A stretch of DNA of 64,000 bases, taken from contig CAZDZY010000002.1 in the NCBI GenBank assembly GCA_964510055.1, forward strand, positions 859 through 64,858, written 5' to 3'. The notes below the pieces were generated by a model that made no database searches, was not told where the DNA came from, and was given only the letters and a program-made list of their open reading frames with translations. Position numbers and translations under genes: made by a program. Shown in pieces: positions 1 to 64,000 of this stretch (within the stretch, counting starts at the first letter, position 1; each line of letters opens with the position of its first letter). The stretch comes from an uncultured Christensenellaceae bacterium (GTDB lineage Bacteria; Bacillota; Clostridia; Christensenellales; SZUA-584).

Positions 1-936
1 CATCAGCTTGCCTATGAGCAAACCGCCCACGGTGCTGAACATGAACGCGATAAGGCCCAGCCCTATTATCTTCAATGTTTCCGGTTGTAAGAATGTTTCC
101 GCTTTAGCTGTAGCCCCTACGGTAACTCCAAGGAATATCGTAACTATGTTGATAAGCGCATTCTGCGCCGTTTCCGACAACCGCTCTACCACGCCCGATT
201 CCCTGAACAGGTTACCGAGCATCAGCATGCCTATAAGGGGAGCGACCGAAGGAAGCAGCAGTATGCACAATATCGAAACGATGATAGGAAATACTACCTT
301 CTCTACCTTTTTTACCTCGCGCAGCTGCTCCATCTTGACTGCGCGCTCTTTCTTCGTTGTGAGCAGGCGCATTATAGGCGGCTGTATGAACGGTATGAGC
401 GCCATATACGAATACGCCGCTATCGCTATAGCGGACAGAAGATGGGGTGCGAGCCTTGTTGTAAGGAATATCGCCGTCGGGCCGTCGGCGCCGCCTATTA
501 TGCCTATCGAGCCCGCCTCCTGAGGTGAAAAGCCTAATGCTATGGCTATAGTAAAAGCAACGTATATCCCGAACTGCGCCGCCGCGCCCATAATAAGGCT
601 CGAGGGGCGCGCTATCAGCGGGCCGAAGTCCGTCATCGCGCCTATCCCTAAGAATATCAGCGACGGGTATATACCAAGATGTACGCCCTGATACAGGTAG
701 TATAAAAGCCCGCCCGGCTGGTCCCCGGACGGTTCGGCCATCAGCCCGGCAGCCGGCAGATTAGCCAGCAATACCCCGAACGCGATCGGCAGCAGCAGCA
801 GCGGCTCGTACTTCTTCACGATGGCGAGATAAATAAGCACCAGCGCGATCACTATCATTACTCCCTGCAGAAGCGTCATTTGGGAAAAACCGGAGTCCTC
901 CCATATCGTTTTCAATGTGTCGGTAAAAGACGTCAT
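1..936 (-). CDS. Na+-translocating decarboxylase beta subunit (OadB/MmdB/GcdB family); C-terminus lies outside window
   Basis: Absent from the ORF track because there is no stop inside the window. My minus-strand translation from the ATG at 936-934 reads MTSFTDTLKTIWEDSGFSQMTLLQGVMIVIALVLIYLAIVKKYEPLLLLPIAFGVLLANLP...SIGIIGGADGPTAIFLTTRLAP... and stays open to position 1. Polytopic protein. Last gene of the alpha-gamma-BCCP-beta operon. Confidence 0.8.
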   Translation of the reverse strand, partial: MTSFTDTLKTIWEDSGFSQMTLLQGVMIVIALVLIYLAIVKKYEPLLLLPIAFGVLLANLPAAGLMAEPSGDQPGGLLYYLYQGVHLGIYPSLIFLGIGAMTDFGPLIARPSSLIMGAAAQFGIYVAFTIAIALGFSPQEAGSIGIIGGADGPTAIFLTTRLAPHLLSAIAIAAYSYMALIPFIQPPIMRLLTTKKERAVKMEQLREVKKVEKVVFPIIVSILCILLLPSVAPLIGMLMLGNLFRESGVVERLSETAQNALINIVTIFLGVTVGATAKAETFLQPETLKIIGLGLIAFMFSTVGGLLIGKLM

Positions 937-949
937 GATCCGACCTCCG

Positions 950-1336
950 TCACTGCAGTACGGCAATCAGGTCGCCCGTGTTTACCGACGCGCCCTTTGC
1001 CACAGTTATGTCCGCGACCACCGCGTCTTTAGGCGAGAATATCTCGTTTTCCATCTTCATCGCTTCTATTATAAAAAGTATCTCGCCCTTCTTTATGGCT
1101 TCGCCCCTGTTCTTTTTGACGTCGAGTATTACGCCCGCTATCGGGGCGGTGACTTTATCTCCGCCCGCAGATGAAACCGGAGCGGTTTCCTGTTTTGGCT
1201 GTACCGCGGCAGGAGCGGTAACCGCGGGCGCGGCCTGTTTCACCTGCGCAGTCTCGCCGGTTTTTCTTACCCGGGCTTCTGTTTCATCTACGTCGACTTC
1301 ATATATGTTGTTATTTATCGTTACTTCGAATATCAT
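950..1336 (-). CDS. Biotin carboxyl carrier protein (biotinyl domain) of the decarboxylase
   Basis: 128 aa with an Ala/Pro-rich linker and the biotinylation motif IEAMKMENEI. ATGA overlap with the upstream gamma gene. Confidence 0.85.
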   Translation of the reverse strand: MIFEVTINNNIYEVDVDETEARVRKTGETAQVKQAAPAVTAPAAVQPKQETAPVSSAGGDKVTAPIAGVILDVKKNRGEAIKKGEILFIIEAMKMENEIFSPKDAVVADITVAKGASVNTGDLIAVLQ

Positions 1337-1632
1337 TTTTCAGCCTCCTTTATTCGCCTTATGGAATTGAACCTTAATCTTGCCAGCGGTATCCCTGAGT
1401 TTTTGCTTACGATAGCCATTATAGCAGCGGCCGTTTTTTCATCCACCTCTACGAGCGTGATCTCGCTTTCTCCGTCCTGCGCCGGCTGGCCTTCAGGTGT
1501 TGCCGCAGCTGCCGCTGACCGCGGGCGAAATGCCATCGATATAAGTTTTATTATAAAGCTGAGGGCAATAAGGACGGCGAACACTATAGCCAGCCCAAAA
1601 ACGTCTACTCCCAAACTTTCCAATACAGACAT
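1333..1632 (-). CDS. OadG-like gamma subunit (small membrane anchor)
   Basis: 99 aa with a single N-terminal TM (VFGLAIVFAVLIALSFIIKLISMAF) followed by a soluble tail. Sits between the alpha and BCCP genes. Confidence 0.6.
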   Translation of the reverse strand: MSVLESLGVDVFGLAIVFAVLIALSFIIKLISMAFRPRSAAAAATPEGQPAQDGESEITLVEVDEKTAAAIMAIVSKNSGIPLARLRFNSIRRIKEAEK

Positions 1633-1644
1633 ACAACCTGCCTC

Positions 1645-3027
1645 CTATTTCTTCACAATGGAATACGAGAACGTTACGGCCGCTGATTCCTCGCGCTTCT
1701 TAAAAAAGCTCTCCGCTACTTGCGGGAACGCAATATGCGAGAGCACGTCTTCGTCGCTTTTTGCCAGGCTGCCAAGCTTTTTCTTCGCCGCTTCAAACGC
1801 AGGAGCGAGCGTATCGGCGAACCGGTCCTCTATCGGCTTCTCGTCTCCGAGCACGCTTTTGATAAGCTTCCTGTCAACTTCGCCCGGGGCTTTTCCGTAC
1901 TCGCCTTTCAGGTACGCTTTTATTTCCTTTGAAATAGATTTATACCTTTCTCCCTGCAGCACGTTTGAGGCAGCCTGCACGCCCACCATCTGGCTCATAG
2001 GCGTAACGAGCGGCGGGTATCCTAAGTCTTTGCGTACATTCGGTATCTCGCTTAATACTTCATCGAGGCGGCCGATGGAGTTCTGCGCCTTTAATTGCGC
2101 GAGCAGATTCGAAAGCATCCCGCCGGGCACCTGATACACTAGCACGTCCGCCTCGGTCCCCATTACAAACGTATCCAGCAGACCTGCAGAAACATATTTC
2201 TGTTTTATCGGCTTGAAGAAATCGTTTATCTCTTTCAGCACTTTTTCGTTTACGCCGGTTTCATGCCCCAGTTGTTTAAGGGCGTACACCATCGTTTCGG
2301 TCGATGGCTGCGACGTACCTCCCGAGAACGAGGATATTGCGCAGTCGATGCTGCTGCATCCCGCCTCCACGGCCTTTAAGCATGTCATCGGCCCCAAACC
2401 CGTCGTCGAATGCGTATGCAGCACTATTGGCACTTTAACCCGCTGTGTCAGCGCCTTGACGAGGCTGTACGCTTCCCCCGGCCCCATTATGCCCGCCATG
2501 TCCTTAATACAGATGGAGTCGGCGCCCATATCTTCGAGCTGCGATCCCATCGAGGCGTATTTCTCGAGGTTGTGGATAGGGCTCGTCGTGTAGCAGATGG
2601 CAGCCTGCGCGTGCGCTTTGCGCTTCTTTGTTTCGTCCATCGCTACTTCGATGTTCCGAAAATCGTTGAGGGCGTCGAATATCCTGAAAATATCGATGCC
2701 GTTCTCTGCCGCGTGCGCCACGAAAAGCCTAACGACGTCGTCCGGGTAATGCTTGTAGCCGAGTATGTTCTGGCCGCGTAGCAGCATCTGCAGCTTTGTA
2801 CGCTTCACTTTGCCCTTTATTTTGCGTAACCTTTCCCACGGGTCTTCGTTAAGGTAACGCAGGCACGAATCGAAGGTAGCGCCGCCCCAGCATTCGAGCG
2901 AATAGTATCCGGCTTTGTCCAGCGTTTCCAAAATACCCTCAAAATCAGAAAAGGGCATCCGTGTGGCCGCAAGGGACTGGTTTGCGTCCCTTAATACCGT
3001 CTCTGTAATGTTGACCTTCATTGTCAT
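1645..3027 (-). CDS. Carboxyltransferase alpha subunit (oxaloacetate decarboxylase alpha / PycB / 5S-type), no fused biotinyl domain
   Basis: 460 aa. N-terminus reads ITETVLRDANQSL...ECWGGATFD...LLRGQN. Also carries HTHSTTGLG and the pattern of an HMGL-like TIM barrel followed by a PYC_OADA-type C-terminal region. Confidence 0.85.
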   Translation of the reverse strand: MTMKVNITETVLRDANQSLAATRMPFSDFEGILETLDKAGYYSLECWGGATFDSCLRYLNEDPWERLRKIKGKVKRTKLQMLLRGQNILGYKHYPDDVVRLFVAHAAENGIDIFRIFDALNDFRNIEVAMDETKKRKAHAQAAICYTTSPIHNLEKYASMGSQLEDMGADSICIKDMAGIMGPGEAYSLVKALTQRVKVPIVLHTHSTTGLGPMTCLKAVEAGCSSIDCAISSFSGGTSQPSTETMVYALKQLGHETGVNEKVLKEINDFFKPIKQKYVSAGLLDTFVMGTEADVLVYQVPGGMLSNLLAQLKAQNSIGRLDEVLSEIPNVRKDLGYPPLVTPMSQMVGVQAASNVLQGERYKSISKEIKAYLKGEYGKAPGEVDRKLIKSVLGDEKPIEDRFADTLAPAFEAAKKKLGSLAKSDEDVLSHIAFPQVAESFFKKREESAAVTFSYSIVKK

Positions 3028-3271
3028 TTCCTTTCTTAAAAATTATATATTTTAATTAAATTTAAGGCTCAGTTATGTTTCCGGCTTCTTGCCCGGCAAT
3101 AAATGCGTACTAAAAAAGGGCGGAAACACTAAGCTTCCCACCCTGAAAACTCGAAATCTTGAAACAGAAACTGCCAACCGAAAACCGAAAGTAAGATATT
3201 CAATTTGAAGTTATTATAATATATTGTCGGGGAAAAAACAATTAAAACTTTGTGATGATTTTCTCACTGTA

Positions 3272-3625
3272 TTAAGCAGTTACACCCGTAAGGCTGTAAA
3301 ACAGGAATCCCGCAAGAAACGAGGCAGCGTTGGCAAGCGCGGAAACCCAAAACGCCTTCGATGTCTTAAAACCGCAAAGCATACGGTACACATACGCTTC
3401 AACGAGCACTGCCGAAGCTTCGAGCAGCGCGAGCGCAGGGTAATAGAACGCGATACCCAGGTATGCCGCTGCCAGCGCAAGCAGAAGGTTTACCGCCGGA
3501 TTAGTGAGCAGGTTGCACAAAAAGCTGTAATATACAAAGTCGCGCCTGCGGAAAAGCAGCGCAATAACAGCGCCTTCTATGACTATTGTAGCGATAAGGT
3601 TTCCTAAAAAAATGATTAATATCAT
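3272..3625 (-). CDS. Hypothetical membrane protein
   Basis: 117 aa, about 4 hydrophobic helices, no family recognised. Confidence 0.45.
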   Translation of the reverse strand: MILIIFLGNLIATIVIEGAVIALLFRRRDFVYYSFLCNLLTNPAVNLLLALAAAYLGIAFYYPALALLEASAVLVEAYVYRMLCGFKTSKAFWVSALANAASFLAGFLFYSLTGVTA

Positions 3626-3663
3626 TTTTCCTCATTGCCTTTGTGTACTAAATCGTTTTTGCT

Positions 3664-3858
3664 TTACGCCTTATTCTGCTTTTTCTTCTTTGCCGCGCGT
3701 ATAAGCAAAACCACGGCAGCGGCTATAGCAGCGGCAACAACGGCAAGCATGATGATCGTGATAACGCCCCCGGCGGGGTTATCAGCGGTTGTGGTAACAG
3801 CCGATTCATCAGTTATTGGCGGCGCAACGTCCAGCAGCACGCAATTCAAATAAAACAC
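3664..3858 (-). CDS. Small single-pass membrane protein
   Basis: 64 aa. GTG start with GGGAGG upstream. C-terminal TM followed by a KKKKQNK tail. Confidence 0.4.
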   Translation of the reverse strand: MFYLNCVLLDVAPPITDESAVTTTADNPAGGVITIIMLAVVAAAIAAAVVLLIRAAKKKKQNKA

Positions 3859-3940
3859 TTCAAAAGCCTCCCTAAGGTCATTATTATTATAAATATACTC
3901 TGCTTAGACAACTGATATCTCAGCGGCTGAAAGCAGCGTT

Positions 3941-4159
3941 CTATTCATCCTTTCCTTTTCCGGCGCCCTGTTCGCTTGACAGCCGCTTTGCCGCGGCAAG
4001 TTCCTGCTGCTGTTTTTTTGCCTTTCTAACGTTTATAACAGCTATCGCTATAAGCGTCCCGACCACGATCAATACTATCAGCGCCGGTATGCCGAGAACC
4101 AGGTATACGACACCTGCGGCGTCAAACAGCGTGCTGCTGAGTTTCCTTATGTTCTTCAT
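3941..4159 (-). CDS. Small single-pass membrane protein
   Basis: 72 aa. AAAGGAG lies 6 nt upstream of the ATG. Central TM and a Lys/Gln-rich tail. Overlaps the end of the upstream membrane gene. Confidence 0.5.
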   Translation of the reverse strand: MKNIRKLSSTLFDAAGVVYLVLGIPALIVLIVVGTLIAIAVINVRKAKKQQQELAAAKRLSSEQGAGKGKDE

Positions 4160-5273
4160 ACACTGCTCCTTTCCTGCCGTACGCCGCTAAATATACGCAG
4201 AGCGCCGACAGCGCTGTAAGAACTGCAACAACTGCTAAGACGGCTGTTCCCGTCAGACCGAACATAAACGAAGGCACGGTGCCGCACAGCAGCGCAAGCG
4301 TGGTAAGGCCGAACGCAAGCCCCGGGTTTCGCGGAAACTTCGATACGACTATGCACAGCGTTATTGGCATAGTCATGTTAAACAGCATTATCCCTAAAAA
4401 CGACAGCAGCGGGCTTCCGTTTCCGAATACGAGCAGCGGTATCGATAAAACGAGAGCCGCCGTACCCGCAAATTTTGCGCCGCGCAAGTCGCCGGCAAAT
4501 CCTCCCGCCGCCTTGCCTGCGAAAGCCGCTATGCCGGGCAGCATCGATAACAGCACGGAAGCCGATTTCCATTCGAGCGGCAGTACCCCGCCGACATAAG
4601 CGCGCACAACTATTGAAACGAGCGCGAGGATGAGCACCGCCGCAAACGGCCGCCCCGACGATACATTTATCTTCACCTCTTCAAACTTTACCCTGCCAGT
4701 TTGCTTAAACAATGCAATGAGTATCGCGGACGCCGCGAGCAGCGCGAGCGGCAGGGCGGCCGTATACGCGGCTTTGCCGTACATCGTCCCGAATAATACG
4801 CCCAGAGCGCCCGTGGAAACGAATATCCCGCTCCTCGACATTCTTCCGTTTGATAACGCAAGGCTGTCTATGCCGCCTTCGACGTGGAAAAACGAGTTTC
4901 CCGCCGCGCACAAAAACAGCGACAGCCAGTAAAACGGCAGCGCTATCACTCCCGCCGCTACCGCAATGCAGCCTATTAAACCGGCCGGCAGCCCCGGCTT
5001 TATATCGCAGAGGTATCCTGTCACCGGCTGGGTGCCGAACGCTATTATATTATATATAAGGAACGCGTACGCAATTTCAGCCTTATCCTGCACCGCCCCG
5101 TTCATTGAAAACAGAATGAAAAAACATGAAAAGTCTACGCAGAAATGCGATATGCTGTAAGCGATAAGCGATCTTAGATTTCTGATATTACCGCCCCCAA
5201 ACTGTACGGAGCAAATGCCCGCTTTCTTTATAATACTATATATTAGTCGTAAAAAGAAGAAGCGGGGTTCCAT
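4122..5273 (-). CDS. Polytopic membrane protein, family unknown; start uncertain
   Basis: 383-aa ORF with about 10 hydrophobic segments. The annotated ATG (5273) sits inside the terminator-like hairpin of the upstream rubrerythrin-like gene (AGCGGGG...CCCCGCT followed by a T-run). The true start may therefore be further downstream. Confidence 0.5.
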   Translation of the reverse strand: MEPRFFFLRLIYSIIKKAGICSVQFGGGNIRNLRSLIAYSISHFCVDFSCFFILFSMNGAVQDKAEIAYAFLIYNIIAFGTQPVTGYLCDIKPGLPAGLIGCIAVAAGVIALPFYWLSLFLCAAGNSFFHVEGGIDSLALSNGRMSRSGIFVSTGALGVLFGTMYGKAAYTAALPLALLAASAILIALFKQTGRVKFEEVKINVSSGRPFAAVLILALVSIVVRAYVGGVLPLEWKSASVLLSMLPGIAAFAGKAAGGFAGDLRGAKFAGTAALVLSIPLLVFGNGSPLLSFLGIMLFNMTMPITLCIVVSKFPRNPGLAFGLTTLALLCGTVPSFMFGLTGTAVLAVVAVLTALSALCVYLAAYGRKGAVYEEHKETQQHAV

Positions 5274-5315
5274 TAACGATCGTTTCCCCGCTGCCTGTTC
5301 CCGTATAAGGCTGTT

Positions 5316-5729
5316 TTATCGGCTTAGCTTTTTAACTATTTCCTCCATAGCGCGGTAATGCTCCTCCTCCTGCGCTATTATATATTCGTACAGCTCTTTA
5401 TTCGCTTCCGTCTCGCCGCGCAGCCGTTTATAGAGCTCTATGCTCTTTTTCTCCATATCAAGAGCGAGGCGGTAAGCGTCTATCTCCTCCGGGTCGGTCT
5501 TTAAGTCTTTAAGCTCCGGAAGGCCGTCGAACACGTTGACCGACAGGTCCTCTTTGCCTATTGCCACTCCAGTATCATAATCGCGAAGCAGCGCCGCGTG
5601 GCGGCTCTCCTCTTCCGCAAGCGCCGAAAACACCGCTTCAAGCGGAGTGCCCCTGTGTTTCTGCGCCTGATGGCGGTAATACCCCTCGCCCTCTATCTCC
5701 ATGTTTATCGCGAAGCTCAATCCCTCCAT
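5316..5729 (-). CDS. Rubrerythrin/ferritin-like diiron domain protein
   Basis: 137 aa. AINMEIEGEGYY and EEESRHAALL, then a second AQEEEHYRAMEE, form paired E..H helices. AAAGGAG RBS. Confidence 0.65.
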   Translation of the reverse strand: MEGLSFAINMEIEGEGYYRHQAQKHRGTPLEAVFSALAEEESRHAALLRDYDTGVAIGKEDLSVNVFDGLPELKDLKTDPEEIDAYRLALDMEKKSIELYKRLRGETEANKELYEYIIAQEEEHYRAMEEIVKKLSR

Positions 5730-5826
5730 GATGTTTCTCCTTTGCGTGATATGATCTTAGTATCGCAGAAATGTATCGGGCGGTCAATGACCGCCCTTAC
5801 TATCATAATATTTTATTTTTCGGTCC

Positions 5827-7734
5827 TTACCACGAGCCTCCACCGCCGCCGCCGCCGCCGCCGCCGGAGAAGCCGCCGCCCGAGAATCCTCCCCCGCCGC
5901 CTCCGCTCCGGGTTGTGGGAGGCGAAGAGGTCATCTGATTACCAAAAGTGGTCATGGCGTTGTGGAAGCTCGACGCGAACAGCACCGGCGTGAACGTTCC
6001 GTGCCCGTAATACCACGTCGGGGGCTGCAAGGCTATGCCCTCAAAGTTCTTTATCCAGATATCCGTTATGCCGAGCACATACGCGTACGGCAGTATGCTG
6101 TAGAAATAAGACGGATTTTCCGCCGCGAGCTTTTCGAGGCGGTCTTTCTCGGCGAGTATTATGAAATTGCGCAGGCCGAGTATCTTGCCCATCCAGGCGT
6201 TGCCCTGTTCTGTGCGTTTGCGGACGAACGCCGCACAAAGCGTGATTATCGCCGACGCGGCTATGGCAGCCCAGGGCAGCAGCTTCTCATAAGCGTTCGG
6301 CAGCACTATGGCAACCAGAATAGCGGAAAAGCCGGCCCAGAATATAAGCGCGAAAATAAGGCCGCGCACCGGGTTCTTTTTACCGCGCCATGTGCGCATC
6401 AATCCGATGATTATATAGGCCGGCAGCATCAGCGCGAGCCCTAAAGGTATGCCCAGCATGAGCGCGAAAATAAACCCCTCGCCTATGCGCGACAGCGCCG
6501 CTACAACTGCTATTACAAGCGGCAGCATGGCTAAAAACGTTACCCACGGCATTATTTTCAGAGACTTTGCCGTAAACACCCGGCGTTCTTCAGGAGCGAA
6601 CGACATTTTTACCATCGCCTTTGTGCTCTCGAACGTCGTGTAGAACTTTTGATTGAGCTGCGATGTGGTCACGGTGTCGCCGGTCCGGAACAATGCCTCA
6701 AACATATGGCGCTCAAAGAAATCGGAGTCTTTATCGAGCTCTTTCAGCCTTGTTAATTCGTATCTGTTTTCGCTTATTTCTTTTATCGATATGTTGCCTT
6801 TATCCGCCCAGTAGACGAGCAGCGATACAACATCGCGGTTATCGACCACACCGTCGACCACAAACCCGACCTCAGCCGGGTTAAGGCCTTCGGGCGGGTA
6901 GAACTCCACGGTAGTCACATACTTCTTATCGCGGCCGAAAATAAGGAACAGGATTATACCGATTAACACAAGCGCGCCCATTACGCCGATCAATACCCAG
7001 TCGAAGATCTGCAGCTGGGTCATCTTGAAATACCCCTGAGGCAGCTCTATGCGCATCCCCACGCTTTCGCCCGGATTCAGGACGCGCTGCACGCTGCCGG
7101 TTATCGTGTTGCCCGATAGTTCGTATTTGAGCACTTCAGGGTCGTAGCCTTTTGACCCATAATACCCGGTGTTGAACCCGATCTTGCTCTTATCGAATTC
7201 TTTGGGCAGCGTTATCGAAAATGTCAGGCTGTCTATAGGCTGATCCCAACCTGAATTCTTTCCGCCGGTTATGTTGTAATAGACCTCGTCGAAACGCTGT
7301 GTCCCGTCGTTACCGAAGCCGAGCTTATACGATATCTTATATGTCTGGTCGCTGCCGGCCGCCACAGTAGAATTGGGATCGCCTATCTTTATAGACACGA
7401 TACGGGCGTCTCCGCTTACTGAGTATTGCCAGCCCTCGACCTTAACGTCCCATACTTCCGAGGGCACTCTCGTATCCAGCCTCTCGCCGGTGGGCATCTC
7501 GCGCTCCATATCGGTATTTACCGGGATATCGCGGTATATGCCGTGCCTCGGTTCATAAAAGTGAACGTTTAGGGTCTCGGTTATATCGTACACATTATTC
7601 TCGGAGATAACAGTCTTGACATCGTAACTCGTTATCTCATAGCCCCCGAGCGACTGCGCCGAGGCGCCTGCCGGAGCAATTACCAGCGTAAACAATATTG
7701 AAACACAAAGAAGTATTTTCAATATTCTCTTCAT
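5827..7734 (-). CDS. DUF2207 domain-containing membrane protein
   Basis: Signal peptide (MKRILKILLCVSILFTLVIAPAGASA), an N-terminal beta-rich ectodomain, multiple TMs, and the typical Gly-rich C-terminus SGGGGGGFSGGGFSGGGGGGGGGGSW. Start moved to 7734 (AAAGGA RBS); the track ORF starts at 7773. Confidence 0.8.
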   Translation of the reverse strand: MKRILKILLCVSILFTLVIAPAGASAQSLGGYEITSYDVKTVISENNVYDITETLNVHFYEPRHGIYRDIPVNTDMEREMPTGERLDTRVPSEVWDVKVEGWQYSVSGDARIVSIKIGDPNSTVAAGSDQTYKISYKLGFGNDGTQRFDEVYYNITGGKNSGWDQPIDSLTFSITLPKEFDKSKIGFNTGYYGSKGYDPEVLKYELSGNTITGSVQRVLNPGESVGMRIELPQGYFKMTQLQIFDWVLIGVMGALVLIGIILFLIFGRDKKYVTTVEFYPPEGLNPAEVGFVVDGVVDNRDVVSLLVYWADKGNISIKEISENRYELTRLKELDKDSDFFERHMFEALFRTGDTVTTSQLNQKFYTTFESTKAMVKMSFAPEERRVFTAKSLKIMPWVTFLAMLPLVIAVVAALSRIGEGFIFALMLGIPLGLALMLPAYIIIGLMRTWRGKKNPVRGLIFALIFWAGFSAILVAIVLPNAYEKLLPWAAIAASAIITLCAAFVRKRTEQGNAWMGKILGLRNFIILAEKDRLEKLAAENPSYFYSILPYAYVLGITDIWIKNFEGIALQPPTWYYGHGTFTPVLFASSFHNAMTTFGNQMTSSPPTTRSGGGGGGFSGGGFSGGGGGGGGGGSW

Positions 7735-7886
7735 AACGCGTCCTTTCCGCACTATACGTGCAACAGCAACCATGGAAGGTAAGTAAAATATATTCCTGCT
7801 GTTCTCATTTTAGACGTTTATTAGGCTAAAGGCAAGACGGAAAAATGTATATATAATATTGCTTTGCAGCCCGGGCTGAACAGCTA

Positions 7887-8717
7887 TTACCATACATACG
7901 CCGCAGCGCATATCGTCGCCGACGTTTCAGCGTAATCTGCCCCCGCGGCGTCGCCGTAAATATCTGCACGTTTAAAGCCCGCGGAGATAAGGTCGGAGCG
8001 CAGTTCCTCTTCAGTGAAGGCGTGGTTCCATATGTTAAAGCGCTTTATCCTGTCTTCTTCTATTACCACATGCCTGTCGCAGTACACGCGGCAATCGTCG
8101 TACCTTATAAACGAGTACAGGCAGGCGTAAGGCTTTTCGCTCCAGAAGCCTCCGCTGCAGAAGCTCCAGTTACAGCTCTCTTCCCTGCCCTCGTACTGCG
8201 CTGATGTGAGCGCGTCGAATATAAAGATCCCGCCCGGAGCGAGCGCTTCGCGTATCTTTATGAGCAGCTTTTTCCTGTTTTCCCCGCCGAGTACCCCGAA
8301 GTCGCAGTATATGAGCGTTATAACGTCGTACGGCCCCCCGAAGCCCGTTTCGAGGTAATCCCCGCAAACGTATTCTATACCGAGCCCCTTTTCCTCTGCG
8401 CTCTTTTTTGCGTACGCAATGGAGTGCGGCGACAGGTCGAGCCCCCTTACCTTAAAGCCTCTCTCCGCGAACATTTCCGCGTATATTCCTGGGCCGCACC
8501 CTAAGTCGAGCAGCCGCCCGCGGTCGTCCGCCAGCGAGGCTATCCAGTCGGCCGACTTCTTTACAAAGCCCGGCTTTCGAGTGGCGAGGTCGTCTTCAGG
8601 GTCGAGATGGGTCGCCAACATGCCCTTAGATATGTGTTCGTCGTCCCAAAACTTTGAGTCTCCCCATTCGTATACGCCGGGGCGGGCGCTGAGGGTTTTG
8701 AGAAGATCTTTATACAT
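7887..8717 (-). CDS. Class I SAM-dependent methyltransferase
   Basis: Motif I LLDLGCGPGIYAEMF and post-I GLDLS. Start at 8717 has a GGAGG RBS (the track start is 8756). Confidence 0.75.
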   Translation of the reverse strand: MYKDLLKTLSARPGVYEWGDSKFWDDEHISKGMLATHLDPEDDLATRKPGFVKKSADWIASLADDRGRLLDLGCGPGIYAEMFAERGFKVRGLDLSPHSIAYAKKSAEEKGLGIEYVCGDYLETGFGGPYDVITLIYCDFGVLGGENRKKLLIKIREALAPGGIFIFDALTSAQYEGREESCNWSFCSGGFWSEKPYACLYSFIRYDDCRVYCDRHVVIEEDRIKRFNIWNHAFTEEELRSDLISAGFKRADIYGDAAGADYAETSATICAAAYVW

Positions 8718-8863
8718 AAGGCCTCCATTATTTCTTATTTTATATACTAACACCACCCGCCTTCTTTTTCTACCATGGCCGCCTCTTTTTGGTGATTCCC
8801 GTCTTGACCTCCCATTATTAAACAGTTATTATAAACGTAAATACTATAACAGGAGCCAAAGCT

Positions 8864-9466
8864 ATGGAAGATCAAATCGATAACCCAAAAAGCCTAAGCA
8901 ACAGCGAAAGCACCGTTCCGAAAAAAAGCAGTATTAAAATGATAATATGGAATGTTGCATGCATCATATTGTTTACAATCGGTGTAGTATTCCTAATAAT
9001 CTTCTTTGACCGTTACCATCATATCCTTATACTCAATTACGCCTGGGCAATCATCTTAAGCGCTATTATCGCTATGGTTATTATCATCCTGTGCTTCTTT
9101 ACATCCCGGACTAAAATCGGCGCAGCTAGATTTGTGGCTTTGATAATAGCTGCGATCTTATTTGCGGCCAACTGGTTTATTTACTTCAGATACATTCCCA
9201 AATACGGGCCGGCGGACGGATGCGCCATAGTGAAAGCCGACCCGAAGTACGCTTCCGCAACCGTTGAACCTCAATACTATAGGCAGTATAACGACAATGG
9301 ACAATTAATTATAAGTACTAACGTAACATATGAACTTAAAGACAATCCGTTTTATGAATGGGGTTATATTTTAGACGTCATAGAAGACGGCAAAGTGACG
9401 GAATGGATAGCGTTTGATCCCGCTACGGGTAAGTATTACGTGTTCCATGAACTTAAAGATCAATAA
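8864..9466 (+). CDS. Hypothetical membrane protein
   Basis: 200 aa. AGGAG RBS, three TMs, then a soluble C-terminal domain. Confidence 0.55.
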   Translation: MEDQIDNPKSLSNSESTVPKKSSIKMIIWNVACIILFTIGVVFLIIFFDRYHHILILNYAWAIILSAIIAMVIIILCFFTSRTKIGAARFVALIIAAILFAANWFIYFRYIPKYGPADGCAIVKADPKYASATVEPQYYRQYNDNGQLIISTNVTYELKDNPFYEWGYILDVIEDGKVTEWIAFDPATGKYYVFHELKDQ

Positions 9467-9491
9467 TAATATATTCAAAGGAGCCAAAGCT

Positions 9492-9704
9492 ATGGACGAT
9501 CAAAACAATACTCCAATCAGACCTAAGTGGTTCTACAGGCTTTTCCTCTTCTCTTCTCTGCTTTTCTTTATAGTCGCCGGACTCGTATATAAGCGGGTCA
9601 TCGATATCTTTGATAAAGATACGGCGTGGGTATTCGCAGCAGGAGGCGTTTGTGATCTAATAGCCGCGTTCATATTCAAATCGCGATATAACGATAGTAA
9701 TTAA
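9492..9704 (+). CDS. Small membrane protein
   Basis: 70 aa from an internal ATG of track ORF 9414..9704. The start region is a near-identical copy of the RBS and start of the gene at 8864. Confidence 0.45.
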   Translation: MDDQNNTPIRPKWFYRLFLFSSLLFFIVAGLVYKRVIDIFDKDTAWVFAAGGVCDLIAAFIFKSRYNDSN

Positions 9705-9728
9705 CAGCTTTACGTATAGGAGAAAAAA

Positions 9729-10559
9729 ATGTACGATTTCGGATTCATAGGATTCGGCAGCATGGCTAAGATGCTCATACACAGCCTTACAGAGTTTTCA
9801 AAGGCGGGCCCCGGCAATATCTGCGCCACGCGCAAAGACAAAACAAAACTGCATGAGATAAGCGGTATGTTCCCGGGCGTTAAGACGTATGATACCTGCG
9901 GCGAGACGGCGAAAAACGCGCGTGTCGTTTTCTTGTGCGTAAAGCCCGCGGAAATAAAAGGCGTCTTGTCGGAAATAAAACCTTTTATCAAAAGCGATAC
10001 GCATATCGTTTCTCTCGCCGGAAGCGTTTCAATGGAGAATCTGGATTCGACTATTCACGGGAAAATATCGAAGCTGATACCGACGATAACATCAGAGGCC
10101 GGCGCCGGCGTATCGCTGTTATGCCATAATGCGAACGTTACGATCAGCGACGCGGAGCTTTTGGAAAAGCATATCAGTAAGCTGGGCAAAGTTAAGATAG
10201 TAAAAGACAGCGATCTCGGGTTCGCCGCGGAGCTTACAAGCTGCGCCCCCGGCTTTATAGCCTCGATATTCGGGCACTTCGCAAAAGCCGCTTCGCTGCA
10301 TACGTCTTCGTTCAGCCTTATGGAAATAAGCGAAATGGTCACGGAAACGCTCTTCGCCACGGCGAAACTCCTTGCGGAAACGGGCATGAGTTTTGAGGAT
10401 GTCGTCTCGCGGGTGGCTACGAAGGGCGGTATAACTCAGGAGGGGGTCACTGTCTTCAACGAGGCGCTGCCGCGCGTATTCGATGAAATGTTCAGAAAGA
10501 CCCTGGAAAAAAGGCGCCTTGTCACGGCGAAGATAAACGATGATTTCAAAAGCAGATAA
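9729..10559 (+). CDS. Pyrroline-5-carboxylate reductase family protein (ProC/ComER-like)
   Basis: 276 aa. N-terminal Rossmann motif FGFIGFGSMAKMLI and C-terminal ATKGGITQEG, which resembles the P5CR dimerisation-domain motif. Confidence 0.7.
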   Translation: MYDFGFIGFGSMAKMLIHSLTEFSKAGPGNICATRKDKTKLHEISGMFPGVKTYDTCGETAKNARVVFLCVKPAEIKGVLSEIKPFIKSDTHIVSLAGSVSMENLDSTIHGKISKLIPTITSEAGAGVSLLCHNANVTISDAELLEKHISKLGKVKIVKDSDLGFAAELTSCAPGFIASIFGHFAKAASLHTSSFSLMEISEMVTETLFATAKLLAETGMSFEDVVSRVATKGGITQEGVTVFNEALPRVFDEMFRKTLEKRRLVTAKINDDFKSR

Positions 10560-10569
10560 AGGGGCTAAG

Positions 10570-11094
10570 ATGAAAGAACGAAAAGGCTCTCCAATAGCGG
10601 CCGCGCAGGCGGCGCGCTGCCAGTTCGACTCATGCTATAAGATGCTCACCAAACTTGTGGAAGTATGCCCCGGCGATGTATGGTATGAATTCTTCAGCGG
10701 CGTCCCGTACTGGTATCAGGTATATCACGTAGTCTATTTTATAGACTACTGGTTCCGGGACGATTACGCAAAAGGCGATTTCATGTGCGTGCAGTACGAT
10801 AAACGCATCCCGCCGGAATTTGAGCATGACGTTGACAACAGCTTCGCCGTCTCAAAGGAAGATATCAAAAAATACCTTGAAAAGATACATATAAAGACCT
10901 CCCGCGTATTTGATTCGCTCACAAACGCTAAGCTCGGAGACTCCATTCTTATAGAAGACAACTATACATACCTCGACGTTATCATGGCGCAGACGCGCCA
11001 TATCATGTACAACATAGGCTACCTTAACGGCATACTGAGGAGCAAAGGGCTCGAGGAATCGGACTGGTGGGCATACAACGAAAAGGAAGAGTGA
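10570..11094 (+). CDS. Hypothetical protein, possibly DinB-like four-helix bundle
   Basis: 174 aa from the ATG at 10570 (AAAGGGG RBS). The His-containing helix AQTRHIMYNIGYLNG is weakly DinB-like. Confidence 0.4.
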   Translation: MKERKGSPIAAAQAARCQFDSCYKMLTKLVEVCPGDVWYEFFSGVPYWYQVYHVVYFIDYWFRDDYAKGDFMCVQYDKRIPPEFEHDVDNSFAVSKEDIKKYLEKIHIKTSRVFDSLTNAKLGDSILIEDNYTYLDVIMAQTRHIMYNIGYLNGILRSKGLEESDWWAYNEKEE

Positions 11095-11366
11095 ACTCTC
11101 CGGATAACAGTCATATCAGTAAATACAGACAGCAATCCTAGCATCTGCCTATAACTGCTTTTTGTTGACACGATTACTTTCCCATGGTAAATTAAACATA
11201 AACTTTGTCGAATGATATAGTAAAATATCATATCCGGATATAGTTAGTAATTTTGCTGTATCTCTCTTTTTATGTACATCTATGTTTCAGCTCAGTTCAA
11301 TCATTATTGCAGGGCGCTTATGTTTGCGCTGCAGGGACCAATATTAGTTTAAGCGGAGGTAAGAAA

Positions 11367-14090
11367 ATGAAAAAGTTCATTGCATTGTTACTATCGTTTA
11401 TCATGGTATTCTCGTTGATACCATCGATCGCGCTGGCGGAAGGCGACCCAACGCCGACGCCTGAGCCAACACCGACGGGAACGCCGATACCTGCTCCTTC
11501 GGGAACGCTAGTATCTACTACTGACCCTTATACAGAGAACGGTACGACCTATAAGACAGAAAGATGGAATGATAGCGGAACTTTGTGGGATTATTATTTT
11601 GAGAATGATATTATAGTTAGCAGACTTCAGGTTGAGCCTGATTACGACGAAACCCGTAATTTACTTGATCATGTTGTACATGTCGATTTTTACATGACAA
11701 ATTCAGAACATTTAACTGTTGTTTACATTGATGGTAATTACAGCGAAATACAAATAACATACGCTCCTCCGGATATACGTAACGGAGAGCTTCCCAGGGG
11801 ATGGGGATCTGAGGCCTATGACCCTACCTGCGGAGGCTCATTGGAACAAGAATATAATGATCCGGAAAGAACGAATAATGGTTTAGGGCCCAGTGTTACT
11901 ATTCCCGGTTTTGTCGGTGATTATCGTTATCTTGGTTCCATAACAGATGGGTATACCGCTGATATATATAGAAATGATCAAATTATTTGTTTCTATGGCG
12001 GGGAGGCACGTTATGTTAAATGGACTGAAGGTGATACAATAGGCCTTATACTTTGTGGTTTATCTTGGGTTGTCCCCGGTGCCAAAGGGATGGAATTGCT
12101 TGCATTGGTGGTAAATGTTGCTAATACTATTTTTACGGGGAGCCAGCTGTTGGCAAAAGAGGATAATGCGATATTCCTTGATTTAATATACTTCCGTTAT
12201 GATTATGTAGTTGTTTATCCTGAAGGAACTATTAAAGGATACCAAAGACTGGACGGATATTTTTACCAACAAAAATATGGATCCGACTTTTATGAATTGA
12301 GGACGCGAGATTTATTTCATATACATCATGATGGCACAATATTAAAAATCGGCGGAGTCAATAATGAAGGAGAAGATTGGGGAATCAGTATACCTGACTC
12401 TATAAGTTTTCTTCTTAACATATTGGATATCTATGGTTTTCATAATGAGACATATACAGATGATAATGACTGCTATTGTAATTATTGTAATACTCCCAGG
12501 CATATATATAATAATCCTTGTACAGATACAGTATGCGCACGATGCGGTGCACCAAGAACAGCTCCCGACCACGACTGGGTTTGGTTTCCGGCAGAGATAT
12601 GGGGCGGCTCGCCTTACATTAAAATAGGCGACGGGCATAAGCAGGTATGCAGTGTATGCGAATCTGTACAGCATGAAGAACTGCATAATAATGATGATGG
12701 TATATGGGGCGTTGATCAAGATACTATTTATGAGCTCGGCCTCTGTGATGATTGCGGCGCGCATATGCAGCGGATGCATGACTACTATTCATATTGGTAT
12801 GATCCTGATTATACATGTACGAATGGCGGCACGTGGGTAACGGATTGCCAAAATAATTGCGGTTATGTGGATTCCGTTCTAGTTTTTGACCATTCTTATT
12901 CAAACATCTGCGACGAGATCTGCGACAGGTGCCTGCAGAAGACCCGAACCGTGCTGCACAGCTATACGAACTGCGCAGATATCAACTGCAACCTCTGCGA
13001 CGCGGTTAGGACACTGCCGCCGGGTTACCAGGAATTAGACGGGCACGTATATCTTAACTGCGAAGACCTGACATGCCAAAGCTGTGAACATGAACGGCTG
13101 GACCCTGTTCACTTGCTCACGGATGTACCACTCTGGTTAACCGTTAATAAACCTAATGTATGCCAGGAATTTACCCTGCACTGCGCGAGACCGGGCTGCA
13201 CATACTCGGATGTTCAGGATACCAGAGGCCATTCCTATGCTGATTGCGCGGACGCCGATTGCGACACCATCGGCTGCAACCAGGGCAGGGGCACGGTACC
13301 GGGCACCCAATTTGATATTAACGGGCATGTGTATGATGATTGCGAAGACCCCACGTGCAACAGGGATACGTGCGGTTTTGTAAGGACTACGACCGGCCAC
13401 TACTATGGCGGCGCACCCTACTTGTTTACCATAAAGACGGAAGCTGTATGCCAGGAGCGAAGAATGGATTGCACGATACCAGGCTGCAGCCACTATGAAC
13501 CTTTGGAGACCTTAGGCCATACATATACCAACCCGTGCACAGATACGGAATGCGCATTATGCCATACACCAAGGATAGCTCCCGGCCATGCCTATAACCC
13601 CTGGCAATCCATTGGGCCTTCCGAGCACAGGCGTGCATGCACCATATGCTTTGTCACGCAGGATGGTAACCACAGCTATGACAACTGCGCGGACGGATAC
13701 TGTAACGACTGTACTTTTGACAGGGGCGCGTTGTCGGGTTATCAGTACGGCGGGCATGTATTCAGCAGTTATTGCAGCGGCGCCACATGCTTAAGATCAG
13801 GGTGCGGCGCGAAAAGGACGGCGCCCGGCCATAACTACCAGACTGTTTATGTCAAGATACACACGGCCGAAAGATGCCGGAAGGTGGTCAGGACCTGCAC
13901 CATCTGCGGCTATTCATATTACTATTATGATACCAGCCATTCCCGCTACGGTTCCTGGACAAGGACGTCTACCAAACATTCGCGGACATGCGCTGACTGC
14001 ACCTATGTGCAAAGCGGATCCCACAGCTTTACCTATATCGGTTCCGGCATTTTGCAATGCACTATATGCGGGTATCAAAAATCGGCCTAG
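11367..14090 (+). CDS. Secreted Cys/His-rich repeat protein A
   Basis: GGAGG RBS. Signal peptide MKKFIALLLSFIMVFSLIPSIALA, a Pro/Thr linker, a ~380-aa unique domain, then many H-x-Y-x(2,3)-C-x-D-x(2)-C-x(2,3)-C-x(3)-R modules and H...C-x6-C-x4-C...GH modules. No anchor motif. Confidence 0.8.
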   Translation: MKKFIALLLSFIMVFSLIPSIALAEGDPTPTPEPTPTGTPIPAPSGTLVSTTDPYTENGTTYKTERWNDSGTLWDYYFENDIIVSRLQVEPDYDETRNLLDHVVHVDFYMTNSEHLTVVYIDGNYSEIQITYAPPDIRNGELPRGWGSEAYDPTCGGSLEQEYNDPERTNNGLGPSVTIPGFVGDYRYLGSITDGYTADIYRNDQIICFYGGEARYVKWTEGDTIGLILCGLSWVVPGAKGMELLALVVNVANTIFTGSQLLAKEDNAIFLDLIYFRYDYVVVYPEGTIKGYQRLDGYFYQQKYGSDFYELRTRDLFHIHHDGTILKIGGVNNEGEDWGISIPDSISFLLNILDIYGFHNETYTDDNDCYCNYCNTPRHIYNNPCTDTVCARCGAPRTAPDHDWVWFPAEIWGGSPYIKIGDGHKQVCSVCESVQHEELHNNDDGIWGVDQDTIYELGLCDDCGAHMQRMHDYYSYWYDPDYTCTNGGTWVTDCQNNCGYVDSVLVFDHSYSNICDEICDRCLQKTRTVLHSYTNCADINCNLCDAVRTLPPGYQELDGHVYLNCEDLTCQSCEHERLDPVHLLTDVPLWLTVNKPNVCQEFTLHCARPGCTYSDVQDTRGHSYADCADADCDTIGCNQGRGTVPGTQFDINGHVYDDCEDPTCNRDTCGFVRTTTGHYYGGAPYLFTIKTEAVCQERRMDCTIPGCSHYEPLETLGHTYTNPCTDTECALCHTPRIAPGHAYNPWQSIGPSEHRRACTICFVTQDGNHSYDNCADGYCNDCTFDRGALSGYQYGGHVFSSYCSGATCLRSGCGAKRTAPGHNYQTVYVKIHTAERCRKVVRTCTICGYSYYYYDTSHSRYGSWTRTSTKHSRTCADCTYVQSGSHSFTYIGSGILQCTICGYQKSA

Positions 14091-14146
14091 CAGCAGCTTA
14101 AAGGGATGACTTAGGCAAAGGCCGCCCGGCAGGGCGGCCTTCATGG

Positions 14147-14173
14147 AGAGCCGCACGTAAGTGCGGCTCTTTT
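14147..14173 (+). terminator. Rho-independent terminator after Cys-rich gene A
   Basis: AGAGCCGCAC-GTAA-GTGCGGCTCT followed by TTTT. It is preceded by a second 10-bp hairpin, AAGGCCGCCC-GGCA-GGGCGGCCTT (14118-14141). Confidence 0.75.
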
Positions 14174-14396
14174 ACTGTCAATAAGGCCAAAAATCACCCT
14201 TTTCGGGTGAGGCTTTTATTAGTGTTATGTACTATTATAATTCAAAGTTTGTCGAATAATTGATTATTTACTTATGTAGTAAATTTCATTATATATCCGG
14301 GTTTATTAAGTTGTATTTTTAGCCTCATTGAATAATACCGGCAATTATCCCGTCATATCGGGATTTGCATATTAATTTTATATGGAGGATAAACAC

Positions 14397-17267
14397 ATGA
14401 AGAAGTTTGTAGCATTGGTGTTATCGTTTATCATGGTATTCTCGCTGATACCATCGATCGTGCTGGCGGAAGACGATCTTTGCCCGGGTGAGAATTGTGC
14501 GTTTTACACTGAGTTTACTGATCCTAGTTGGAGTGTTCCGATTCATGGCGATTTCGATGTAACGGGTCAAAAAATGCATAAAGTTGCCGGAGTGAATGGG
14601 GACTCAGTTAAAATGTTTGAATATGATAGCACTGGGAACCGTACTGAACATATTATAGAGAGCATTGATGTAGATGATGGGCCAGTTGAAAATAGCTCTA
14701 TTATAAAAATTTATTATGCGCCGAATAAAGTAGAATTTTACGCTAAATATGATCTAAGAATGATATACATAGGAAGTGGCGATGCTGATCAACCCACTCA
14801 AATCTTACAGTATGAAGGTGCATGTGAAACTTGGATAAACGATAAAGTAGGAGATAAAGCAGATTTATGGATATATATAGATAATGTCTATAATACTTTA
14901 AATAGTAACAGTGGTAATTACGGAAATGAATTTGAGGCCTTTCCTCCGATCACCATGTCACATATTGGGTCAAGCACTCCCGCGGTGGCGTGTACAAAAG
15001 CACGGTTGGATGGAAATGGAAGGCCGCGCATAACGTATATTGGCAGTGGTACAACAGTGAATTGGCAAATTAGCGGTTCAGATATTGCGCAATTTTTTAT
15101 CAATTGTTTTTCAGAAACGCCGTTGGGAGCCATAACTCAGCAAATCGTTTGGATGGCTGTGGGCTATGCTATCGCTGAGCGTGATGAGGAACCAATATAC
15201 AGAGTTTACTATGTTGATTACTATCTTTTCATTCAAAAACTAAAATCTCTGCCCCCCTTGGAATTCGATAACGATTTTTCTGGCATAGGAATCGATTACT
15301 TCTCTCTAGGTCCCGTTGGATATTCTGGATGGGGTGGGCATGTTGAGTGTGGGGATTTTTTAAGAGGTGCACCCGGCGATAATTCGGTACGCGGTTGGAC
15401 GTGCATTGATCTACCTGATTTGGATGACGGCATTAATCATAATACGGATCAAGGAACGAAGGATGCGTACTTGAAGCAGCAAGTCGAACAAAGGCATCCG
15501 CACACATTTCCGGGCGAATACAATGCGCTTTGTTCGATGATATGCCCCGACTGCGGCTTCGGACGCAGAGACTGGCCTAATAATGGCCATCCTACATGCT
15601 GGATGCATGCTAAAGATCAATACGAGCAATGGAAACATGTAAAGATCGACGTAGAGTGTGACATTCCAATACTAGATTGGAATGATTCATATTCTTTTAG
15701 TACCACTAGACTGGATTGCAATTGCACAGATACTGGCAGATTTGCGGCTGATCCCAACCATATTTATACGAGTTGCGCGGACAGCATATGCGACTGCGGC
15801 TTTGAGAGAGTCCTGCCGGGCATCCCCAATTCAGACGGGCATGTGTACGATGGCTGCGAGGATATAGACTGCAACAGTATAGGGTGTACCCATGTAAGGG
15901 GCGGGTTCAACCACATCATGAGCGTACCTTACTGGTATAACGCAGAATCGCCTACGGATAATTTGTGCCAGGAATTTGAAAACTACTGCACGAGAGAGGG
16001 CTGCGATTTCACTCTGGTTTCGATGACCAGAGGCCATATCTTTACGGATTGCGAAAACCCCGTATGCAGCAGAGCAGGGTGTGGTTACGTAGGGACTCCG
16101 CTCGTACACTCCATGAGCGTACCCTACTGGTATAACGTAGAATCACCTACGGATAACGTATGCCAGAAATATGAGAATTACTGCACGAGAGAGAACTGCG
16201 AGTACACCCTGGTTTCAATGACCAGAGGCCATTCCTATGCTGATTGCAAGGCCGATGCCTGCGACCGCAGCGGATGTACCTATAACAGGGGCACAGTACC
16301 GGGCGATCAATCTGATGCTTACGGGCATGTGTATGATGACTGCGACGACACCATATGCAACAGGTGCGATTTTGAAAGGGATCCGGCCGCCCACAGCATG
16401 AGCGTACCTTACTGGTATAACGTAGAGTCGCCTACGGCTGATGTATGCCAGAAATATGAAAACTACTGCATGAGAGAGGGCTGCGATTACACTCTGGTTT
16501 CAATGACCAGGGGCCATTCCTATGCGGATTGCCAGATCGGCGCCTGCGACCGCAGCGGATGCACCTATAACAGGGGTACGGCAGCGGGTACCGTGCAGGA
16601 TGGCGGGCATGTGTATAGTGATACCTGCACGGCTACCACATGCAACAGAGATACGTGCGGTTTTGAAAGGACTGCGCCCGGCCACAGCATGAGCGTACCT
16701 TACTGGTATAACGTGGCGTCGCCTACGTCCAGCCTATGCCAGAAATATGAAAACTACTGTACGAAAGAGGGCTGCAGCTATACCCTGGTTTCAAATACCA
16801 GAGGGCATTCCTATGCGGATTGCGCGGACCGCAGCTGCGGCCGCACCGGGTGCGGCTATACCAGGGGCGCGGTGTCGGGCTACCTGCAGAGCGGGCACGT
16901 GTACAGTAATTATTGCACGGCTACCAATTGCAAAAGGTGCGGTTATGACAGGACCGCCCCCGGCCACTCCTATAACGTGCCTTACTGGTATAACGTAAAA
17001 TCGGCCAGCGTTTGCCGGGAATACAGAAATTACTGCACGAGAACAGCCTGCAGCAACTATATAGTTGTACAGAGAGATACCACCCATTCGTACACCTATA
17101 AATGGGTCAATGTGGGAAAGGCCAGCACATGCCGAAAGTATGTCGGGACATGTTCCTCCTGCGGTTATTCCTATGTGTCCTCTTATGACTACACCCATAA
17201 TCTGGTCTACATTACCAGCGGCATATACCGGTGCACCTCATGCACCTATACGGGGCCTTACGTTTAA
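14397..17267 (+). CDS. Secreted Cys/His-rich repeat protein B (paralogue of A)
   Basis: Signal peptide MKKFVALVLSFIMVFSLIPSIVLA is nearly identical to that of A. Different N-terminal domain. Five copies of H-S-M-SVPYWYNVESPT-x3-CQKYENYCTREGC-x-YTLVSMTRGH alternate with HxYxDC...C..C...R modules. Confidence 0.8.
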   Translation: MKKFVALVLSFIMVFSLIPSIVLAEDDLCPGENCAFYTEFTDPSWSVPIHGDFDVTGQKMHKVAGVNGDSVKMFEYDSTGNRTEHIIESIDVDDGPVENSSIIKIYYAPNKVEFYAKYDLRMIYIGSGDADQPTQILQYEGACETWINDKVGDKADLWIYIDNVYNTLNSNSGNYGNEFEAFPPITMSHIGSSTPAVACTKARLDGNGRPRITYIGSGTTVNWQISGSDIAQFFINCFSETPLGAITQQIVWMAVGYAIAERDEEPIYRVYYVDYYLFIQKLKSLPPLEFDNDFSGIGIDYFSLGPVGYSGWGGHVECGDFLRGAPGDNSVRGWTCIDLPDLDDGINHNTDQGTKDAYLKQQVEQRHPHTFPGEYNALCSMICPDCGFGRRDWPNNGHPTCWMHAKDQYEQWKHVKIDVECDIPILDWNDSYSFSTTRLDCNCTDTGRFAADPNHIYTSCADSICDCGFERVLPGIPNSDGHVYDGCEDIDCNSIGCTHVRGGFNHIMSVPYWYNAESPTDNLCQEFENYCTREGCDFTLVSMTRGHIFTDCENPVCSRAGCGYVGTPLVHSMSVPYWYNVESPTDNVCQKYENYCTRENCEYTLVSMTRGHSYADCKADACDRSGCTYNRGTVPGDQSDAYGHVYDDCDDTICNRCDFERDPAAHSMSVPYWYNVESPTADVCQKYENYCMREGCDYTLVSMTRGHSYADCQIGACDRSGCTYNRGTAAGTVQDGGHVYSDTCTATTCNRDTCGFERTAPGHSMSVPYWYNVASPTSSLCQKYENYCTKEGCSYTLVSNTRGHSYADCADRSCGRTGCGYTRGAVSGYLQSGHVYSNYCTATNCKRCGYDRTAPGHSYNVPYWYNVKSASVCREYRNYCTRTACSNYIVVQRDTTHSYTYKWVNVGKASTCRKYVGTCSSCGYSYVSSYDYTHNLVYITSGIYRCTSCTYTGPYV

Positions 17268-17315
17268 TTGTATAGCAGCTCCCGCACTGCCATAGAAGAA
17301 TACTGAATATTACCT

Positions 17316-17345
17316 AAAAAGCCGCACGCAAGTGCGGCTTTTTCT
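17316..17345 (+). terminator. Rho-independent terminator after Cys-rich gene B
   Basis: AAAAAGCCGCAC-GCAA-GTGCGGCTTTTT. The stem core GCCGCAC/GTGCGGC is the same as in the terminator at 14147. Confidence 0.8.
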
Positions 17346-17380
17346 TGTCTAAATATTTATACATTTTTTCTAAATACCTG

Positions 17381-17409
17381 TTGACAAATGGAAATAACGG
17401 CAGTAATAT
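17381..17409 (+). promoter_or_regulatory. Sigma-A-type promoter of the PadR operon
   Basis: TTGACA (17381-86), 17-nt spacer, TAATAT (17404-09). It leaves a ~115-nt leader before the ATG at 17530. Confidence 0.55.
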
Positions 17410-17529
17410 TACTCCATCAGATAGTACTCTATCTCGCAGTGCACTGCGTTTCAGAGCACTGTCTGAAAGAGTACAATGAGTTGTTCCCGGAAACTTTGTT
17501 TTCCGGGTGCTTGAAAGAAAGGTGAGAGT

Positions 17530-17865
17530 ATGATCAGCAGCGATATTATCAGAGGTCACCTTGACCCGATCATCCTGCGCCTGATACTTGAAAAAGACCG
17601 GTACGGGTACGAGATCAGCAAAGAGATAAGCGCCCGCACGCAAGACCGCTTCCAGATCAAAGAGGCCACGCTTTACGCGGTGTTCCAGCGCCTCGAGAAG
17701 AAGAGCCTTATAAGCTCGTATGAAGGCGACGTTTCCCTGGGCGGCAAGCGGAGGTACTACAGCGTAACGCCATTGGGGCGCGCGTTTTTCCGGGAAGAAG
17801 TAGAGGAATGGCGCAAGACTAAAGAGATCATCGATATTTTTATGGAATTGGAGGAGCAAAAATGA
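17530..17865 (+). CDS. PadR family transcriptional regulator
   Basis: 111 aa. LDPIILRLILEKDRYGYEISKEI...EATLYAVFQRLEKKSLI...RRYYSVTPLG is the classic PadR winged helix. Confidence 0.85.
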   Translation: MISSDIIRGHLDPIILRLILEKDRYGYEISKEISARTQDRFQIKEATLYAVFQRLEKKSLISSYEGDVSLGGKRRYYSVTPLGRAFFREEVEEWRKTKEIIDIFMELEEQK

Positions 17866-18272
17866 AATCTATTCAGGAGCATGTGGATTCGCTGTTCCGG
17901 GATATACCCGACAGCGAGCGCAAGGAGTCTCTTAAAAGAGAGATCGTCGCTAACCTTCAGGAAAAGGTGAACGACCTTATGGCAAAGGGCAAAGAGGAAG
18001 AGGACGCTATAAACCGCGCAATAGTGGAGTTTGGGGATATAAGCGACATACGTGACGAGCTTCGAAACCAGCAGCTGCTGCCTCTTAAAAAGAGCAGCGC
18101 CGGTATACAGCTCGGGTTCTCTATAGTGGGCAGCCTGCTCATTATGGCTCTGGTGATTTTTATCAACCTGTATGTTGCGCCTGGCTTCCTTTGGTGCGTA
18201 TTCCCGATATTCGGGGTGATGTGGTGGCCGCTCGCTATGTTTTTCCGCTGGCTCAAGTACAGGAAGCAGTAA
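17862..18272 (+). CDS. HAAS/DUF1700-like signalling protein with C-terminal 2TM anchor
   Basis: ATGA overlap with the padR stop. N-terminal helical region (IQEHVDSLFRDIPDSERKESLKREIVANLQEKVNDLMAKG...AINRAIVEFGDI). C-terminal hairpin SLLIMALVIFINLYVAPGFLWCVFPIFGVMWWPLAMFF. Confidence 0.6.
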   Translation: MKSIQEHVDSLFRDIPDSERKESLKREIVANLQEKVNDLMAKGKEEEDAINRAIVEFGDISDIRDELRNQQLLPLKKSSAGIQLGFSIVGSLLIMALVIFINLYVAPGFLWCVFPIFGVMWWPLAMFFRWLKYRKQ

Positions 18273-18285
18273 AGGGGGCAAAACG

Positions 18286-19854
18286 ATGAAAAAAAGTTAC
18301 GCAACCCCCTTCGCCATAGCCGGCGTAATAATGACCGCGGCGCTGCTCGCCGTGACCAACCTTATAACTACGCCGGAAACGTTATGGTGCATCTACCCCA
18401 TATACGCCGTCGCCTGGTGGCCCATTGGCGTAGCCCTGTGCCGCGCGAAGCATTACTTCGCTTTCGCGGCAGCGGGGAGCCTGCTGACTATGGCGTTCCT
18501 CGCAGCAGTCAATATGCTGGCATCGCCGGGACATCTGAGGTTCCTTTACACTGTGCCGCCGCTGCTGTTCTTCCCCGCGGGAGTATATTTTAAGGACAAG
18601 ATGCAGTCGTTAGCCGTAGCGTTATCATTCAGCGTTATCATCATAGCATACTACGCAGTCATCAATATAATGCTTACGCCGGGGCACGTTTGGGCCATAT
18701 ATCCGATATACCTTACTTTATGGTGGCCGGTGTCGCTGTATTTTACAAGCAAAGGTCAGTACAAAGCGTTCTCCGTTGCGGGCGCAGTTATGACGATAGC
18801 ATTCTTCATCGCTTCGAACCTGTTAGAGACCGCTTTCCCCTGGGCGCTGTTCGCGTGCTTCCCTGTTCTTTGGTGGCCGGTAGCAATGTATTTCGGCAAA
18901 AAAATGGGAGGGTTAAAATTCTCAATATTCTGCTCGATATGCACGCTGCTTTGGTACGGCGCTCTCAATATATTTATCGCCCCCGGAAGCCCGTGGGTAA
19001 TGTTCGTCGCGTTCGCGCTTGCCTGGTGGGTGCTGTCGGTGTTCTTTTACGGTCGGCAGCGGCCGCATGTATACGCCGCAGTCATGAGCGTAATAAGCAT
19101 AGCGTTCTTCATAGCGGTCAACGCGATATACTCGCCCGGTGCGATATGGGCCTTCTACCCCGCTTTCGCGATTTTGTGGTGGCCCGTAACGCTGCTGTTC
19201 GCCAAGTATCACGCATGGCGCGGATACGCTTTTACCGCGAGCGCCATGACCATAGGCTTCCTCGCCGCGGTCAACGTGATCACGTCCCCCTCTTACCCGT
19301 GGAGCGTGTTCCCCGCTTTGGGGATACTCTGGTGGCCGCTGGCCACGTGCTTTAAAGGAAGGCATAAGCCTTTCGGCTTTTCGATAGCGGCTGTGATACT
19401 CATCGCCGCGACGCTGGCGGCTGTAAACCTTATAACGTCGCCCGGTATCCTCTGGTGCGTTTTCACCGTACCGGCTCTCCTTTGGTGGCCGCTGGCGGCC
19501 GGGTTCGCAGGAAAACACAAGCCTTTCGGCTTTGCGATCTTAGGCGCCCTGCTCGCTATAGGAACGCTTGTCGCTATAAACCTGATCACTTCCCCGTCGT
19601 TCCTGTGGAGCGTATTCGCCGCACTCGGCATACTATGGTGGCCGGCGGCAGTGCTGTTCGCGAAAAAGAAGAGCCCGCTCGGGCTCTCGATCGCGGGCAG
19701 CATGCTCGCAATGGCGCTGCTGGCAGCGATAAACTTCATGACGTCGCCGGGATTCCCGTGGTGCGTGTTCCCGCTGTTCGGCATACTGTGGTGGCCGCTC
19801 AGCGTGTATTTTCACGTGACGCGCAAGCGCAGGTTTGCGGAGCAGAAAGCGTGA
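18286..19854 (+). CDS. Polytopic membrane protein made of ten tandem 2TM-hairpin repeats
   Basis: 522 aa. Ten ~50-aa units with consensus ...LAAVNLITSPG-x-LW-x-VF-x3-GILWWP-x5-F-x-K-HKPFGF.... This is the same unit as the anchor of the preceding gene. Confidence 0.7.
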   Translation: MKKSYATPFAIAGVIMTAALLAVTNLITTPETLWCIYPIYAVAWWPIGVALCRAKHYFAFAAAGSLLTMAFLAAVNMLASPGHLRFLYTVPPLLFFPAGVYFKDKMQSLAVALSFSVIIIAYYAVINIMLTPGHVWAIYPIYLTLWWPVSLYFTSKGQYKAFSVAGAVMTIAFFIASNLLETAFPWALFACFPVLWWPVAMYFGKKMGGLKFSIFCSICTLLWYGALNIFIAPGSPWVMFVAFALAWWVLSVFFYGRQRPHVYAAVMSVISIAFFIAVNAIYSPGAIWAFYPAFAILWWPVTLLFAKYHAWRGYAFTASAMTIGFLAAVNVITSPSYPWSVFPALGILWWPLATCFKGRHKPFGFSIAAVILIAATLAAVNLITSPGILWCVFTVPALLWWPLAAGFAGKHKPFGFAILGALLAIGTLVAINLITSPSFLWSVFAALGILWWPAAVLFAKKKSPLGLSIAGSMLAMALLAAINFMTSPGFPWCVFPLFGILWWPLSVYFHVTRKRRFAEQKA

Positions 19855-19884
19855 CGCAAAAGCATTTTCTTAATCACTTTAATG

Positions 19885-19917
19885 CAGAGGGACGGCCGTA
19901 AATCGGCCATCCCTCTG
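19885..19917 (+). terminator. Terminator-like hairpin after the 2TM-repeat gene
   Basis: CAGAGGGACGGCCG-TAAAT-CGGCCATCCCTCTG (one mismatch) followed by TTCATTT. Confidence 0.6.
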
Positions 19918-20043
19918 TTCATTTATTTATAACGTTAATCTTTGTCATAGTTATGGTACTAATCATATATAGCTGTGTCGAATCTTGACATTTAATGAAA
20001 TACTGGTATGATTGATATAAAAATACATTAAGGAGCAATATAA

Positions 20044-20826
20044 ATGTCTGTTATACCGGTCATAATCCCAAAGACACGGAAAGGACTCATAATTCTTTTA
20101 GCCGTACTGTTCGTTATCTGCGCAGGCGCAGCCGTATTCACGTATTTTTCCTGGTCGTCAGACCAGCAGGCGCTCAAAACAAGCGGGCAGCCCGACTTCA
20201 ATACGCTGTCTGAAGCCGACTTAAAAGGCGGCCTCATAGTTAAAGGCACTATAGACATAGCTCTCGACGCGTACGTCGAGGATTATGAAACTACCGTCGG
20301 CATACGTTTTTCCGACAACAGCGAGGCGCTGTATTATCTCGTTCCTATATACGACATGGATAAGGACGGCTACATAACCTTTAAGTATCTGATAACATAT
20401 AAGGCCGAACCCAAAGATTTTGACGCGATGAATGATATCGCAACGAATTTCTGGAACGGCGGGGCCGAGCTCAAAACGCTCACAATCGATAACGCGAAGA
20501 TAGTCGATCTTCCCGCCGAAAACAAACGTCTTTTTGCCGAATGGGCCTCCACTCCCAACTATTACGAAGGGGGATCGTTTTATGACTGGTGCGCCGAGAC
20601 GCTTGCTTTCGGAACTGACGACAGGGCAGCCATAGAATCAAAGTTCGTTCCCTATATGATACAAAAGACGGCCACCGCAGGCACAGACCCTGTGGTCATG
20701 TGGATACTCGCAGGAGCCGCGGGGCTTTGCCTGATAATACTCGCAGTGGTGCTAATTCGCAAGAAGCCGATAAGCGGTGTAGCAAATAACACCGGCGACC
20801 CGGATATCATGAGGCCGATGCAATAG
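20044..20826 (+). CDS. Hypothetical bitopic membrane protein (N- and C-terminal TM)
   Basis: 260 aa. AAGGAG RBS. TM at residues ~15-35 and near the C-terminus (VVMWILAGAAGLCLIILAVVLI). No family recognised. Confidence 0.55.
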   Translation: MSVIPVIIPKTRKGLIILLAVLFVICAGAAVFTYFSWSSDQQALKTSGQPDFNTLSEADLKGGLIVKGTIDIALDAYVEDYETTVGIRFSDNSEALYYLVPIYDMDKDGYITFKYLITYKAEPKDFDAMNDIATNFWNGGAELKTLTIDNAKIVDLPAENKRLFAEWASTPNYYEGGSFYDWCAETLAFGTDDRAAIESKFVPYMIQKTATAGTDPVVMWILAGAAGLCLIILAVVLIRKKPISGVANNTGDPDIMRPMQ

Positions 20827-20860
20827 AAGTCTGGGAATAACACTGAAATGAAACTTAGTA

Positions 20861-20890
20861 AAGGGACGGCCGAGAGGCCGTCCCTTTTTG
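20861..20890 (+). terminator. Rho-independent terminator
   Basis: AAGGGACGGCC-GAGA-GGCCGTCCCTT followed by TTTT. Confidence 0.8.
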
Positions 20891-21064
20891 TATACAATAG
20901 TGTAACCTTGACATATATACATTATAAGGTAAGATTATATATAAATATATAAAAATTAGCCGAATCATGCCGCTTGCTGCGGGCATTGCCCCGAAACCAA
21001 CACAGAACGTAACATTAAAGAGAGACGGCGATGTCCCTCTTATTTATTCTTATAGAAATGATCA

Positions 21065-21826
21065 TTATCCAAGCAGCGCATATATAAACGCTCTCAGCGC
21101 TATATCCAGCATCCATCCGGGAAGTTTGAGGGGTTTTGCGAAATACCCTTCTGGCAGTTCGATGCGCATCGTAATGCCCTCGTAAGGCTCAAGATGCTGT
21201 ATATTGCCGTTGACGGTATTCCCGTCTACAGTATATGTAAGCTTAGCCGGATCGTATCCCATAACGCCGGGCGCCCCTGCTGAGAACCCGATCTTGCCCC
21301 CATCGAATCCTTTGGGCAGCGTAACCGAAAACGTCATATTATCGATAGGCGTATCCCAGCCGGAGCCTATTATATTGTAATAGACCTCGTCAAAACTGTC
21401 GGCACCGTCGTCTCCGAATCTCAATTTATATGAAATACGGTAAGTCTGGTCACCGATCACATACCGGTCGGCGCTGCCTATCTTTATCGATACGGTCTCA
21501 CTGTCGTCCTGCACGGTGAATTCCCAGCCCTCGACGTTAACGTCGCTGACGCTTGAAGGAACGATGGTGGTGATGCTTTCCCCATTCGGGCCTGTACGCG
21601 TCATCTCCCCGTTTATCGGGATATCGCGGTATATTCCATGCCTTTCTTCGTTAAAGCGGACTTTTATAACTTCGGTTATGTAGTATACGTTATTTTCAGA
21701 GATTACAACCTTAACGTCGTATCCCGTTACCACGCACCCCCCAGCCGGCTGCGCCCATGCGCTCCACGGCGTCACAATCGCGCATAGCAGCGCCGCGCAG
21801 ATAAGCGCTATTACCGCTTTTTTCAT
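21065..21826 (-). CDS. DUF2207 N-terminal ectodomain protein, truncated paralogue of 5827..7734
   Basis: 253 aa. Collinear with the first ~250 aa of the 648-aa DUF2207 protein (VISENNVYxITE, RHGIYRDIP, VEGW, DEVYYNI, MRIELP.GYF). It stops just as the first TM of the long paralogue would begin. Confidence 0.65.
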   Translation of the reverse strand: MKKAVIALICAALLCAIVTPWSAWAQPAGGCVVTGYDVKVVISENNVYYITEVIKVRFNEERHGIYRDIPINGEMTRTGPNGESITTIVPSSVSDVNVEGWEFTVQDDSETVSIKIGSADRYVIGDQTYRISYKLRFGDDGADSFDEVYYNIIGSGWDTPIDNMTFSVTLPKGFDGGKIGFSAGAPGVMGYDPAKLTYTVDGNTVNGNIQHLEPYEGITMRIELPEGYFAKPLKLPGWMLDIALRAFIYALLG

Positions 21827-22050
21827 ATCCGACGCTCCTTCCGGTTAAATTCATTCATGCCGTAATGATATAATTTTATTCTATTATATTCAAGCAGAGT
21901 TTTGTTTTGGCTTTCCATCTGCCGGAATATTATTTGCCCCAACCGGAAAATCATATAATCGTCCTAAAAAAGCCATCCTCTGCCTTGACATTACATACCA
22001 TGTTTCTTATACTTTTAATAGATATCAGGACTTCTGGCGGAGGTATATTC

Positions 22051-23142
22051 GTGCTTAAGAAAATATTTGGTTTGATATTAACTGCTGCGCTTGTTTTTTC
22101 CCTGTTTCCCGCGGCAACGGCTCTCGCGTCGGATGAGCTTAAAAACACCGACCCGGAGAAATATTATATAGTTCTCGATCTTAAAAATCAGATCGTGACC
22201 GTATACGAGAAGGACAAAGACGGGGAATACACAAAGATTGTGCGGCGTTTTTTGTGCACCAGCGGAAAGACGGAACCTAAAATGATGCCTGACCCTGCGA
22301 ATCCCACAGGTCCACCAATTGAAGATCCAGATAACCCCGCCACCCCCACTCCCCTGGGGATATGGAAGGTAGGCGGGCGCGAGAGGTTCGGCAAGTTCGC
22401 CGCGTTCGGGGGGGAATATGCCCGCTACTGGACGCAGATAGTCGGCGGCGTTTATTTCCATTCCATCATGTTCGACAAGCGCGATATCAACTACATGCAG
22501 AGCGGCGCTTTTAGGCGCATAGGAAGCAAGGCCTCGCACGGCTGCGTGCGCCTTTACGTGGAAGACGCCAAGTGGCTCTATTATTACGCCTGCCCCGGTA
22601 CGACCGTAGAAGTTACTGATAAGCTTCCGTCCAACAACGCCGCGAGAAAAAAACTGAAAACCAAATTGTCGTTTTCGACTTACAACGCTTTTCAGAAGAA
22701 GATATACGATATCGGGGAACTGCCCAACCCAATAGCCTGGGTAGTTAAAGACAAAGCTGAAATGCGAACTGGGAACGGCGGCGAGACCGACAGGATAGTA
22801 AAACGTATCCCCGAAGGCGAGCAGGTGGAAGTGTTGCAGGTTGCGGAGCCATGGTGCAAGATCAAGCACGGAGGCCGCGAAGGTTATATGCGCACGGCAT
22901 ATATCACGTTTGAGCAGGGCAAGATGAACTCTAAGGCTGACGCCGATATTGTGAAGAAAACAGCCTGGATGTATACCGCTGCGTCTGAAAAGTCGGAGCA
23001 GATCACAAAAGTGCCTTCGTATTCATCTATAAAGATAATCGAACCCGATAAGGACGGCTGGACGAAAATACAGTATTGGGATGAAACCGGCTACATACAG
23101 ACCAAGTTTTTAACCAAAGGCTGGGGAGTAATAAGGGAATAA
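22051..23142 (+). CDS. L,D-transpeptidase (YkuD domain) with two C-terminal SH3b-like domains
   Basis: GTG start at 22051 after GGAGG. Signal peptide LKKIFGLILTAALVFSLFPAATALA. Catalytic motif SHGCVRL. The C-terminus has two SH3-like units (GEQVEVLQVAEPWCKIKHGGREGYMRTAYI and IKIIEPDKDGWTKIQYWDETGYIQTKFL). Confidence 0.8.
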   Translation: MLKKIFGLILTAALVFSLFPAATALASDELKNTDPEKYYIVLDLKNQIVTVYEKDKDGEYTKIVRRFLCTSGKTEPKMMPDPANPTGPPIEDPDNPATPTPLGIWKVGGRERFGKFAAFGGEYARYWTQIVGGVYFHSIMFDKRDINYMQSGAFRRIGSKASHGCVRLYVEDAKWLYYYACPGTTVEVTDKLPSNNAARKKLKTKLSFSTYNAFQKKIYDIGELPNPIAWVVKDKAEMRTGNGGETDRIVKRIPEGEQVEVLQVAEPWCKIKHGGREGYMRTAYITFEQGKMNSKADADIVKKTAWMYTAASEKSEQITKVPSYSSIKIIEPDKDGWTKIQYWDETGYIQTKFLTKGWGVIRE

Positions 23143-23185
23143 TGAGTATAGAAAAGGGATGCGGTTCAAAGTGAAGTGCATCCCT

Positions 23186-23704
23186 TTAATAATTTACCAT
23201 CGATTTAAGTTTATTGAGCTCTTCGTCGTTTAAGTCGCAGACAGAGAACCCGCACAGCTCGTCGCTGTACGTCATGTAATACTCTATCCTTCCGTTGGTA
23301 AACCTCTCATGTACCCTTCCGCAATTATTGAATACGCATGTCAGCTTTTTGTTGTATACGGAAACTACGTACGCGCCGTCGACGTCTATATAATCGCTTT
23401 CCTTAAAGATCTTCGTGTCTATAACTATATTACCTTTGGTCTCTATGCCCTCTAATATCCTGCCCGGCTTGAGGGCGCCTTTTTCTATGAACAGAGTTAC
23501 GGTACTTATCGTCTTTTTCTCTGAGTCTATTTCGATTTCAAGCGAGTTCTGGCTGCCGCCTTTAAGCCTCCAGCAGTTAATTTCATTTGCAGTGTTGTCG
23601 GCGTCGTTAAGGACGGTTACCATCAACAGGTCTTCCGCCAGTATCTCAAACTCCACCGATACGCTTGTATTTGAAGATATTTCATAGACTTTTTGTAAAA
23701 ACAT
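23186..23704 (-). CDS. Hypothetical cytoplasmic protein
   Basis: 172 aa, no signal peptide or TM, no family recognised. Confidence 0.45.
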   Translation of the reverse strand: MFLQKVYEISSNTSVSVEFEILAEDLLMVTVLNDADNTANEINCWRLKGGSQNSLEIEIDSEKKTISTVTLFIEKGALKPGRILEGIETKGNIVIDTKIFKESDYIDVDGAYVVSVYNKKLTCVFNNCGRVHERFTNGRIEYYMTYSDELCGFSVCDLNDEELNKLKSMVNY

Positions 23705-23845
23705 TGATTATGACTCCGTTACCCCTGCATAGTACTGCCGATGCCAGACGCCGTAATATCTATTATATATAACAACAACTCCCTGATTTAAAACAAAAAA
23801 ACGCGCGCGGCTCAAGAACAGCGCGCGTGCGTTTTTTACCGTTCT

Positions 23846-24589
23846 TTATTTCATCAAAAATCCGGCTCTCCTTAAGAGCGCCTCAAAATCATACGTCTGC
23901 CCCTTGAAACCGCGCAGCCAATCGTTGAAAAACCAGTCGAAATAGTTCGCATACCCTGCGGAATTCCAATAATTCTCTATACCAAGCCGGTTTTCCCTTT
24001 TACCGTATTCGGCGACTATTTCCCCGGCCCGTTCCCGCAATATCTTTGTGTATTTCCCGCGGTGCACTACGCCCGGCCCTCCCAGCCTTCCGCGCGCTGA
24101 GGCGGGATGCTGCGCATACCCTATAAGCAGCATTATAAGAGGCACGCAATATTTTTCGGGCAGTTCGAGCATCTTATACACCCGGTCAACGTCTCCCCTG
24201 TGTATGCCGTTGGTGAACATATAGTCCAGCCCGAGCGATTTCGCCGCGACAGCGCCGTTCTGCGCGGCGAGTATCGTATCGGTGCTGTATGTGATAAAGC
24301 TCAATATCCCTCCCGCTCCGATGTCCTCCCCGAGATGGGCGGCAACGTCTATAGTACGGTTGAAATCTACGCAGTAGACTATAGCCGCTGGGCTCCCGTA
24401 GCCGCACAGCTTTCGTATAGTCTGCGCGTCTTCAAACGTTATCAGCGAGTAATTTTGCGCAGCCGAAGCGGTAGCGGCGCGCAGGCTTGCGCTTATTACT
24501 GCCTCAAGGTCTACAGCGTTTACCGGCCTTTCGGTAAACGTACCGTGCGTCGTTGCCATACTGTGTATGGTCTTCAATGTTTCATTCAT
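23846..24589 (-). CDS. Nitroreductase family protein
   Basis: Start at MNETLKTIHSMATTHGTFTERPV.... Carries SLRAATASAAQNYSLITFED and a typical nitroreductase-fold pattern. 8-nt overlap with the upstream marR. Confidence 0.65.
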   Translation of the reverse strand: MNETLKTIHSMATTHGTFTERPVNAVDLEAVISASLRAATASAAQNYSLITFEDAQTIRKLCGYGSPAAIVYCVDFNRTIDVAAHLGEDIGAGGILSFITYSTDTILAAQNGAVAAKSLGLDYMFTNGIHRGDVDRVYKMLELPEKYCVPLIMLLIGYAQHPASARGRLGGPGVVHRGKYTKILRERAGEIVAEYGKRENRLGIENYWNSAGYANYFDWFFNDWLRGFKGQTYDFEALLRRAGFLMK

Positions 24590-25034
24590 GGTTTTCTTCT
24601 CCTTTATACTGATACAATCCGCAGGCTTTAAAATGCTCCTGCAGTTTTCTAAGCAGCCTTTCGAGTTCATTCCGCTCTTCTTCCGTAAAGCAGGCAAGAG
24701 GGTCGATAGCTTCTTCGGGCATGTTTTCCAGCCCTTTGAGCTTTTCCTTTCCCGCCTTCGTCAGCCTGACTATGCGCTGCCTTCCGTCCGAAATGTCAGC
24801 CTCCGACGTTACCCAGCCGTATCTCTTCATGTTGTCTATGACTACAGTGGCGGTCGGGCGGTCGCAGAAGAGCATGTCTGCGATCTCCGACGGGCGTAAT
24901 TCCTTTCCGGCGAGCCTGCGCAGCAGATACAGCTGCTTGAGCGTTATGCCGTAAGGCCTTATTTCGCTTTCCAAATGCCTTCTCCATGTCAGGAAGACTA
25001 TACCTAAGCGTGACATCACGGGTAACTTACTCAT
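24582..25034 (-). CDS. MarR family transcriptional regulator
   Basis: 150 aa. ITLKQLYLLRRLAGKELRPSEIADMLFCDRPTATVVIDNMKRYGWV...DGRQRIVRLTKAGKE is a winged HTH. Confidence 0.8.
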   Translation of the reverse strand: MSKLPVMSRLGIVFLTWRRHLESEIRPYGITLKQLYLLRRLAGKELRPSEIADMLFCDRPTATVVIDNMKRYGWVTSEADISDGRQRIVRLTKAGKEKLKGLENMPEEAIDPLACFTEEERNELERLLRKLQEHFKACGLYQYKGEENHE

Positions 25035-25360
25035 CGTTTTCCTTTCCGGTTACAAAAAATTCATTCTATTTGATTAGAACTCTAACTATATTATATGAAT
25101 TGGCTGCTTTTGTCAATAGTCAATAACCTGAGACCCTAAGGATCAGGCGGCGGGTTGTTATGCTTGCATATTAAATGCGGAAGAAGTATAATCCAGGCAT
25201 TATATAATATTATTTTGAAAATCAGAATGGATTTGTGTCAATGCGAAATTTTTTACGTATACTGGCAAAACGGATGGCATTGCTGATTGTTATTGTAATG
25301 ATGACTGCATTTTCATTGGCATGTTCTCCGATTCCGCCGACAAACTCAGGAGGAGTAAAA

Positions 25361-26209
25361 ATGGATTTCAGTAAAGTTCTTGACGAACTTCAAAAGTATT
25401 CAATCAAAATCGACTTTGATTCTTCTGGCGATGAAGAATTGCCTGTAGGCTGTTCAAAGCTTGGAGGAAAACCGGACTTGCCTGCGGATTTTCAATGGTA
25501 TTATTTCAAAGGTGAGAGTTTCGAAGGAATTACTGAAAACCGGCCCCTGAGTTTTCTGGCCCAGATAAACTGCGGGGAAGCAAATAAGTACGATAAAGAC
25601 GGCCTTCTTCCGCCCGTTGGGATGCTGTACTTTTTCTATGAACTTTCAACCATGACATGGGGGTTTGACCCAAAAGACAGCGGGAGCGCCCGTGTTTTCT
25701 ATTATCCGGGCAACGTTTCAGACATTCGCAGAACAGAGTTCCCAAGTGACTTGGCTGATGAATATATGCTGCCTGAGATGGCCATCAGCTTTTCGCAGCA
25801 GAAAGACTGGCCTGATTTTGAAGAATTTATCGAATGGCACAACGCGGTTAGCTACGATTCGTATGAAAAGTATGATGAGATCCTGGAAAACAAAGGTAAG
25901 CATGAAGTGGAAAATATCAGCAAGTTGCTTGGATATGCCGATGTCATTCAAAATGGCATGCTGCTGGAATGTGAAGAAGTTACGAATGGAGTGTACACCG
26001 GGAGCGGCATGGAGATAGAACCTGACGAGCTGGAGAATTATGAAAAAGAATGCGTACAGTGGCAGCTTCTTTTACAGCTTGACTCCATCGAGACAAATGA
26101 TTACGAAATGCTTTGGGGTGATATGGGACGGATCTACTTTTACATACGCAGAAGCGACCTGCAGAACATGAATTTTGATAACTGTTGGTTGATCCTGCAA
26201 TGCTATTAA
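25361..26209 (+). CDS. DUF1963 / YwqG family protein
   Basis: Start at the ATG after AGGAGG. SKLGGKPDLPADFQWY, LSFLAQINC, GMLYFFY, and the C-terminal WQLLLQLDS...MWGDMGRIYFYI signature. Confidence 0.7.
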   Translation: MDFSKVLDELQKYSIKIDFDSSGDEELPVGCSKLGGKPDLPADFQWYYFKGESFEGITENRPLSFLAQINCGEANKYDKDGLLPPVGMLYFFYELSTMTWGFDPKDSGSARVFYYPGNVSDIRRTEFPSDLADEYMLPEMAISFSQQKDWPDFEEFIEWHNAVSYDSYEKYDEILENKGKHEVENISKLLGYADVIQNGMLLECEEVTNGVYTGSGMEIEPDELENYEKECVQWQLLLQLDSIETNDYEMLWGDMGRIYFYIRRSDLQNMNFDNCWLILQCY

Positions 26210-26263
26210 CGCTGCCTTTATTGGCTGATATACGGAGGTATCTGCCTGCTCAGCCGGGGTATA

Positions 26264-27043
26264 TTATCGAACATTCAGTCCGGATCTTTCTTTAAATAAG
26301 GCCTCTATCATTACAGAATATTCTTCCCTTATCGGCAATTCAAAATCAACTTTTAACTTTCGTCTCGATGCGGTTTCAGCCTCTCCGGAAACAGGGTTAA
26401 AACCATCCTTTGTATAGTCTTCCCAATAGACCCCTATCCCCCGTTTCTGCCATGAAGGGAGTTTGTCGAAATTTATCCCCCTTGAAAAAAGCAGCTCGTT
26501 TTTAAACGCGACCGCTTTGTTTTCTAGCGCTGCCGTAGCGTCTTGCACAGACACACCTTCTTTACGAAGCATCCAGTAGCAGTGGGCGTTGAGTGCGTTT
26601 CTATGCGCATCTTCCTGCCTCCATAAAAAATAGTCTTTTACCCTCTCGATGCTAGGCAACGGTACCATTCTGCAATCAAAACATGCCGTACGCCCCAGCA
26701 TTAGGCTTATCACTCCGCTCGCTTCTCCCGCAAGGATTGAATTATATTTGCGCACCTTCCGGTCAAATGCCTGCTCAGCGGGGTGAAACAGCAGCGATAT
26801 CTCATCGCTTTCCGTATACCCGTATATAACGCGGAAACCGCATGTCATCAGGTGCTTTACCGTCTCGACCATATAGTCTCTGAACTTATCGTCAAACGGA
26901 GCTTCAAACCTGCATATCTCTTTTGTGAGCCGCGTAAAGCTTCTTCCGTCTATTCGGGCAGTCATAAACAAGTCGGGCAATATGTTTTGATCAAGAGACT
27001 GCTCATACTTTCGCATTATGATGTCAAGCTCGTCAAATCTCAT
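26264..27043 (-). CDS. Thg1-like protein (tRNA-His guanylyltransferase family, 3'-5' nucleotidyltransferase)
   Basis: 259 aa. ARIDGRSFTRL, GYTESDEISLLF, FDCR, and WRQEDAHRNALN match the Thg1/TLP catalytic core as I remember it. Confidence 0.8.
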   Translation of the reverse strand: MRFDELDIIMRKYEQSLDQNILPDLFMTARIDGRSFTRLTKEICRFEAPFDDKFRDYMVETVKHLMTCGFRVIYGYTESDEISLLFHPAEQAFDRKVRKYNSILAGEASGVISLMLGRTACFDCRMVPLPSIERVKDYFLWRQEDAHRNALNAHCYWMLRKEGVSVQDATAALENKAVAFKNELLFSRGINFDKLPSWQKRGIGVYWEDYTKDGFNPVSGEAETASRRKLKVDFELPIREEYSVMIEALFKERSGLNVR

Positions 27044-27506
27044 CTTTCCATTCCTCCGTTATAAATTTACCATCCTCTATCCTCACATAATACAGCTCAT
27101 CGAACCCTTCGGCTTTATAGGGTATTTCGAGCTTGGCCGCAGTAGCGAATATCGCCGCGTCAGGTACTTTCGCTTTACCTTCCCTCATAGCATTGCGTTC
27201 CATACATTCCTTTACGGAACTCCTGAAATACACGCCGGTTACCCTATACCCCGCCTGTTTCGCCGGGATGATATACCTTGCCCTGTCCGCTGCCGCCGGG
27301 TTTGTGTTGTCCACGGCGAAAGATCTCCCCTCTTTAATGCAATTCTCGAGCAGCTGCCTTTCCTTGTTTCTCGTATGCAGTTCGTCGAGGTTTATCCTTA
27401 AATGCGTAGAGACAAGGTATTCTTTATAAAATGCGCTCTTCCCGCTCGCCTGCAGCCCTATGAAGATGACAGCGTTTTTCCGCGTTTTTAATACATCCAT
27501 CTGCAT
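27033..27506 (-). CDS. PNK-type polynucleotide 5'-kinase (P-loop, AAA_33-like)
   Basis: Walker A FIGLQASGKS. FAVDNTNPAAADRARYIIPAKQAGYRVTGVYF and EGFDELYYV parallel the PNKP/T4 Pnk kinase domain. The start is at 27506 or 27500 (the track ORF starts at 27674). The stop overlaps the Thg1-like start by 11 nt. Confidence 0.72.
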   Translation of the reverse strand: MQMDVLKTRKNAVIFIGLQASGKSAFYKEYLVSTHLRINLDELHTRNKERQLLENCIKEGRSFAVDNTNPAAADRARYIIPAKQAGYRVTGVYFRSSVKECMERNAMREGKAKVPDAAIFATAAKLEIPYKAEGFDELYYVRIEDGKFITEEWKDEI

Positions 27507-27613
27507 ACCTCTGATTTTACCAGATATAATATCAAAGCAAAATACTGTGATTATAGAAAATGAAAAAGCACCTTCGAAGAGATGCTTTTTTGTTAATATC
27601 CCCTGTATACCTG

Positions 27614-28039
27614 TTATAGATCCTGAACATTCATCTTCGCAAGCTCCGCGTCCCTTTTCCCTTTTGCCCTGCATGCTGCGTAGATCAGCAGCAATATCGC
27701 AGTCGGGATATTATACTGAAGGAAAAGAAAGATTCCCGTTAAAACCCTTGAACCTATGTCAGGCACTGGTAGATCCGGAACGCTTGTAGTAATATTTTCG
27801 ATCACTTCTTCGCCTCCCGTTTCCGTATGCCCTACTATTACAGTCTGTTCCGAGCTGGTTACGTAAAACGGCGTTACAAACGTTAAAAAGATTGCGGCGC
27901 ACAACGCAACCAGCGGCAGTATAAGACCGAGCCACTTGTTTTCTTTTCTCGACAGGAATATCTGAAGCAGTATTATCCCCGCAGCTAATACGACTATTAT
28001 AGTCCATTCTAATATAATGACCCATTCTATCGGTTTCAT
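27614..28039 (-). CDS. Hypothetical membrane protein
   Basis: 141 aa, 3-4 TMs, begins immediately after the stop of the upstream HTH gene. Confidence 0.5.
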   Translation of the reverse strand: MKPIEWVIILEWTIIVVLAAGIILLQIFLSRKENKWLGLILPLVALCAAIFLTFVTPFYVTSSEQTVIVGHTETGGEEVIENITTSVPDLPVPDIGSRVLTGIFLFLQYNIPTAILLLIYAACRAKGKRDAELAKMNVQDL

Positions 28040-28336
28040 TTAATCTGTCTCCTTCTTAGTTTTTTTATATTCCGAGATCAATATCTTAGCCGTATCAAAA
28101 TCTACCTTTTCATTTATAGCCAGCCGCTTTATAAGGCTTATATACGGCTCGTTTGCGTTGTCTTCGCTTATTTGTATCTTCTGTATCAGCCTGTCGAGGC
28201 GCAGGCGTACGGTCGGGTATGTCACATTATATTGCCGCGCCATTTCTTTCAAAGAGCCCGAAGCCATAAGAAATTTTCTTATAAAAGAAACGTCTTCGTC
28301 GTCGAGGCCCGCCATCCATTCAGGTAAGACTTCCAT
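28040..28336 (-). CDS. DUF2089-like small HTH protein
   Basis: Start after AAGGAGGG. SLKEMARQYNVTYPTVRLRLDRLIQKI is a sigma-70 region-4-like HTH. Confidence 0.5.
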   Translation of the reverse strand: MEVLPEWMAGLDDEDVSFIRKFLMASGSLKEMARQYNVTYPTVRLRLDRLIQKIQISEDNANEPYISLIKRLAINEKVDFDTAKILISEYKKTKKETD

Positions 28337-28519
28337 AGAAGCGCCCTCCTTTAATAATATTAAACATATCATTTAACTTTGTTAAAGTCAATACTAAATA
28401 TATACTCAACAATAATAATCTATATTATCGTTGAGCCGGTATGGATATTTCCCCTATTTCCAGAATAAATAAAATAAGCCGCCCGTAAAGGCGGCAGGTA
28501 TATGGCGCATTTTATGCTG

Positions 28520-28816
28520 CTATTGCTTTCCGCATACCTTCTCGAGTTGTACCACAAAATAGTCTTTCTTTTCTTTCAGGGCATATATCTCGGTTTCTAT
28601 TTCTTCGATCCTTTTATTGCAGGCCTCAATAGCTCTGTCCTGCAGCGAATGATCGTCGCCCGCCAGCCTCTTATGATATTCATGCTGCAATATCTCTATC
28701 TTTTTTTCTTCCCGCTCCCTTCGCAGCGCTTTGTCTTCTTCCGCCACTCTTTCGATTATGGCTGTAAGCAGACGCTCCGCCTCGCTGAAGTCAAGATCTG
28801 AAATTCCCCTTATCAT
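28520..28816 (-). CDS. Hypothetical coiled-coil protein
   Basis: 98 aa, Glu/Lys-rich heptad-like sequence. Terminator-like hairpin downstream at 28478-28496. Confidence 0.45.
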   Translation of the reverse strand: MIRGISDLDFSEAERLLTAIIERVAEEDKALRREREEKKIEILQHEYHKRLAGDDHSLQDRAIEACNKRIEEIETEIYALKEKKDYFVVQLEKVCGKQ

Positions 28817-29031
28817 ATCTGTCGCTCCTTGTTGTTCTACATAATCTATACAATTATATTGTATTTTATATATACCACTTTAATTTTTTACGAAACAAAA
28901 GGCGTCAAGATTTAACGGTTTTTAATCGATGCGGCAGTATCCTGTTGCCATCGGTCATCACTCTACCGGCTCCGTCTTCATATAGTAAATGAGGAGTACA
29001 AAACTCAAAATTCATATAAGAAGGTGTAACA

Positions 29032-30015
29032 ATGGAAAGACCGGATATAGATATGACCCAGGTAAGCCTGAATCCAATTGCCGCCCGGCGGCTTTCACAT
29101 ACTACCAAGAGCATTCCCATGATGGAGAGCATAACTCCCCGCTGGCTGCTCAGGTTTCTGCCGTGGGTGCCCGTCGAGGCAGGCGTTTACAGGGTGAACC
29201 GGGTAAGAAAAGCTCCGCGCGCGGAGGATATGAACGAATACGGAGAAAAACTGATAGACTCGAATTACAGGCATATAAACGAGGATGCGATTACGCAGAC
29301 GTTCGCCGATTATGAAGAAGAACCCAGGGAATACATGCTGAATCTCGTGCAGACTATACTTCGTATGAATACTAATGTTACCGATATATTCAATAAGCCT
29401 ATAGACCAGAAAAACGAGCAGATAAGGCTTGCTATTGAAGCGATGAGAGAAAAACAGGAGTGCGAACTTATAAACGACGAAGAGTTCGGGCTTATTAATA
29501 ACGTGTCGCGCGATATGAGGACCAAGGCGCGGCACGGCTCCCCCAGCCCTGACGACATGGACGACCTTTTGGCCAAGGTGTGGAAAAAACCCGCGTTCTT
29601 CCTTGCCCATCCTAAGGCTATAGCCGCTTTCGGCAGGGAATGCACCCGCCGCGGCGTGCCGCCCGTGGTAATAAACATCTACGGCTCTCCGTTCATGACA
29701 TGGAGGGGCGTTCCTCTGGTGCCGTGCGACAAACTTATGGTCGGGGGCAAGTCGTACGCAAGATCCGAAGGCGGCAGAACAAATATACTTCTGCTGCGGG
29801 TAGGCGAAAAAGAACAGGGCATAGTCGGGCTGCATCAGCCGGGCATACCCGATGAAACAAGCATACCGAGCCTGTCTTTAAAGCTTGCCTATATAGATCA
29901 AAGAGGGATCGCCTCTTACATCTTAAGCCTTTACTTTTCGATAGCAGTTCTCGCTGATGACGCTCTCGGAATGATGGAGGATGTCGAGGTGGGAAACTAT
30001 TATGATTACAGGTGA
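29032..30015 (+). CDS. Family 2A encapsulin nanocompartment shell protein
   Basis: 327 aa. ITPRWLLRFLPWVPVEAGVYRVNRV, EEPREYML, ELINDEEFGLINN, PSPDDMDDLLAKVWKKPAFFLAHPKAIAAFGRECTRRGVPP, WRGVPLVPCDK, and LLLRVGEKEQGIVGL closely track the SrpI-type family 2 shell sequence. There is no cNMP-binding insertion. Confidence 0.85.
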   Translation: MERPDIDMTQVSLNPIAARRLSHTTKSIPMMESITPRWLLRFLPWVPVEAGVYRVNRVRKAPRAEDMNEYGEKLIDSNYRHINEDAITQTFADYEEEPREYMLNLVQTILRMNTNVTDIFNKPIDQKNEQIRLAIEAMREKQECELINDEEFGLINNVSRDMRTKARHGSPSPDDMDDLLAKVWKKPAFFLAHPKAIAAFGRECTRRGVPPVVINIYGSPFMTWRGVPLVPCDKLMVGGKSYARSEGGRTNILLLRVGEKEQGIVGLHQPGIPDETSIPSLSLKLAYIDQRGIASYILSLYFSIAVLADDALGMMEDVEVGNYYDYR

Positions 30016-31435
30016 CACGGGAGACAGGGTACGCGGCACGGCAGACCGTTTATACTGGGAGGAGGAAGTTAAAACTGTCCACGACAGTTCGCTGTTGTCT
30101 TTTCCTGTTAATTTGTATGGGCCCTCCCAGGGAGCCCCCGGACCCCCCCATAGTGTTCTTGCGTGCCCGGAGCCGGCCGCTGATGATTATTACTTCTTAA
30201 GCCGCGCTCCGGAAACGAAAAGCGATCCGGGCTTTAGCATGCTGCGCAGCGATTTTCCCATACTTAACCGCCGCGTAAACGGCCGCAGGCTCGTGTGGCT
30301 CGATAACTCCGCTACGACGCAGAAACCCAACTGCGTCATCGAAGCGGTCAGCCGCTATTACCGCGAATGCAATTCGAATGTACACCGCGGCGCGCACCGG
30401 CTGGCGGCTGAGGCTACGGAGGCGTATGAGGACGCGCGCGAGAAGATGCGTATGTTCCTCGGCGCGTCGGCGAGGGAAGAGATCGTATTCGTGCGAGGCA
30501 CGACTGAGGCTATAAACTTAGCTGCGGCGAGCTGGGGCGGCCAGAACCTGCGCGAGGGCGACGAAATATTGCTTACCGAGATGGAGCACCACTCCAATAT
30601 AGTGCCGTGGCAGCTTATAGCCCAGAAAACGGGAGCTGTCATAAAAGCGGCCCCGATAAACGAGCGCGGAGAGATAGATTTGAGCGAGTATGACCGCATG
30701 TTTACTCCGCGCACTCGCATAGCCGCCGCAGCGCACGTTTCCAACGTTCTGGGGACGGTGAACCCCGTGCGGGAGATGGCGGACATAGCGCACATGTACG
30801 GGGTGCTGTTTCTCGTGGACGGCGCGCAGTCGGCGCCTCACCTGCCTATAGACGTAAAACGCATGGGAGCCGACTTCTTCGCGCTTTCCGGCCATAAGAT
30901 GTACGGCCCTACCGGCATAGGAGTACTGTACGGCAGAAAAGAGCTGTTGTCGGAAATGGCTCCGTACCAGGGCGGCGGGGGCATGATAAGAAACGTGCGT
31001 TTCGACATGACGCAGTACGCCGGCCCGCCCGATAAGTTTGAGGCCGGGACTGTAAACATTGCCGACGCGGTGGGTTTAGGCGCCGCGGCTGATTACCTCG
31101 GGGCGATAGGCATGGAAAAGATAAGCGCCCATGAGAAGGAGCTTACGCAATACCTGATGAGCGGGCTTTCCGGCGTACCGGGCATAAGGCTCATAGGCAC
31201 CGCTCCCGGCAAGATTAGCGTAGTATCGTTCATACTCGATAATATGGAGCCTGAGATGATAGCGAAGGAACTCGACCGGAGGGGAATAGCGATAAGGGCG
31301 GGGCAGCATTGCGCCCAGCCCGCGCTGCAGCATTATGGGCTTAAGAGCACGGCCCGCGCGTCCATCGGCCTGTATAATACATTTGAAGAACTGGACCTGC
31401 TTATAGATTCCGTTCGCGAACTTTCAGGCAATTGA
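30002..31435 (+). CDS. Cysteine desulfurase (SufS/class V aminotransferase) with N-terminal cargo-type extension
   Basis: The ATG at 30002 has GAGGTGGG 8 nt upstream and overlaps the shell stop (an alternative start is 29981). The ~95-aa Pro-rich extension is followed by FPILN...LDNSATTQKP...HRGAH...TEMEHHSN...SGHKMYGPTGIG...RAGQHCAQP. Confidence 0.85.
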   Translation: MITGDTGDRVRGTADRLYWEEEVKTVHDSSLLSFPVNLYGPSQGAPGPPHSVLACPEPAADDYYFLSRAPETKSDPGFSMLRSDFPILNRRVNGRRLVWLDNSATTQKPNCVIEAVSRYYRECNSNVHRGAHRLAAEATEAYEDAREKMRMFLGASAREEIVFVRGTTEAINLAAASWGGQNLREGDEILLTEMEHHSNIVPWQLIAQKTGAVIKAAPINERGEIDLSEYDRMFTPRTRIAAAAHVSNVLGTVNPVREMADIAHMYGVLFLVDGAQSAPHLPIDVKRMGADFFALSGHKMYGPTGIGVLYGRKELLSEMAPYQGGGGMIRNVRFDMTQYAGPPDKFEAGTVNIADAVGLGAAADYLGAIGMEKISAHEKELTQYLMSGLSGVPGIRLIGTAPGKISVVSFILDNMEPEMIAKELDRRGIAIRAGQHCAQPALQHYGLKSTARASIGLYNTFEELDLLIDSVRELSGN

Positions 31436-31495
31436 TTTGGTAAGGGAGGGCGCCTCCGTCCTCCCGCTTTACTGGCCGCCGCATAAAAAAGCAAT

Positions 31496-31524
31496 AAAAA
31501 AACAAGGCATTGCCTTGTTTTTTT
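31496..31524. terminator. Bidirectional terminator between the encapsulin operon and rsgI
   Basis: AAAAAAACAAGG-CATTG-CCTTGTTTTTTT, with A- and T-runs on either side. Confidence 0.8.
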
Positions 31525-31533
31525 GTTTCTGTT

Positions 31534-32772
31534 TTAATCGTCGATTTCCTCTTCATCGTCTTCGTGTTCGTCGCTTTCTTCATTGTCGTCTTCCGGATCG
31601 CCGGCGTCCGGTTCGTCTTCCTCATCGTCATCTTCAATTTCGCTGTCGTCGCCCGCGTCTTCATCGTCGTCTTTTTCGTCAGGTTCGTCTGTATCGTCAT
31701 CCTCGCCGGTATCCGGGTTTTCCGCTTCTATATCGCCGCCGTCTTCTTCGCTGTTATGTAAGCCTTCGCCTTCCATATCGTCAGGGTAAGGCTGGTTTTC
31801 GTTTCCCGTTCCCAAAACGTTTATATACAGGTATGCAGATAAACTCTTTCCTTCCGCGCCTGCGTTTCCAACTGTTATTTTATATATATTATCTTTTTTG
31901 AGCCCGCCGCATTGAAGCAGCAATTTTTCTCCGTCTGTTTCTTTGATATCCGCCGGGTATTGTGCGCCGTTTATATCCTTCACGGTTATTGTTTCTTTGC
32001 CTGTAAACAAAACCTCTTTGGAGAATTCAACTTCTATTACGCCGTTTCCCGCGTATTTTGCTTCTACTATATACAAGCCGCCTTTTTTCGTATACCGCAG
32101 GCTGAAATCATAAACCCCGGACTTATCCTTATCGTCCATCGCATACTGCTCTTTCCTTAAGGCATTAAAAGATTCCCCGTCCAGTTTTTGAAGCGTGATA
32201 TCTACAGAAAGCCCGGCGCCCCTGACAGTCTCCAATGCCGAAGCCATAAGCTTCATCTCAGTATCCTGCGCGCGCTGCATATCGTTATCCGAGATGGTAA
32301 GAAGGACATGCCCCGTCGATCTGAGCGTGCCGTCTTTCCATGCCTGATTAATTATCTTACTCACACTGTTTTCCGGTTCTCCCAATAACGAGCCATTAAC
32401 TTCGCCTAAAAGAGCATTGCCGTCTTCATTTATTGCTTCTGCTGATATTACATTTCCCCATTGGTTTACTGCAAGCCGCACTCCGGGGTTGATATTTATG
32501 TCTATATAACCGGCGGGCGTAAACGTAATGAATGTCCCAAGCCCCAGCACGCAGATCAAAAGTGAAGCCGCAATAGCGATAGCATAACGCTTCCATGTTC
32601 TATTCTTCGGCATAGATTCCCGCCCTAAAGAGCCCTCTGCCTTTTTGGGAGCCCCGTATTCAAATTCCGCGCCTTCCTTCATCCCGCTTTTTGCCGGGAT
32701 AGTCATAAAAACTCCGTTATCTGCCAGCACGGTCGCTTCTCCGGCGCTTACCTTCATCACTAAAACGTTCAT
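31534..32772 (-). CDS. rsgI: Anti-sigma-I factor RsgI-like protein with poly-acidic C-terminal tail
   Basis: RsgI_N-like start MNVLVMKVSAGEATVLADNGVFMTIPA. Single TM (AIAIAASLLICVLGLGTFITF), extracytoplasmic module, Ig-like segment, and a ~80-aa Asp/Glu tail. 4-nt overlap with sigI. Confidence 0.65.
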   Translation of the reverse strand: MNVLVMKVSAGEATVLADNGVFMTIPAKSGMKEGAEFEYGAPKKAEGSLGRESMPKNRTWKRYAIAIAASLLICVLGLGTFITFTPAGYIDININPGVRLAVNQWGNVISAEAINEDGNALLGEVNGSLLGEPENSVSKIINQAWKDGTLRSTGHVLLTISDNDMQRAQDTEMKLMASALETVRGAGLSVDITLQKLDGESFNALRKEQYAMDDKDKSGVYDFSLRYTKKGGLYIVEAKYAGNGVIEVEFSKEVLFTGKETITVKDINGAQYPADIKETDGEKLLLQCGGLKKDNIYKITVGNAGAEGKSLSAYLYINVLGTGNENQPYPDDMEGEGLHNSEEDGGDIEAENPDTGEDDDTDEPDEKDDDEDAGDDSEIEDDDEEDEPDAGDPEDDNEESDEHEDDEEEIDD

Positions 32773-33461
32773 CGCATATCCTCCTTTCCGAAAAACTTCG
32801 GCAGCACATAATCTTTCAAATGCTGGTATCCTCCGCTGTGGATTATATATGCCGCTATCAAATATCTCCTGTGCCTTTCAAGCAGTTTCTCGCTTACTCC
32901 CAGTTTCTGCGCTATCTGCTTTACAGGCAGCTTCTTCGTCTTTCTGATCTGTTCTTTGAGATCCTCGTCGCTGAGCATCGCTCCCAATACATAGCCGCAC
33001 AGTTCCTTGCTGCTTTTATGCTTCGGCGACGCCTCCGCGAGCTGTTCCAGCTTCATTCCCCAACCGCCCAGCTCATTTACAAAATCCATTATCTCCAGCC
33101 GGCGCTCCTGCCTGTCTTCCACTATCTCCGCCTGCTGTCGCGCGGTATACTGGTCTATATAACCATCTTCTTCATTTTTCAAAACATGCAGGCCGCTCTT
33201 TTTCAGCTTTCTCCGGTTATCGATAAGCCGGTATTTAATGACCGACGCCGCATATGATAAGAAGTTCCCTTTTTCTTCTTTATATGTCTTTACCGCCTCA
33301 TAGAAAGCCATAAGAGCTACGCTTATCTCATCGTCATCGCTGCCGAATCCCTGGTCGTATACGCGCCCTAATATAAACGGGCGGTATTCGGTTATCAGCC
33401 GCTCAAATTCCTCGTTGCTTTCTTTCGCGATGATCGCCCTTTCATTGACAGAAAGGCTCAT
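32769..33461 (-). CDS. sigI: RNA polymerase sigma-I factor
   Basis: 230 aa. EFERLITEYRPFI...ISVALMAFYEAVKTYKEEKGNFLSYAASVIKYRLIDNRRK matches the SigI region-2 pattern. C-terminal HTH PVKQIAQKLGVSEKLLERHRRY. Confidence 0.7.
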   Translation of the reverse strand: MSLSVNERAIIAKESNEEFERLITEYRPFILGRVYDQGFGSDDDEISVALMAFYEAVKTYKEEKGNFLSYAASVIKYRLIDNRRKLKKSGLHVLKNEEDGYIDQYTARQQAEIVEDRQERRLEIMDFVNELGGWGMKLEQLAEASPKHKSSKELCGYVLGAMLSDEDLKEQIRKTKKLPVKQIAQKLGVSEKLLERHRRYLIAAYIIHSGGYQHLKDYVLPKFFGKEDMR

Positions 33462-33642
33462 TTGTTCTCCTTAGGCCAGGTGTAGAATGATATTTATTAT
33501 ATATAAGTTACTGTTGATATTATAATATCTTTATGCTATTATTTCCACCCTTTTCATGCTGTTCATTTTTCATGAGAAGGCTGCGTATAAGCGCAGCCTT
33601 CCGCCAGACCCTATACCTCAGGAGAATTTATGTCCAAAACGG

Positions 33643-34812
<1,170 letters not shown>

Positions 34813-35000
34813 TTTTCTATCCTCCGTTACCGTTATTTATAATATAATACGTAGCTTGCCGGTAATTTTCGGGGGTGGAGGCAAAAAAGTTTTCTGTTCC
34901 CGTTCCATCCCTTCTTTAATTGGCCCGCAAGTATTGGCTTCTACGCTTGCATAAAGGTGATATTATGCTATAATAAGGAAACAACTTTTAAGAGGATACT

Positions 35001-36029
35001 ATGAATCTTAGACTTATACGGCAGCTGCCCGCTCCAGAGGAGATAATGGAGCAGCTCCCCCTGCCTGAAAAACTGAAGGCATTGAAGAAAAATCGCGACG
35101 CGGATATACGCGCGATATTTGAAGGAAAGGATAAACGCTTTCTGCTTATAATCGGCCCTTGCTCGGCCGACAGCCCCGAGCCGGTATGCGAATACCTCTC
35201 GCGCCTGGCAAAAGTGCAGGATAAAGTCAAAGGCAAGATACTCGTTATACCGCGCATATATACAAATAAGCCGCGCACTACTGGCGAGGGCTACAAGGGC
35301 ATGCTTCACCAGCCCGATCCCGAGGGCGATAGCGACCTCGTGCGCGGCATAAAATCGATACGCAGCCTGCATATAAAAGCGATAGGCGACTTCAGCCTTC
35401 CGGCGGCCGACGAGATGCTCTATCCCGATAACTACGCTTACCTCTCCGACGTGCTTGCCTACCACGCTGTAGGCGCGCGCTCTGTAGAGAACCAGCAGCA
35501 CCGCCTTACGGCAAGCGGCGTAGACGCGCCCGTAGGCATGAAGAACCCCACGAGCGGAGACCTTTCGGTAATGCTCAACTCGATAAAAGCCGCCCAGATG
35601 AGACACACGTATATCTACCGCGGCTGGGAGGTGGAAACGCAGGGCAACCCGCTCGCGCATGCCGTGCTTCGCGGCGCCGTGGAGCCTAACGGGCACAGCG
35701 TGCCCAACTACCACTATGAAGACTTGAGCCGCGTTACGAAAAAGTATATAGAGATGGAGCTTGCCAACCCTTCTATCATCGTAGATACCAACCACGCCAA
35801 CTCCATGCGCCGCTTTTATGAGCAGCCCCGCATAGCGAAGGAAGTGCTGCACAGCCGCACCTACGACTCGACGCTCTCTAAAGTTATAAAAGGCCTGATG
35901 ATAGAGAGCTATCTCGTCCACGGCAAGCAGGACGTGGGCGGAAATGTATTCGGCCAGTCGATAACCGACCCGTGCCTCGGGTGGGACGACTCGGAAAGGC
36001 TGATATACGAGATAGCGGAGAGAGTATGA
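35001..36029 (+). CDS. 3-deoxy-7-phosphoheptulonate (DAHP) synthase, class I
   Basis: 342 aa. RFLLIIGPCSADSPE, RIYTNKPRTTGEGYKGMLHQPDP, and the IVDTNHANS pattern. Confidence 0.85.
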   Translation: MNLRLIRQLPAPEEIMEQLPLPEKLKALKKNRDADIRAIFEGKDKRFLLIIGPCSADSPEPVCEYLSRLAKVQDKVKGKILVIPRIYTNKPRTTGEGYKGMLHQPDPEGDSDLVRGIKSIRSLHIKAIGDFSLPAADEMLYPDNYAYLSDVLAYHAVGARSVENQQHRLTASGVDAPVGMKNPTSGDLSVMLNSIKAAQMRHTYIYRGWEVETQGNPLAHAVLRGAVEPNGHSVPNYHYEDLSRVTKKYIEMELANPSIIVDTNHANSMRRFYEQPRIAKEVLHSRTYDSTLSKVIKGLMIESYLVHGKQDVGGNVFGQSITDPCLGWDDSERLIYEIAERV

Positions 36030-36047
36030 TACTGCGGGGAAAAAAAT

Positions 36048-36638
36048 ATGAAGATTAAGACGCTCGATACCAGAACATATGCGTCATCTCCGGGGGGTGT
36101 TTCCCTTTCCAAAGAAAAGCTTAAAATGCTTAGGCCTGATTTATACGGAATTAAAGCATCAGTGAAGGAAACCATCAGGGCTGTTCTTTTTGGTTGGAGT
36201 GAAAAAAGAAGAATAAAGGAACACCTGATGTTTTGTGACAGCCAGCCGGCTATAGTCGTTTCAAAACATCCGCTTGTTGTTGCGGCATACTCGGATGATA
36301 TCGACTGCGTTGTAATGCTGAAATTTCCCGATGAATATGCCGGGATATATAATCTTGACGTAAAATCAAGACTTATAACGATAAATATTTACGGCCGGGG
36401 AGAAAGCTTTCAAAACGACATATTACCCGGCGAAAGCTGTAACTATACGTGGGTAGCTTTTAACCCCTTTATTGCCGAATTCCTGACAGACGATATAGAT
36501 ATACTTACACATAAAAAAGAGCAAATTGGTAACGAAATTTGGGATTATGTCTGCACACTTGCGGTTGAATATCAAATCAGGCACCCAAATGTTTGGAGAG
36601 ACGGCCGGCCCGGTTTTTCTTATATATCCGCATTATAA
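36048..36638 (+). CDS. Hypothetical protein
   Basis: 196 aa, no TM, no recognised family. Confidence 0.45.
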   Translation: MKIKTLDTRTYASSPGGVSLSKEKLKMLRPDLYGIKASVKETIRAVLFGWSEKRRIKEHLMFCDSQPAIVVSKHPLVVAAYSDDIDCVVMLKFPDEYAGIYNLDVKSRLITINIYGRGESFQNDILPGESCNYTWVAFNPFIAEFLTDDIDILTHKKEQIGNEIWDYVCTLAVEYQIRHPNVWRDGRPGFSYISAL

Positions 36639-36759
36639 AAACCTTAAATAACTTTTATGCGTAATAAAAAACCGCCCTTTCGGGCAGTCTCTTATATGAT
36701 AACGTAGGGGCGATCATTGATCGCCCTCTTTCAATTCACTGTTCACTATTGCACAGTAT

Positions 36760-37221
36760 TTATTTTTTCGCCTGCTCCAGCAAAGCTTTCGCGGCTTCCT
36801 CGAACTTGTTGTACGCCCAGGTCGCTCCCGACACGGCGTCTACTTTGTCCGGGTCCTGCGTTTGGAGAAGAGCGGGCACATATCCCTGCATTCCGCTCCA
36901 ATTGTCGCGGCACTGCTGTATATACAACTGATAGACGTATACTTCCTCGTAAGTCTCGTCGAACACGCGGTCTTTGTTCTCATCCACGATCTTCCAATCC
37001 ATCGACTGTATATTACCGCCCTCCACGACCATCGTTCCTTCTACATGGTAGACTTCGCCGTCCCTCTTGCCGATGTATTCGTAAGTCCCGTCTTTATACG
37101 GCCCCGGCGCAGCGGTAGCAGACGGGGAGGGAGACGGGGCAGTCTCAGAGGCCGTACCGGTGCACGCGCACAGCGATGCTGCTGTTATTAAAGCCAAGGC
37201 TAAAACAATCACTTTTTTCAT
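36760..37221 (-). CDS. FMN-binding domain lipoprotein
   Basis: Lipobox ASLCAC. DAVSGATWAY is the FMN_bind motif. Confidence 0.7.
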   Translation of the reverse strand: MKKVIVLALALITAASLCACTGTASETAPSPSPSATAAPGPYKDGTYEYIGKRDGEVYHVEGTMVVEGGNIQSMDWKIVDENKDRVFDETYEEVYVYQLYIQQCRDNWSGMQGYVPALLQTQDPDKVDAVSGATWAYNKFEEAAKALLEQAKK

Positions 37222-37362
37222 AATAAAGCCTCCTAAAAAATAAGCGTATATACCGTATGTTGGATATAAGTATATATACTGCCTATAGCGCTGTCAATTA
37301 ACATATCTTGCTGTATTAACGTTCCATATATATGATAAAGCGATGAGGACATAATAATTCAT

Positions 37363-37698
37363 ATGAGCAGAAAAAAGCTGAAACTGATACTTCTTATTGC
37401 CGGCATCGCGGTACTCGCGGCCGGGCTTGTTGTATTTATTATAGATATCAGCGGTTTTTCATCGCTGAGGCCGCGCGGTTTTAAAAGCCTGATGAATGAA
37501 GTCATCCTCCCTTTCTATGTATTTGCACTTATCGGTATTATTGCGCTTAGCATTGCCGCATTTTTGCATTCAAACGATATACATGAAACCAGGCGCAGCC
37601 TAAGCGTCGTTTTAAAGACCTTCGCCTGCTTTTGGATCGCCGGCGGCGTTCTGTCGGCTGCGGCGTTTGTTTCCATATGTATATTTATTATGAGATAA
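37363..37698 (+). CDS. Hypothetical membrane protein
   Basis: 111 aa, three TMs, weak RBS. Confidence 0.4.
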   Translation: MSRKKLKLILLIAGIAVLAAGLVVFIIDISGFSSLRPRGFKSLMNEVILPFYVFALIGIIALSIAAFLHSNDIHETRRSLSVVLKTFACFWIAGGVLSAAAFVSICIFIMR

Positions 37699-37726
37699 TT
37701 TAGTCTAACGCAGAAGTTCATAAAAC

Positions 37727-37748
37727 AAACCGCCCTTTCGGGCGGTTT
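37727..37748. terminator. Bidirectional terminator
   Basis: AAACCGCCC-TTTC-GGGCGGTTT between convergent genes. Confidence 0.75.
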
Positions 37749-37809
37749 CTGTATCGATCCAGCCGTAGAAGCAGACGACTCTGTCTGCAAGCCCCTAATC
37801 CAATCCTTT

Positions 37810-38298
37810 TTACGCCTGTTTCATTGCCTTTGCCAGCTTGCTTATATTCCCGGGCTTCTCCTCAGGGCCTTTTTTCCCTTCTTTTTTATTTACGCTTTCC
37901 ATCATCTTCGTTATCATCCTGTGCCCAAAACCCATCTTAGACGTGTCGAGCACTCCCCCAAAATACTCTTTCGCAATCGCAGCGGTGATCAGCTCCGCCG
38001 GAAAGTTCATGCCGAAAGCCTGCTCAACGTTATCCTCGATCCCGCTGCAAACGAACAGCCCCAGTTTCTTCGACGCAAGCTGCGCCCTATGCTCTTCCAT
38101 ATACCCTTTCAGTTTCTTCTGTATCTGCCCCATATAAATAGAGCCGCCTAAGATTACAGCGCTATACCCGTCGAGAGACTCGGGCGCCTGCTTTTGGACG
38201 TCAATTACTTCCGGATTGCCGCCTATCTCTCCGGCTAGCTTGTTTGCGCATTTTTCGGCATAGCCGTAAGTGCTTGCGTAAAGTATGAGAGTTTTCAT
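37810..38298 (-). CDS. Flavodoxin domain protein
   Basis: 162 aa. MKTLILYASTYGYAEKCA... is a flavodoxin-like N-terminus. Confidence 0.7.
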   Translation of the reverse strand: MKTLILYASTYGYAEKCANKLAGEIGGNPEVIDVQKQAPESLDGYSAVILGGSIYMGQIQKKLKGYMEEHRAQLASKKLGLFVCSGIEDNVEQAFGMNFPAELITAAIAKEYFGGVLDTSKMGFGHRMITKMMESVNKKEGKKGPEEKPGNISKLAKAMKQA

Positions 38299-38343
38299 TT
38301 TTACAGTTTTCCTTTCAGTTATATAAATTGATCAATACCCTTT

Positions 38344-38856
38344 TTATTTCTTAAGCTCCCTTTGCTGCCTTATATCCATTTCCTCTATATTGGCCGTCAG
38401 CCTGCCCAGCAATGTCCTCAGCCCGGCAAGCCCCTCGCTGCCGAGGCCATTATACAGCTCCTCCATAAAATTCTCGCTGCGCTCCTGCATACCTGCCCAA
38501 TACTCGTCGCTCTTTTCGGTCAGTTTCAGCCTTACAGCCCTGCCGTCTTGCGGGTCTTCCAGAAATTCGAGGAATCCTTTTTCCTTAAGTTTCAGCGCCA
38601 CCTGCTTTACGTTCTGGTGCGTGCTGCCCATTAAAGCAGCCGCTTCGCCAAGGGTGGGAGGCTCATCGAAGGCTCCGCCTATTATGATAGACAAAAACCA
38701 CTGCTTTGTCGTTAAACCGGAACTTTCAAACTCCCTGTCAAGCAGAGTCTGCAGCCTGTTCGCAATAACGAACAGCGTACCTAAAACAAATTCCCTGTCC
38801 GGCGTCGCCCCGAGTTTTTCCCGGCTGGGCTGTGCTTTTTGCTTCATCTTACGCAT
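38344..38856 (-). CDS. MarR family transcriptional regulator
   Basis: 170 aa. LTTKQWFLSIIIGG...PTLGEAAALMGSTHQNVKQVALKLKEKGFL...DGRAVRLKLT. Confidence 0.75.
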   Translation of the reverse strand: MRKMKQKAQPSREKLGATPDREFVLGTLFVIANRLQTLLDREFESSGLTTKQWFLSIIIGGAFDEPPTLGEAAALMGSTHQNVKQVALKLKEKGFLEFLEDPQDGRAVRLKLTEKSDEYWAGMQERSENFMEELYNGLGSEGLAGLRTLLGRLTANIEEMDIRQQRELKK

Positions 38857-39005
38857 CCTTTCCGTAAAGATACTATGTAATGTATTACCTTCATGGGTAA
38901 TATATCACCCTGTTATGTGGTTTGTCAATAGTATTAGATAATACATAACGATAAGTATTTGCTTTAACGATAAAAAAACCGCCTTTGAGCGGTTATTATT
39001 TTTCT

Positions 39006-39308
39006 CTATTTCCTCTTTGTCAGCTTAATATATTCTTCCTTCCCCATTGCCCATGCTTTCAGGTTAGCAAGTCTTTCCCCGTTATCTCCGTGCTCCGGCA
39101 TCTCGAAAGCGGCTTTAAGTTCCGCGCACGCCAGGCTTTCGCACAACCCGCAGTGCTCATGCCCCCTCCCCGCGCAGCACTTCGCTATTTCGCACTCGCC
39201 CCAGAACATAGTTCCCCCGCATGCCTGGCACCCCGGGCAGCCGGTTTTCTCTTTCCATTCGCAGTCTCCGCAGTACGCCCCGCACATCGCGATAAGATTT
39301 CTGTCCAT
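39006..39308 (-). CDS. DUF3795-like Cys-rich protein
   Basis: 100 aa. MCGAYCGDCEWKEKTGCPGCQA...CEIAKCC...HCGLCESLAC. Confidence 0.6.
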   Translation of the reverse strand: MDRNLIAMCGAYCGDCEWKEKTGCPGCQACGGTMFWGECEIAKCCAGRGHEHCGLCESLACAELKAAFEMPEHGDNGERLANLKAWAMGKEEYIKLTKRK

Positions 39309-39317
39309 AAATACTCT

Positions 39318-39938
39318 TCACCTCGAATAATAACAATACCAGGTTTCTGTGATTCTTTCTTTCTCTCCCCAGTCGCCGAATTCGTCGAGGAGATAATCAG
39401 ATTCTTCATTTTTCAGATAAACATATCCGCTGAAATTATCGAGTATACCGCGCAGCCTAAAGAAGAAAACTGCTTTGTTTTCTCCTTCTTGGAAAACAAA
39501 TATTTCACCTCCACCCCGCGACAATCCCGCATTTTCTATAGGTAATTGTATCTCATTACCCCCTATGTCAATGGTACCATAGTCTCCATTAAGCGCTTTT
39601 TCGGCAACCGCAGTATACTGTCCTTCCAGCGCTTTAAATCGCAGATCCTCAGCAATCTCACCAAGAGGCAGTAATATCAAAATGCACGAAGCTATTGAGA
39701 CTATTAAGCTAACCCAGAGCCTGCGTATAAAAAACTCCCGCGACTTTATTATAGAAAAGACTACAACAGTAATAAAGAATGCTACCGTCAGAATATTCAA
39801 AGCGAACTCTAATAAAGGATAAAAGAATACTGTTAAGAGATCTATCAGGTCGTACTTAAATAGTTTAAAAAGTAATTCTATTATTAGAAAAACTAAAGCA
39901 GGTTTTAATAAGGTATATGGCCTTAAATCTTTCTCCAT
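39318..39938 (-). CDS. Hypothetical membrane protein
   Basis: 206 aa, 3-4 N-terminal TMs and a soluble C-terminal domain. Confidence 0.45.
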   Translation of the reverse strand: MEKDLRPYTLLKPALVFLIIELLFKLFKYDLIDLLTVFFYPLLEFALNILTVAFFITVVVFSIIKSREFFIRRLWVSLIVSIASCILILLPLGEIAEDLRFKALEGQYTAVAEKALNGDYGTIDIGGNEIQLPIENAGLSRGGGEIFVFQEGENKAVFFFRLRGILDNFSGYVYLKNEESDYLLDEFGDWGEKERITETWYCYYSR

Positions 39939-40002
39939 ATCTTTTCAGGCTTTTCCTCACATGCCATAGCGGCGACGACTCTTTCGCTCACTCCACGGCG
40001 AA

Positions 40003-40749
40003 TCACTTCTTTCCCTTTATCCTTATATACTTCATCTTCACGTTGGGGTTGCTCGTGCTGCGCGAATCTATATCGAATAGCTTTAAGGCCGCTATAAACG
40101 GCGTGAGCTTCGAATAACCATAGTTTCTCGTGTCGAAGTCGGGGTAACGCTTCGTGAGCTTCGTGCCTACCTCGCCCATATAGACCCATCCGTCCTCGTC
40201 GGAGCTCTCGTCCACTATCGCTTTAATGGCATCCACTATAGTCTTCTTGCTAGTAACGGTATCGTTGAGCGTCTCTTCGGGCTGTTCCCTCTTGGCTTCA
40301 GCCGAAGCCGCCGACGAGGCGAGCACCTCGAGGTACTTGAACTTCTCGCACGCCGCAATGAAAGGCGGAGGCGTCTTCTTCTCGCCCATGCCGAGCACGT
40401 ACATGCCCGACTCCCGAAGGCGCGCGGCGAGCTTAGTAAAATCGCTGTCGCTCGACACTATGCAAAACCCTTCCACGCTTTCCGAGTAGAGTATGTCCAT
40501 AGCGTCTATTATGAGCGCCGAGTCGGTCGCGTTCTTGCCCGTGGTGTAACTGTACTGCTGTATAGGCGATATCGAATAATTCAATAGCACGTTCTTCCAC
40601 GAAGCCATCTGCGGCTTCGTCCAGTCTCCGTATATCCTTTTATATGTAGGCGTGCCGTGATTTGATATCTCGTCGAGTATAAACTTCAAATACTTATCGG
40701 ATACGTTATCTGCGTCGATAAGCACCGCTATCCTTTTTTCGTTTTCCAT
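40003..40749 (-). CDS. NYN (LabA-like) ribonuclease-fold protein with C-terminal OST-HTH/LOTUS domain
   Basis: Start at MENEKRIAVLIDADN. GKNATDSALIIDAMD and IVSSDSDFTKLA are the NYN acidic motifs. The C-terminal GWVYMGEVGTKLTKRYPDFDTRNYGYSKL is LOTUS-like. Confidence 0.75.
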   Translation of the reverse strand: MENEKRIAVLIDADNVSDKYLKFILDEISNHGTPTYKRIYGDWTKPQMASWKNVLLNYSISPIQQYSYTTGKNATDSALIIDAMDILYSESVEGFCIVSSDSDFTKLAARLRESGMYVLGMGEKKTPPPFIAACEKFKYLEVLASSAASAEAKREQPEETLNDTVTSKKTIVDAIKAIVDESSDEDGWVYMGEVGTKLTKRYPDFDTRNYGYSKLTPFIAALKLFDIDSRSTSNPNVKMKYIRIKGKK

Positions 40750-40906
40750 CCTTTTTCCTTTTTCTCCCGTATAGTATATATGTAAGTATACCATGTTTTA
40801 ATATTTATAGCCAACATTAAACCCAAACCGCCCGATGTTTGTTCTATTACTGGAATATTATTGGTCTGCTCCCTTAACATACATGCAAAGGATACGAATA
40901 AAATCG

Positions 40907-40935
40907 TTGAATTTACAAATACGCCGAAATATAAT
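40907..40935 (+). promoter_or_regulatory. Orphan near-consensus sigma-A promoter
   Basis: TTGAAT (40907-12), exactly 17 nt, TATAAT (40930-35). It points away from the NYN gene into a region with no intact ORF. Confidence 0.5.
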
Positions 40936-41094
40936 AAAAGCATAGGCGGTGATCAGAAAGCCGCCGGTTGTAAACATCATGTCTTTTACCGCCTTTCCGG
41001 CGGTTTTTTTTACACTAAAAATAATAACCGCTGAAAGGCCCTAATACAAGGCGTTATTCGCATTGCGCTCGAGACGTAGCAGCGCTGCTTTAGG

Positions 41095-41271
41095 GGATTG
41101 CCGTTTACGATGCAAGGCCGGAAGTGAACGAAGCCATCTTCGCGGTATCAGACTTTAACAGAAACAAATATGGAAAGCCAAACGGCCCGCGCCACGCGCC
41201 TTTCTGGGTTAAAGGCGGCGTCGCCGAGTTCCACGATATGACCGATGATTTCCGCATTGTTAAGATATGAA
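41095..41271 (+). pseudogene. Possible C-terminal gene remnant
   Basis: 58 sense codons (GIAVYDARPEVNEAIFAVSDFNRNKYGKPNGPRHAPFWVKGGVAEFHDMTDDFRIVKI) with no ATG. The frame continues upstream through an in-frame TAG (41092-94). A strong terminator follows immediately. Confidence 0.25.
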
Positions 41272-41299
41272 AAACGGGCATACAGCCCGTTTTTTTTTA
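41271..41299. terminator. Bidirectional rho-independent terminator
   Basis: AAAACGGGC-ATACA-GCCCGTTTT followed by a T-run. It also lies just downstream of the convergent anti-sigma gene. Confidence 0.8.
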
Positions 41300-41315
41300 A
41301 TACCGTATGGAGCTG

Positions 41316-42545
41316 TCACCACGCCCAGTGGTTGATCGAGATGAGCTGCGCGTCCATTACGAACATCATCTTTACTCTATCATCTTTTGCCATACGGAGT
41401 ATCTCTTCGACCGGCCCGTATACTATCACCCCATACGTCTTTACGCCGTTTTCCTGGGTGTATTTCAGCGCAGAGGCGTAATCGTATTGATAAGATTGGT
41501 ATTCATTATAGCCTATTACCTGCCTGAACTCTTTCTGGTCGTTCATATATTTCAGCATGCTTTTGAAATGCGTTTCCCAAATACCTGTATCCGGTGTACC
41601 CTTCCAGCCGCTGACGGTAAAACGTATGTCAGTTTCGTCAATCCCCCCAAGAAAAAGGTGCGGATATTCCTCCAAAAGTTCGTTGTTATCGATAGTGCTC
41701 AATCCCCAATTGGGTGCAATACCGAAATTCCCTGCGGTCGGATAGTCTGCGTCCTCTTCACGTGTCTTTATTGCTATAAAAGTAACCATTGTCTCATCGC
41801 TCCGGAAACCGTTTACCGCACCGAGGCTTAGATCGTCCCTGAACGTAAGCGCCGCAGTCACCATCGCCGTCTCGGGAAGCTTATCCAGTTTCGCGGCGTT
41901 GGCTTTGCTTGCGATCTCCAGAGTATCATCCTGGCCAAAACCTGACCGGCTGAAAAAAGGTCTCGGGCCGGATTCCCGCCAGTCAGGGCCGTTTATATGC
42001 GTTTCTCCTTTATCTATAACGAACTGGTAGACCTGCCTTGCAAAAAAATTACTTGAATAGCCTGGAGTTATAAAAGTAAGCTCGATTTTATATCTTGCGA
42101 AACCTTCATCTTCCACCACTGTACCCCCAAAATACTTTCCGGGGCAGTGCAGTTCAGTGTACACGGATAACGGCACGTCGATGCTGCTATACGTGGAATC
42201 CGGCTCGGGCAGTGCTGTACCCGGGTCGTAATAAATCACATCCATCAGCGGCGACAGCCCGAACATAAGGAACAATGCTATCGCTAAAACTATCGCTCCC
42301 GTCCATATGCCGAATCTTTTAAGCTTCCTGCTTACCGCCTTTTGAACTAGCTTCGAGAACTCGCCGTCCTCCTCTGCGTGCTTTTCGTCATTATCTTTGC
42401 TTACCTCAAAGATATCACCGTCCGTGCTTTCTTCGAGGTAATCGCCTATCGCGCGCTGGCGGTCTATATCGCTTTCGACTTTCTCTTTTTCTCTGCCTTC
42501 GAGTTTCCCTTCCGCAAAGCTTTTGAGCTTCTCCTTATATCCCAT
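41316..42545 (-). CDS. Anti-sigma factor (single-pass, large extracytoplasmic domain)
   Basis: 409 aa. 11-nt overlap with the upstream ECF sigma. Short cytoplasmic N-terminus, TM (IWTGAIVLAIALFLMFGL), and an extracytoplasmic domain. Confidence 0.6.
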   Translation of the reverse strand: MGYKEKLKSFAEGKLEGREKEKVESDIDRQRAIGDYLEESTDGDIFEVSKDNDEKHAEEDGEFSKLVQKAVSRKLKRFGIWTGAIVLAIALFLMFGLSPLMDVIYYDPGTALPEPDSTYSSIDVPLSVYTELHCPGKYFGGTVVEDEGFARYKIELTFITPGYSSNFFARQVYQFVIDKGETHINGPDWRESGPRPFFSRSGFGQDDTLEIASKANAAKLDKLPETAMVTAALTFRDDLSLGAVNGFRSDETMVTFIAIKTREEDADYPTAGNFGIAPNWGLSTIDNNELLEEYPHLFLGGIDETDIRFTVSGWKGTPDTGIWETHFKSMLKYMNDQKEFRQVIGYNEYQSYQYDYASALKYTQENGVKTYGVIVYGPVEEILRMAKDDRVKMMFVMDAQLISINHWAW

Positions 42546-43032
42546 CCCGTTCCTCCTTCAATCTCTCATAGAGCTTTTTGCGCGCCCTGTGCAAAAGCGT
42601 CCTCACGTTGGCATAGCTTATCCCGAGTTGCTGTGCTGTCTGCTTCTGGTCAAGCCCCCCGAAATAGTACAGCGTCACCGCTTCCCGTTCAAGGGCGGGA
42701 AGCTTCTGTATCTCAGCGTAAAGCTTCCTGTTTTTCTCGCTCGTTATCACCGCCTGCAATACGTCGCTTCCGTCGGGCAGCTCCCCGGCCTCTTCAATGC
42801 TCAAGCGCTTTCTCTTCCGGCATTCGTCGAAGAACAGGTTTCTCGCTACCTTCATGAGCCACGGCAGTACGTCCTGCCCGCTGCCGAGCGACAGCATTGC
42901 CCTGTAAAACGTCTCCTGCGCGAGGTCCTGCGCGAGCGCGCTGCTGCGGCAAAGGGAATAAAGGTACAGATAGACTTTGCCCGAATATTGCCGGTAAATA
43001 TACGTCAATATCCTGTCCTCTATATCCCTCAC
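42535..43032 (-). CDS. ECF-type sigma-70 family factor
   Basis: 165 aa. Region 2 is AQDLAQETFYRA and PWLMKVARNLFFDECRKRKR. Region 4 is LPALEREAVTLYYFGGLDQKQTAQQLGISYANVRTLLHRARKKL. Confidence 0.8.
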   Translation of the reverse strand: MRDIEDRILTYIYRQYSGKVYLYLYSLCRSSALAQDLAQETFYRAMLSLGSGQDVLPWLMKVARNLFFDECRKRKRLSIEEAGELPDGSDVLQAVITSEKNRKLYAEIQKLPALEREAVTLYYFGGLDQKQTAQQLGISYANVRTLLHRARKKLYERLKEERDGI

Positions 43033-43282
43033 CCCTTCATATGCATAACGTTTTAATAAAGAAAATGTTACAATCCATTATACGTACACGCTGATTTTAT
43101 AACTAAATATATTTTATCGCCCCTTCCGTTTTCTGTCAACTTTGTAAGGAAGGCTAATAATTTCGATGTTTCCCGAATATATTATATTATCCGCCCAAAA
43201 CCACAGTTTCGTTATATATGGCCCTGAATCGCTGCCCCAAAAAGTTCCGTGGTATTTTTGGCGCCTTTTATTAAGGAGAGCT

Positions 43283-43909
43283 ATGCGCAAGTGTTATGTC
43301 TCTTATAAAACCGAAGATTCATATTACGCTTATAAAACGCTCGAAGTTGTGCCGGGCGCCTTCTTAAGGGCGCCGGGCGCGTGGGGCGGGTGTTACGATG
43401 ACGGCCGCCTTATAGAGGACGTACGGGAAGAGATACTCGGCGGCTCGGAAGTAACGATACACCTTATAGGTAATTTCAGCGCCGAACGTCTCGGCAGCGA
43501 TGAACAGAGGTTCATAAAACGCGAGCTTCAGGCCTCGCTGTGCAGAGCCGAAGACGGCCTTTGCAGCGGCGTGCTGGGAGTAGTGCTGCCCAGCGCTTGC
43601 GGAGCGGTGTTCAAAGGAACATACCGCTGCCCAATGTGCGGTAAGCTGCATGAGCGGGCAGCGATCGACGACAGCACGGTGGTAACGGAATTCAGCAGTA
43701 ATTACCGACGCGGCTGCCGGGGGGAAAGCGGTTATTGCGTGCTTGCGGCGTGGAAAGCTTTTTGTGCAAACCCCGCCAAACATATCGAGAGGGCCTTTAA
43801 GCGGCGCTTCAGCTCTGCCTCAAAATCAGTGGATGCCTGCCCGGCTGAATTCAAAAAGCTTTTTACGTACGGACCGCTGAAAAAAGATAAGTATACAGAG
43901 AAAGGGTAA
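43283..43909 (+). CDS. TIR-like domain protein (DUF1863 / ThsB-like) with C-terminal Cys-containing region
   Basis: AAGGAGAG RBS and the ATG at 43283. MRKCYVSYKTED... and SEVTIHLIGNFSAER...FIKRELQASL...GVLGVVLPS follow the ThsB/DUF1863 pattern (KxVFxSF..D ... S.VT.VLIG ... EI..S ... G.IG). This is followed by YRCPMCGKLH. Confidence 0.55.
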   Translation: MRKCYVSYKTEDSYYAYKTLEVVPGAFLRAPGAWGGCYDDGRLIEDVREEILGGSEVTIHLIGNFSAERLGSDEQRFIKRELQASLCRAEDGLCSGVLGVVLPSACGAVFKGTYRCPMCGKLHERAAIDDSTVVTEFSSNYRRGCRGESGYCVLAAWKAFCANPAKHIERAFKRRFSSASKSVDACPAEFKKLFTYGPLKKDKYTEKG

Positions 43910-43979
43910 AGGAATTAGTAAACGAAAAGCGCAGGGAACAGGTAAAGACAGGCCTGCCGCGCTTTGCCCGGCGTAAAGA

Positions 43980-44183
43980 TCACTCTTTTATCGGTTCGTA
44001 GGTCTTTTCGAACACATCAGGCTTACAGGGGTATTGCTCCCCTTTAACTCCCGTGATTATATAATCGCCCGCGTCGGCTTTCAGGTCGCCTTCAAGCGTG
44101 TGTATCGTCATTTTTTCTTTTGCGATATATGCTTTAATTATTATCGGTTTTTTACGGTATTCTATGGCTTCCAATCCTGTCAC
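43980..44183 (-). CDS. Small conserved-looking hypothetical protein
   Basis: 67 aa. [25 protein letters not shown] resembles a small beta-protein family that I associate with phage and accessory regions. Identification is uncertain. Confidence 0.4.
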
Positions 44184-44390
44184 TCCAATTTATTAAGGGC
44201 TGTCAATGATATAATATTGCCCCTTTTATAGTATTATATTCTCCGCGTTTCGTTTTGGTTTTTGTGGAACGCGTATGCCGCGGCAGTATATCACTGTTAT
44301 TTTAATTGATTTGGACCCCTATGTATTGTGTCATTGTTTTATATATTTTCTGCGGTATACTTTATAAATTCTCAATACTTGGAGGCTGGC

Positions 44391-45038
44391 ATGAAAAAAC
44401 TTATAACAGCGGCGGCCGCGGTGCTTCTGGCGGCGGTAATACTTACCGGGTGCACCCTATCGGTCAACTTGGGCGGCAAACCATCCGCAAGCCCTTCCGC
44501 GGCTACTAAAGAGCTTACCCGCGGTATCATAGAAGATAACGTATATACGAGCGAATACTCCGGGCTTAAATTTACCGCTCCCGAAGGCTGGGTCTACGCG
44601 TCCGATGAGGATATCGCCGAGGTGGCTGGCATAGGCGCCGATATGCTGTCCGAAGCGGGGATGCCCGTTACGGAGGAAATGATGAAACAAAAAGACATTT
44701 ACGACATGATGGCGCAAGACCCGGCTACCGGCTCCAGCGTTATGGTGATGTACGAGAACCTGGCGATGTCTCTGGGCGGCACAAAAGTGAAGGAAGAGCG
44801 ATATGTTGACCAGTCAGCAACGATGATGTCGCAGACGGACGCGGTAAAATACGAGTTCGGCGATATCACGAAAGAAAGCTTGGGCTCAGAGGAGTATACG
44901 CTGCTGCCGGCCTCGATGCCCGACTATAACGGGGTGCAATACTACTATGTCCGCAAGATAGACAAATATATGCTCGGCATCATCATCACAGTGTTTGGCG
45001 GCAACGACGTATCCGACATCAAAGCGGATTTTTCCTGA
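44391..45038 (+). CDS. Lipoprotein, unknown function
   Basis: GGAGG RBS. MKKLITAAAAVLLAAVILTGC is the lipobox. Confidence 0.6.
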   Translation: MKKLITAAAAVLLAAVILTGCTLSVNLGGKPSASPSAATKELTRGIIEDNVYTSEYSGLKFTAPEGWVYASDEDIAEVAGIGADMLSEAGMPVTEEMMKQKDIYDMMAQDPATGSSVMVMYENLAMSLGGTKVKEERYVDQSATMMSQTDAVKYEFGDITKESLGSEEYTLLPASMPDYNGVQYYYVRKIDKYMLGIIITVFGGNDVSDIKADFS

Positions 45039-45048
45039 CTTCATTATT

Positions 45049-45075
45049 AAAGGCTGCCTATAGGCAGCCTTTTTT
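45049..45075 (+). terminator. Rho-independent terminator
   Basis: AAAGGCTGCC-TATA-GGCAGCCTTT followed by TTT. Confidence 0.8.
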
Positions 45076-45085
45076 ACGCTTCGGG

Positions 45086-45535
45086 CTATTTTGCCTTATA
45101 TTCTTTTACCATATCGCGAACTATCGCCTCCGCGCTGTCCATAAGGGGCGGGCACATCTTAGCTATAAGCCCGGCTTCAACGATCTTAGCAAAGTCCTCC
45201 GGCTTTTCCATGTCGTATCCTAAAAGGGAGCGGCAGATCAGCGTTCCGTTTTTTTCACGGAACCGCTTATGGAATTCTCTCGTAAGCGAGGCTATCCTGT
45301 CTTTAGCTGCCTTGTCGTCCCCGTCGGTGAACGGGAATAAAAGCCCTAAAGCCATCACCGCGCCCGAAACCGCCCCGCAGACCTCCGCGGCCCTCATGCC
45401 GCCGCCGAAACCTCCTCCCAGCGCGAGCGACGTTTTCTCATCCTGCCCCGTAAGGTCGGAGAGCGAGAGCAGCACCGACTGCGCGCAGTTGAATCCCTTT
45501 GAATGTATATCGCTTGCTTTCATAACAGCCTCCAA
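45086..45535 (-). CDS. C_GCAxxG_C_C family redox-active protein
   Basis: 149 aa. GFNCAQSV...GGFGGGM...EVCGAVSGAVMALG...LICRSL...MCPPL. Confidence 0.75.
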   Translation of the reverse strand: MEAVMKASDIHSKGFNCAQSVLLSLSDLTGQDEKTSLALGGGFGGGMRAAEVCGAVSGAVMALGLLFPFTDGDDKAAKDRIASLTREFHKRFREKNGTLICRSLLGYDMEKPEDFAKIVEAGLIAKMCPPLMDSAEAIVRDMVKEYKAK

Positions 45536-45675
45536 AATTTTTATATTATTATACAGCAGTTTGCATTTTTATTAAATACGCCGCCCCAAAAAGTCTCACG
45601 GCTTTTTGGGCCTCCATATTAAAAACGCCCTCCGTCCGGAAAGCGTTTTCACAGTTGCTTATATTGCGCCGCCTG

Positions 45676-48585
45676 TTATCCTGAATACCGCCAGCGCCTT
45701 ACGAATATCACCATGAGCACAGCCGCCGTGACCATGAGCGCGCCTACCGCTACCCACAGCCATGCGGGCGTACCCGTTTTACCGGTGTTTGCCGCCATCA
45801 TCGCGACTTCCTCGTCCGTTATCGTTATTGTGTCCGTTAGCGTCGTGCCGTCGGCCAGCCTGAACGTTATCTTATAATCCCCGGCTTTAACGTTATCCGA
45901 AAACTCGAGCTTCAGCGTGCCGTTCGGATTCACCGACGCTTTTCCGCCCTCGAAAGTCACCTCTACTATATCGAGGCCCCCGGTGTTAACTACCGCGATG
46001 GGTTTGCCGTCCTGCGCGCCAGCTCCCGTAATTACGAGCGACGCTTTATACTGGGCCGTTATCGTTATATCCGCAGTAACGCCTGTAAACGCTTTATCCC
46101 ATCCGGTGAAGGTATAGCCTTGCCTTGCCGGGTCGGCGGGCGAAACCGCGTCTTTGCCGTTTTCCACATCCTGCTCGTCTATTACGGCCCCGTCATAGTC
46201 GACAAACGTCACTTTAAACGTGTGCGCCTTATACTGCGCCGTAAATTTGACAGTACCTGTTATCTTTGTATAATCGCCGTCCCAGCCGCCAAATGTATAC
46301 CCTTCCCTTACAGGGTCTGCGGGCGGGACCGCGCCGAGCCCGTATATCACATTCTGCGTCTTGAGCTCCGTACCGTCGTAATCGGCGAATGTAACTTTAT
46401 AAGTATTTATATCGTATTTCGCCTTTATTGTGACCGCCGTGGTTATATCATCGTAATCGCCGCTCCAGCCGCTAAAAGTATACCCGTCCCTTTCCGGGTC
46501 TTCCGGCGGCTCGGCATCGGAGCCGTAGGCCACGTACTGCGTCTTTAAAACGGTTCCGTCGTAATCCTTGAACGTTACCTTGAATTTGTTCAGCGCGAAT
46601 TCGGCCGTAACGGTTTTATTTTCCGTAACATTCGTATCCGTCCTGTAAGAAGCAACTTTTCCGTCGCTCCATTTGACGAAATGATAATTCTCGTCGGGCA
46701 CAGCTATCACCTGCGTACCACTGCCGCCGTATTCTACGCTTTGGTCCGTGTCGCCCGTCAGGCTGCCGTGCTGGCCTGCCGAATATTTAAGAGTGTAATA
46801 ATTTATCTCGAATATAGCCGTTACGCTGATATTGCCCGCAACCGCGGTGTCCTGCCTTACCGCATTCGTTTTGCCGTCGCTCCATTTAACGAAATGGTAT
46901 CCGAACACCGGCTTTGCCGTTACCGCCGTTCCGTTACCGCCGCGCGCTACAGTCTGCGCAGCAGAGCCTTCGATCGTGCCGTTTCCTCCCGACAGGTATT
47001 CAAGCGTGCATACGTCAAGGGCAAATTCCGCGGCTGCGTTTATATTATCCGTGACCCCAATGTCCGTCCTGGCAGCTTCCGTCTTTCCGTCGCTCCACTT
47101 GACAAACAGGTATCCCGCAGCGGGAACAGCTTTTACCAGAGGGCCTATCCCCATATAGTTTACGCTCTGCTGATATTCGGACAAGCCGGTCTGGGCGCCG
47201 ACTGTCAGCGTACCATTCGTTCCGGCAGTATATTTTAAGGCGTATGCGTTTATTGCGAATTCGGCAGTTACGCTGATGTTCTGTACGCTTGTATCAGTCC
47301 TTGCCGCTTCCGTCTTGCCGTCGCTCCACTTAACGAAGTGGTACCCCGTATTGGGGACCGCAGTTACCTCAGGGCCGCTTCCCATATAATCTACGCTCTG
47401 CTGATATACGGACAGGCCGGTCTGGGTGCCGACTGTCAGCGTTCCGTTTCCGTCCGTGCGATAATCCAGCGTAAACGTATCTATCGCGAATTGCGCCGTT
47501 ACGCTTATATTGCCCGGAGCAGTGTCCGTCCTGTTTGCGGTCGTTACGCTGTCGCTCCAACTGTTGAAATGATAATGCGTATCGGCCACCGCCGTTACCT
47601 CAGCGCCGTTTTCCCCCGCGGCGACCTGCTGCACGAATGCGCCGTTATACGAGACGCCGCCGCTCTCAAGGTGCCCGTGCTCTCCGGGAATATATGTGAG
47701 CGCCGTTTTTGTCGTAAAATATAAACTCGTATCGCGGACCCTGCCGCCCGGGAGCCCTGACCATTCGCCGGTAAATATATCGCCGTAAATATATACGGAA
47801 TACATCTCGTTGTTCGCCAGGCTCTGCGCCGGTATCTTTACGCTGGCAGATACGCCCCCCGCTATTACCAGATCCGTAACTGGTATATTCTTATCTACAC
47901 CCCAGGTGCTTGTCTCCGCGTTAAACTTCAATATTTGAATATTAGTAGACGGATCCGCATTCAGCGAAACGGGTTGATCGAAAATAAGGTATATCTCAGC
48001 GTTCGGGTCGACGTTCGCCGAGCCCGAAGCGGGCAGCATCGACTGCACCGAAGGAGCGGCGTAACTTTTAGCGGTCATGAACGTCCAGCACCCTGCCAGA
48101 TCTGTACTTATAGGGCCGTAAGAAGACGGGTAATCTGTTCCGGGATATCTGTTTCCAAGCGCATCCTCCGCATAACCTGTGTTGTCGCCAACGGTATTGT
48201 CCGGCCCCGGCAGCATTATGCCGTACACGGTATTCGTATTAAGCCCGGCGGCTAAAACGGTGGGCAAAGAAAACGAGAGCGTATTGCCGCCCGATACCGC
48301 AACGTCAGTACAGGGGGCGCTGGACGACACCCATGAACTCTCTACCGGATCGTACCAGTATATAAAGGGCATATAACCTGCCGACAGCGTTACGGTCTCA
48401 TCGAAAGTAACGGTGAATACCCTGCCGCTGCCTGCCAGCACGCTGGAAGCCCCGCCCGCAGGGTCGCTCGATGTTACTGCTACAGGGCCTGTCGCCTTCG
48501 CATCACGAGGCGCGGGCAATACCGCTAGCACCATCGCTATAAGAAAAGCCGATAGAATAAACAACGTCAGTTTCGATCTCTTCAT
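45676..48585 (-). CDS. Large surface protein: Ig-like domains plus InlB B-repeat / Listeria-Bacteroides (Flg_new) repeats, C-terminal TM anchor
   Basis: 969 aa with a signal peptide. About five units of type HYHF(N/V)(S/K)WSD...TA(Q/E)FA(I/L). Three or four units of type VTF.DYDG..LK.Q.V.YG..A..P.DP.R.GYTF.GW. C-terminal TM WLWVAVGALMVTAAVLMVIFV followed by RRWR. Confidence 0.8.
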   Translation of the reverse strand: MKRSKLTLFILSAFLIAMVLAVLPAPRDAKATGPVAVTSSDPAGGASSVLAGSGRVFTVTFDETVTLSAGYMPFIYWYDPVESSWVSSSAPCTDVAVSGGNTLSFSLPTVLAAGLNTNTVYGIMLPGPDNTVGDNTGYAEDALGNRYPGTDYPSSYGPISTDLAGCWTFMTAKSYAAPSVQSMLPASGSANVDPNAEIYLIFDQPVSLNADPSTNIQILKFNAETSTWGVDKNIPVTDLVIAGGVSASVKIPAQSLANNEMYSVYIYGDIFTGEWSGLPGGRVRDTSLYFTTKTALTYIPGEHGHLESGGVSYNGAFVQQVAAGENGAEVTAVADTHYHFNSWSDSVTTANRTDTAPGNISVTAQFAIDTFTLDYRTDGNGTLTVGTQTGLSVYQQSVDYMGSGPEVTAVPNTGYHFVKWSDGKTEAARTDTSVQNISVTAEFAINAYALKYTAGTNGTLTVGAQTGLSEYQQSVNYMGIGPLVKAVPAAGYLFVKWSDGKTEAARTDIGVTDNINAAAEFALDVCTLEYLSGGNGTIEGSAAQTVARGGNGTAVTAKPVFGYHFVKWSDGKTNAVRQDTAVAGNISVTAIFEINYYTLKYSAGQHGSLTGDTDQSVEYGGSGTQVIAVPDENYHFVKWSDGKVASYRTDTNVTENKTVTAEFALNKFKVTFKDYDGTVLKTQYVAYGSDAEPPEDPERDGYTFSGWSGDYDDITTAVTIKAKYDINTYKVTFADYDGTELKTQNVIYGLGAVPPADPVREGYTFGGWDGDYTKITGTVKFTAQYKAHTFKVTFVDYDGAVIDEQDVENGKDAVSPADPARQGYTFTGWDKAFTGVTADITITAQYKASLVITGAGAQDGKPIAVVNTGGLDIVEVTFEGGKASVNPNGTLKLEFSDNVKAGDYKITFRLADGTTLTDTITITDEEVAMMAANTGKTGTPAWLWVAVGALMVTAAVLMVIFVRRWRYSG

Positions 48586-48841
48586 AGGAACTCTCCTCCC
48601 ACATACAACATTCAGGCAAACACCATAAAAGAGTGTGAAAACGGTATAGCATTAAATAATTCTACATTTATATATATAACCCTTTTCTTTTATGTAAATC
48701 CTTTTTTATTGCGCCGCAACAGCCTGCTATTCGCGGCAGTACCAATATTTAGACGCAGAAACGGGCAATACTGTTCCCTCCGTCTGGCCTCTCTGGTAAA
48801 AAAAGAACGCTCTTAAGGCTTTTTTGGCTGTATTTATTATA

Positions 48842-50248
48842 TTACCGGCAGCCCGCAGGGGAGCCGGCCTCCGTTTCTGCCGAAAGCTTTGTACCTTCAT
48901 CCCGCTCAAGCCTGCCAAGGTGCCTTAAGAACGATACGCTCATCAGTACCGCGGCGACCGTACTTATAAGATCCGCCCCCGGCTGCGCGTAAACGAAACC
49001 GTCAAGCCCGAACAAATAGTCAAGCAGCACGAGCAGCGGCAGAAATGCGATAAGCTGCCTGCCCAGCGCAAGCAGCAGCGCTCTTACGGCCTTGCCCGTT
49101 GCCTGGAACGTTACCATAAACGTCTTCTGCAGCCCCACGAACGGCAGCCCCAGCGAGAATGCTTTTAAAAACTTCTCTCCCGCTGAAACAGTCTCCGGGT
49201 CGTTGTTTATGAACAGCCCCACGATCTGCCCGCCGAAAAGCTGGAATACAACCGTGAAAAACGCGGCAAGCAGCGTCGCGTACAACATCGTTATCTTTAG
49301 CCCGCTGCGCAGCCGCCCGTAATGCCTTGCGCCGTAGTTATACCCGGCGAACGGCTGGTAACCTTGCGTAAGCCCTATTATCAGCATTATGCACGTACTG
49401 TTTATCCTCTGGTTTATACCGAATCCGGCGACCACCTTGTCGCCGTACGCCGAAGCGAATATATTGCCCGCCATGAACGACGCGCTCATTATCAGCATGG
49501 AAAGCGCCGCGGGCAGCCCTATCTCGAATGCCTGCCAGTATATCCTTGCTGTAGGCCTGAAATCGGCGGGGGCTATCGACAGTACTGTCCTGCCCCGGGT
49601 AAAATGCAGTATATAAAACAGGGTGCCGAGGCCGTTGCCTATTACGGTGGCCCATGCCGCGCCTTCCACGCCCAAACCAAATACGAATATGAAGACCGGG
49701 TCGAGGATGATATTAGACCCGACGCCTATTATCATGCCCCACATGGCTTTGGCAGTTGCGCCTTCGCTCCGGACGAGGCCGGCCATAGCCACCTGCAGTA
49801 TAAGCAGCGGCCCGAAAGCTATGAGAATCGAAAAATAACCCAAGGTCGGCGCTAAAGTCTCGGGGCTCGTGCCGATGAGGCGCAGCAGAGGTTCGCGGAA
49901 CACGAACATAACAGCCGAGAGCACAGCGCCCCCGCCCGCAGCGGTATACGCCGCGACGGCGTTCGCGTGCCTCGCCTCTTCCATGTTGCCTGCGCCCAAT
50001 TGTCTCGATATATAGCTTGCCGCGCCGATCCCGAATATGTTTCCAAACGCGTTTATTACGAACACCAGCGGTATGGCGAGCGATATCGCGGCAACGAGGT
50101 CAGAATCGCCGAGCATTCCTATATAGAATGTATCCGTCAGATTATATAATATCTGCACGACCGCGGCCAGCATAGTTGGTACCGCGAGACGGATTATCGC
50201 GCTTTTTACGGGCGCTTTTCCCATCAGCCTCAGTTTTCTGTCGTCCAT
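48842..50248 (-). CDS. MATE family efflux transporter
   Basis: 468 aa, 12 TM. N-terminal LAVPTMLAAVVQILYNLTDTFYIGMLG signature. Confidence 0.85.
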   Translation of the reverse strand: MDDRKLRLMGKAPVKSAIIRLAVPTMLAAVVQILYNLTDTFYIGMLGDSDLVAAISLAIPLVFVINAFGNIFGIGAASYISRQLGAGNMEEARHANAVAAYTAAGGGAVLSAVMFVFREPLLRLIGTSPETLAPTLGYFSILIAFGPLLILQVAMAGLVRSEGATAKAMWGMIIGVGSNIILDPVFIFVFGLGVEGAAWATVIGNGLGTLFYILHFTRGRTVLSIAPADFRPTARIYWQAFEIGLPAALSMLIMSASFMAGNIFASAYGDKVVAGFGINQRINSTCIMLIIGLTQGYQPFAGYNYGARHYGRLRSGLKITMLYATLLAAFFTVVFQLFGGQIVGLFINNDPETVSAGEKFLKAFSLGLPFVGLQKTFMVTFQATGKAVRALLLALGRQLIAFLPLLVLLDYLFGLDGFVYAQPGADLISTVAAVLMSVSFLRHLGRLERDEGTKLSAETEAGSPAGCR

Positions 50249-50380
50249 TCAGTCCTTCCCTTTACAATAATTTTTATAAACTATATGTCCGATAAAATTT
50301 ATTGTCAAGCGGCTATCTTTTACCAGCCCGTCTTTTCAATGCATAAAAAGAACGCCTACCGGCGTTCCCTGTTTGCTTAT

Positions 50381-50569
50381 CTATTCAACCGTTATTACTT
50401 CCGTCGGGCAGCCTTCGGCGGCTTCCCTCGCCTCATCCTCGACCTCCTCGGGTATCTCGTCCACATATACTTCGGCAAGCCCGTCGTCCGCCATGCGGAA
50501 CACCTCCGGGCATGTAGCCGCGCACGCCTCGCACGCGATGCATCCGTCCCTGTCTATTTCAGCTTTCAT
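50381..50569 (-). CDS. Small ferredoxin (single [4Fe-4S]/[3Fe-4S] type)
   Basis: 62 aa. CIACEACAATCP...CP, acidic. Confidence 0.75.
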   Translation of the reverse strand: MKAEIDRDGCIACEACAATCPEVFRMADDGLAEVYVDEIPEEVEDEAREAAEGCPTEVITVE

Positions 50570-50676
50570 AACTAATCCTCTCCCTTTTATGATGATACCT
50601 ATTTTAACCTGCGGCAGGGAAAATATTCAAGTAACTTTGTCACACTATAAAAGCCTGCCGCGCTTGTTCAAGTTTT

Positions 50677-51861
50677 TCAAGGTATCCTGTCCGGGTACTT
50701 CTCTATTACTGTCTCGTCTTTCCATAGCTTCACAGCATCACTCCATGCGGTGGATTTTTTCTTTTCGAGTAATTCTGCTTTGATGGCGTCTTTCACTTCT
50801 TCAAAGGGTATAGGGCCGGCGGGGACATTGCCCACCCACTTCAGGATATGGTAGCCGTTCTCCGTGGCAACCAGGCCTGTCATATCGCCCACGTTCTTAA
50901 GCGCAAACGCTGCCTCTTTTAGTTCTGTATGAAAACTTGAGATGCAATCGCCCAATTCATATTCCGAATCCATGTAGAAATGATTCTCCTGGCTACCGAA
51001 CGGGCTATAAAACATCATCAGAACGTTCATGATCACGTCAAAATCTTCTCCGGCCCGCGCCTTAGCCAGCACTTCGTCGGCTTGCGCCTGTATCTTCGGC
51101 AGGTTCTCGTTTATCAATTTCTTTAATTCATCTTTTTCTTTATAGGGCCCCGTTAATGTTTGTTCTAAAACGTCATGGGGAAACGGGATCATAATATGCT
51201 TGACCACGCGGAACTCCTCAGGCCTGTACACGATTATCGTATAGTTTACCGGATAGCACTCTTTGTCGAAAACATATTTAGACGTCTGGTACGAGCCGGG
51301 ATTCTGGGTGTATCTGTCCTCCTGTTCTGCCAGCAAAGACTCATATCTCTCTTCAACTTCGGCGTCCGTAATAATTATATTCTTTGAGATTTCCTCTTTC
51401 AGCAATTCACTCGCTTTCTTCTCCGTCTCTATCCGGATAAGGTCTTCCTTTGAAACGCCGGCCTGCTTAAACCTGGCGGCATTCATTTCATAATACAATT
51501 CCGCCATGGCTATCGCGACTATTCTATCCTTCTCCGAAAGCGGATAGAGACCCATCTCTTCTGCCTTCTGCAGGAAGAGCTTTGAGTTTATACAATAATC
51601 AAGCGTACTGGAATTCATTTCACTAATACTCTCACCGCCTAAAACACTCTCATAGGCGGCGCGGGAAGACCCGTTTATTATGATCCAGGTATAATCGACC
51701 CCAGCGTTCACGTCTTTCAGTGTTATGGTCTCTTCGCCTACTCTGCCCACCACGGTATCGAGCGGTGTGAGCCACCGTCGTATGGTTCTTCCGAAAATCA
51801 GGTATATGATTGCAAGTACGCAGACAGCCAGGATCGATACCTTTATGATTTTTTTGACCAT
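50677..51861 (-). CDS. Peptidyl-prolyl isomerase, PrsA/SurA-like (parvulin domain), membrane-anchored
   Basis: Start at MVKKIIKVSILAVCVLAIIYLIF. The parvulin-like segment is VKHIMIPF...GYHILKW. Confidence 0.65.
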   Translation of the reverse strand: MVKKIIKVSILAVCVLAIIYLIFGRTIRRWLTPLDTVVGRVGEETITLKDVNAGVDYTWIIINGSSRAAYESVLGGESISEMNSSTLDYCINSKLFLQKAEEMGLYPLSEKDRIVAIAMAELYYEMNAARFKQAGVSKEDLIRIETEKKASELLKEEISKNIIITDAEVEERYESLLAEQEDRYTQNPGSYQTSKYVFDKECYPVNYTIIVYRPEEFRVVKHIMIPFPHDVLEQTLTGPYKEKDELKKLINENLPKIQAQADEVLAKARAGEDFDVIMNVLMMFYSPFGSQENHFYMDSEYELGDCISSFHTELKEAAFALKNVGDMTGLVATENGYHILKWVGNVPAGPIPFEEVKDAIKAELLEKKKSTAWSDAVKLWKDETVIEKYPDRIP

Positions 51862-51926
51862 TTCGTTACCCCTTATTAAATTTAGCGGTTGTGGTTTACC
51901 CGCTGCCGCCACCACCTTATTAAAGC

Positions 51927-53081
51927 TCAGTCCGTTTCCTTTATTTCCGCTATGCCGTCCTTATAAACGATATGACTCCATGCTTCTTTCGCGTCTTCGT
52001 CCGATAACTTTTGCGGCCAGAGGCTTTTTCCGTCAACTATTTCTTTCGCTTCCTCCAGCGATATCCCGTCGGGAAGCACGCTGTCAGGGTTCAATGCGTT
52101 ATAAGCGTTTATCGCGGTCGCTATATTGCTTGCGTTAGCAAGTGTTAACGACTCTTCGTTCCCGGCCTGTCCCTGCTCCTGTTCCTCTCTCAGCCCCTGG
52201 GCAGCCTCCTCCGCCTCCCGGGTAAGCATTGCTATCCCATCCTTATAATCTATCAGCTTCCAGGCCGCTCCCGCGTCCTCGTCCGATAACTTTTGCGGCC
52301 AGAGGTCTTGTCCGTCAACTATTTCTTTCGCGTCTTCCAGCGTTGTATTGTCTGGAAGCACACTATTGGGATTCAAGGCATTATACGCGTTTATTGCGGT
52401 CGCTATGTTGGCTGCGTTTTCAATATCCGCTTCGCTTATTACATCCGGCGCTGCTGAGACTTCCGCTATGCCGTCCCTATAATCGATCAGCTTCCAGGCC
52501 CCGCTTGCTTCCCCGTCCGATAACCAACGCGGCCAGAGGCCGTCCGCGCCAAGAGTTTCTTTTACTCCTTCCAGCGTTACGCCGTCGGGAATCACGCTGT
52601 TCGGCCTTAAGCAATTATAAGCGTTAACAGCGGCAGCTATGCTGCTTGCCGCATATCTCAACGCATCTGCGTCTCCGGTCTGTCCCGACTCATCCTCCAA
52701 ATCTTTAAGCGCCAGCCATGCTTCCGCCGCCTCCCGTGACACTTGCGCTATATCATCCTTATAGGCGACAAGTTTCCATGCGGCTTTCGTTTCCTCACCC
52801 GTTAACCTCTGAGGCCAGAGCAGTTCACCCACGGTTTCCTTCGCTTGTTCGAGCGTTATGCCGTCGGGAAGCATGCTATTGGGGTTCAAGGCATTATAAG
52901 CGTTTATTGCATTAGCTATGCTGTCTGCGTTTTCAATATCGGCTTCGCTTATTACATCCTGCGCTGCTGAGACTTCCGCAGCCGACGCCGATGGTGTTTC
53001 ATATCCTCCCTGCAGGCTTTTACACCCCGCGGCTCCAAATACCAATATAGCAGCAATCATAACAACAAAAGCTTTTTTCAT
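51927..53081 (-). CDS. Lipoprotein with four tandem copies of a ~70-aa 'NAYN...LWP...AWK' domain
   Basis: Lipobox FGAAGC. Four repeats of I(A/T)(N/T)AINAYNALNPNS(V/M)LPD..TLE.AKE.V....LWPQ(K/R)L(S/T).E(D/E)...AWKLI.YKDGIA. Confidence 0.65.
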   Translation of the reverse strand: MKKAFVVMIAAILVFGAAGCKSLQGGYETPSASAAEVSAAQDVISEADIENADSIANAINAYNALNPNSMLPDGITLEQAKETVGELLWPQRLTGEETKAAWKLVAYKDDIAQVSREAAEAWLALKDLEDESGQTGDADALRYAASSIAAAVNAYNCLRPNSVIPDGVTLEGVKETLGADGLWPRWLSDGEASGAWKLIDYRDGIAEVSAAPDVISEADIENAANIATAINAYNALNPNSVLPDNTTLEDAKEIVDGQDLWPQKLSDEDAGAAWKLIDYKDGIAMLTREAEEAAQGLREEQEQGQAGNEESLTLANASNIATAINAYNALNPDSVLPDGISLEEAKEIVDGKSLWPQKLSDEDAKEAWSHIVYKDGIAEIKETD

Positions 53082-53181
53082 ACGCCCTCCAAAAAATATT
53101 ATGACCCTATACTACCACAAAACGACATTTTTCTCAAACTTCTGCACTATTGCCCGGACGATTACCAGTAATATTTTCTGC

Positions 53182-53784
53182 TTATATCCTTATATTCCTT
53201 ATCACTTTGTCGGCTATGTCGAGGCAGTCTCCCCCGCCTATCTGCCCGAACGCGATAAGCACCGCTATGCCGTGCACTAATCCCCAGCTGCTTACTATCA
53301 GTTCTTCGGCGCTTCGTCCTTCATTGATGTTGGCTTCTTTATACTGCTTTACAGCGTTGAAAAACGTAGCAAACGGATGACCGTCTTTGTAATGGTTTTC
53401 TTCCTCGCACGCTTTTCCGCCGTATTTCTGGATGTTGCTTAAAAACAGCAGCTTTAAATATTCGGGGTTTTCCGCAAAAAAATGGACATAAGCGACTCCT
53501 ATCTCGCTGAGCATTTTTTTCGGGTCTGTTACCTTTGCGGCGGCATTGGCGAGGCTCGCGTTAAACTCCCCCAGCGCGTGCGCCGTTATTGCAGCTATAA
53601 GCTCGTCCTTGTCCTTAAAATGGCGGTACGGAGCCGTCTGGCTCACGCCGCACGCCTTGGCGGCTTTGCGCAGCGAAAATCCCTCATACCCTTCCTTAAC
53701 AAATATCTTCAGCCCCTCTTCTATGAGTTCGCTTTTAAGGTCTCCATGATGATAATTTTTTTCCGTCAATTTACACTCTCCCAT
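53182..53784 (-). CDS. TetR/AcrR family transcriptional regulator
   Basis: NYHHGDLKSELIEEGLKIFVKEGYEGFSLRKAAKACGVSQTAPYRHFKDKDEL. The start is either the ATG at 53784 or the TTG at 53769 (GGGAGAG RBS). The track start at 53835 would run through a hairpin. Confidence 0.8.
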   Translation of the reverse strand: MGECKLTEKNYHHGDLKSELIEEGLKIFVKEGYEGFSLRKAAKACGVSQTAPYRHFKDKDELIAAITAHALGEFNASLANAAAKVTDPKKMLSEIGVAYVHFFAENPEYLKLLFLSNIQKYGGKACEEENHYKDGHPFATFFNAVKQYKEANINEGRSAEELIVSSWGLVHGIAVLIAFGQIGGGDCLDIADKVIRNIRI

Positions 53785-53826
53785 AAAATTCTTAGCATTT
53801 TCATGGCTTCCCCTTGAGGGGAAGCT

Positions 53827-53880
53827 GTCAGACACTAGATTGCCAACCCAAAAGAAAAGACCCGCAATCTAGTGTCTGAC
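53827..53880. repeat. Perfect 17-bp inverted repeat with a 20-nt spacer
   Basis: GTCAGACACTAGATTGC (53827-43) and GCAATCTAGTGTCTGAC (53864-80). Flanked by an 8-bp hairpin (53806-25) and a 7-bp hairpin (53882-917). Confidence 0.9.
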
Positions 53881-54029
53881 TGATGAGGTGTTGCTAATGT
53901 GATTACAATCCCTCATCCGATGCTTTGCGCCGCCTTTTTCCGAGGGGGAAGGCATTATTTTTTCATAGCTAAACCATCTATATCTGGGTAAAGCCTGGTT
54001 TTTGTACAGCAAATAAATTATAACATAAC

Positions 54030-54078
54030 ATGTTGACACTGTAAACATTACATGCTATTATGTTGACACTGTAAACAT
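54030..54078 (+). promoter_or_regulatory. Promoter with duplicated 19-nt operator (likely TetR site)
   Basis: ATGTTGACACTGTAAACAT occurs at 54030-48 and again at 54060-78 (30-nt period), and each copy is 16/19 self-complementary. The first copy contains the -35 TTGACA (54033-38); after a 17-nt spacer comes TATTAT (54056-61). The second copy covers -10/+1. Confidence 0.7.
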
Positions 54079-54092
54079 AAAGGAGAATATTT

Positions 54093-54650
54093 ATGAAAGC
54101 GTTTTTAATTTCCGACGCTGAGTACAAGACGCCCGTGTTCGAGCGGCTGAACTCTCAGCTGAAGGAATACCTTGCAGCCAAAGGCTACGATATCGAAGAA
54201 ACAGCCGTAGGCCGCGACAGACTTGCGTTTTGCAAAGGCTGCTTCGGGTGCTGGGTAAAAAAGCCGGGCGAATGCGTCGTAAGCGACGATATAGGCCGGA
54301 TCAACCGCACATATATAAACAGCGACCTCACCGTGTATCTCTGCCCCGTGGTCTTCGGCCAGTTCAGCGCAAACATCAAAAACGTGCTTGACCGCTGGCT
54401 GCCCAACATACTTCCGTTCTTCATCGTGCGGAAAGACGGCTCTACTATGCACCCGGCGCGATACAGCAGTTACCCCATGCAAATGTTTATCGGCTATGGT
54501 GACCGGCTTGACGATGAGGATAAAAAGCTGTTTCTGGACATTATCAACAATCACAGAAGCGATGTCGAGGCGTTCGTGTACGCAGACGGTACGGAACTTC
54601 GCGAAACACTTAATGGCTTTAAGTATCAAAGAGCGGGAGGAAAGTTATGA
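54093..54650 (+). CDS. Flavodoxin-like fold NAD(P)H-dependent FMN reductase family protein
   Basis: 185 aa. AAGGAG RBS. CKGCFGCW...PGEC is the pattern seen in iron-sulfur flavoprotein / NADPH-dependent FMN reductase relatives. Confidence 0.6.
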   Translation: MKAFLISDAEYKTPVFERLNSQLKEYLAAKGYDIEETAVGRDRLAFCKGCFGCWVKKPGECVVSDDIGRINRTYINSDLTVYLCPVVFGQFSANIKNVLDRWLPNILPFFIVRKDGSTMHPARYSSYPMQMFIGYGDRLDDEDKKLFLDIINNHRSDVEAFVYADGTELRETLNGFKYQRAGGKL

Positions 54651-55321
54651 GTAAACAAAATAGAAACGTTGTAATAATAAGCGCCAGCCCGAAGGTCGGC
54701 GAGCCTTCCGCTTCTGAGCTGCTCGCCGGTATGGCGGGAGAAGCGTTTTCGGATAACGCCGATGTATCCATTATCGGCGTCCGTAAAAGCTTTTCGGGCA
54801 GACAGAACGAAAAAAACTTCGATATCATGCTCAGGGCAGATGCGCTTATATTCATTTTCCCGCTTTATATCTTCTGCCTTCCCGGTATGCTTGTACGCTT
54901 CCTGCAGGACTACGCCCTGTACCGGCAGCAGCATCCGTCGTCGCTCAGCCCGAAGGTATACGCAGCCGTGAACTGCGGCTTCCCCGAAGACTGGATAAAC
55001 GAAGAAGCTGTGCGGGTGATAAAGAGCTTTTGCAAACACACGGGCGCGCGCTTCCGGTTCGGTATCCTCATAGGCGCAGGCGGTATGCTGCACGCCGCCA
55101 AAGACGCGCCTTTCATGAAAAAGACGGTATCGGCTATGAACGAAGCTTTCGAAGCGGCCGCGGCCGATATCGCGTCCGATGCGCCTCATGAAAACTTCCG
55201 CATCAGGGCGAACTTCCCCCGCAGGCTGTACTACTTCATGGGCAACTGGGGGTGGCATCAGCAAGCAAAGATCAACGGGCTTAAAAAGAAAGACCTGTAT
55301 GCAAAGCCGTATCTGCAGTAA
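54647..55321 (+). CDS. Flavodoxin-like fold NAD(P)H oxidoreductase family protein
   Basis: 224 aa. ATGA overlap with the upstream gene. VVIISASPKVG...ADALIFIFPLYIFCLPGML. Confidence 0.55.
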   Translation: MSKQNRNVVIISASPKVGEPSASELLAGMAGEAFSDNADVSIIGVRKSFSGRQNEKNFDIMLRADALIFIFPLYIFCLPGMLVRFLQDYALYRQQHPSSLSPKVYAAVNCGFPEDWINEEAVRVIKSFCKHTGARFRFGILIGAGGMLHAAKDAPFMKKTVSAMNEAFEAAAADIASDAPHENFRIRANFPRRLYYFMGNWGWHQQAKINGLKKKDLYAKPYLQ

Positions 55322-55327
55322 AGGAAT

Positions 55328-55360
55328 GGGGCGGAAGAAATTCCTTCCGCCCCGTTTTTT
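55328..55360 (+). terminator. Rho-independent terminator
   Basis: GGGGCGGAAG-AAATTC-CTTCCGCCCC followed by GTTTTTT. Confidence 0.85.
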
Positions 55361-55391
55361 GTATCAAAATGCTTATTAATATTTCGAAGGC

Positions 55392-55730
55392 TCAGCTTTC
55401 TTCCGGCACTGTCGCTTCACCGTTCTTTATCTCCACAAAGTCCCACGCCTTTCGTGCTGTTTCATCCGGTTCTTCGATAAAACAAACAGGCCATAAGTCA
55501 TTTCTTTTTAACGTCTCTTTTGACTTCTCAAAAGTCACATCGTCGGGCAGTATATCGTTCGGGTATAATGCATTATTAGCATTGATAGCGCTTGCAAGCT
55601 GGCCTGCGTTCGAAATAATAATCTGTCGGTCCGCAGCCTCGTTCACCGCCTTTATTTCTTCAAGTGTCCGGCATCCCGGCAGGCATATTATTAATATAAA
55701 AGCAGTGATAATAATCAAAGATTTTTTCAT
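55392..55730 (-). CDS. Lipoprotein with a single 'NAYN...LWP...AW' domain
   Basis: Start after GGAGG. Lipobox ICLPGC. LASAINANNALYPNDILPDDVTFEKSKETLKRNDLWP...ARKAWDFVEIKNGEA. Confidence 0.6.
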   Translation of the reverse strand: MKKSLIIITAFILIICLPGCRTLEEIKAVNEAADRQIIISNAGQLASAINANNALYPNDILPDDVTFEKSKETLKRNDLWPVCFIEEPDETARKAWDFVEIKNGEATVPEES

Positions 55731-55765
55731 ATATACCTCCAAAACAATATCAGCGGCCTTATAAC

Positions 55766-56104
55766 CTATCCCGCTAACTTATCCCATTCCTTTTGCGCTT
55801 CACGGGTCAGGCTCGCCTTCCCGTTGCTTATGACTATCCATTTACTCGCCTTTTCCGCTTCCTCATATGATATGCCTCTCGGCCATAATTCACCGAGAAC
55901 TTCTTTCGCGTCGGCCAGCGTTACATTATCGGAAAGCGCGCTGCCGGGGTACAAGACGTTATACGCGTTTATCGCATTCACTATATTGTCCGCGTTCATA
56001 ATTTCGACCATGGTCTGACTGTCCTGCTCCGTCGAACCGCCGCCGCATCCCGGGACTCCGACAAGCAGGGCGGCTGCGATCATAATTATAAAAGCTTTTC
56101 TCAT
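55766..56104 (-). CDS. Lipoprotein with a single 'NAYN...LWP' domain
   Basis: Start after GAGGAGG. Lipobox VGVPGC. IVNAINAYNVLYPGSALSDNVTLADAKEVLGELWPRGISYEEAEKASKWIVISNGKA. Confidence 0.6.
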   Translation of the reverse strand: MRKAFIIMIAAALLVGVPGCGGGSTEQDSQTMVEIMNADNIVNAINAYNVLYPGSALSDNVTLADAKEVLGELWPRGISYEEAEKASKWIVISNGKASLTREAQKEWDKLAG

Positions 56105-56352
56105 AACGGCCTCCTCAATATCGATGACCATATACTACCATATTGCGTAAATGAATACAATACTCGCGTTTGCGAGGATACACATAGCCTGTATTCCACC
56201 CGTTCAGATCACGATGAAAATATGCCCGTATTATATCTGCTTATCCTTATAATTAAGGCCCGCTTCATTGCCGCTTTTTATACTTTATGTTAATATGGAT
56301 CGAATACTCCGCGTTTATATTGGGCATAGCCGGGCTTATGAGGTAAAAATAA

Positions 56353-56784
56353 ATGAAATCTACGATCGCGTTTTTGGGCTTTACGGGAAGCATACTCGTA
56401 TTCATCTACGCTATGGCTCTCGTGTTTTTCAGGCAGGAGATGCTGCCGGCAGCGGGCGGCGGGGCAAAATTCGACCCGGATTCGTTTATACTGCTTATCT
56501 CGGGAATAACCGGCCTTTTCGGGAGCCTTACCGGCGCGGCGGGAAGCGCGCTGGCGTTTAAAGATTTCGAGCTTTCCGGCATAATGCTGCTGGGCGCCGC
56601 CGTTGCGGGCGCCGTAATGTTTTCGGGGCTATCGGCTCTTTTCACGCTTGTCACTATCAATTGGCCCAGCAGATACGCTACTATCGCCACGGGAATAATC
56701 GCGTTCATACTGCTGATCATCTCCGGCGTTATCTCGCTCGCTAATCGGAAAACGGAGGAGATACACGGAAACGAAGACTGCTGA
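56353..56784 (+). CDS. Hypothetical membrane protein
   Basis: 143 aa, four TMs, GAGGT RBS. Confidence 0.5.
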   Translation: MKSTIAFLGFTGSILVFIYAMALVFFRQEMLPAAGGGAKFDPDSFILLISGITGLFGSLTGAAGSALAFKDFELSGIMLLGAAVAGAVMFSGLSALFTLVTINWPSRYATIATGIIAFILLIISGVISLANRKTEEIHGNEDC

Positions 56785-56843
56785 CCGGTTATTGAAGCTG
56801 TTCTGCCGGATCGCGCTATTAAATCACTAAAGGCAGGTGCTTT

Positions 56844-57119
56844 ATGTTATGTGTGTGCGGAGCCGACTGCGAAGCCTGCCCTTCGCTCGGCAGTAAATGC
56901 GCGGGCTGCGAAGCCATACAAGGCAAAGTCTATTGGGCAGCATATGTCGGCAAAGACGTCTGCCCTTATTATTTGTGCGTCCGCGGTAAGGGTATGAAGC
57001 ATTGCGGCGAGTGCGCTGATATTCCCTGTGAACTTTGGTACTCTCTGAAAGATCCCGCCAATACGGACGAGGAGCACGAAGCGTCGATAAAAGAGCGGGT
57101 AAAGCTGCTGAAACAATAA
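56844..57119 (+). CDS. DUF3795-like Cys-rich protein
   Basis: 91 aa. CGADCEACPSLGSKCAGC...CGECADIPC. Second member of this type in the window. Confidence 0.6.
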   Translation: MLCVCGADCEACPSLGSKCAGCEAIQGKVYWAAYVGKDVCPYYLCVRGKGMKHCGECADIPCELWYSLKDPANTDEEHEASIKERVKLLKQ

Positions 57120-57152
57120 ATACAGGCGGCCATCGGCCGCCCTCCCGATATC

Positions 57153-57641
57153 CTATTTCTCCTCCCCTTTCGGGTCGTTCTTTTTCTTCCCGGTGAAATC
57201 CGTCGAGACTACTTTGAATATGCGGACGGTACCGGCCTGCTTATCAGTAAACTCGTAATCCCCGCCTGTATGGTGCTTCATAAGCAGCGCGAGCGCGCCG
57301 CGCTTTTCCGCCGCATCCTCGACAAATTCGGCATGCCCGAATCCGATAACGCTTTGAAAGTAATAACCCGAATCGCATGGGTCTTCGAATAAGCCCAGTC
57401 TACCCTCGCACGCCATCTCGAAGCATACCTCGTTATTTTTCTTAAGTATTTCTATTTTCCGCCCTTCCTTCGCGCTGTGAAAGAATAGCTTAAGCGTATT
57501 GCCATCCAGCATATATCCGAAACTGAGGGGCACAACGTACGGCTTTCCCTCATCGGCCATTGCCAGATGGCATACTTTGCATTTATCGATGATGCCCTTT
57601 ATCTCGTTTATATCGGTTACTTCCCGGTCTTTTCTTCTCAT
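57153..57641 (-). CDS. Pyridoxamine 5'-phosphate oxidase family (NimA-like) flavoprotein
   Basis: MRRKDREVTDINEIKGIIDKCKVCHLAM...PYVVPLSFGY. Confidence 0.7.
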   Translation of the reverse strand: MRRKDREVTDINEIKGIIDKCKVCHLAMADEGKPYVVPLSFGYMLDGNTLKLFFHSAKEGRKIEILKKNNEVCFEMACEGRLGLFEDPCDSGYYFQSVIGFGHAEFVEDAAEKRGALALLMKHHTGGDYEFTDKQAGTVRIFKVVSTDFTGKKKNDPKGEEK

Positions 57642-57738
57642 GCTGCCGCCTCGCTTAATATTTTTTACCCTGTAATTGTATTGTTCCGCCGGCAAGCCGT
57701 CAATAAAAAACAGAGCCTTTTACAGCTCTGCCGATATG

Positions 57739-57957
57739 TCATCTTACCTTTTTAAGCAGGTTCTCGTACGTCTCTTCGTCTATCTCGCCTCTGGCGAGCC
57801 TTTCTTTGAGTATCTGCTCCGCGCTCGACGGGCGGTAGTCCCTTACGCGGTTATTGCTTCTCGTTACCAGTACGACTACTATAATTATAACTGCGACCGT
57901 ACCTAAGAAACCAAGGCCTCCGATCCACGCAAACGGGAACCAGTGCATATTAAACAT
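57739..57957 (-). CDS. SHOCT domain membrane protein
   Basis: 72 aa. N-terminal TM followed by AEQILKERLARGEIDEETYENLLKKV. Confidence 0.65.
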   Translation of the reverse strand: MFNMHWFPFAWIGGLGFLGTVAVIIIVVVLVTRSNNRVRDYRPSSAEQILKERLARGEIDEETYENLLKKVR

Positions 57958-58094
57958 GATCAGCGCCTCCTTCCGATTTTTGCCTTATTATAACATATAA
58001 ATATGTACGTTCTATGAATTATTATCACAAACCAGTGAATATTGCAGACGATTCCGCTGCCTCACATACCGCCAATTCCCGCCAAGCCGCACTG

Positions 58095-58973
58095 CTAGTT
58101 GAAGAAACTTCCGTCATTCATCCGCACATACCACCAATGCTCATCCAACCGAATTATCGTGTCGGCGTGTGAGAATTCCGGCGGCGATGTATCCACGATA
58201 TCTTCATGCCATAATAACTTTGAATGCCCGAAGATCGTATACATATCTATTTTGATAAATGTCCCAGGACCATAAAACATAATATCTGATACATACTCCC
58301 ACTTCAGGGAACCGCATATCTCCCGGATCCTTCGCCTGTCCTGATCGCTGATATCCTTTCCGCTTTCTGTTTCGCCGCTTACGTCGGCACCCCTGCACAA
58401 GACATGAACACCTACAAAATCATATTTTTGCGTTATCTGCCACGCTTCCTCTATCTCTTTGCTGTGCCAGCCGGGAACTCGGGTATAAGAGAGCCCGATC
58501 CAAAGAAAGCAGTACAGCAAAACCGCCGCTATTATTCCCGCGAATAATCCCAAGAAAGCGAGGCGGCTCTTCCTCGCGGCTTTCCGGTTTTCTTCGGCCC
58601 CAAGAAATTTCCCGTTTCTATCGCAGCGGCTGCTCGCCTCCTCATTAGGGTGCAGTTCGTCGTTCTCCCACATTACGCGGAACCTGCCGAACCTGTAGAC
58701 AAACTTGCGCGTGTAAAAAAATTCAGCGATAATAATAATTACAAGACAAATCATCGGTACTTCAAAAAAACGAATATACCTGCACCAAAAAGGATTTAAA
58801 TAACCGATTATACCGGCAGGAATAATAATAAGCAACCATCCGATTATCATAAGCGGCCTGTCGGCAAACTCATAACTTCTCTCCCTGCTTATTACCGGGT
58901 CGTTCCAGAAATACTTATACCCCTTTTGCTTTTTACAATCCGCATACAGCGGCTTGTTTAAGTCTTCTTTCAT
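58095..58973 (-). CDS. Hypothetical membrane protein
   Basis: Start at MKEDLNK after AAGGAGAGG. Three TMs and a C-terminal soluble domain. Confidence 0.45.
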   Translation of the reverse strand: MKEDLNKPLYADCKKQKGYKYFWNDPVISRERSYEFADRPLMIIGWLLIIIPAGIIGYLNPFWCRYIRFFEVPMICLVIIIIAEFFYTRKFVYRFGRFRVMWENDELHPNEEASSRCDRNGKFLGAEENRKAARKSRLAFLGLFAGIIAAVLLYCFLWIGLSYTRVPGWHSKEIEEAWQITQKYDFVGVHVLCRGADVSGETESGKDISDQDRRRIREICGSLKWEYVSDIMFYGPGTFIKIDMYTIFGHSKLLWHEDIVDTSPPEFSHADTIIRLDEHWWYVRMNDGSFFN

Positions 58974-59130
58974 ACGGCCTCTCCTTACCTCATTCTTTAG
59001 TTTCCCGAGCCGGTATGCTCTATCCATTATACAACATATTTACCATAATAACAGCGATATGAATATGTAGAATGTATCTCTTTTTGAAGCAATGAAGTAA
59101 CAAAATGAAGCAGGAGCGATGCATGTTTTT

Positions 59131-59685
59131 TTACAGCAGCAGAAGCGAGGCAAACGCCCCCGCGGCGGATGAGCCTATAACGTCGGCGATGAGGTCGAAA
59201 TCCGTGTCTTCGAGCCCTTTTTGCAGCCGCAATTCTTTTTTCTTCCTCGAGTCGAGTACGAACTCTATTATCTCGACGAATACCCCCAGCGTAACGCCGA
59301 GCGCCAATATTACTATTGCCGCGAATAGTTTTGGTATGGCTTCGCTGAACAGGGATGTCAGTGTAAAATACGCTGCCTGTGAAAAGGCAAAGGAACCGAG
59401 CGCGTGGCCGAAACGGTCGAACGTCTTCGATCTTCCGTAAAGCCGCAGGAAAAATCCGAGGAAAGTGTGGGAGAAGACCGAGAGTATAGTGAATATCATG
59501 ACTGCCGCGGGGATCCTAAGGTGAAGGAAATGCGCGGAAATAAAGAACGCCGCGTACAACAGTAACGGTGTAATAACGGCTTTCATAAGCGCCCGCTCCC
59601 GCATTTTAAAGAACCTGAATAATATATATCCTTCCGAGGCAATCAGTACGATAAACACCGTCCATACCAATACAGGCATCAGCAT
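59131..59685 (-). CDS. Hypothetical polytopic membrane protein (possibly DUF2238/YjdF-like)
   Basis: 184 aa, 5-6 TMs. FDRFGHALG and EIIEFVLD are weakly YjdF-like. Confidence 0.4.
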   Translation of the reverse strand: MLMPVLVWTVFIVLIASEGYILFRFFKMRERALMKAVITPLLLYAAFFISAHFLHLRIPAAVMIFTILSVFSHTFLGFFLRLYGRSKTFDRFGHALGSFAFSQAAYFTLTSLFSEAIPKLFAAIVILALGVTLGVFVEIIEFVLDSRKKKELRLQKGLEDTDFDLIADVIGSSAAGAFASLLLL

Positions 59686-59866
59686 ACGCTCTTTTCACAA
59701 TTATTTAAGTCTATTATGCTCTTTTACAGCAGGGGATATGTTGCGCTGTCAGCATTAACGGACTTTATACCATTCATATTTAGATAGCTTTTGAGAATAC
59801 GATATAACACCCAAAAACCATACCTTTTTTGAGCTGTTGGGAGGGACCCGTACCAAAAGAAAACAG

Positions 59867-59907
59867 CCTGGGCGCTAAATTGCGTTGTCAGCAATTTAGC
59901 GCCCAGG
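59867..59907 (-). terminator. Terminator with perfect 17-bp stem
   Basis: CCTGGGCGCTAAATTGC-GTTGTCA-GCAATTTAGCGCCCAGG. It is T-rich on the minus strand after the stem. Confidence 0.75.
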
Positions 59908-59917
59908 CGTACGGCGC

Positions 59918-60145
59918 TTAAGGTTGCTCTTTCAAAGCTGTTATTCTGATAATTCCCTGACGTGGTACCAGATGATGTTGATTCGCCGAGAACAAATGCA
60001 GATCATGTCCCATTATGAATGTGTGTGTGGATATTTCGTCTCCTGATAAGACTATTTCATCCGTGAAAGTCTTATATTCTATTCTTTCAATATTACTGTA
60101 AATTTTGCTGCTTCCGCCGGAGTAGATAATCTGCAATGTATACAT
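59918..60145 (-). CDS. Small ORFan protein, paralogue 1 of 3
   Basis: 75 aa starting MYTLQIIYSGGS.... Own TTGATA/TATAAT-type promoter, GAAGG RBS and own terminator. Confidence 0.6.
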   Translation of the reverse strand: MYTLQIIYSGGSSKIYSNIERIEYKTFTDEIVLSGDEISTHTFIMGHDLHLFSANQHHLVPRQGIIRITALKEQP

Positions 60146-60426
60146 TTATAACCTTCTTTCTTAAGTATTTGCTATTATTATACTACATATATTTTCCACC
60201 TATCAACAATAATATAAAAATGAACGTGTCTGTTTTTCGATTTAAATTCTTTACCGCTCCGAAAACTATCCGTATTGCTGCGCCGTTCACTCTGTGCTCC
60301 GCTGTTTTAAACCAGGCCTGCCTGCGGCCCTTACATTTCAGATAAATAAGATCTTCCCTAATAAAAAAAAGCCCCGGTAAAGATATAATAATACCCGGGG
60401 CGAAGAATTTCTTTTCTTTTTTCTTC

Positions 60427-60642
60427 TTAAAAAACTTCTATTCCGACTACACCTTGATGAGAAACTAAATAATTGCTGTTTTTGGAGAATAAGTGCAAAT
60501 CATGGTCCGGTGTAAACTTGTGCGTTGAAATTTCATCTCCTGATACCGTTATATCATCCATGTAGGTCTGATACTCCACTTTTTCTATGTCATTGTAAGT
60601 TCTGAATTGACCGCCGGAATAATTGATCCGCAGTGTGTACAT
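60427..60642 (-). CDS. Small ORFan protein, paralogue 2 of 3
   Basis: 71 aa from the ATG at 60642 (AAAGGAG 7 nt upstream), starting MYTLRINYSGGQ.... Own terminator hairpin at ~60371-60400. Confidence 0.6.
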   Translation of the reverse strand: MYTLRINYSGGQFRTYNDIEKVEYQTYMDDITVSGDEISTHKFTPDHDLHLFSKNSNYLVSHQGVVGIEVF

Positions 60643-60846
60643 CGCCACGCTCCTTTCCTGTTTATTTCCCTGTTATACTAATTTTAACTACTTTATATAC
60701 TAATTTTAACTGCATTATTTATCGTATTCAAGATTTATTATACTAAAATAATAAATTATTTTATTTATGTTCGGAAAATTAAAAACACCTCTTAAAACCT
60801 CTTCGCAGCCAAAAAGATACCACCTCTTTACGGAGGTGGTATCTTC

Positions 60847-61074
60847 TCAATATCCCTCTTTTGATACTAATATCCCTACTATCCCCTGTCGGGGCACTAA
60901 TATTTTTTGGTTTCTGGAGAACAGGTTTATATCATGCCCGAGTGTAAACCTGTGGTTTAACAGCTCGTCGCCCGATACCTTTACTTTTTCCAGAAATGTC
61001 TGATATTCTATCTTGTCGACACCGTTGAATACCTTTTGGCTGCCGCCTGAATAATTGATCTGCAGGGTATACAT
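60847..61074 (-). CDS. Small ORFan protein, paralogue 3 of 3
   Basis: 75 aa starting MYTLQINYSGGS.... Promoter TTGAAT-17-TATAAT, AAGGAGGAAG RBS, and terminator GATACCACCTC-TTTAC-GGAGGTGGTATC. Confidence 0.6.
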   Translation of the reverse strand: MYTLQINYSGGSQKVFNGVDKIEYQTFLEKVKVSGDELLNHRFTLGHDINLFSRNQKILVPRQGIVGILVSKEGY

Positions 61075-61450
61075 TTGCTTCCTCCTTTAAAACACATTGC
61101 CTGTATTATACTAATATCAGTTATAGTATTCAACTATAGACAATTGTATTTTGGTAACTATTTTTGACGAATTATGTCTTTTGACCGTTTTTCTTTTTTA
61201 AAGTTTCCGGTACAAACAATGATATGCGGAAATAAGTTTAGATGCAGCCATTATTTATATCAACTCTGTCCGGAATAAAACATAAGCCCCGCCGCGCAGC
61301 GGAGCCGAAAAAAATTATACGCGTCCATCTTTCCAAATCAAGCGATGGCCGACGGGTGGAAGCTCAGCCGCCGCGGATAAAACATGTATCCTGCAAATAA
61401 CGGCGGCGGCATAGCAACACCGCGCAAAGCGGGCGCCGAATAAAAGGAAG

Positions 61451-61774
61451 TTATACAACTCCCGTGAATATGTCGCACTCCTTCGCGCAGCGCCCGCAAG
61501 TTTCGGCGCAATCCTGCGACATACAATCGCCGAACTTCGCGCATTCGGCGCTACAGCTTTCGCATATATCCTCGCAGAGCGAAGCTATATGCCGCGCATA
61601 GGCGGAGCCTCTCGCCGCGCACTTTGCCGTGAGCGAGCAGATATCCGCGCAGTCGGCAAGCATAGACGCCTGCCTGAACCTCTGCCCGCGGTCCGGCTCT
61701 CTTATTATGTTTATTGCCGCATGCTCGCAGCCCGCCTGGCATTCGCGTAACGTAAACACGAACTGCCTGTTCAT
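61451..61774 (-). CDS. Four-helix-bundle Cys-rich protein (DUF326-like, putative copper-binding)
   Basis: Start at MNRQFVF. Repeated C-x3-C-x2/3-C helices (CADICSLTAKC, CEDICESCSAEC, CAETCGRCAKEC). Confidence 0.6.
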   Translation of the reverse strand: MNRQFVFTLRECQAGCEHAAINIIREPDRGQRFRQASMLADCADICSLTAKCAARGSAYARHIASLCEDICESCSAECAKFGDCMSQDCAETCGRCAKECDIFTGVV

Positions 61775-62064
61775 GTAGTTCCCCGCCACGGGGTATGTAT
61801 GAGTGTATTCCGTCCGGCATCCCGGAGCGCCCGAATAATCGATGCTTAAGTTCACTGACGTCACCCTCTCCCGCCGCAAAAACAGAATAGTTTTTTAGGC
61901 TACATATTGATTTTGCTACATTGTATGCCGCCGTACGATTTTTTGTTTTTCTATTGGACGATGCGGATTTGAAATTACTGCTTATATATGTTACGCTTAT
62001 AATATACATTATCACCCAAAAGCCTTTGGCTTTTGGGGAACTGCGTATTAGCGGGAGGTATGCC

Positions 62065-63120
62065 TTGCAGGATTTTTTTGATCTTATAGTCTGGAACGGC
62101 AACACTGTGCTCGATTACCTTATATTCTCAGGCTCGTTTGCCGCGAGCTTTATAGTGATACTTATATTCAAACGCGTCATATTGAAACGCATCGCCGCGC
62201 GTGCCGAAAAGACGCCCTCACATCTCGACGACATCATAGTGCACGCGCTCCAAAAATACCTTGTGCCGCTGCTGTATATAGGCGCGCTGTACCTTAACAC
62301 CAAATGGCTTGCCCTGAGCGTGGGCGCCGCAAAGGCAGTGAATATTATAGCCCTGGCGTGCGTGATAATACTCGGGGCCTCGGTAATATCTGCGGTGCTC
62401 GTATACTTTTTCAACAGAACGCTCGAAAAAAAGCAGGATAAGACCGACAAATTCGCGCTGCGCTGGATAGGCATAATAATAAAGGCGGTCGTCTGGATAT
62501 GCGCCCTTTTGCTGTTCCTCGATAATATAGGCGTAAAGATAACGGCGCTCATCGCCGGGCTCGGGATAGGCGGCATCGCGGTCGCGTTCGCTGCGCAGGC
62601 GATACTCGAGGACGTGTTCAGCTTTATAACTATCTTTTTTGACCGTCCTTTTGAAATAGACGACTTCATAATCGTAGACGATTTTATGGGCACCGTCGAG
62701 CAGGTCGGCATAAAAACGACCCGTTTGCGCAGCATAAACGGGGAGCAGCTCATCTTCTCGAACAAGGACCTTACCAATTCGCGCGTGCGCAACTACAAGC
62801 GCATGGAGAACCGCCGCGTCGTATTCTCGCTGGGAGTAACATATTCAACGCCGCTCAAAGAGATCCCGCTGCTCATAAAAAACATAGTCGAAAGCGTCGG
62901 GAACACAACGTTCGACCGCGCTCACTTCAAGGAGTTCGGCGAATCGAGCCTCAAGTTTGAAGCGTCCTACTATGTGCTGAGCCAGGATTTCAACCTGTAT
63001 ATGGACGTGCAACAGTCCATAAACTTCGCGATAAAAGAGGAATTCGAAAAGCGCGGCATAGAGTTCGCGTTCCCTGCGAGAACGCTTTACATGCAAAATG
63101 AAAATAAAAGCAGGAAATGA
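62065..63120 (+). CDS. Mechanosensitive ion channel (MscS family)
   Basis: TTG start 6 nt after GGGAGG (the track ORF starts at 61921). TM region followed by FDRPFEIDDFIIVDDFMGTVEQVGIKTTRLRSINGEQLIFSNKDL. Confidence 0.8.
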   Translation: MQDFFDLIVWNGNTVLDYLIFSGSFAASFIVILIFKRVILKRIAARAEKTPSHLDDIIVHALQKYLVPLLYIGALYLNTKWLALSVGAAKAVNIIALACVIILGASVISAVLVYFFNRTLEKKQDKTDKFALRWIGIIIKAVVWICALLLFLDNIGVKITALIAGLGIGGIAVAFAAQAILEDVFSFITIFFDRPFEIDDFIIVDDFMGTVEQVGIKTTRLRSINGEQLIFSNKDLTNSRVRNYKRMENRRVVFSLGVTYSTPLKEIPLLIKNIVESVGNTTFDRAHFKEFGESSLKFEASYYVLSQDFNLYMDVQQSINFAIKEEFEKRGIEFAFPARTLYMQNENKSRK

Positions 63121-63155
63121 ACAGGTCTAATACATATAAACGGAGGTAAACAAAC

Positions 63156-64000
63156 ATGCCGGTTCGCTGGGGCTTTATAGGTTCGGGGAGGATAATCCCG
63201 CGGTTTATGGAAGGCTTTGCTCAGGTGGAAGACGCGGTATGCGCAGCCATTTACGCAAGGAACAAAGTTAAAGCGCAGACGCTTGCGGACAGCTACGGCA
63301 TTGCGCAGGTCTACGACGATATAGACGAATTCGTCGCCAAAGCGGATATCGACGTAGCTTATGTCGCGGTGACCCACCCTTATCACATGGAGTTCACGCT
63401 GAAATGTTTGAACGCTAAGATCCCTACGTTGTGCGAAAAGCCGATGGCGCCCAACAGGGAGCAGGTATTGCGCATGATAGAATGCGCGAAGAAAAACGAT
63501 ACTTTCCTCGCCGAAGGCTTCTGGACGCGCATGTTCCCGGTAACGCTGCAGGTAAAGAAGTGGGTCGGCGAAGGGAAAATAGGAAAGGTAACCGCCATGA
63601 ACGGCATATTCTCGTTCAAAGGCGCCGATACGGACGGCGACAGGCTGTATGAACCTTCCGAAGCGGGCGGAACGCTGCTCGACATCGGGGTATACCTTAT
63701 TCAGGCCGCTTACCTGATATTCGAAAGGCCCCCGAAAGAGATAGTATCGCTTTCTGCTTTGGGCAGGCATAATACCGATGAGTCCGCGGGCTACGTGTTC
63801 AAGTACGATAACGGCGAGATAGCGACCCTGCTGACAAGTTTCCGTTCTAACGGCAGGAACGTTCTGTCGATATACGGCACCGAAGGGATGATAGAGGTAT
63901 ACGACGATTTTTTCAGGCCGCGCAACGCGCGGCTCACATGCAGCGGCGGCATTATCGAGTTCAAATGCCCCGAAGGGACTCTTCCTTACCCCATGTACGG
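63156..64000 (+). CDS. Gfo/Idh/MocA family oxidoreductase; 3' end outside window
   Basis: Absent from the ORF track because there is no stop in the window. GGAGG RBS. My translation reads MPVRWGFIGSGRIIPRFMEGF...VAVTHPYHMEFTLKCLNAKIPTLCEKPMAPN..., showing the Rossmann and EKP motifs. Confidence 0.8.
   Translation, partial: MPVRWGFIGSGRIIPRFMEGFAQVEDAVCAAIYARNKVKAQTLADSYGIAQVYDDIDEFVAKADIDVAYVAVTHPYHMEFTLKCLNAKIPTLCEKPMAPNREQVLRMIECAKKNDTFLAEGFWTRMFPVTLQVKKWVGEGKIGKVTAMNGIFSFKGADTDGDRLYEPSEAGGTLLDIGVYLIQAAYLIFERPPKEIVSLSALGRHNTDESAGYVFKYDNGEIATLLTSFRSNGRNVLSIYGTEGMIEVYDDFFRPRNARLTCSGGIIEFKCPEGTLPYPMY

Follow-up and report, generated by a model that had tools for sequence, protein, structure and literature searches.

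Within the 64-kb window, the whole stretch of DNA that we analyzed, three consecutive open reading frames on the forward strand form a compact cluster. The first, padR (17530-17865), encodes a 111-aa short-type PadR winged-helix repressor (Pfam PF03551). Gene 2 (17862-18272) encodes a 136-aa putative membrane-tethered co-regulator, in which one 2TM hairpin comes after a HAAS-like or "permease prefix 1" three-helix domain, and gene 3 (18286-19854) encodes a 522-aa protein that repeat alignment resolves into ten tandem 2TM hairpins (20 TM helices). Translational coupling of the first two genes, reported in a first-pass annotation of this DNA, is borne out by the ATGA in which the padR stop codon overlaps the gene 2 start (GAGCAAAAATGAAATCT, a 4-nt overlap). 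Thirteen nucleotides separate the gene 2 stop from the gene 3 start, which is preceded by AAAGGGGG.

A sigma-70-type promoter for the operon is located at 17381-17409 on the forward strand (TTGACA-17-TAATAT, 10 of 12 consensus matches), and the same layout is found in close relatives such as loci L004 and L012. Upstream of it, a terminator-like hairpin at 17316-17343 on the same strand, whose perfect 12-bp inverted repeat (AAAAAGCCGCAC/GTGCGGCTTTTT) encloses a loop of 4 nt and precedes a T-run, closes the upstream Cys-rich gene and marks the 5' boundary of the module; Rfam returned only sub-threshold terminator-like matches to this hairpin. The operon's intrinsic terminator lies 3' of gene 3 (19884-19930, forward strand) and consists of an interrupted 14-bp stem followed by UUCAUUUAUUUAU, with an RNA fold dG of -27.3 kcal/mol (z -7.41 relative to 200 shuffles). 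A separate promoter at 19985-20012 serves the gene downstream of the operon. Positions 17316-19930 contain the operon promoter, three operator-like sites and the flanking terminators, and by these predicted signals the three-gene operon is a separate transcription unit. The link to the upstream Cys-rich pair to which the first-pass annotation drew attention is therefore incidental, and the pair is missing from every related locus.

The padR product matches PF03551 over residues 15-88 of 111 (E 4.8e-19) and fits the short PadR type of ~110 aa, with a winged-helix domain and a single C-terminal helix. Its nearest solved structures, 1xma (E 1.4e-30), 9qbd, 5dym and LmrR, match over the full length, and orthologs in related loci are 67-95% identical to it. 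PadR proteins act as dimers, as in structures such as LmrR and 1xma. Of 97 loci, 94 carry a 21-bp palindrome, TTACTCTATCAGATAGAGTAA, 5' of padR, mostly in two copies and in the window in three; many of the distant loci have it overlapping the -35 TTGACA. Using a PWM derived from this palindrome upstream of padR, we found that the top three matches of the 64-kb window all lie within the padR promoter. Predicted operator 1 (TTACTCCATCAGATAGTACTC, 17409-17429, 23.5 bits) abuts the -10 box and is overlapped by predicted operator 2 (17424-17444, 19.5 bits), while predicted operator 3 (17454-17474, 17.6 bits) is part of a long inverted repeat at 17410-17473; no strand is assigned to these sites. This arrangement of sequence motifs suggests that PadR represses its own operon via palindromes on its own promoter.

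Gene 2 specifies a soluble N-terminal domain (residues ~3-71) and a 2TM hairpin (residues ~84-130, nt 18102-18254), the latter being, as first described, the only membrane element of the protein. The accompanying assignment of the soluble region to DUF1700/HAAS holds in part: the Pfam HAAS model PF22564 matches weakly (E 0.013, 16.3 bits versus a 27-bit cutoff), whereas NCBIfam NF038403, "permease prefix domain 1," passes in the same region (residues 11-68, 60.1 bits versus a cutoff of 30). This NCBIfam domain takes its name from its position before FtsX-type permeases, RefSeq designates gene 2 orthologs "permease prefix domain 1-containing protein," and we infer that it corresponds to the FtsX-fused HAAS of PMC11237479. 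Gene 2 orthologs match PF22564 with E values of 0.057-0.12, and one (P0385) carries a precomputed match to this family. The AlphaFold model of gene 2 is of low confidence (pLDDT 60, pTM 0.24) and places helices at residues 3-11, 19-41, 46-71, 80-105 and 109-135, of which the three that make up the HAAS-like domain have pLDDT values of ~50-60. The GxP kink motif of HAAS is half present, with an invariant G58 in the motif EFGD[I/V] and Ile or Val replacing Pro. Some orthologs contain two hairpins after the HAAS-like domain instead of one. Gene 2 presents a cytoplasmic HAAS-like helical domain that is anchored in the membrane by one 2TM hairpin.

The ten tandem copies attributed to gene 3 are readily recovered as units of ~51 aa, all on the forward strand: R1 (18295-18447), R2 (18448-18600), R3 (18601-18753), R4 (18751-18903), R5 (18904-19056), R6 (19057-19209), R7 (19210-19362), R8 (19363-19515), R9 (19516-19668) and R10 (19669-19821). 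A WW[P/V] motif is found in nine of the ten units, R2 being degenerate (FFP). Each unit contains exactly one Asn (10 in the whole protein), and this is the sole conserved polar residue embedded in the membrane. The first-pass annotation had described the units as copies of exactly the gene 2 hairpin; they are homologous copies that share 20-57% identity with one another and 25-53% with the gene 2 hairpin. It also overstated the DNA-level likeness of the last four repeats, as R7-R10 are only 53-63% identical in DNA, and Tandem Repeats Finder detected nothing even at a score of 30.

AlphaFold models gene 3 as 20 hairpin helices, four of which are split by a one-residue break (pLDDT 85.8, pTM 0.59). 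Foldseek searches with this model yielded no significant match to a solved structure; the weak matches were to open TPR-type helical-hairpin solenoids only. An open, extendable array of the modeled kind would tolerate 4-13 units. Across 73 family members, the K+R content is 0.8% in the turns versus 23.6% in the connectors, and in the predicted topology the array termini and K/R-rich connectors face inside, with outside turns of 4-5 residues. The array is almost wholly buried in the bilayer, and therefore its sensing or action would occur only within the membrane.

When compared by BLASTP with composition-based statistics, the gene 2 hairpin aligns to all ten array repeats, with E values that extend from 3e-20 for repeat 10 (54% identity) to 1e-6 for repeat 2. 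Of the array hairpins, the last is closest to that of gene 2 in 48 of 52 four-repeat, 9 of 11 nine-repeat and 6 of 7 ten-repeat loci. Conservation among orthologs follows a similar pattern, reaching 74% for the gene 2 hairpin and 58% for the last array hairpin versus 44-51% for the other three. Moreover, the gene boundary slides: some gene 2 proteins have two hairpins, and in one MAG HAAS is fused directly to the array. The closeness of the last hairpin and the top conservation of both hairpins fit a specific contact between gene 2 and the array, as far as sequence comparison can indicate. In the four-repeat class, co-evolution was not detected, the gene 2 hairpin being 46.7% identical to the last hairpin within loci and 46.9% between loci. 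This likeness is an old feature of the class and could reflect no more than the shared constraint of a C-terminal hairpin position.

The hairpin is rare, with 142 clusters found among 1.84 billion representatives. Profile comparisons indicate that the repeat unit is distantly related to Pfam 2TM (PF13239) and DUF6320 (PF19845); both families are uncharacterized, and a literature search returned no paper mentioning either accession. Gene 3 scores 40 bits against DUF6320 (gathering cutoff 29.9) in an alignment that covers only positions ~9-68 of the 186 in the model, and its four-hairpin relatives score 23-25 bits, under the cutoff. At E <= 0.01, 60 of 77 array proteins match DUF6320 and 16 of 77 match 2TM. 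The best single unit reaches 20.6 bits (E 4.7e-4) against PF13239 and the gene 2 hairpin 11.3 bits, both below the gathering cutoff of 24.8 bits, which no single unit attains; four-hairpin members and single units fall under the gathering scores of both families. In the reverse direction, the weak tail of the unit profile reaches bona fide 2TM-domain proteins. PADLOC models of anti-phage defense gave no match for the padR, gene 2 or gene 3 proteins.

The order PadR, HAAS-like protein with one or two hairpins, and array is maintained in nearly all of ~108 loci from Clostridia and Bacilli, amid unrelated flanks; beyond the trio, every gene family in the flanks is confined to 14 or fewer of the 108 loci. 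The trio is present in each of the 22 genome loci whose context is complete and in cultured Metabacillus and Peribacillus, and nearly all of 80 metagenome loci found via gene 2 with enough downstream DNA contain the array gene. Likewise, every locus found via gene 3 with enough sequence has an upstream PadR/HAAS-like pair. Repeat genes of this type are not scattered at random relative to PadR-HAAS loci, almost all being directly 3' of such a pair. A survey of repeat number, which the first-pass annotation had suggested, revealed arrays of 3-4 up to 13 hairpins; four hairpins (~210-224 aa) is the commonest form, and the window contains an expanded ten-copy form. The 20-TM partner is not singular but an expanded member of a family. 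In the literature searched, we found no paper describing a PadR/HAAS-like/hairpin-array trio.

Recent tandem duplicates are apparent in some members, including units that are 88-98% identical in P0005. Hairpin number changes through tandem duplication, and the trio is inherited as a unit. A few loci contain PadR and gene 2 without an array (L026 and L027 from Shimazuella, and L081, L101 and L103), indicating that the tether can work without it. Gene 3 evolves fastest: in closely related genome loci, identity is 86-95% for PadR, 74-88% for gene 2 and 47-80% for gene 3. N, W, P and WWP are conserved position-specifically in every unit of the family, repeat-type order and expression signals are both conserved across loci, and more than 100 loci from two classes of Firmicutes retain intact open reading frames.

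HAAS-PadR dyads were described by comparative genomics (Ravi, Anantharaman, Aravind, Gennaro et al., mSystems 2024; PMC11237479). According to the available text of that study, the HAAS gene always adjoins a standalone PadR-like wHTH gene, the domain consists of three consecutive helices of which the third is kinked at a conserved GxP, and it occurs in fusions with FtsX-type permeases as well as with "various uncharacterized 6TM, 4TM and 2TM domains." The trio shares with these dyads a standalone short PadR gene followed by a predicted N-terminal three-helix domain with TM segments: padR is directly upstream of gene 2 here and in about 100 related loci, and the HAAS-like domain is N-terminal to a TM module of one hairpin, or two in some orthologs. 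It differs in its sub-threshold Pfam HAAS match, in a GxP that lacks Pro, in the lack of PspC, LiaI-LiaF-TM or Toastrack partners, for which Pfam gave no match in the three genes or those next to them, and in the third gene of tandem HAAS anchors, which the available text does not describe. The first-pass annotation treated sequestration of PadR at the membrane by HAAS as established; in the same portion of PMC11237479, control of PadR by HAAS is a proposal, worded as "release or reconfiguration" and not as sequestration.

Parts of this design are found in other systems. In Listeria monocytogenes, lltR (lmo0599)-lmo0600-lmo0601 encodes a PadR, a DUF1700/HAAS multi-spanning protein and a third envelope protein, and LltR and LstR mainly control their own membrane-protein operons (PMC6624303). 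The lltR and lstR operons resemble the trio in having three genes and a mainly self-regulating PadR repressor; compared by description, the third lltR gene encodes a DUF4097 (Toastrack-type) protein rather than a hairpin array (PMC6624303). LftR-LftS of Listeria similarly combines a PadR repressor with a co-transcribed small HAAS-superfamily co-regulator, and in the available text of the reports on it, LftS (DUF1048, HAAS superfamily) is required to relieve LftR repression and is genetically needed for derepression by a membrane-active antibiotic (PMC4517056; bioRxiv 10.1101/2023.07.27.550809). LftR-LftS differs from the trio in having no array gene and, in the same text, no membrane segment mentioned for LftS; LftR chiefly targets an ABC transporter encoded at another genomic site, and its operator is a different one, GTAWTAC-N3-ATAC (PMC4517056; bioRxiv 10.1101/2023.07.27.550809). 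In Bacillus cereus, the membrane-active bacteriocin AS-48 induces the operon BC4206 (PadR)-BC4207 (4-TM), and BC4207 alone raises AS-48 resistance (PMC2774856). As in the trio, a PadR gene adjoins a gene for a small polytopic membrane protein of unknown fold, the likeness of BC4207 being by description; however, that operon has two genes instead of three, and as a PadR protein BC4206 is related only distantly to the one here (4esb, E 1.2e-9). In Bacillus subtilis SdpR-SdpI, an autorepressor is captured at the membrane by an immunity/signaling protein that is both sensor and protective output and whose family varies in TM number (PMC2910880). The resemblance is in logic only, namely an autorepressor and a polytopic membrane protein in one operon: SdpR belongs to the ArsR family, there is no sequence relation, separate tether or tandem hairpins, and SdpI-type models of Pfam and NCBIfam found no match in the operon proteins.

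We tentatively favor a model, to which we assign slightly less than an even chance, in which the trio is an autorepressed membrane-stress module whose tethered HAAS-like domain docks on the array. PadR would repress the three-gene operon, and the HAAS-like domain would bind PadR and control its release, as proposed for HAAS-PadR dyads and with LftS as a genetic precedent; the grounds for such binding here are gene order and translational coupling. The gene 2 hairpin would pack side-on against the array, as the array hairpins would pack against each other, and the likeliest docking site would be the free edge formed by the C-terminal array hairpin, in almost all loci the nearest relative of the gene 2 hairpin. 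The array would offer a larger surface within the membrane on which a membrane-borne insult is detected and probably also buffered or absorbed, candidates for which include a membrane-active peptide or compound or a changed bilayer state. Disturbed packing between the hairpin and the array would be relayed to the HAAS domain, PadR would leave the operator, and the cell would make more tether and array until the disturbance is absorbed. A bolder version, which we judge unlikely, is that the array represents a new kind of membrane protein, an open-ended in-plane alpha-solenoid of interchangeable 2TM hairpins that acts as an intramembrane antenna with the HAAS-bearing hairpin capping its free end, such that bending, thinning or ligand loading leads to PadR release. 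If so, gain and loss of repeats would tune the antenna length (4-13 units), and the module would sense the state of the membrane while having neither a kinase nor an extracellular domain, nor a solved structural analog.

Other arrangements of the same parts deserve consideration. It is doubtful, though a possibility of some weight, that gene 2 and PadR form a complete sensor and that the array is an induced output that does not touch gene 2, either immunity-like or membrane-reinforcing, with its many hairpin copies binding or diluting a membrane-active toxin. The operon appears from the 64-kb window to regulate mainly itself, and therefore some operon gene must be the output; the existence of PadR-gene 2 pairs without an array, the rapid evolution of gene 3 and the finding that PadR-linked BC4207 is itself a resistance factor (PMC2774856) point in the same direction, and the very recent duplications in P0005 would fit dosage or arms-race selection. 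Hairpin likeness would then stem from common descent and a common ligand, but no such ligand is known, and this account leaves unexplained why the gene 2 hairpin specifically resembles the last array hairpin, why these two are the most conserved and why the gene boundary slides to leave one or two hairpins on gene 2. That resemblance is central to a distinctly less probable negative-feedback scheme, in which the terminal array hairpin mimics the gene 2 hairpin and competes for its self-association or for a shared partner, so that newly made array resets or damps the switch and repeat number tunes its gain. Production of both proteins from one mRNA would fix their relative dosage, and pairing of tethers is plausible since PadR proteins act as dimers. 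However, mimicry needs one hairpin and leaves the other 3-12 without a role, the within-locus co-variation was not found in the four-repeat class, and the scheme is entirely inferential.

We consider it very unlikely that gene 3 is a transporter or channel under PadR control with gene 2 as its accessory subunit. PadR regulators often control efflux, as with LmrR-LmrCD, LadR-MdrL and LftR-LieAB in the available text of PMC6624303 and PMC4517056, and the gene 2 domain is named for its position before FtsX-type permeases. Yet Pfam and NCBIfam searches of the operon proteins found no transporter family match, conserved polar residues within the membrane are limited to the single Asn of each hairpin, the model has no significant match among solved structures, and a fixed fold is hard to square with 4-13 interchangeable units and ongoing duplication. 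The near-identical recent duplicates in some members might also suggest that gene 3 is functionless debris of runaway duplication, but this has a vanishingly small probability and is effectively refuted by the intact reading frames in more than 100 loci and by the conserved motifs, repeat order and expression signals.

It has been proposed that HAAS-PadR pairs provide a widespread alternative to two-component signaling at the Gram-positive membrane. The trio is an unusually simple case, with three genes, one promoter, a clear predicted operator and no other conserved partners, and its "sensor" consists solely of membrane helices. It also gives functional context to parts of the orphan Pfam families DUF6320 and 2TM. 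Precedents for a large membrane structure that one chain forms by repeating a small helical unit are the blade units of Piezo and the A-ATP synthase rotor subunit of Methanopyrus kandleri, which has 13 hairpins in a single chain. Unlike the array, these have fixed copy numbers and known functions, and they have no sequence or detectable fold similarity to it; the sole trace was a sub-threshold Piezo THU match (E 0.011) on one homolog. Should the predicted fold be correct, the array would be a rare natural variable-length repeat protein inside the membrane, of interest for membrane-protein evolution and design. Cultured Bacillaceae with members of the family are Metabacillus fastidiosus, Peribacillus loiseleuriae and Virgibacillus proomii, which makes the proposed signaling accessible to genetics.

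The module occupies three consecutive plus-strand genes, at exactly the coordinates given by the first-pass annotation. The first, padR (17530-17865), encodes a 111-residue short-type PadR protein (PF03551, E 4.8e-19) whose nearest solved relatives are 1xma, 9qbd, 5dym and LmrR. Its stop codon overlaps the start codon of gene 2 (17862-18272) in an ATGA, and the 136-residue product of gene 2 has a charged domain at its N-terminus and, after it, one hydrophobic helix pair, hereafter the tether. Gene 3 (18286-19854) has its own ribosome-binding site, starts 13 nt past gene 2, and encodes a 522-residue protein built from ten units of ~51 residues. Each unit comprises a transmembrane (TM) helix with an invariant Asn at its end, a short S/T-P-G turn, a Trp, and a second helix containing a Pro and a WWP motif; repeat 2 is without the Trp residues. 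Using BLASTP with composition correction, we found that the gene 2 hairpin matches all ten units (E 3e-20 to 1e-6), which bears out the earlier description of gene 3 as ten tandem copies of that hairpin and indicates a real likeness, far beyond chance as judged by alignment. The accompanying claim that the last four copies are also very similar in their DNA does not hold, as these share 53-63% DNA identity (43-57% in protein) and Tandem Repeats Finder detected no DNA-level tandem repeat. Exact-sequence look-up returned no record of this gene 3 protein or of the protein P0001, and PADLOC gave no match for the module's proteins.

Three gene 3 homologues (57%, 34% and 34% identity) each lie downstream of a PadR gene and a gene encoding 136-199 residues, within otherwise unrelated flanks. 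When one genome per species was scanned for gene 3, with an alignment of 8 closer sequences as query, 24 loci emerged, including many from uncultured Bacillota and others from Papillibacter, Clostridiales UBA1316, Bacillus massilioanorexius and Virgibacillus proomii; the closest gene 3 relative, at 80% identity, belongs to a Christensenellaceae MAG. Scanning metagenomes with gene 2 added 80 more loci, and the same trio is present in the cultured species Peribacillus loiseleuriae and Metabacillus fastidiosus. Profile-based annotation shows the order PadR, HAAS-like protein with hairpin, then array in virtually all loci whose sequence extends far enough. Such repeat proteins are clearly not scattered independently of PadR-HAAS loci; the first-pass annotation had named a random distribution as fatal to its proposal. 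The array is absent beside PadR and gene 2 in Shimazuella soli and S. kribbensis (L026 and L027) and at three further loci (L081, L101 and L103), and thus the two-gene form exists alone in some lineages. When all flanking open reading frames (ORFs) were clustered, no other family occurred in more than 14 of the 108 loci.

The hairpin itself is rare. Among 1.84 billion representative proteins, a profile of the unit retrieved 142 clusters at E <= 0.001; the strong matches are arrays or gene 2-type proteins, and those in the weak tail are true members of the Pfam 2TM-domain family (PF13239). At E <= 0.01, 60 of 77 arrays match DUF6320 and 16 match 2TM, single units and four-hairpin proteins fall below the gathering scores of both families, and the DUF6320 alignment is confined to model positions ~9-68. 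Judged by these profiles, the hairpin is a specialised, distant branch of the uncharacterised 2TM/DUF6320 superfamily. NCBIfam holds no model for gene 3 or its four-hairpin relatives. Our literature search found no paper on DUF6320 or PF13239, and the PSP/HAAS paper was the sole match for "2TM domain" combined with PadR. In the weak tail of the profile search are eight proteins of 300-600 residues (P0344, P0354, P0358, P0362, P0369, P0370, P0373 and P0375) that carry Pfam 2TM domains in tandem, two or three each, and are otherwise unannotated; tandem use of this hairpin type thus extends beyond the PadR module.

The earlier assignment of gene 2 as HAAS-like survives in part. Against it, the Pfam HAAS model matches weakly (E 0.013, below cutoff) and the Pro of the HAAS GxP kink is absent, the Gly being invariant. 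In its favor, residues 11-68 match NCBIfam NF038403, "permease prefix domain 1", at 60 bits (cutoff 30), as do orthologues; RefSeq names for orthologues in Neobacillus, Peribacillus and Metabacillus agree with this model, and one orthologue carries a precomputed Pfam HAAS match. Moreover, the HAAS-defining paper reports HAAS fused with permeases of the FtsX type as well as with "various uncharacterized 6TM, 4TM, and 2TM domains", in every case beside a PadR gene (PMC11237479). We therefore treat gene 2, with reservations, as encoding a HAAS-superfamily protein. AlphaFold predicts three N-terminal helices and two TM helices at low confidence (pLDDT 60), and searches of PDB sequences with gene 2 and with the family profile returned chance-level matches only.

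Array length varies widely. The first-pass annotation had proposed a survey of repeat number, and we find a range of 4 to 13 hairpins among complete array genes: the modal array has 4 (~210-224 residues), others have 5, 6, 7, 8, 9, 10 or 12, and the homologue P0005 has 13. Some gene 2 proteins carry two hairpins and are partnered with arrays of 4 or 6. Long arrays grew through recent tandem duplication in two zones: units are 88-98% identical to one another in P0005, as much as 90% in P0010, and 76-88% in P0019. Given this four-hairpin mode, the longer arrays and their recent duplication, the 10-hairpin gene of the window is an expanded family member and no one-off. An attempt to sort all repeats of long arrays into the four short-array types was noisy and gave consistent results only for the central B-C(-D) core. 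At one locus (L005 4668-6542, MAG JAEZNC010000186.1), a single ORF joins a HAAS-like domain to a 10-hairpin array, with a short, out-of-frame-looking linker, CCGGRSPCSSAGSSTRSKRGGN, where the gene 2 hairpin was lost; this may be a genuine fusion, or it may stem from misassembly or a frameshift.

The distribution of charge suggests how the array sits in the membrane. Across 73 family members, Lys and Arg make up 0.8% of residues in hairpin turns versus 23.6% in connectors and tail. The positive-inside rule places the two termini and every connector in the cytoplasm, with only 4-5 residues of each hairpin facing outside. The gene 3 protein of the window contains 29 Trp, 36 Pro, 29 Lys plus Arg and 4 Asp plus Glu. 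It leaves no room for an extracellular ligand-binding domain, placing any sensing or action within the bilayer. Its AlphaFold model has 20 hairpin helices, four with a one-residue break (mean pLDDT 85.8, pTM 0.59). A Foldseek search of the PDB with this model returned nothing significant; the top weak matches are soluble TPR-type hairpin solenoids, which would agree with hairpins stacked in an open row that can be lengthened.

Several features confine the transcription unit to padR, gene 2 and gene 3. A perfect 12-bp stem followed by a T-run (17316-17343) lies at the end of the upstream Cys-rich gene, a promoter (TTGACA-17-TAATAT, 17381-17409) precedes padR, a strong terminator (19884-19930; dG -27.3 kcal/mol, z -7.4) follows gene 3, and the next gene has its own promoter. 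An Rfam scan of the leader gave no match that passed the threshold. In 94 of 97 loci, a 21-bp palindrome, TTACTCTATCAGATAGAGTAA, occurs 5' of padR, mostly in two copies; at distant loci, the -35 TTGACA falls inside one copy, and a second copy overlaps the -10 region. A weight matrix built from these palindromes found its three best matches in the 64-kb window directly past the -10 box of padR (17409-17429, 17424-17444 and 17454-17474), and we predict these to be PadR operators. Their placement would be a signature of autorepression and matches Listeria, where the PadR repressors LltR and LstR "mainly regulate their own operons", which encode membrane proteins (PMC6624303). The matrix revealed no further convincing operator in the window. 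The fourth-best match (24282-24302, GTGCTGTATGTGATAAAGCTC, 14.3 bits) is probably due to chance, since it falls within a coding region and its score is lower than the 5th percentile of real sites.

The tether most resembles one particular unit of the array. It is nearest to the last array hairpin in 48 of 52 four-hairpin, 9 of 11 nine-hairpin and 6 of 7 ten-hairpin loci; in the window, it is 53% identical to the last repeat versus 25-43% to the others. Conservation among orthologues is highest for the tether (74%), followed by the last array hairpin (58%) and the other three (44-51%). Pooled loci suggested concerted evolution or co-evolution of the two hairpins, a reading that we dropped because the within-locus excess vanished inside the dereplicated four-hairpin class (46.7% identity within loci, 46.9% between; p 0.60). 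These comparisons point to an old, maintained class relationship rather than to ongoing gene conversion or detectable co-evolution.

Taken together, the module shows an autoregulatory layout and pairs a HAAS-like domain, carried on the cytoplasmic side by a 2TM tether, with an array that is transcribed along with it and consists solely of the same membrane hairpin; the genes are strictly co-inherited, and hairpin copy number varies. It is a system of the HAAS-PadR kind, which an earlier comparative-genomics study had put forward (PMC11237479); the best-known analogue in logic is SdpR-SdpI (PMC2910880), which shares no homology with it. We infer a mechanism whose steps follow in order of decreasing support. 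PadR would repress its own operon, and the HAAS-like domain would control PadR; a precedent is the HAAS-superfamily protein LftS, reported to be needed to relieve LftR repression upon exposure to a pore-forming antibiotic (PMC4517056; bioRxiv 10.1101/2023.07.27.550809). The tether may then pack against the array, whose C-terminal edge is the most likely site, and the array may offer an intramembrane sensing surface and probably a protective output as well. We suggest the output role because the operon seems mainly self-regulating; in B. cereus, an AS-48-induced, PadR-linked membrane protein is itself the resistance factor (PMC2774856).

We lean only tentatively, at somewhat less than even confidence, toward this combined sensor-plus-effector model. 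The likeness of tether and last hairpin is compatible with mutual contact, with a shared partner, or with a constraint common to C-terminal hairpins, and an array acting solely as an effector "sponge", making no contact with the tether, is a rather unlikely but serious competitor. That the terminal hairpin serves as a decoy or feedback element seems improbable to us. We give little credence to a transporter or channel, and essentially none to non-functional debris. The module would be of greater interest if the array turned out to form a membrane solenoid of variable length and to gate a repressor. The first-pass annotation knew of no described partner that multimerizes a HAAS anchor, and the literature we searched agrees, containing no description of a tandem-anchor partner, its copy-number range, the conserved operator, or the link between tether and terminal hairpin.

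The Cys-rich pair immediately upstream, whose adjacency the first-pass annotation had noted, is a separate unit, divided from padR by the terminator-like hairpin at 17316-17343 and the padR promoter, and is absent from all related loci. It comprises adjacent proteins of ~950 residues (11253-14090 and 14382-17267) whose N-termini resemble signal peptides and which contain numerous internal repeats rich in Cys (recurring GH.Y..C.D..C...C motifs). In Metabacillus fastidiosus (L109 1050-1934), DUF4097 (Toastrack-type) and ABC-2 membrane genes lie ~2 kb 5' of the padR module; DUF4097 is the partner type in the Listeria lltR operon (PMC6624303), and its presence here may be coincidental. Downstream of gene 3 in the window are two membrane proteins (20044-20826, 21065-21826 (-)) with DUF6709 (E 6e-11) and a DUF2207 N-terminal domain (E 1.6e-25), respectively. 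They are followed by a 411-residue protein (21907-23142) that, judged by eye, has an SH3-like C-terminus and a SKASHGCVRL motif resembling the active site of YkuD-type L,D-transpeptidases; in the Christensenellaceae MAG L004, a copy 81% identical to this protein is encoded downstream of the module.

Follow-up and report, generated by a model that had tools for sequence, protein, structure and literature searches.

A kinase gene of the polynucleotide kinase family coupled to a Thg1-like protein gene in a Christensenellaceae genome: a probable RNA 5′-end repair cassette

Why should a small P-loop kinase be encoded in a frame that overlaps that of a 3′–5′ nucleotidyltransferase? This question is raised by two genes on the minus strand of the window, the 64,000-nucleotide stretch of DNA from an uncultured Christensenellaceae bacterium that was analyzed in this study. 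The upstream gene (27033..27506, minus strand) encodes a P-loop kinase that belongs to the polynucleotide kinase (PNK) family, and the downstream gene (26264..27043, minus strand) encodes a Thg1-like protein (TLP) of 259 aa. The end of the kinase frame, stop codon included, and the beginning of the TLP frame share 11 nt, read from the sequence as ATGAGATTTGA (27033..27043, minus strand). The earlier note had described these overlapping reading frames and interpreted them as a module that repairs RNA 5′ ends. Both frames exist as described, as does their overlap, and all of the quoted motifs are present (GLQASGKS, FAVDNTNPAAADRARYIIPAKQAGYRV, EGFDELYYV, ARIDGRSF, GYTESDEISLLF and WRQEDAHRNA). 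The repair interpretation itself is supported by the domains of the two proteins, the predicted fold of the kinase, the conservation of the pairing and the Hen1–Pnkp and RlaP operons in which relatives of the pair are found, with the enzyme activities predicted from homology.

The organization of the locus is consistent with joint expression of the two genes. The kinase frame can be read from ATG 27506 (157 aa) or from ATG 27500 (155 aa), and the latter is probably the true start, because it is preceded at 7 nt by a ribosome binding site (AGAGG, 27512–27508) and because NCBI's model of the gene (P0121) likewise predicts 155 aa. A candidate −10 box, TATAAT, was read from the sequence at 27550..27555 on the minus strand, some 45 nt ahead of the start of the kinase frame, and is preceded 17 nt upstream by a weak −35 element (TTCGAA) that scores under the −35 threshold of the consensus scan. 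The same scan detected a terminator-like hairpin with a T-run (27563..27590, minus strand) 3′ of the upstream membrane-protein gene, consisting of an 11-bp stem followed by CATTTTCTAT. Since this hairpin stands behind the upstream gene and the TATAAT box follows it, the kinase and TLP genes may form a transcription unit of their own. The 11-nt overlap suggests translational coupling, by which the two proteins would be co-translated in a fixed proportion.

Whether this pair can be understood as a repair system depends first on the identity of the kinase. The profile searches proposed in the earlier note placed AAA_33, Thg1 and Thg1C all above their gathering scores; AAA_33 matched the kinase at E = 2.2e-14, and none of these matches can be put down to chance. 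AAA_33 is a broad family, however, and databases name the protein just "AAA family ATPase" or "predicted kinase," so one could suppose that it is not a polynucleotide 5′-kinase but instead acts on small molecules, on nucleotides or on a different position in RNA, or that it serves the TLP as an NTPase or loader subunit. In NCBIfam, the kinase has partial matches to the kinase domains of PNK-3′Pase (the best, E = 2.7e-16), PSTK and bacterial Pnkp, and the respective scores of 59, 29 and 20 bits fall far under the 503, 291 and 750 bits required for an equivalog. These cut-offs are missed because the models describe multi-domain enzymes. When PDB sequences were searched with phmmer, the kinase matched only the kinase domain of mammalian PNKP (E = 2.7e-14), in line with the resemblance to PNKP and T4 Pnk that the earlier note had proposed. 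In that alignment, the Walker A motifs line up, and INLD, DNTNP and RNamR of the kinase correspond to VNRD, IDNTNP and HNnrfR of PNKP.

The predicted structure points in the same direction. An AlphaFold (AF2) model built from an alignment of 37 homologues (pLDDT 92.3, pTM 0.86) was compared with the PDB by Foldseek, and the 17 best matches were all polynucleotide kinases, with E-values from about 1e-13 to 6e-8. The top match was the kinase domain of mouse PNKP (mPNKP; TM 0.85, rmsd 2.0 Å), followed by two Mucorales kinases (9d8a and 9drz) and the kinase of Clostridium thermocellum Pnkp. Small-molecule and other kinases, including PSTK, gluconate kinase and PFK-2, occur among the weaker fold matches, but the first small-molecule kinase in the list, gluconate kinase, has an E-value seven orders of magnitude weaker than the top match (E = 2.6e-6 versus 3.6e-13). 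Residue conservation in sets of 37 and 75 homologues also favors a polynucleotide kinase. The Walker A motif GxxxxGK(S/T) is present as G17-LQASGK-S24 (157-aa numbering), with its two glycines and its lysine invariant, and the residues that are invariant or nearly so are G17, G22, K23, S24, D41, T45, R46, E49, D66-N67-T68-N69, R75, R104, N105 and R108. D41, which lines up with NRD in PNKP, is at least 90% conserved, and so are the DNTN and RNxxR (Arg-lid) motifs. Drawing on what is known of PNKP and T4 Pnk, from which we assign the roles of these motifs, we take D41 to be the catalytic Asp that activates the 5′-OH. We therefore consider a function other than 5′ phosphorylation of polynucleotides unlikely; sequence and predicted fold together support membership in the polynucleotide 5′-kinase family, with 5′-OH kinase activity predicted from homology. 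No 3′-phosphatase or ligase domain was detected by Pfam or NCBIfam in the protein, which consists of a single AAA_33 domain over its 155–157 aa. By sequence, it is thus best described as related to the bifunctional PNKP, T4 Pnk and Pnkp enzymes through its kinase domain only, and it is not their orthologue.

The second protein is Thg1-like, as claimed in the earlier note, matching Pfam Thg1 (PF04446) at E = 1.2e-28 (100 bits against a gathering cut-off of 29.2) and Thg1C (PF14413) at E = 1.5e-16 (61.1 bits against 26.3). Its best phmmer match in the PDB is the TLP of Methanosarcina acetivorans (MaTLP, 5axk; E = 2.5e-35), and more distant matches are eukaryotic Thg1 from human, yeast and Candida (about 1e-18) and the TLP of Bacillus thuringiensis (BtTLP, 4kgk; 1e-15). 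The metal-binding residues D32 and S79-D80-E81, which align with D29 and S75-D76-E77 of human THG1 (phmmer alignments to 3otb and 5axk), show at least 97% conservation among 71 relatives, and the motif WRxEDAHRNxLNAHCYWMLR is conserved to the same degree. Judged by sequence similarity, the protein belongs to the template-dependent TLP branch and not to eukaryotic Thg1.

If the two proteins act together, their genes should be found together elsewhere. The earlier note had proposed an analysis of co-occurrence, and had named a pairing that is not conserved in related genomes as an observation that would speak against its interpretation. Scanning one genome per species, we collected 80 loci with TLPs 60–74% identical to that of the window. 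These loci come from Clostridia (Lachnospiraceae, Oscillospiraceae and Christensenellaceae), Cyanobacteria (Chamaesiphon and Synechococcales), Chloroflexota, Planctomycetota and SAR324, as well as from the betaproteobacterial genera Massilia, Duganella and Pseudoduganella, and the nearest relatives are uncultured Bacillota/Clostridia MAGs. Upstream sequence sufficient for evaluation was available at 79 loci, and 74 of these, spanning about six phyla, have a homologue of the kinase (42–64% identity) immediately upstream of the TLP gene and in the same orientation. The frames usually overlap: among 75 pairs, including that of the window, 50 overlap (by 11 nt in 33, by 4 nt in 16 and by 14 nt in 1), and most of the others are separated by no more than 10 nt. 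The pairing is thus conserved, and it is equally evident from the kinase side, where a TLP gene was found downstream every time on eight contigs sampled with three kinase homologues. The pairwise identities of kinases and TLPs co-vary (r = 0.84), a plain correlation to which species phylogeny may contribute. Five loci of the same clade carry a TLP gene and no kinase gene within 6 kb, an observation that runs against the repair-cassette model. TLPs in phages are only distant (about 30% identity), and plasmid copies reach 45–50% identity (Thiodictyon and Deinococcus).

The kinase and the TLP are also the only genes that these loci have in common. When ORFs of at least 70 aa within about 6 kb were clustered across 81 neighborhoods, no third conserved partner emerged, and we therefore regard the two-gene pair as a functional, conserved unit. 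Other neighbors are restricted to particular lineages, such as a WYL/WCX regulator pair 3′ of the TLP gene in about ten Oscillospiraceae loci, YqeY in nine loci and RtcB within 6 kb in six. The flanking genes of the window are shared with none of the other loci, even those of the closest relatives. The kinase–TLP cassette appears to move between genomes horizontally, as a unit.

The earlier note proposed that the pair sits in an immunity-type setting. The neighboring gene that suggested it is real: a DUF1963 (YwqG) gene (25235–26209, plus strand; Pfam E = 1.6e-45) is convergent with and next to the TLP gene. One could therefore imagine that the pair is an immunity or counter-defense device tied to DUF1963/YwqG-type neighbors, which neutralizes one nearby toxin and does not serve general repair, and it might be added that two same-clade TLP genes in Butyrivibrio adjoin a PDC–M38 candidate defense pair and that phages carry TLPs, albeit distant ones. 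The setting is not conserved, however, since DUF1963 and all remaining neighbors in the window are missing from 80 of 80 related loci. Published work, moreover, describes DUF1963/YwqG as a TYPP domain for protein interaction (PMC4275035). No PADLOC model matched either protein of the pair or any of three neighbors. The window context is ordinary chromosome, in which the other genes encode an L,D-transpeptidase, a nitroreductase, MarR, a DUF2089 regulator, an encapsulin with a cysteine desulfurase, and SigI/RsgI; no convincing flanking repeats and no GC island were seen as signs of a mobile element, no tRNA genes were found, and no Rfam elements lie near the pair. A locus-specific immunity role is on these grounds very unlikely.

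Several relatives place the pair, or its TLP, among genes of RNA repair. On an Erysipelotrichaceae contig, one strand carries Hen1–Pnkp–kinase–TLP, and the next gene encodes RlaP or an unknown protein of 365 aa. In Deinococcus taeanensis, a plasmid carries the kinase–TLP pair at a distance of 1 kb from Hen1 and from two genes annotated as having nucleotidyltransferase domains. The five kinase-less loci of the clade have other RNA-end partners and are of two kinds, three in Anaerolineae arranged as TLP–RlaP–RlaP and the two in Butyrivibrio arranged as PTH2–TLP beside the candidate defense pair. Within the window itself, tblastn (E ≤ 0.01) found no Pnkp, Hen1, RtcB, RlaP, PTH2 or WYL gene. Since Pnkp has a kinase domain of its own, an additional kinase beside it appears superfluous if it neither acts on a different substrate nor must bind the TLP, a point that runs against the repair-cassette model.

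These neighbors also weigh against the function implied by the source annotations, which label the TLP "tRNA(His) guanylyltransferase." RNase P leaves a 5′-phosphate on its product, and a coupled 5′-OH kinase would therefore have no role in tRNA-His maturation. It is accordingly most improbable that the TLP, although a member of the Thg1 superfamily and so named in databases, adds G−1 to tRNA-His with the kinase as an incidental neighbor, given that it is closest to template-dependent TLPs (5axk) and not to eukaryotic Thg1, that its companions in relatives are repair genes, and that G−1 is genome-encoded in most Bacteria, making its post-transcriptional addition unnecessary (PMC3061083).

We consider it likely that the pair is a self-contained, ligase-free, two-gene cassette for RNA 5′-end repair. 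RNA ends with a 5′-OH arise from metal-independent ribonucleases or toxins. By homology, the PNK-family kinase would move the γ-phosphate of an NTP onto such an end. The TLP, if it works as its characterized relatives do, would then activate the resulting 5′-monophosphate with ATP or GTP to give App- or Gpp-RNA and would add the missing nucleotides singly in the 3′–5′ direction, with the opposite 3′ strand as template. That a kinase is present suggests a substrate bearing a 5′-OH and thus a nuclease product, one that would have been made by a metal-independent endonuclease or toxin as opposed to RNase P or a 5′-exonuclease. The steps proposed for the TLP follow work on bacterial and archaeal TLPs (BtTLP and MaTLP), which in vitro repair 5′-truncated tRNAs in a template-dependent reaction from a 5′-monophosphate and require a 3′ template strand facing the missing 5′ nucleotides (PMC3061083, PMC4820378). 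This requirement makes one suggestion of the earlier note unlikely, namely, damage by anticodon nucleases, because a cut in the anticodon loop offers a TLP no template. BtTLP, the characterized bacterial TLP, is only about 29% identical to the window TLP and has no adjacent kinase, another observation that runs against the repair-cassette model.

The dependence of TLPs on a template implies that the cassette would act on a recessed 5′ end within a duplex. The most plausible candidate is a tRNA with a shortened 5′ strand in the acceptor stem, although this assignment is much less certain than the general model. Mammalian PNKP, the closest structural relative of the kinase, prefers recessed 5′-OH ends, which would fit a recessed-end substrate. 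A more specific reading, which we put forward tentatively and regard as somewhat short of an even chance, is that the kinase-coupled TLP clade, 60–74% identical across phyla and distinct from BtTLP, represents a dedicated, mobile form of RNA repair that acts on recessed 5′-OH duplex ends by resynthesis and not by ligation, with a PNKP-like kinase specialized for recessed ends and an obligate TLP partner. The lesions might, for example, be tRNA acceptor stems clipped by secreted or phage-defense ribonucleases. Such specialization of the kinase, together with its obligate partnership with the TLP, would explain why it is kept even beside Pnkp.

The pairing of these two families is already known as a published prediction. 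From genome comparisons, Anantharaman, Iyer and Aravind predicted a PNK–Thg1 operon in 2010 (Biol Direct 5:43, PMC2904730), described it as "the most persistent association" for Thg1 in bacteria and proposed that the PNK kinase makes the 5′-phosphate that Thg1 needs. Their data set covered Clostridiales, Coprococcus and Eubacterium. The idea of the earlier note is a correct, independent rediscovery. The window pair matches this operon in its two families, their gene order and the proposed logic, and nothing essential differs; subsets of the published operons include optional Macro-domain or RNA-ligase genes, which the window does not have. What our analysis adds to the 2010 prediction is a set of counts, the conservation of the overlap, a structural model of the kinase and the links to Hen1–Pnkp, RlaP and PTH2. 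Our literature search brought to light no biochemical assay of the kinase partner, which goes unmentioned in the biochemical and structural work examined as well as in reviews to 2019 and preprints to 2025, the latter two still treating only 5′-end repair in vitro. With its tight and widespread coupling and these links to other RNA repair genes, the kinase–TLP pair lends itself readily to reconstitution in vitro.

Comparison with characterized enzymes indicates where the cassette is familiar and where it departs from them. Like MaTLP (5axk–5axn) and BtTLP (4kgk), the window TLP combines Thg1 and Thg1C with conserved catalytic carboxylates, and in sequence it is far closer to the former than to the latter. 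One BtTLP locus was inspected: its TLP gene follows SLOG and GIY-YIG genes, with no kinase gene beside it, and falls in a separate, phage-like clade. Among the solved structures that were matched, the kinase-coupled bacterial clade is therefore not represented. The kinase shares its P-loop fold, Walker A motif, catalytic Asp, DNTN motif and Arg-lid with the kinase domains of mammalian PNKP, T4 Pnk and bacterial Pnkp. Unlike those enzymes, however, it is only about 155 aa long and has no 3′-phosphatase, FHA or ligase domain, and so it is predicted to heal the 5′ end only. The Pnkp/Hen1 system, whose genes are missing from the window and present in some relatives only, offers a parallel in logic, as it also heals ends left by ribotoxin cleavage, and in Erysipelotrichaceae the kinase–TLP pair lies directly 3′ of it. 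Pnkp/Hen1 nonetheless mends both ends, joins them by means of a ligase and 2′-O-methylates the junction, whereas the kinase–TLP pair, which has no ligase, would resynthesize the nucleotides that were lost.

The window kinase–TLP pair, in which the gene for the PNK-family kinase overlaps that for the Thg1-like protein (TLP), has counterparts that are associated with Hen1–Pnkp in Erysipelotrichaceae (loci L081–L083, 1–5222) and on a plasmid of Deinococcus taeanensis (L090, 3025–7732). At these loci Hen1–Pnkp encloses or adjoins the pair, and the small kinase is kept alongside Pnkp despite Pnkp's own kinase domain. RlaP is also present in L082, and L090 carries two genes named by annotation for their nucleotidyltransferase domains. 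The TLP of L081 is followed by an unannotated 365-aa protein that had no match in Pfam.

Putative regulatory genes lie close to several of the TLPs. Immediately 3′ of the TLP in L011 (6795–8941) are two tandem genes for WYL (and WCX) domain proteins, an arrangement shared by roughly nine other Oscillospiraceae/Clostridia loci, and a WYL/WCX regulator is likewise nearby in L084–L086. These proteins may act as ligand-sensing regulators of the kinase–TLP cassette. Directly upstream of the window kinase, genes for a DUF2089 HTH/SHOCT-like regulator and a 141-aa membrane protein (27614–28372, minus strand) lie on the same strand as the kinase, with a terminator-like hairpin in between; neither gene is kept beside the pair at other loci.

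Some TLPs of the same clade occur without the kinase. In two Butyrivibrio metagenome-assembled genome (MAG) loci (L038, 1003–4915; L039, 2577–6489), a kinase-less TLP with 67% identity to that of the window is preceded by genes for an XRE-type HTH protein and a 206-aa PTH2 peptidyl-tRNA hydrolase homologue, and directly upstream of these three genes is the candidate defence pair PDC-M38 A/B (AAA_15/AAA_21 ATPase and DUF3226), an arrangement that may connect repair by the TLP with defence directed at tRNA. Anaerolineae MAG loci (L065, L068 and L071; for example, L071 698–3140) have no kinase within 6 kb of the TLP, and two genes for RlaP (PF10127) nucleotidyltransferases stand in tandem downstream of it; here the same clade of TLPs has a different set of partners. 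Outside this clade, the TLP on the 235-kb plasmid of B. thuringiensis israelensis (L089, 1321–4217) is only ~29% identical to that of the window and groups with phage TLPs (Bacillus Herelleviridae). It follows genes for a SLOG family protein and a GIY-YIG nuclease, and no kinase was found at the locus.

Elsewhere in the window, the sole Rfam match was a Na+ riboswitch (RF03071; 3132–3179, minus strand), whose 41.8 bits barely exceed the gathering score of 40.5. A 172-aa ORF (23186–23704, minus strand), flanked by L,D-transpeptidase and nitroreductase genes, had no Pfam match. On the plus strand (29032–31435), Pfam identified two overlapping genes, one for an SrpI-like type 2A encapsulin shell protein (E = 4.9e-102) and the other for a class-V aminotransferase/cysteine desulfurase (E = 1.8e-146) that has an N-terminal extension of ~100 aa. 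We take these two genes, in a Clostridia-like genome, to be the known encapsulin–cysteine desulfurase cargo pair.

What the first reader, a model, noticed from the sequence alone, without database searches (positions are those of the whole stretch)
29032..31435. Family 2A encapsulin shell plus cysteine desulfurase cargo operon in a Clostridia-like genome
What the sequence shows:
- The 327-aa ORF carries nearly every conserved block I remember from the SrpI-type family 2 shell: TPRWLLR..PWV.VEAG.YRVNR, PREY, ELIN..E.GL.NN, P.PDD.D.LL..VWK.PAFFLAHP.AIAAFGRECTRRGVPP, WRGVPL.P.DK, LLLRVGE..QG.VGL.
- It has no cNMP-binding insertion, hence subtype 2A.
- The next gene overlaps the shell stop by 14 nt. 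It encodes a SufS-like cysteine desulfurase with an N-terminal extension, which is the canonical 2A cargo.
- The pair ends at a clean bidirectional terminator (31496-31524). No sulfur-assimilation neighbours are visible, so this is a minimal two-gene module.

From established knowledge, family 2A systems have been characterised in a cyanobacterium and in Proteobacteria, where they act as sulfur-related compartments. As far as I know, no example from an anaerobic Firmicute has been characterised experimentally.
Basis: partly seen in the sequence, partly recalled or inferred. Interest (0 to 1): 0.8.

Follow-up and report, generated by a model that had tools for sequence, protein, structure and literature searches.

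The report
Sulfur-handling protein compartment operon in Clostridia
The two genes encode a virus-like protein shell and the cysteine-degrading enzyme packed inside it. This is a known kind of bacterial sulfur compartment, found here in a gut-type anaerobe lineage where it has not been studied and where the enzyme's packaging tag is unusually short.

Summary
ORF 29032-30015 is a family 2 encapsulin shell without a cNMP-binding domain. It hits Pfam SrpI-like at 5e-102, passes NCBIfam encap_f2a (437 bits, cut-off 380) and matches the solved A. baumannii and SrpI shells full-length at about 1e-103. ORF 30002-31435 overlaps it by 14 nt and encodes a SufS-type cysteine desulfurase. Its closest solved relative is the encapsulated desulfurase of M. 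smegmatis (8KG1, 1.5e-156).

The pair has its own ribosome-binding sites, a likely promoter and a strong bidirectional terminator. No rhodanese or serine acetyltransferase partner is present, which is the published two-gene operon type. The locus is syntenic with a Christensenellaceae MAG, so the Clostridia assignment holds. Both genes are under purifying selection (dN/dS about 0.08).

Two refinements:
- The cargo-loading domain is only about 83 aa, against 155-225 aa in characterised systems. It keeps versions of both published motifs but falls below NCBI's cargo model cut-off.
- The shell groups with family 2B desulfurase shells rather than with SrpI-type 2A shells.

The kind is known and NCBI already names such shells in Bacillota. 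It is an uncharacterised lineage of a known system, of modest interest.

The parts
28957..28986 (+). Putative sigma-A-type promoter: -35 ATCACT (28957-28962), 18-nt spacer, -10 TATAGT (28981-28986)
   Evidence: Inferred from sequence conservation. TCATCACT and TTCATATAGTAAATGAGGA are conserved upstream of the shell gene in L001, L002, L081 and L085. CATATAGTAAA is also present upstream in the more distant L083 and L005. The consensus scanner did not call it because the -35 matches only 3 of 6. No Rfam family matches the 5' region.
29020..29026 (+). Ribosome-binding site of the shell gene (GAAGGTG, 5 nt before the ATG)
   Evidence: Read directly from the sequence. AAGAAGGTGTAA is invariant in five related loci.
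29032..30015 (+). Encapsulin shell protein, 327 aa, family 2 HK97 fold, no cNMP-binding domain (architecture 2A)
   Evidence: PF19307 at 4.9e-102. NF041162 at 436.9 bits, cut-off 380. 8t6r at 9e-104 and 6x8m at 4.5e-103, both full-length. The AF2 model (pLDDT 58.7) hits the seven solved family 2 shells first, at 5e-24 to 6e-17, then HK97-fold phage capsids. dN/dS is 0.076 against L001.
29131..29202 (+). N-arm block ITPRWLLRFLPWVPVEAGVYRVNR (residues 34-57)
   Evidence: Aligns with the N-arm of SrpI, of the A. baumannii shell and of a 2B shell. It is nearly invariant across 120 relatives.
29230..29256 (+). E-loop segment MNEYGEKLI (residues 67-75), shared with 2B shells and absent from SrpI-type 2A shells. 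It lies at the site where 2B shells carry the cNMP domain and linker.
   Evidence: Alignments. The 2B insertion site in the E-loop is described in PMC8346489 (supplement and section 8).
29644..29664 (+). TRRGVPP loop (residues 205-211), equivalent to the SrpI fivefold-pore residues R192, G194 and P196
   Evidence: Mapped by hand from the alignment onto the residues named in PMC8049743. All are conserved, as is the C-terminal Arg equivalent to R304.
29986..29993 (+). Ribosome-binding site of the cargo gene (GAGGTGGG), inside the 3' end of the shell gene
   Evidence: Read from the sequence. The same arrangement occurs in related loci.
30002..31435 (+). Cysteine desulfurase cargo, 477 aa, overlapping the shell gene by 14 nt
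   Evidence: PF00266 at 1.8e-146. TIGR01979 sufS at 549 bits, cut-off 475. The best solved relative is the encapsulated M. smegmatis Enc-CD 8KG1 at 1.5e-156, against about 1e-126 to 1e-129 for housekeeping SufS. PLP lysine K299 (SGHK) and catalytic C437 (RAGQHCAQP) are present. dN/dS of the catalytic domain is 0.078.
30002..30250 (+). Short N-terminal cargo-loading domain (residues 1-83; Ser+Pro+Gly = 30%). It holds TADRLYWEEE (30038-30067) and AADDYYFLSR (30176-30205).
   Evidence: The motifs correspond to the published LARLANEFFS and AASPYYFLDG (PMC8049743). A graded series of intermediates is seen in relatives: LARLANEF, RMANELF, RVANDLFRRG, LANRFYRG, ALNRMYWEED. A YYF-like motif is present in 100 of 116 related cargos. 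dN/dS is 0.28.
31496..31524 (.). Bidirectional intrinsic terminator shared with the convergent rsgI-like gene
   Evidence: Terminator scan on both strands. RNA fold of -19 kcal/mol, z = -5.4, with 0 of 200 shuffles as stable.

Best explanation
This is a functional two-gene desulfurase-encapsulin operon in the chromosome of a Christensenellaceae-like Clostridium.

**Shown here**
- The two genes have one orientation and a 14-nt overlap. The cargo's ribosome-binding site lies inside the shell gene, so translation is probably coupled.
- The shell is a family 2 HK97-fold protein without a cNMP domain.
- The cargo is a group II (SufS-type) PLP cysteine desulfurase with intact active-site Lys and Cys. 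It has an 83-aa Ser/Pro/Gly-rich N-terminal extension carrying both conserved cargo-loading motifs.

**Inferred by homology to the S. elongatus, A. baumannii and M. smegmatis systems**
- Sixty shell subunits assemble into a T=1 particle of about 24 nm.
- The N-terminal extension anchors desulfurase dimers to hydrophobic patches on the inner surface near the threefold axes.
- L-cysteine enters through the conserved RRGVPP fivefold pore.
- The enzyme turns cysteine into alanine plus sulfane sulfur. The sulfur accumulates inside the shell, shielded from cytoplasmic reductants, as a sulfur reserve or a cysteine buffer.

How the sulfur leaves the shell is unknown. No rhodanese or acetyltransferase partner is encoded nearby.
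For: - **Shell identity:**
- **No cNMP domain:**
- **Cargo identity and active site:**. The cargo is closer to the encapsulated mycobacterial desulfurase (1.5e-156) than to housekeeping SufS of Bacillus or E. coli.
- **Loading motifs:**
- **Pore and cargo site:** the fivefold-pore residues and the cargo-site Tyr (SrpI Y273) are conserved, and F262 is replaced by Leu (mapped by hand).
- **Operon signals:**
- **Gene arrangement in relatives:** the same pair with the same 14-nt overlap is kept in relatives at 72-91% shell identity.
- **Selection:** dN/dS is 0.08 for the shell and the catalytic domain and 0.28 for the loading domain.
- **Experimental basis for the mechanism in homologues:** PMC8049743, PMC10836720 and PMC11659603.
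Against: - Nothing here tests assembly, loading or sulfur deposition.
- The loading domain is a third to a half of the length of those tested. Its first motif is degenerate (TADRLYWEEE against LARLANEFFS), and the cargo fails NCBI's cargo model cut-off.
- Single motifs were insufficient for loading in S. elongatus and M. smegmatis.
- The first His of the GHHCA loop is Gln here and varies in the closest relatives.
- No sulfur-linked regulator, riboswitch or neighbouring gene was found.
- Storing elemental sulfur in a strict anaerobe has not been demonstrated anywhere.
Confidence: 0.85

Rival explanations
1. The compartment is real and loaded, but in this anaerobe it does not store elemental sulfur. 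It might remove excess cysteine, hand persulfide sulfur to a specific acceptor for Fe-S or thio-cofactor synthesis, or act on selenocysteine, which group II desulfurases also cleave.
For: There is no rhodanese or serine acetyltransferase partner and no sulfur-assimilation gene within reach. Benisch et al. themselves propose that different bacteria may use the system differently and mention cysteine detoxification. One NCBIfam match of the enzyme is to selenocysteine lyase SclA, though it is weak (206 bits against a cut-off of 525).
Against: The pore loop and the enzyme core are conserved with the systems in which sulfur deposition was shown. Nothing in the sequence points to selenium. A closed shell without an acceptor partner is harder to reconcile with sulfur trafficking than with storage.
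Confidence: 0.2
2. The 83-aa extension is too short or too diverged to load the enzyme. The desulfurase would then work free in the cytoplasm, and the shell would be empty or take another cargo.
For: The cargo is below the NF041166 cut-off and lacks profile positions 1-226. The first motif is degenerate. Single motifs do not load cargo in two tested systems.
Against: - Both motifs are present, and a graded series links them to the canonical ones.
- In M. smegmatis a 50-residue leading region alone suffices for loading.
- The tight 14-nt overlap and the gene pair are kept throughout the clade.
- The extension is under purifying selection (dN/dS 0.28).
- The enzyme is closest to an encapsulated desulfurase.
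- Short extensions of 70-115 aa are the rule in this clade.
Confidence: 0.07
3. The shell gene is a leftover capsid gene of a defective prophage rather than a cellular compartment.
For: The fold is HK97-like, and phage capsids appear among the distant structural matches.
Against: - No portal, terminase, protease or tail gene is nearby.
- In 50,697 phage records the only matches are two 330-380 kb 'Acinetobacter phage' records carrying the same mmpI-sufS pair.
- Identity to solved encapsulin shells is about 50% by tblastn against SrpI and Acinetobacter and 54-55% to homologous Microcystis and Acinetobacter shells in a protein alignment. Identity to phage capsids is 9-14%.
- The locus is syntenic chromosomal DNA in related genomes.
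Confidence: 0.01

Closest known systems
SrpI encapsulin with CyD cargo of Synechococcus elongatus PCC 7942 (family 2A; PDB 6X8M/6X8T; PMC8049743)
   Same: - Full-length colinear shell (4.5e-103) with N-arm, pore loop RRGVPP, C-terminal Arg and cargo-site Tyr conserved.
- SufS-type cargo encoded immediately downstream.
- Cargo-loading domain at the N-terminus with an AAxxYYFL motif.
   Different: - Shell identity is 49.7% by tblastn.
- The E-loop is about 11 aa longer and carries a NEYGEK segment that SrpI lacks.
- There is an 8-aa insertion at residues 238-245.
- The loading domain is 83 aa against 225 aa.
- F262 is Leu.
- The locus is chromosomal in a Clostridium, not on a cyanobacterial plasmid among sulfur-starvation genes.
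Acinetobacter baumannii 118362 desulfurase encapsulin (PDB 8T6R; PMC10836720)
   Same: It is the best solved shell match (9e-104) and has the same shell-then-desulfurase order. This is the system in which elemental sulfur storage was shown.
   Different: The Acinetobacter operon has four genes, with rhodanese and serine O-acetyltransferase; here there are two. tblastn with those two partner proteins finds nothing in the window. The loading domain there is about 225 aa. The cargo ATG overlaps the shell gene by 26 nt there, against 14 nt here.
Mycobacterium smegmatis Mmp1 / Enc-CD (PDB 8WOL, 8KG1; PMC11659603)
   Same: The cargo's catalytic domain is closest to 8KG1 (1.5e-156). Residues aligning with that paper's active-site Lys, Cys and Arg are conserved, and an HH pair (EHHSN, window 195-199) aligns with its EHHAN. 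The M. smegmatis loading domain is modular, and a 50-residue part of it suffices for loading.
   Different: The loading domain there is 155 aa. The shell match is weaker (1.1e-90). The first His of the HHCA loop is Gln here.
Family 2B desulfurase encapsulins of Clostridia (e.g. Pseudobacteroides cellulosolvens shell P0066; locus L004)
   Same: These are the closest shells outside the window's own clade: 72-74% identity on core columns, against 52-61% for SrpI-type 2A. They share the NEYGEK E-loop segment and the 8-aa insertion. They have a desulfurase cargo with a short extension (about 105 aa in L004).
   Different: They carry a cNMP-binding domain plus linker of about 150 aa in the E-loop. 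The window shell has none.

Membership tests
Family 2A encapsulin shell | SrpI-like HK97-type shell domain, scored above curated family cut-offs | tested here: met
   PF19307 at 340.7 bits, cut-off 22.8. NF041162 at 436.9 bits, cut-off 380, covering profile positions 3-295 of 295.
Family 2A encapsulin shell | Absence of the internal cNMP-binding domain (the criterion of Andreas & Giessen 2021) | tested here: met
   No PF00027 hit. The protein is 327 aa, and the 2B insert is absent in alignment A3. The definition was read.
Family 2A encapsulin shell | HK97 fold with extended N-arm instead of the family 1 N-terminal helix | tested here: met
   The sequence is colinear from residue 6-9 with solved 2A shells, including the N-arm. 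The AF2 model is only moderate (pLDDT 58.7, with N-arm and E-loop at low confidence), but it hits family 2 shells at 5e-24 to 6e-17 and then HK97 capsids.
Family 2A encapsulin shell | Groups with the characterised 2A shells in a tree (not a defining feature in the current classification; listed for clarity) | tested here: not met
   In a neighbour-joining tree on 268 core columns, the split {this clade + six 2B shells} against 25 SrpI-type 2A shells has 100/100 bootstrap support, and 2A and 2B are intermixed within Clostridia. NF041163 (2B) is also above its cut-off, 423.3 against 400.
Family 2A encapsulin shell | Self-assembly into a T=1 icosahedral shell of about 24 nm | not testable with these tools
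   Needs expression and electron microscopy.
Family 2A desulfurase cargo (NCBIfam NF041166) | Score above the curated cut-off over the full profile, including the long N-terminal domain | tested here: not met
   654.9 bits against a cut-off of 800. Only profile positions 227-623 are matched.
Family 2A desulfurase cargo (NCBIfam NF041166) | Group II SufS-type PLP desulfurase domain with active-site Lys and Cys | tested here: met
   TIGR01979 at 549 bits, cut-off 475. K299 in SGHK and C437 in RAGQHCAQP align with 8KG1.
Family 2A desulfurase cargo (NCBIfam NF041166) | N-terminal disordered loading domain with the conserved motifs LARLANEFFS and AASPYYFLDG | tested here: inconclusive
   The second motif is clear (AADDYYFLSR). 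The first is degenerate (TADRLYWEEE) but is linked to the canonical form by intermediates in relatives. Ser+Pro+Gly make up 30%. No disorder predictor was available. The length is 83 aa, against 155-225 aa in characterised cargos.
Family 2A desulfurase cargo (NCBIfam NF041166) | Encoded directly downstream of the shell gene | tested here: met
   14-nt overlap. The same arrangement occurs across phyla.
Family 2A desulfurase cargo (NCBIfam NF041166) | Physical encapsulation that depends on the N-terminal domain | not testable with these tools
   Needs co-purification and truncation experiments.
Family 2B encapsulin shell | cNMP-binding domain inserted in the E-loop | tested here: not met
Two-gene (Enc + CD) desulfurase-encapsulin operon type of Benisch et al. 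2024 | Shell and desulfurase without rhodanese or serine O-acetyltransferase | tested here: met
   The neighbours are unrelated and lie on the other strand. tblastn with the Acinetobacter rhodanese and acetyltransferase gives E > 3. The operon types were read.
Prophage capsid module | Neighbouring portal, terminase, protease or tail genes | tested here: not met

The most novel reading that the evidence does not exclude
The window represents a distinct, so far unstudied lineage of desulfurase encapsulins that is widespread in Clostridia.

- **Size of the lineage.** At least 113 clusters of cNMP-less shells, clustered at 90% identity, are at least 61% identical to this one.
- **Evolution of the shell.** The shells are sisters of, and intermixed with, cNMP-regulated 2B shells. 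They keep a remnant of the 2B E-loop linker (NEYGEK), which suggests repeated gain or loss of the regulatory domain.
- **Minimal loading tag.** The cargo is loaded by a naturally minimal tag of 30-115 residues with only two anchoring motifs.

If so, this would be the smallest natural family 2 loading tag. It would also be a case of sulfur sequestration operating in strictly anaerobic, sulfide-exposed gut bacteria, where the rationale proposed for aerobes (protection from oxidation, sulfur starvation) may not apply.
Probability: 0.4. Interest if true: 0.45.

Novelty: new member of a known kind. Interest (0 to 1): 0.3.

Why it matters
Desulfurase encapsulins are the only protein compartments shown to store elemental sulfur. 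All three characterised examples come from aerobes or phototrophs. A Christensenellaceae-type example would allow a test of what such a compartment does in a strict anaerobe.

Its loading domain of about 80 aa holds two motifs, and some relatives have one of only about 30 aa. That is a natural minimal tag, useful for mapping the shell-cargo contacts that cryo-EM has not yet resolved, and for engineering.

There is also an annotation consequence. NCBI's cargo model misses this clade, so the enzyme is filed as an ordinary SufS or cysteine desulfurase.

None of this changes the picture of the family. It extends it.

Tried and rejected
- **First AF2 run.** With 35 close homologues it gave pLDDT 40.8 and was discarded. 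A 120-sequence alignment reached only 58.7, with N-arm, E-loop and part of the P-domain unreliable. I therefore rely on sequence alignment to solved shells rather than on the model for the N-arm.
- **Exact look-up of the window's shell protein.** Two attempts found no encoding contig, although an identical NCBI protein exists (P0001). The source genome was not identified. Taxonomy rests on synteny with L001.
- **Genome-collection scan.** Contexts came from the look-up of encoding contigs instead.
- **Riboswitch or leader RNA upstream.** None was found at Rfam gathering scores or at E <= 1.
- **Horizontal transfer suggested by high GC of the desulfurase gene.** Rejected. The gene is 57.7% GC against 48.7% for the window, but DAHP synthase nearby is 55.5% and the locus is syntenic in relatives.
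- **The 8-aa shell insertion as a clade marker.** Rejected. It also occurs in some Acidobacteria, Planctomycetes and Negativicutes shells. Only the E-loop segment tracks the 2B-like group.
- **Literature.** One broad search was uninformative. Supplementary tables listing family 2 systems per phylum were truncated or not held. I could not obtain the published count of family 2A systems in Firmicutes.
- **The divergent 98-aa ORF (28520-28816).** It has no Pfam hit and is syntenic only in the closest relatives. It is not treated as part of the system.
Full report
**Observation**

The window holds two co-oriented ORFs at 29032-30015 (327 aa) and 29981/30002-31435 (484/477 aa). They align position for position with the solved shells of A. 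baumannii (8t6r, 9e-104, query 6-326) and S. elongatus SrpI (6x8m, 4.5e-103, query 9-327).

Pfam gives SrpI-like PF19307 at 4.9e-102 and no cNMP-binding domain. NCBIfam's equivalog model for family 2A shells scores 436.9 bits against a cut-off of 380.

The first structure prediction, from 35 close homologues, was useless (pLDDT 40.8). A second, from 120 homologues, reached pLDDT 58.7 with residues 130-265 confident. Its seven best PDB matches are all family 2 encapsulin shells (5e-24 to 6e-17), followed by HK97-fold phage capsids including HK97 itself.

**Cargo gene**

The second ORF is an Aminotran_5 protein (1.8e-146) and passes the SufS subfamily model (549 bits against 475). Its closest solved relative is 8KG1 (1.5e-156). 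That entry is the encapsulated desulfurase of M. smegmatis with its N-terminal domain removed. Housekeeping SufS proteins, including that of the Firmicute B. subtilis, score about 1e-126.

The PLP lysine (K299, SGHK) and the catalytic cysteine (C437, RAGQHCAQP) are present. The His two residues before the cysteine is Gln here, and it is variable (Q/H/R/K/L) in the closest relatives.

**Operon signals**

- GAAGGTG lies 5 nt before the shell ATG.
- GAGGTGGG (29986-29993) lies 8 nt before ATG 30002, which is 14 nt inside the shell gene (stop TGA at 30013-30015).
- That -14 ATG sits inside the codons of the shell's conserved C-terminal Y-[YH]-[DE]-Y. It is found in loci from Proteobacteria, Acidobacteriota, Planctomycetota, Negativicutes and others, so the overlap is a family trait and 30002 is the likely start.
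- Downstream, AAAAAAACAAGGCAATGCCTTGTTTTTTT (31496-31524) folds at -19 kcal/mol (z = -5.4) and lies between convergent genes.
- Upstream, TCATCACT and TTCATATAGTAAATGAGGA are conserved in four related loci. CATATAGTAAA is also present in two more distant ones. I read this as a sigma-A-type promoter: ATCACT, 18 nt, TATAGT. This is an inference.
- No Rfam family matches the leader.

**Surroundings and organism**

The flanking genes are unrelated to sulfur:
- nitroreductase-like protein
- MarR regulator
- DUF1963 protein
- Thg1-like enzyme
- AAA_33 kinase
- DUF2089 protein
- an unassigned 98-aa ORF
- downstream, an rsgI/sigI/rsgI-like block
- DAHP synthase

Among the Pfam-scanned ORFs between 11 and 50 kb, none belongs to sulfur metabolism. 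The rhodanese and serine acetyltransferase of the Acinetobacter operon have no tblastn match in the window.

The window is syntenic over 24.5-41 kb, at 75-86% nucleotide identity, with a contig of an uncultured Christensenellaceae MAG (L001; shell 91% identical). The exception is a block of about 3.5 kb (rsgI-sigI) that the window has between the desulfurase gene and DAHP synthase. Relatives at 72-82% shell identity keep the same pair with the same overlap, and those at 80-82% also have DAHP synthase next.

The operon is therefore resident chromosomal DNA of a Clostridia lineage (taxonomy). It is not a recent import. The higher GC of the desulfurase gene is matched by DAHP synthase.

Both genes are under purifying selection. 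Against L001, dN/dS is 0.076 for the shell, 0.078 for the catalytic domain and 0.28 for the N-terminal extension.

**What differs from the characterised systems**

*1. The cargo-loading domain is short.* The catalytic domain starts at residue 84. NCBI's dedicated cargo model matches only its positions 227-623 and scores 654.9 against a cut-off of 800.

The distance from shell stop to catalytic domain is 70-115 codons in the Clostridial loci. In most of the other loci sampled it is 150-460 codons, with a few at about 98-145 and one outlier at 858. Characterised domains are 225 aa (S. elongatus, A. baumannii) and 155 aa (M. smegmatis).

The 83 residues are 30% Ser+Pro+Gly. They contain AADDYYFLSR, a clear version of the published AASPYYFLDG motif. 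They also contain TADRLYWEEE, which I relate to LARLANEFFS through a graded series seen in relatives: LARLANEF, RMANELF, RVANDLFRRG, LANRFYRG, AANRIYRG, ALNRMYWEED. Some relatives have extensions of only about 30 residues, with the N-terminal MITN and the YYFL motif.

In M. smegmatis a 50-residue part of the domain suffices for loading, although single motifs do not. A two-motif, 83-residue tag is therefore plausible, but it is untested.

*2. The shell is 2A by architecture but 2B-like by descent.* The NCBIfam 2B model also passes its cut-off (423.3 against 400). In the E-loop, where 2B shells carry the cNMP domain and linker, the window shell has 11 more residues than SrpI, including NEYGEKLI. 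That segment aligns with the C-terminal flank of the 2B insert in Clostridial, Sporomusa and actinobacterial 2B shells, and it is absent from all 73 SrpI-type shells sampled.

In a neighbour-joining tree on 268 core columns, with indel regions excluded, the split between {this clade plus six 2B shells} and 25 SrpI-type 2A shells has 100/100 bootstrap support. Clostridial 2A and 2B are intermixed. Because the accepted 2A/2B division is explicitly structural rather than phylogenetic, this does not change the label. It does mean that none of the characterised 2A shells is a close relative (52-61% identity on core columns).

*3. Functional sites.* The SrpI fivefold-pore residues R192, G194, P196 and R304 and the cargo-site Y273 are conserved, and F262 is Leu. 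These were mapped by hand onto the residues named.

**How it most likely works**

Shown: gene structure, domain content, active-site and pore residues, loading motifs, operon boundaries and selective constraint.

Inferred from the three experimental systems (PMC8049743, PMC10836720, PMC11659603):
- T=1 assembly of 60 subunits.
- Tethering of desulfurase dimers to the lumen through the N-terminal extension.
- Entry of cysteine through the fivefold pore.
- Conversion of cysteine to alanine, with sulfur retained inside the shell and protected from reductants.

What the compartment is for in a strict anaerobe, and how the sulfur is retrieved without an operon-encoded acceptor, remains open.

**Novelty**

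The kind is known. Published surveys count 1,281-1,462 family 2A desulfurase operons in 11-13 phyla and describe a two-gene operon type.

NCBI already names homologues from Vallitalea okinawensis and from Clostridiales and Bacillota MAGs as family 2A shells. An identical protein is in NCBI.

In the paper library I found no experimental work on a Firmicute family 2 system.

The phage and plasmid collections add nothing that conflicts with this.

**Verdict**

The finding is a correct identification of an uncharacterised lineage of a known system. It has two modest points of interest: a minimal loading domain, and a 2B-like shell without the cNMP domain.

Noticed in passing
window 30002-30015; loci L007, L009, L035, L038, L045, L046, L054, L056, L072 and others: The cargo's start codon lies 14 nt inside the shell gene, formed by the codons of the shell's conserved C-terminal Y-[YH]-[DE]-Y. 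This is so in many phyla. The cargo's conserved first residues (MIT/MTT/MST) and the shell's C-terminus therefore constrain each other. A. baumannii-type loci use a -26 overlap instead.
   Followed up: partly
L002 (JBLNCA010000034.1, 'Burkholderiales bacterium MAG137'): This contig is syntenic with the Christensenellaceae-type loci (shell, desulfurase, DAHP synthase; 75-81% nucleotide identity to the window). It is probably a mis-binned or mislabelled Clostridia contig.
   Followed up: partly
window 31534-34812 (- strand): A block of rsgI-like anti-sigma gene, sigI-like sigma gene and a second RsgI_M-domain lipoprotein-like gene is present in the window but absent at this position in L001, L081 and L085. 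Both RsgI-like proteins end in long poly-Asp/Glu tails. The repeated GAT/GAA codons produce spurious poly-Ser and hydrophobic ORFs on the + strand (33533-34506).
   Followed up: partly
window 3132-3179 (- strand): Na+ riboswitch aptamer (Rfam RF03071, DUF1646 motif), 41.8 bits against a gathering score of 40.5. It is the only Rfam hit in the window.
   Followed up: no
window 11253-14090 and 14382-17267 (+ strand): Two adjacent ORFs of 945 and 961 aa with no Pfam match at E <= 1e-4.
   Followed up: no
phage records CAKLQH020000001.1 and CAKLQF020000001.1 ('Acinetobacter phage MD-2021a', 330-380 kb): These records carry an mmpI-sufS encapsulin pair. They were the only 'phage' matches to the shell and may not be genuine phage genomes; I did not examine them further.
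   Followed up: no
window 30002-31435 and relatives P0149, P0205, P0221: Public names for this clade's cargo are plain 'cysteine desulfurase' or 'SufS family cysteine desulfurase'. NCBI's cargo model NF041166 needs the long N-terminal domain, so the encapsulin link is lost in annotation.
   Followed up: partly
window 28520-28816 (- strand): A divergently oriented 98-aa ORF, rich in Glu, Lys and Arg and without a Pfam hit, lies upstream of the shell gene. A ~102-aa ORF occupies the same position in L081 and L085 (and the region is similar in L001), but not in L083. This is probably synteny rather than a functional link.
   Followed up: partly
window 26264-27674 (- strand): A Thg1-like tRNA-His guanylyltransferase gene overlaps an AAA_33 kinase gene. 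An AAA_33 gene is also found near the encapsulin operon in L081 and L085.
   Followed up: no
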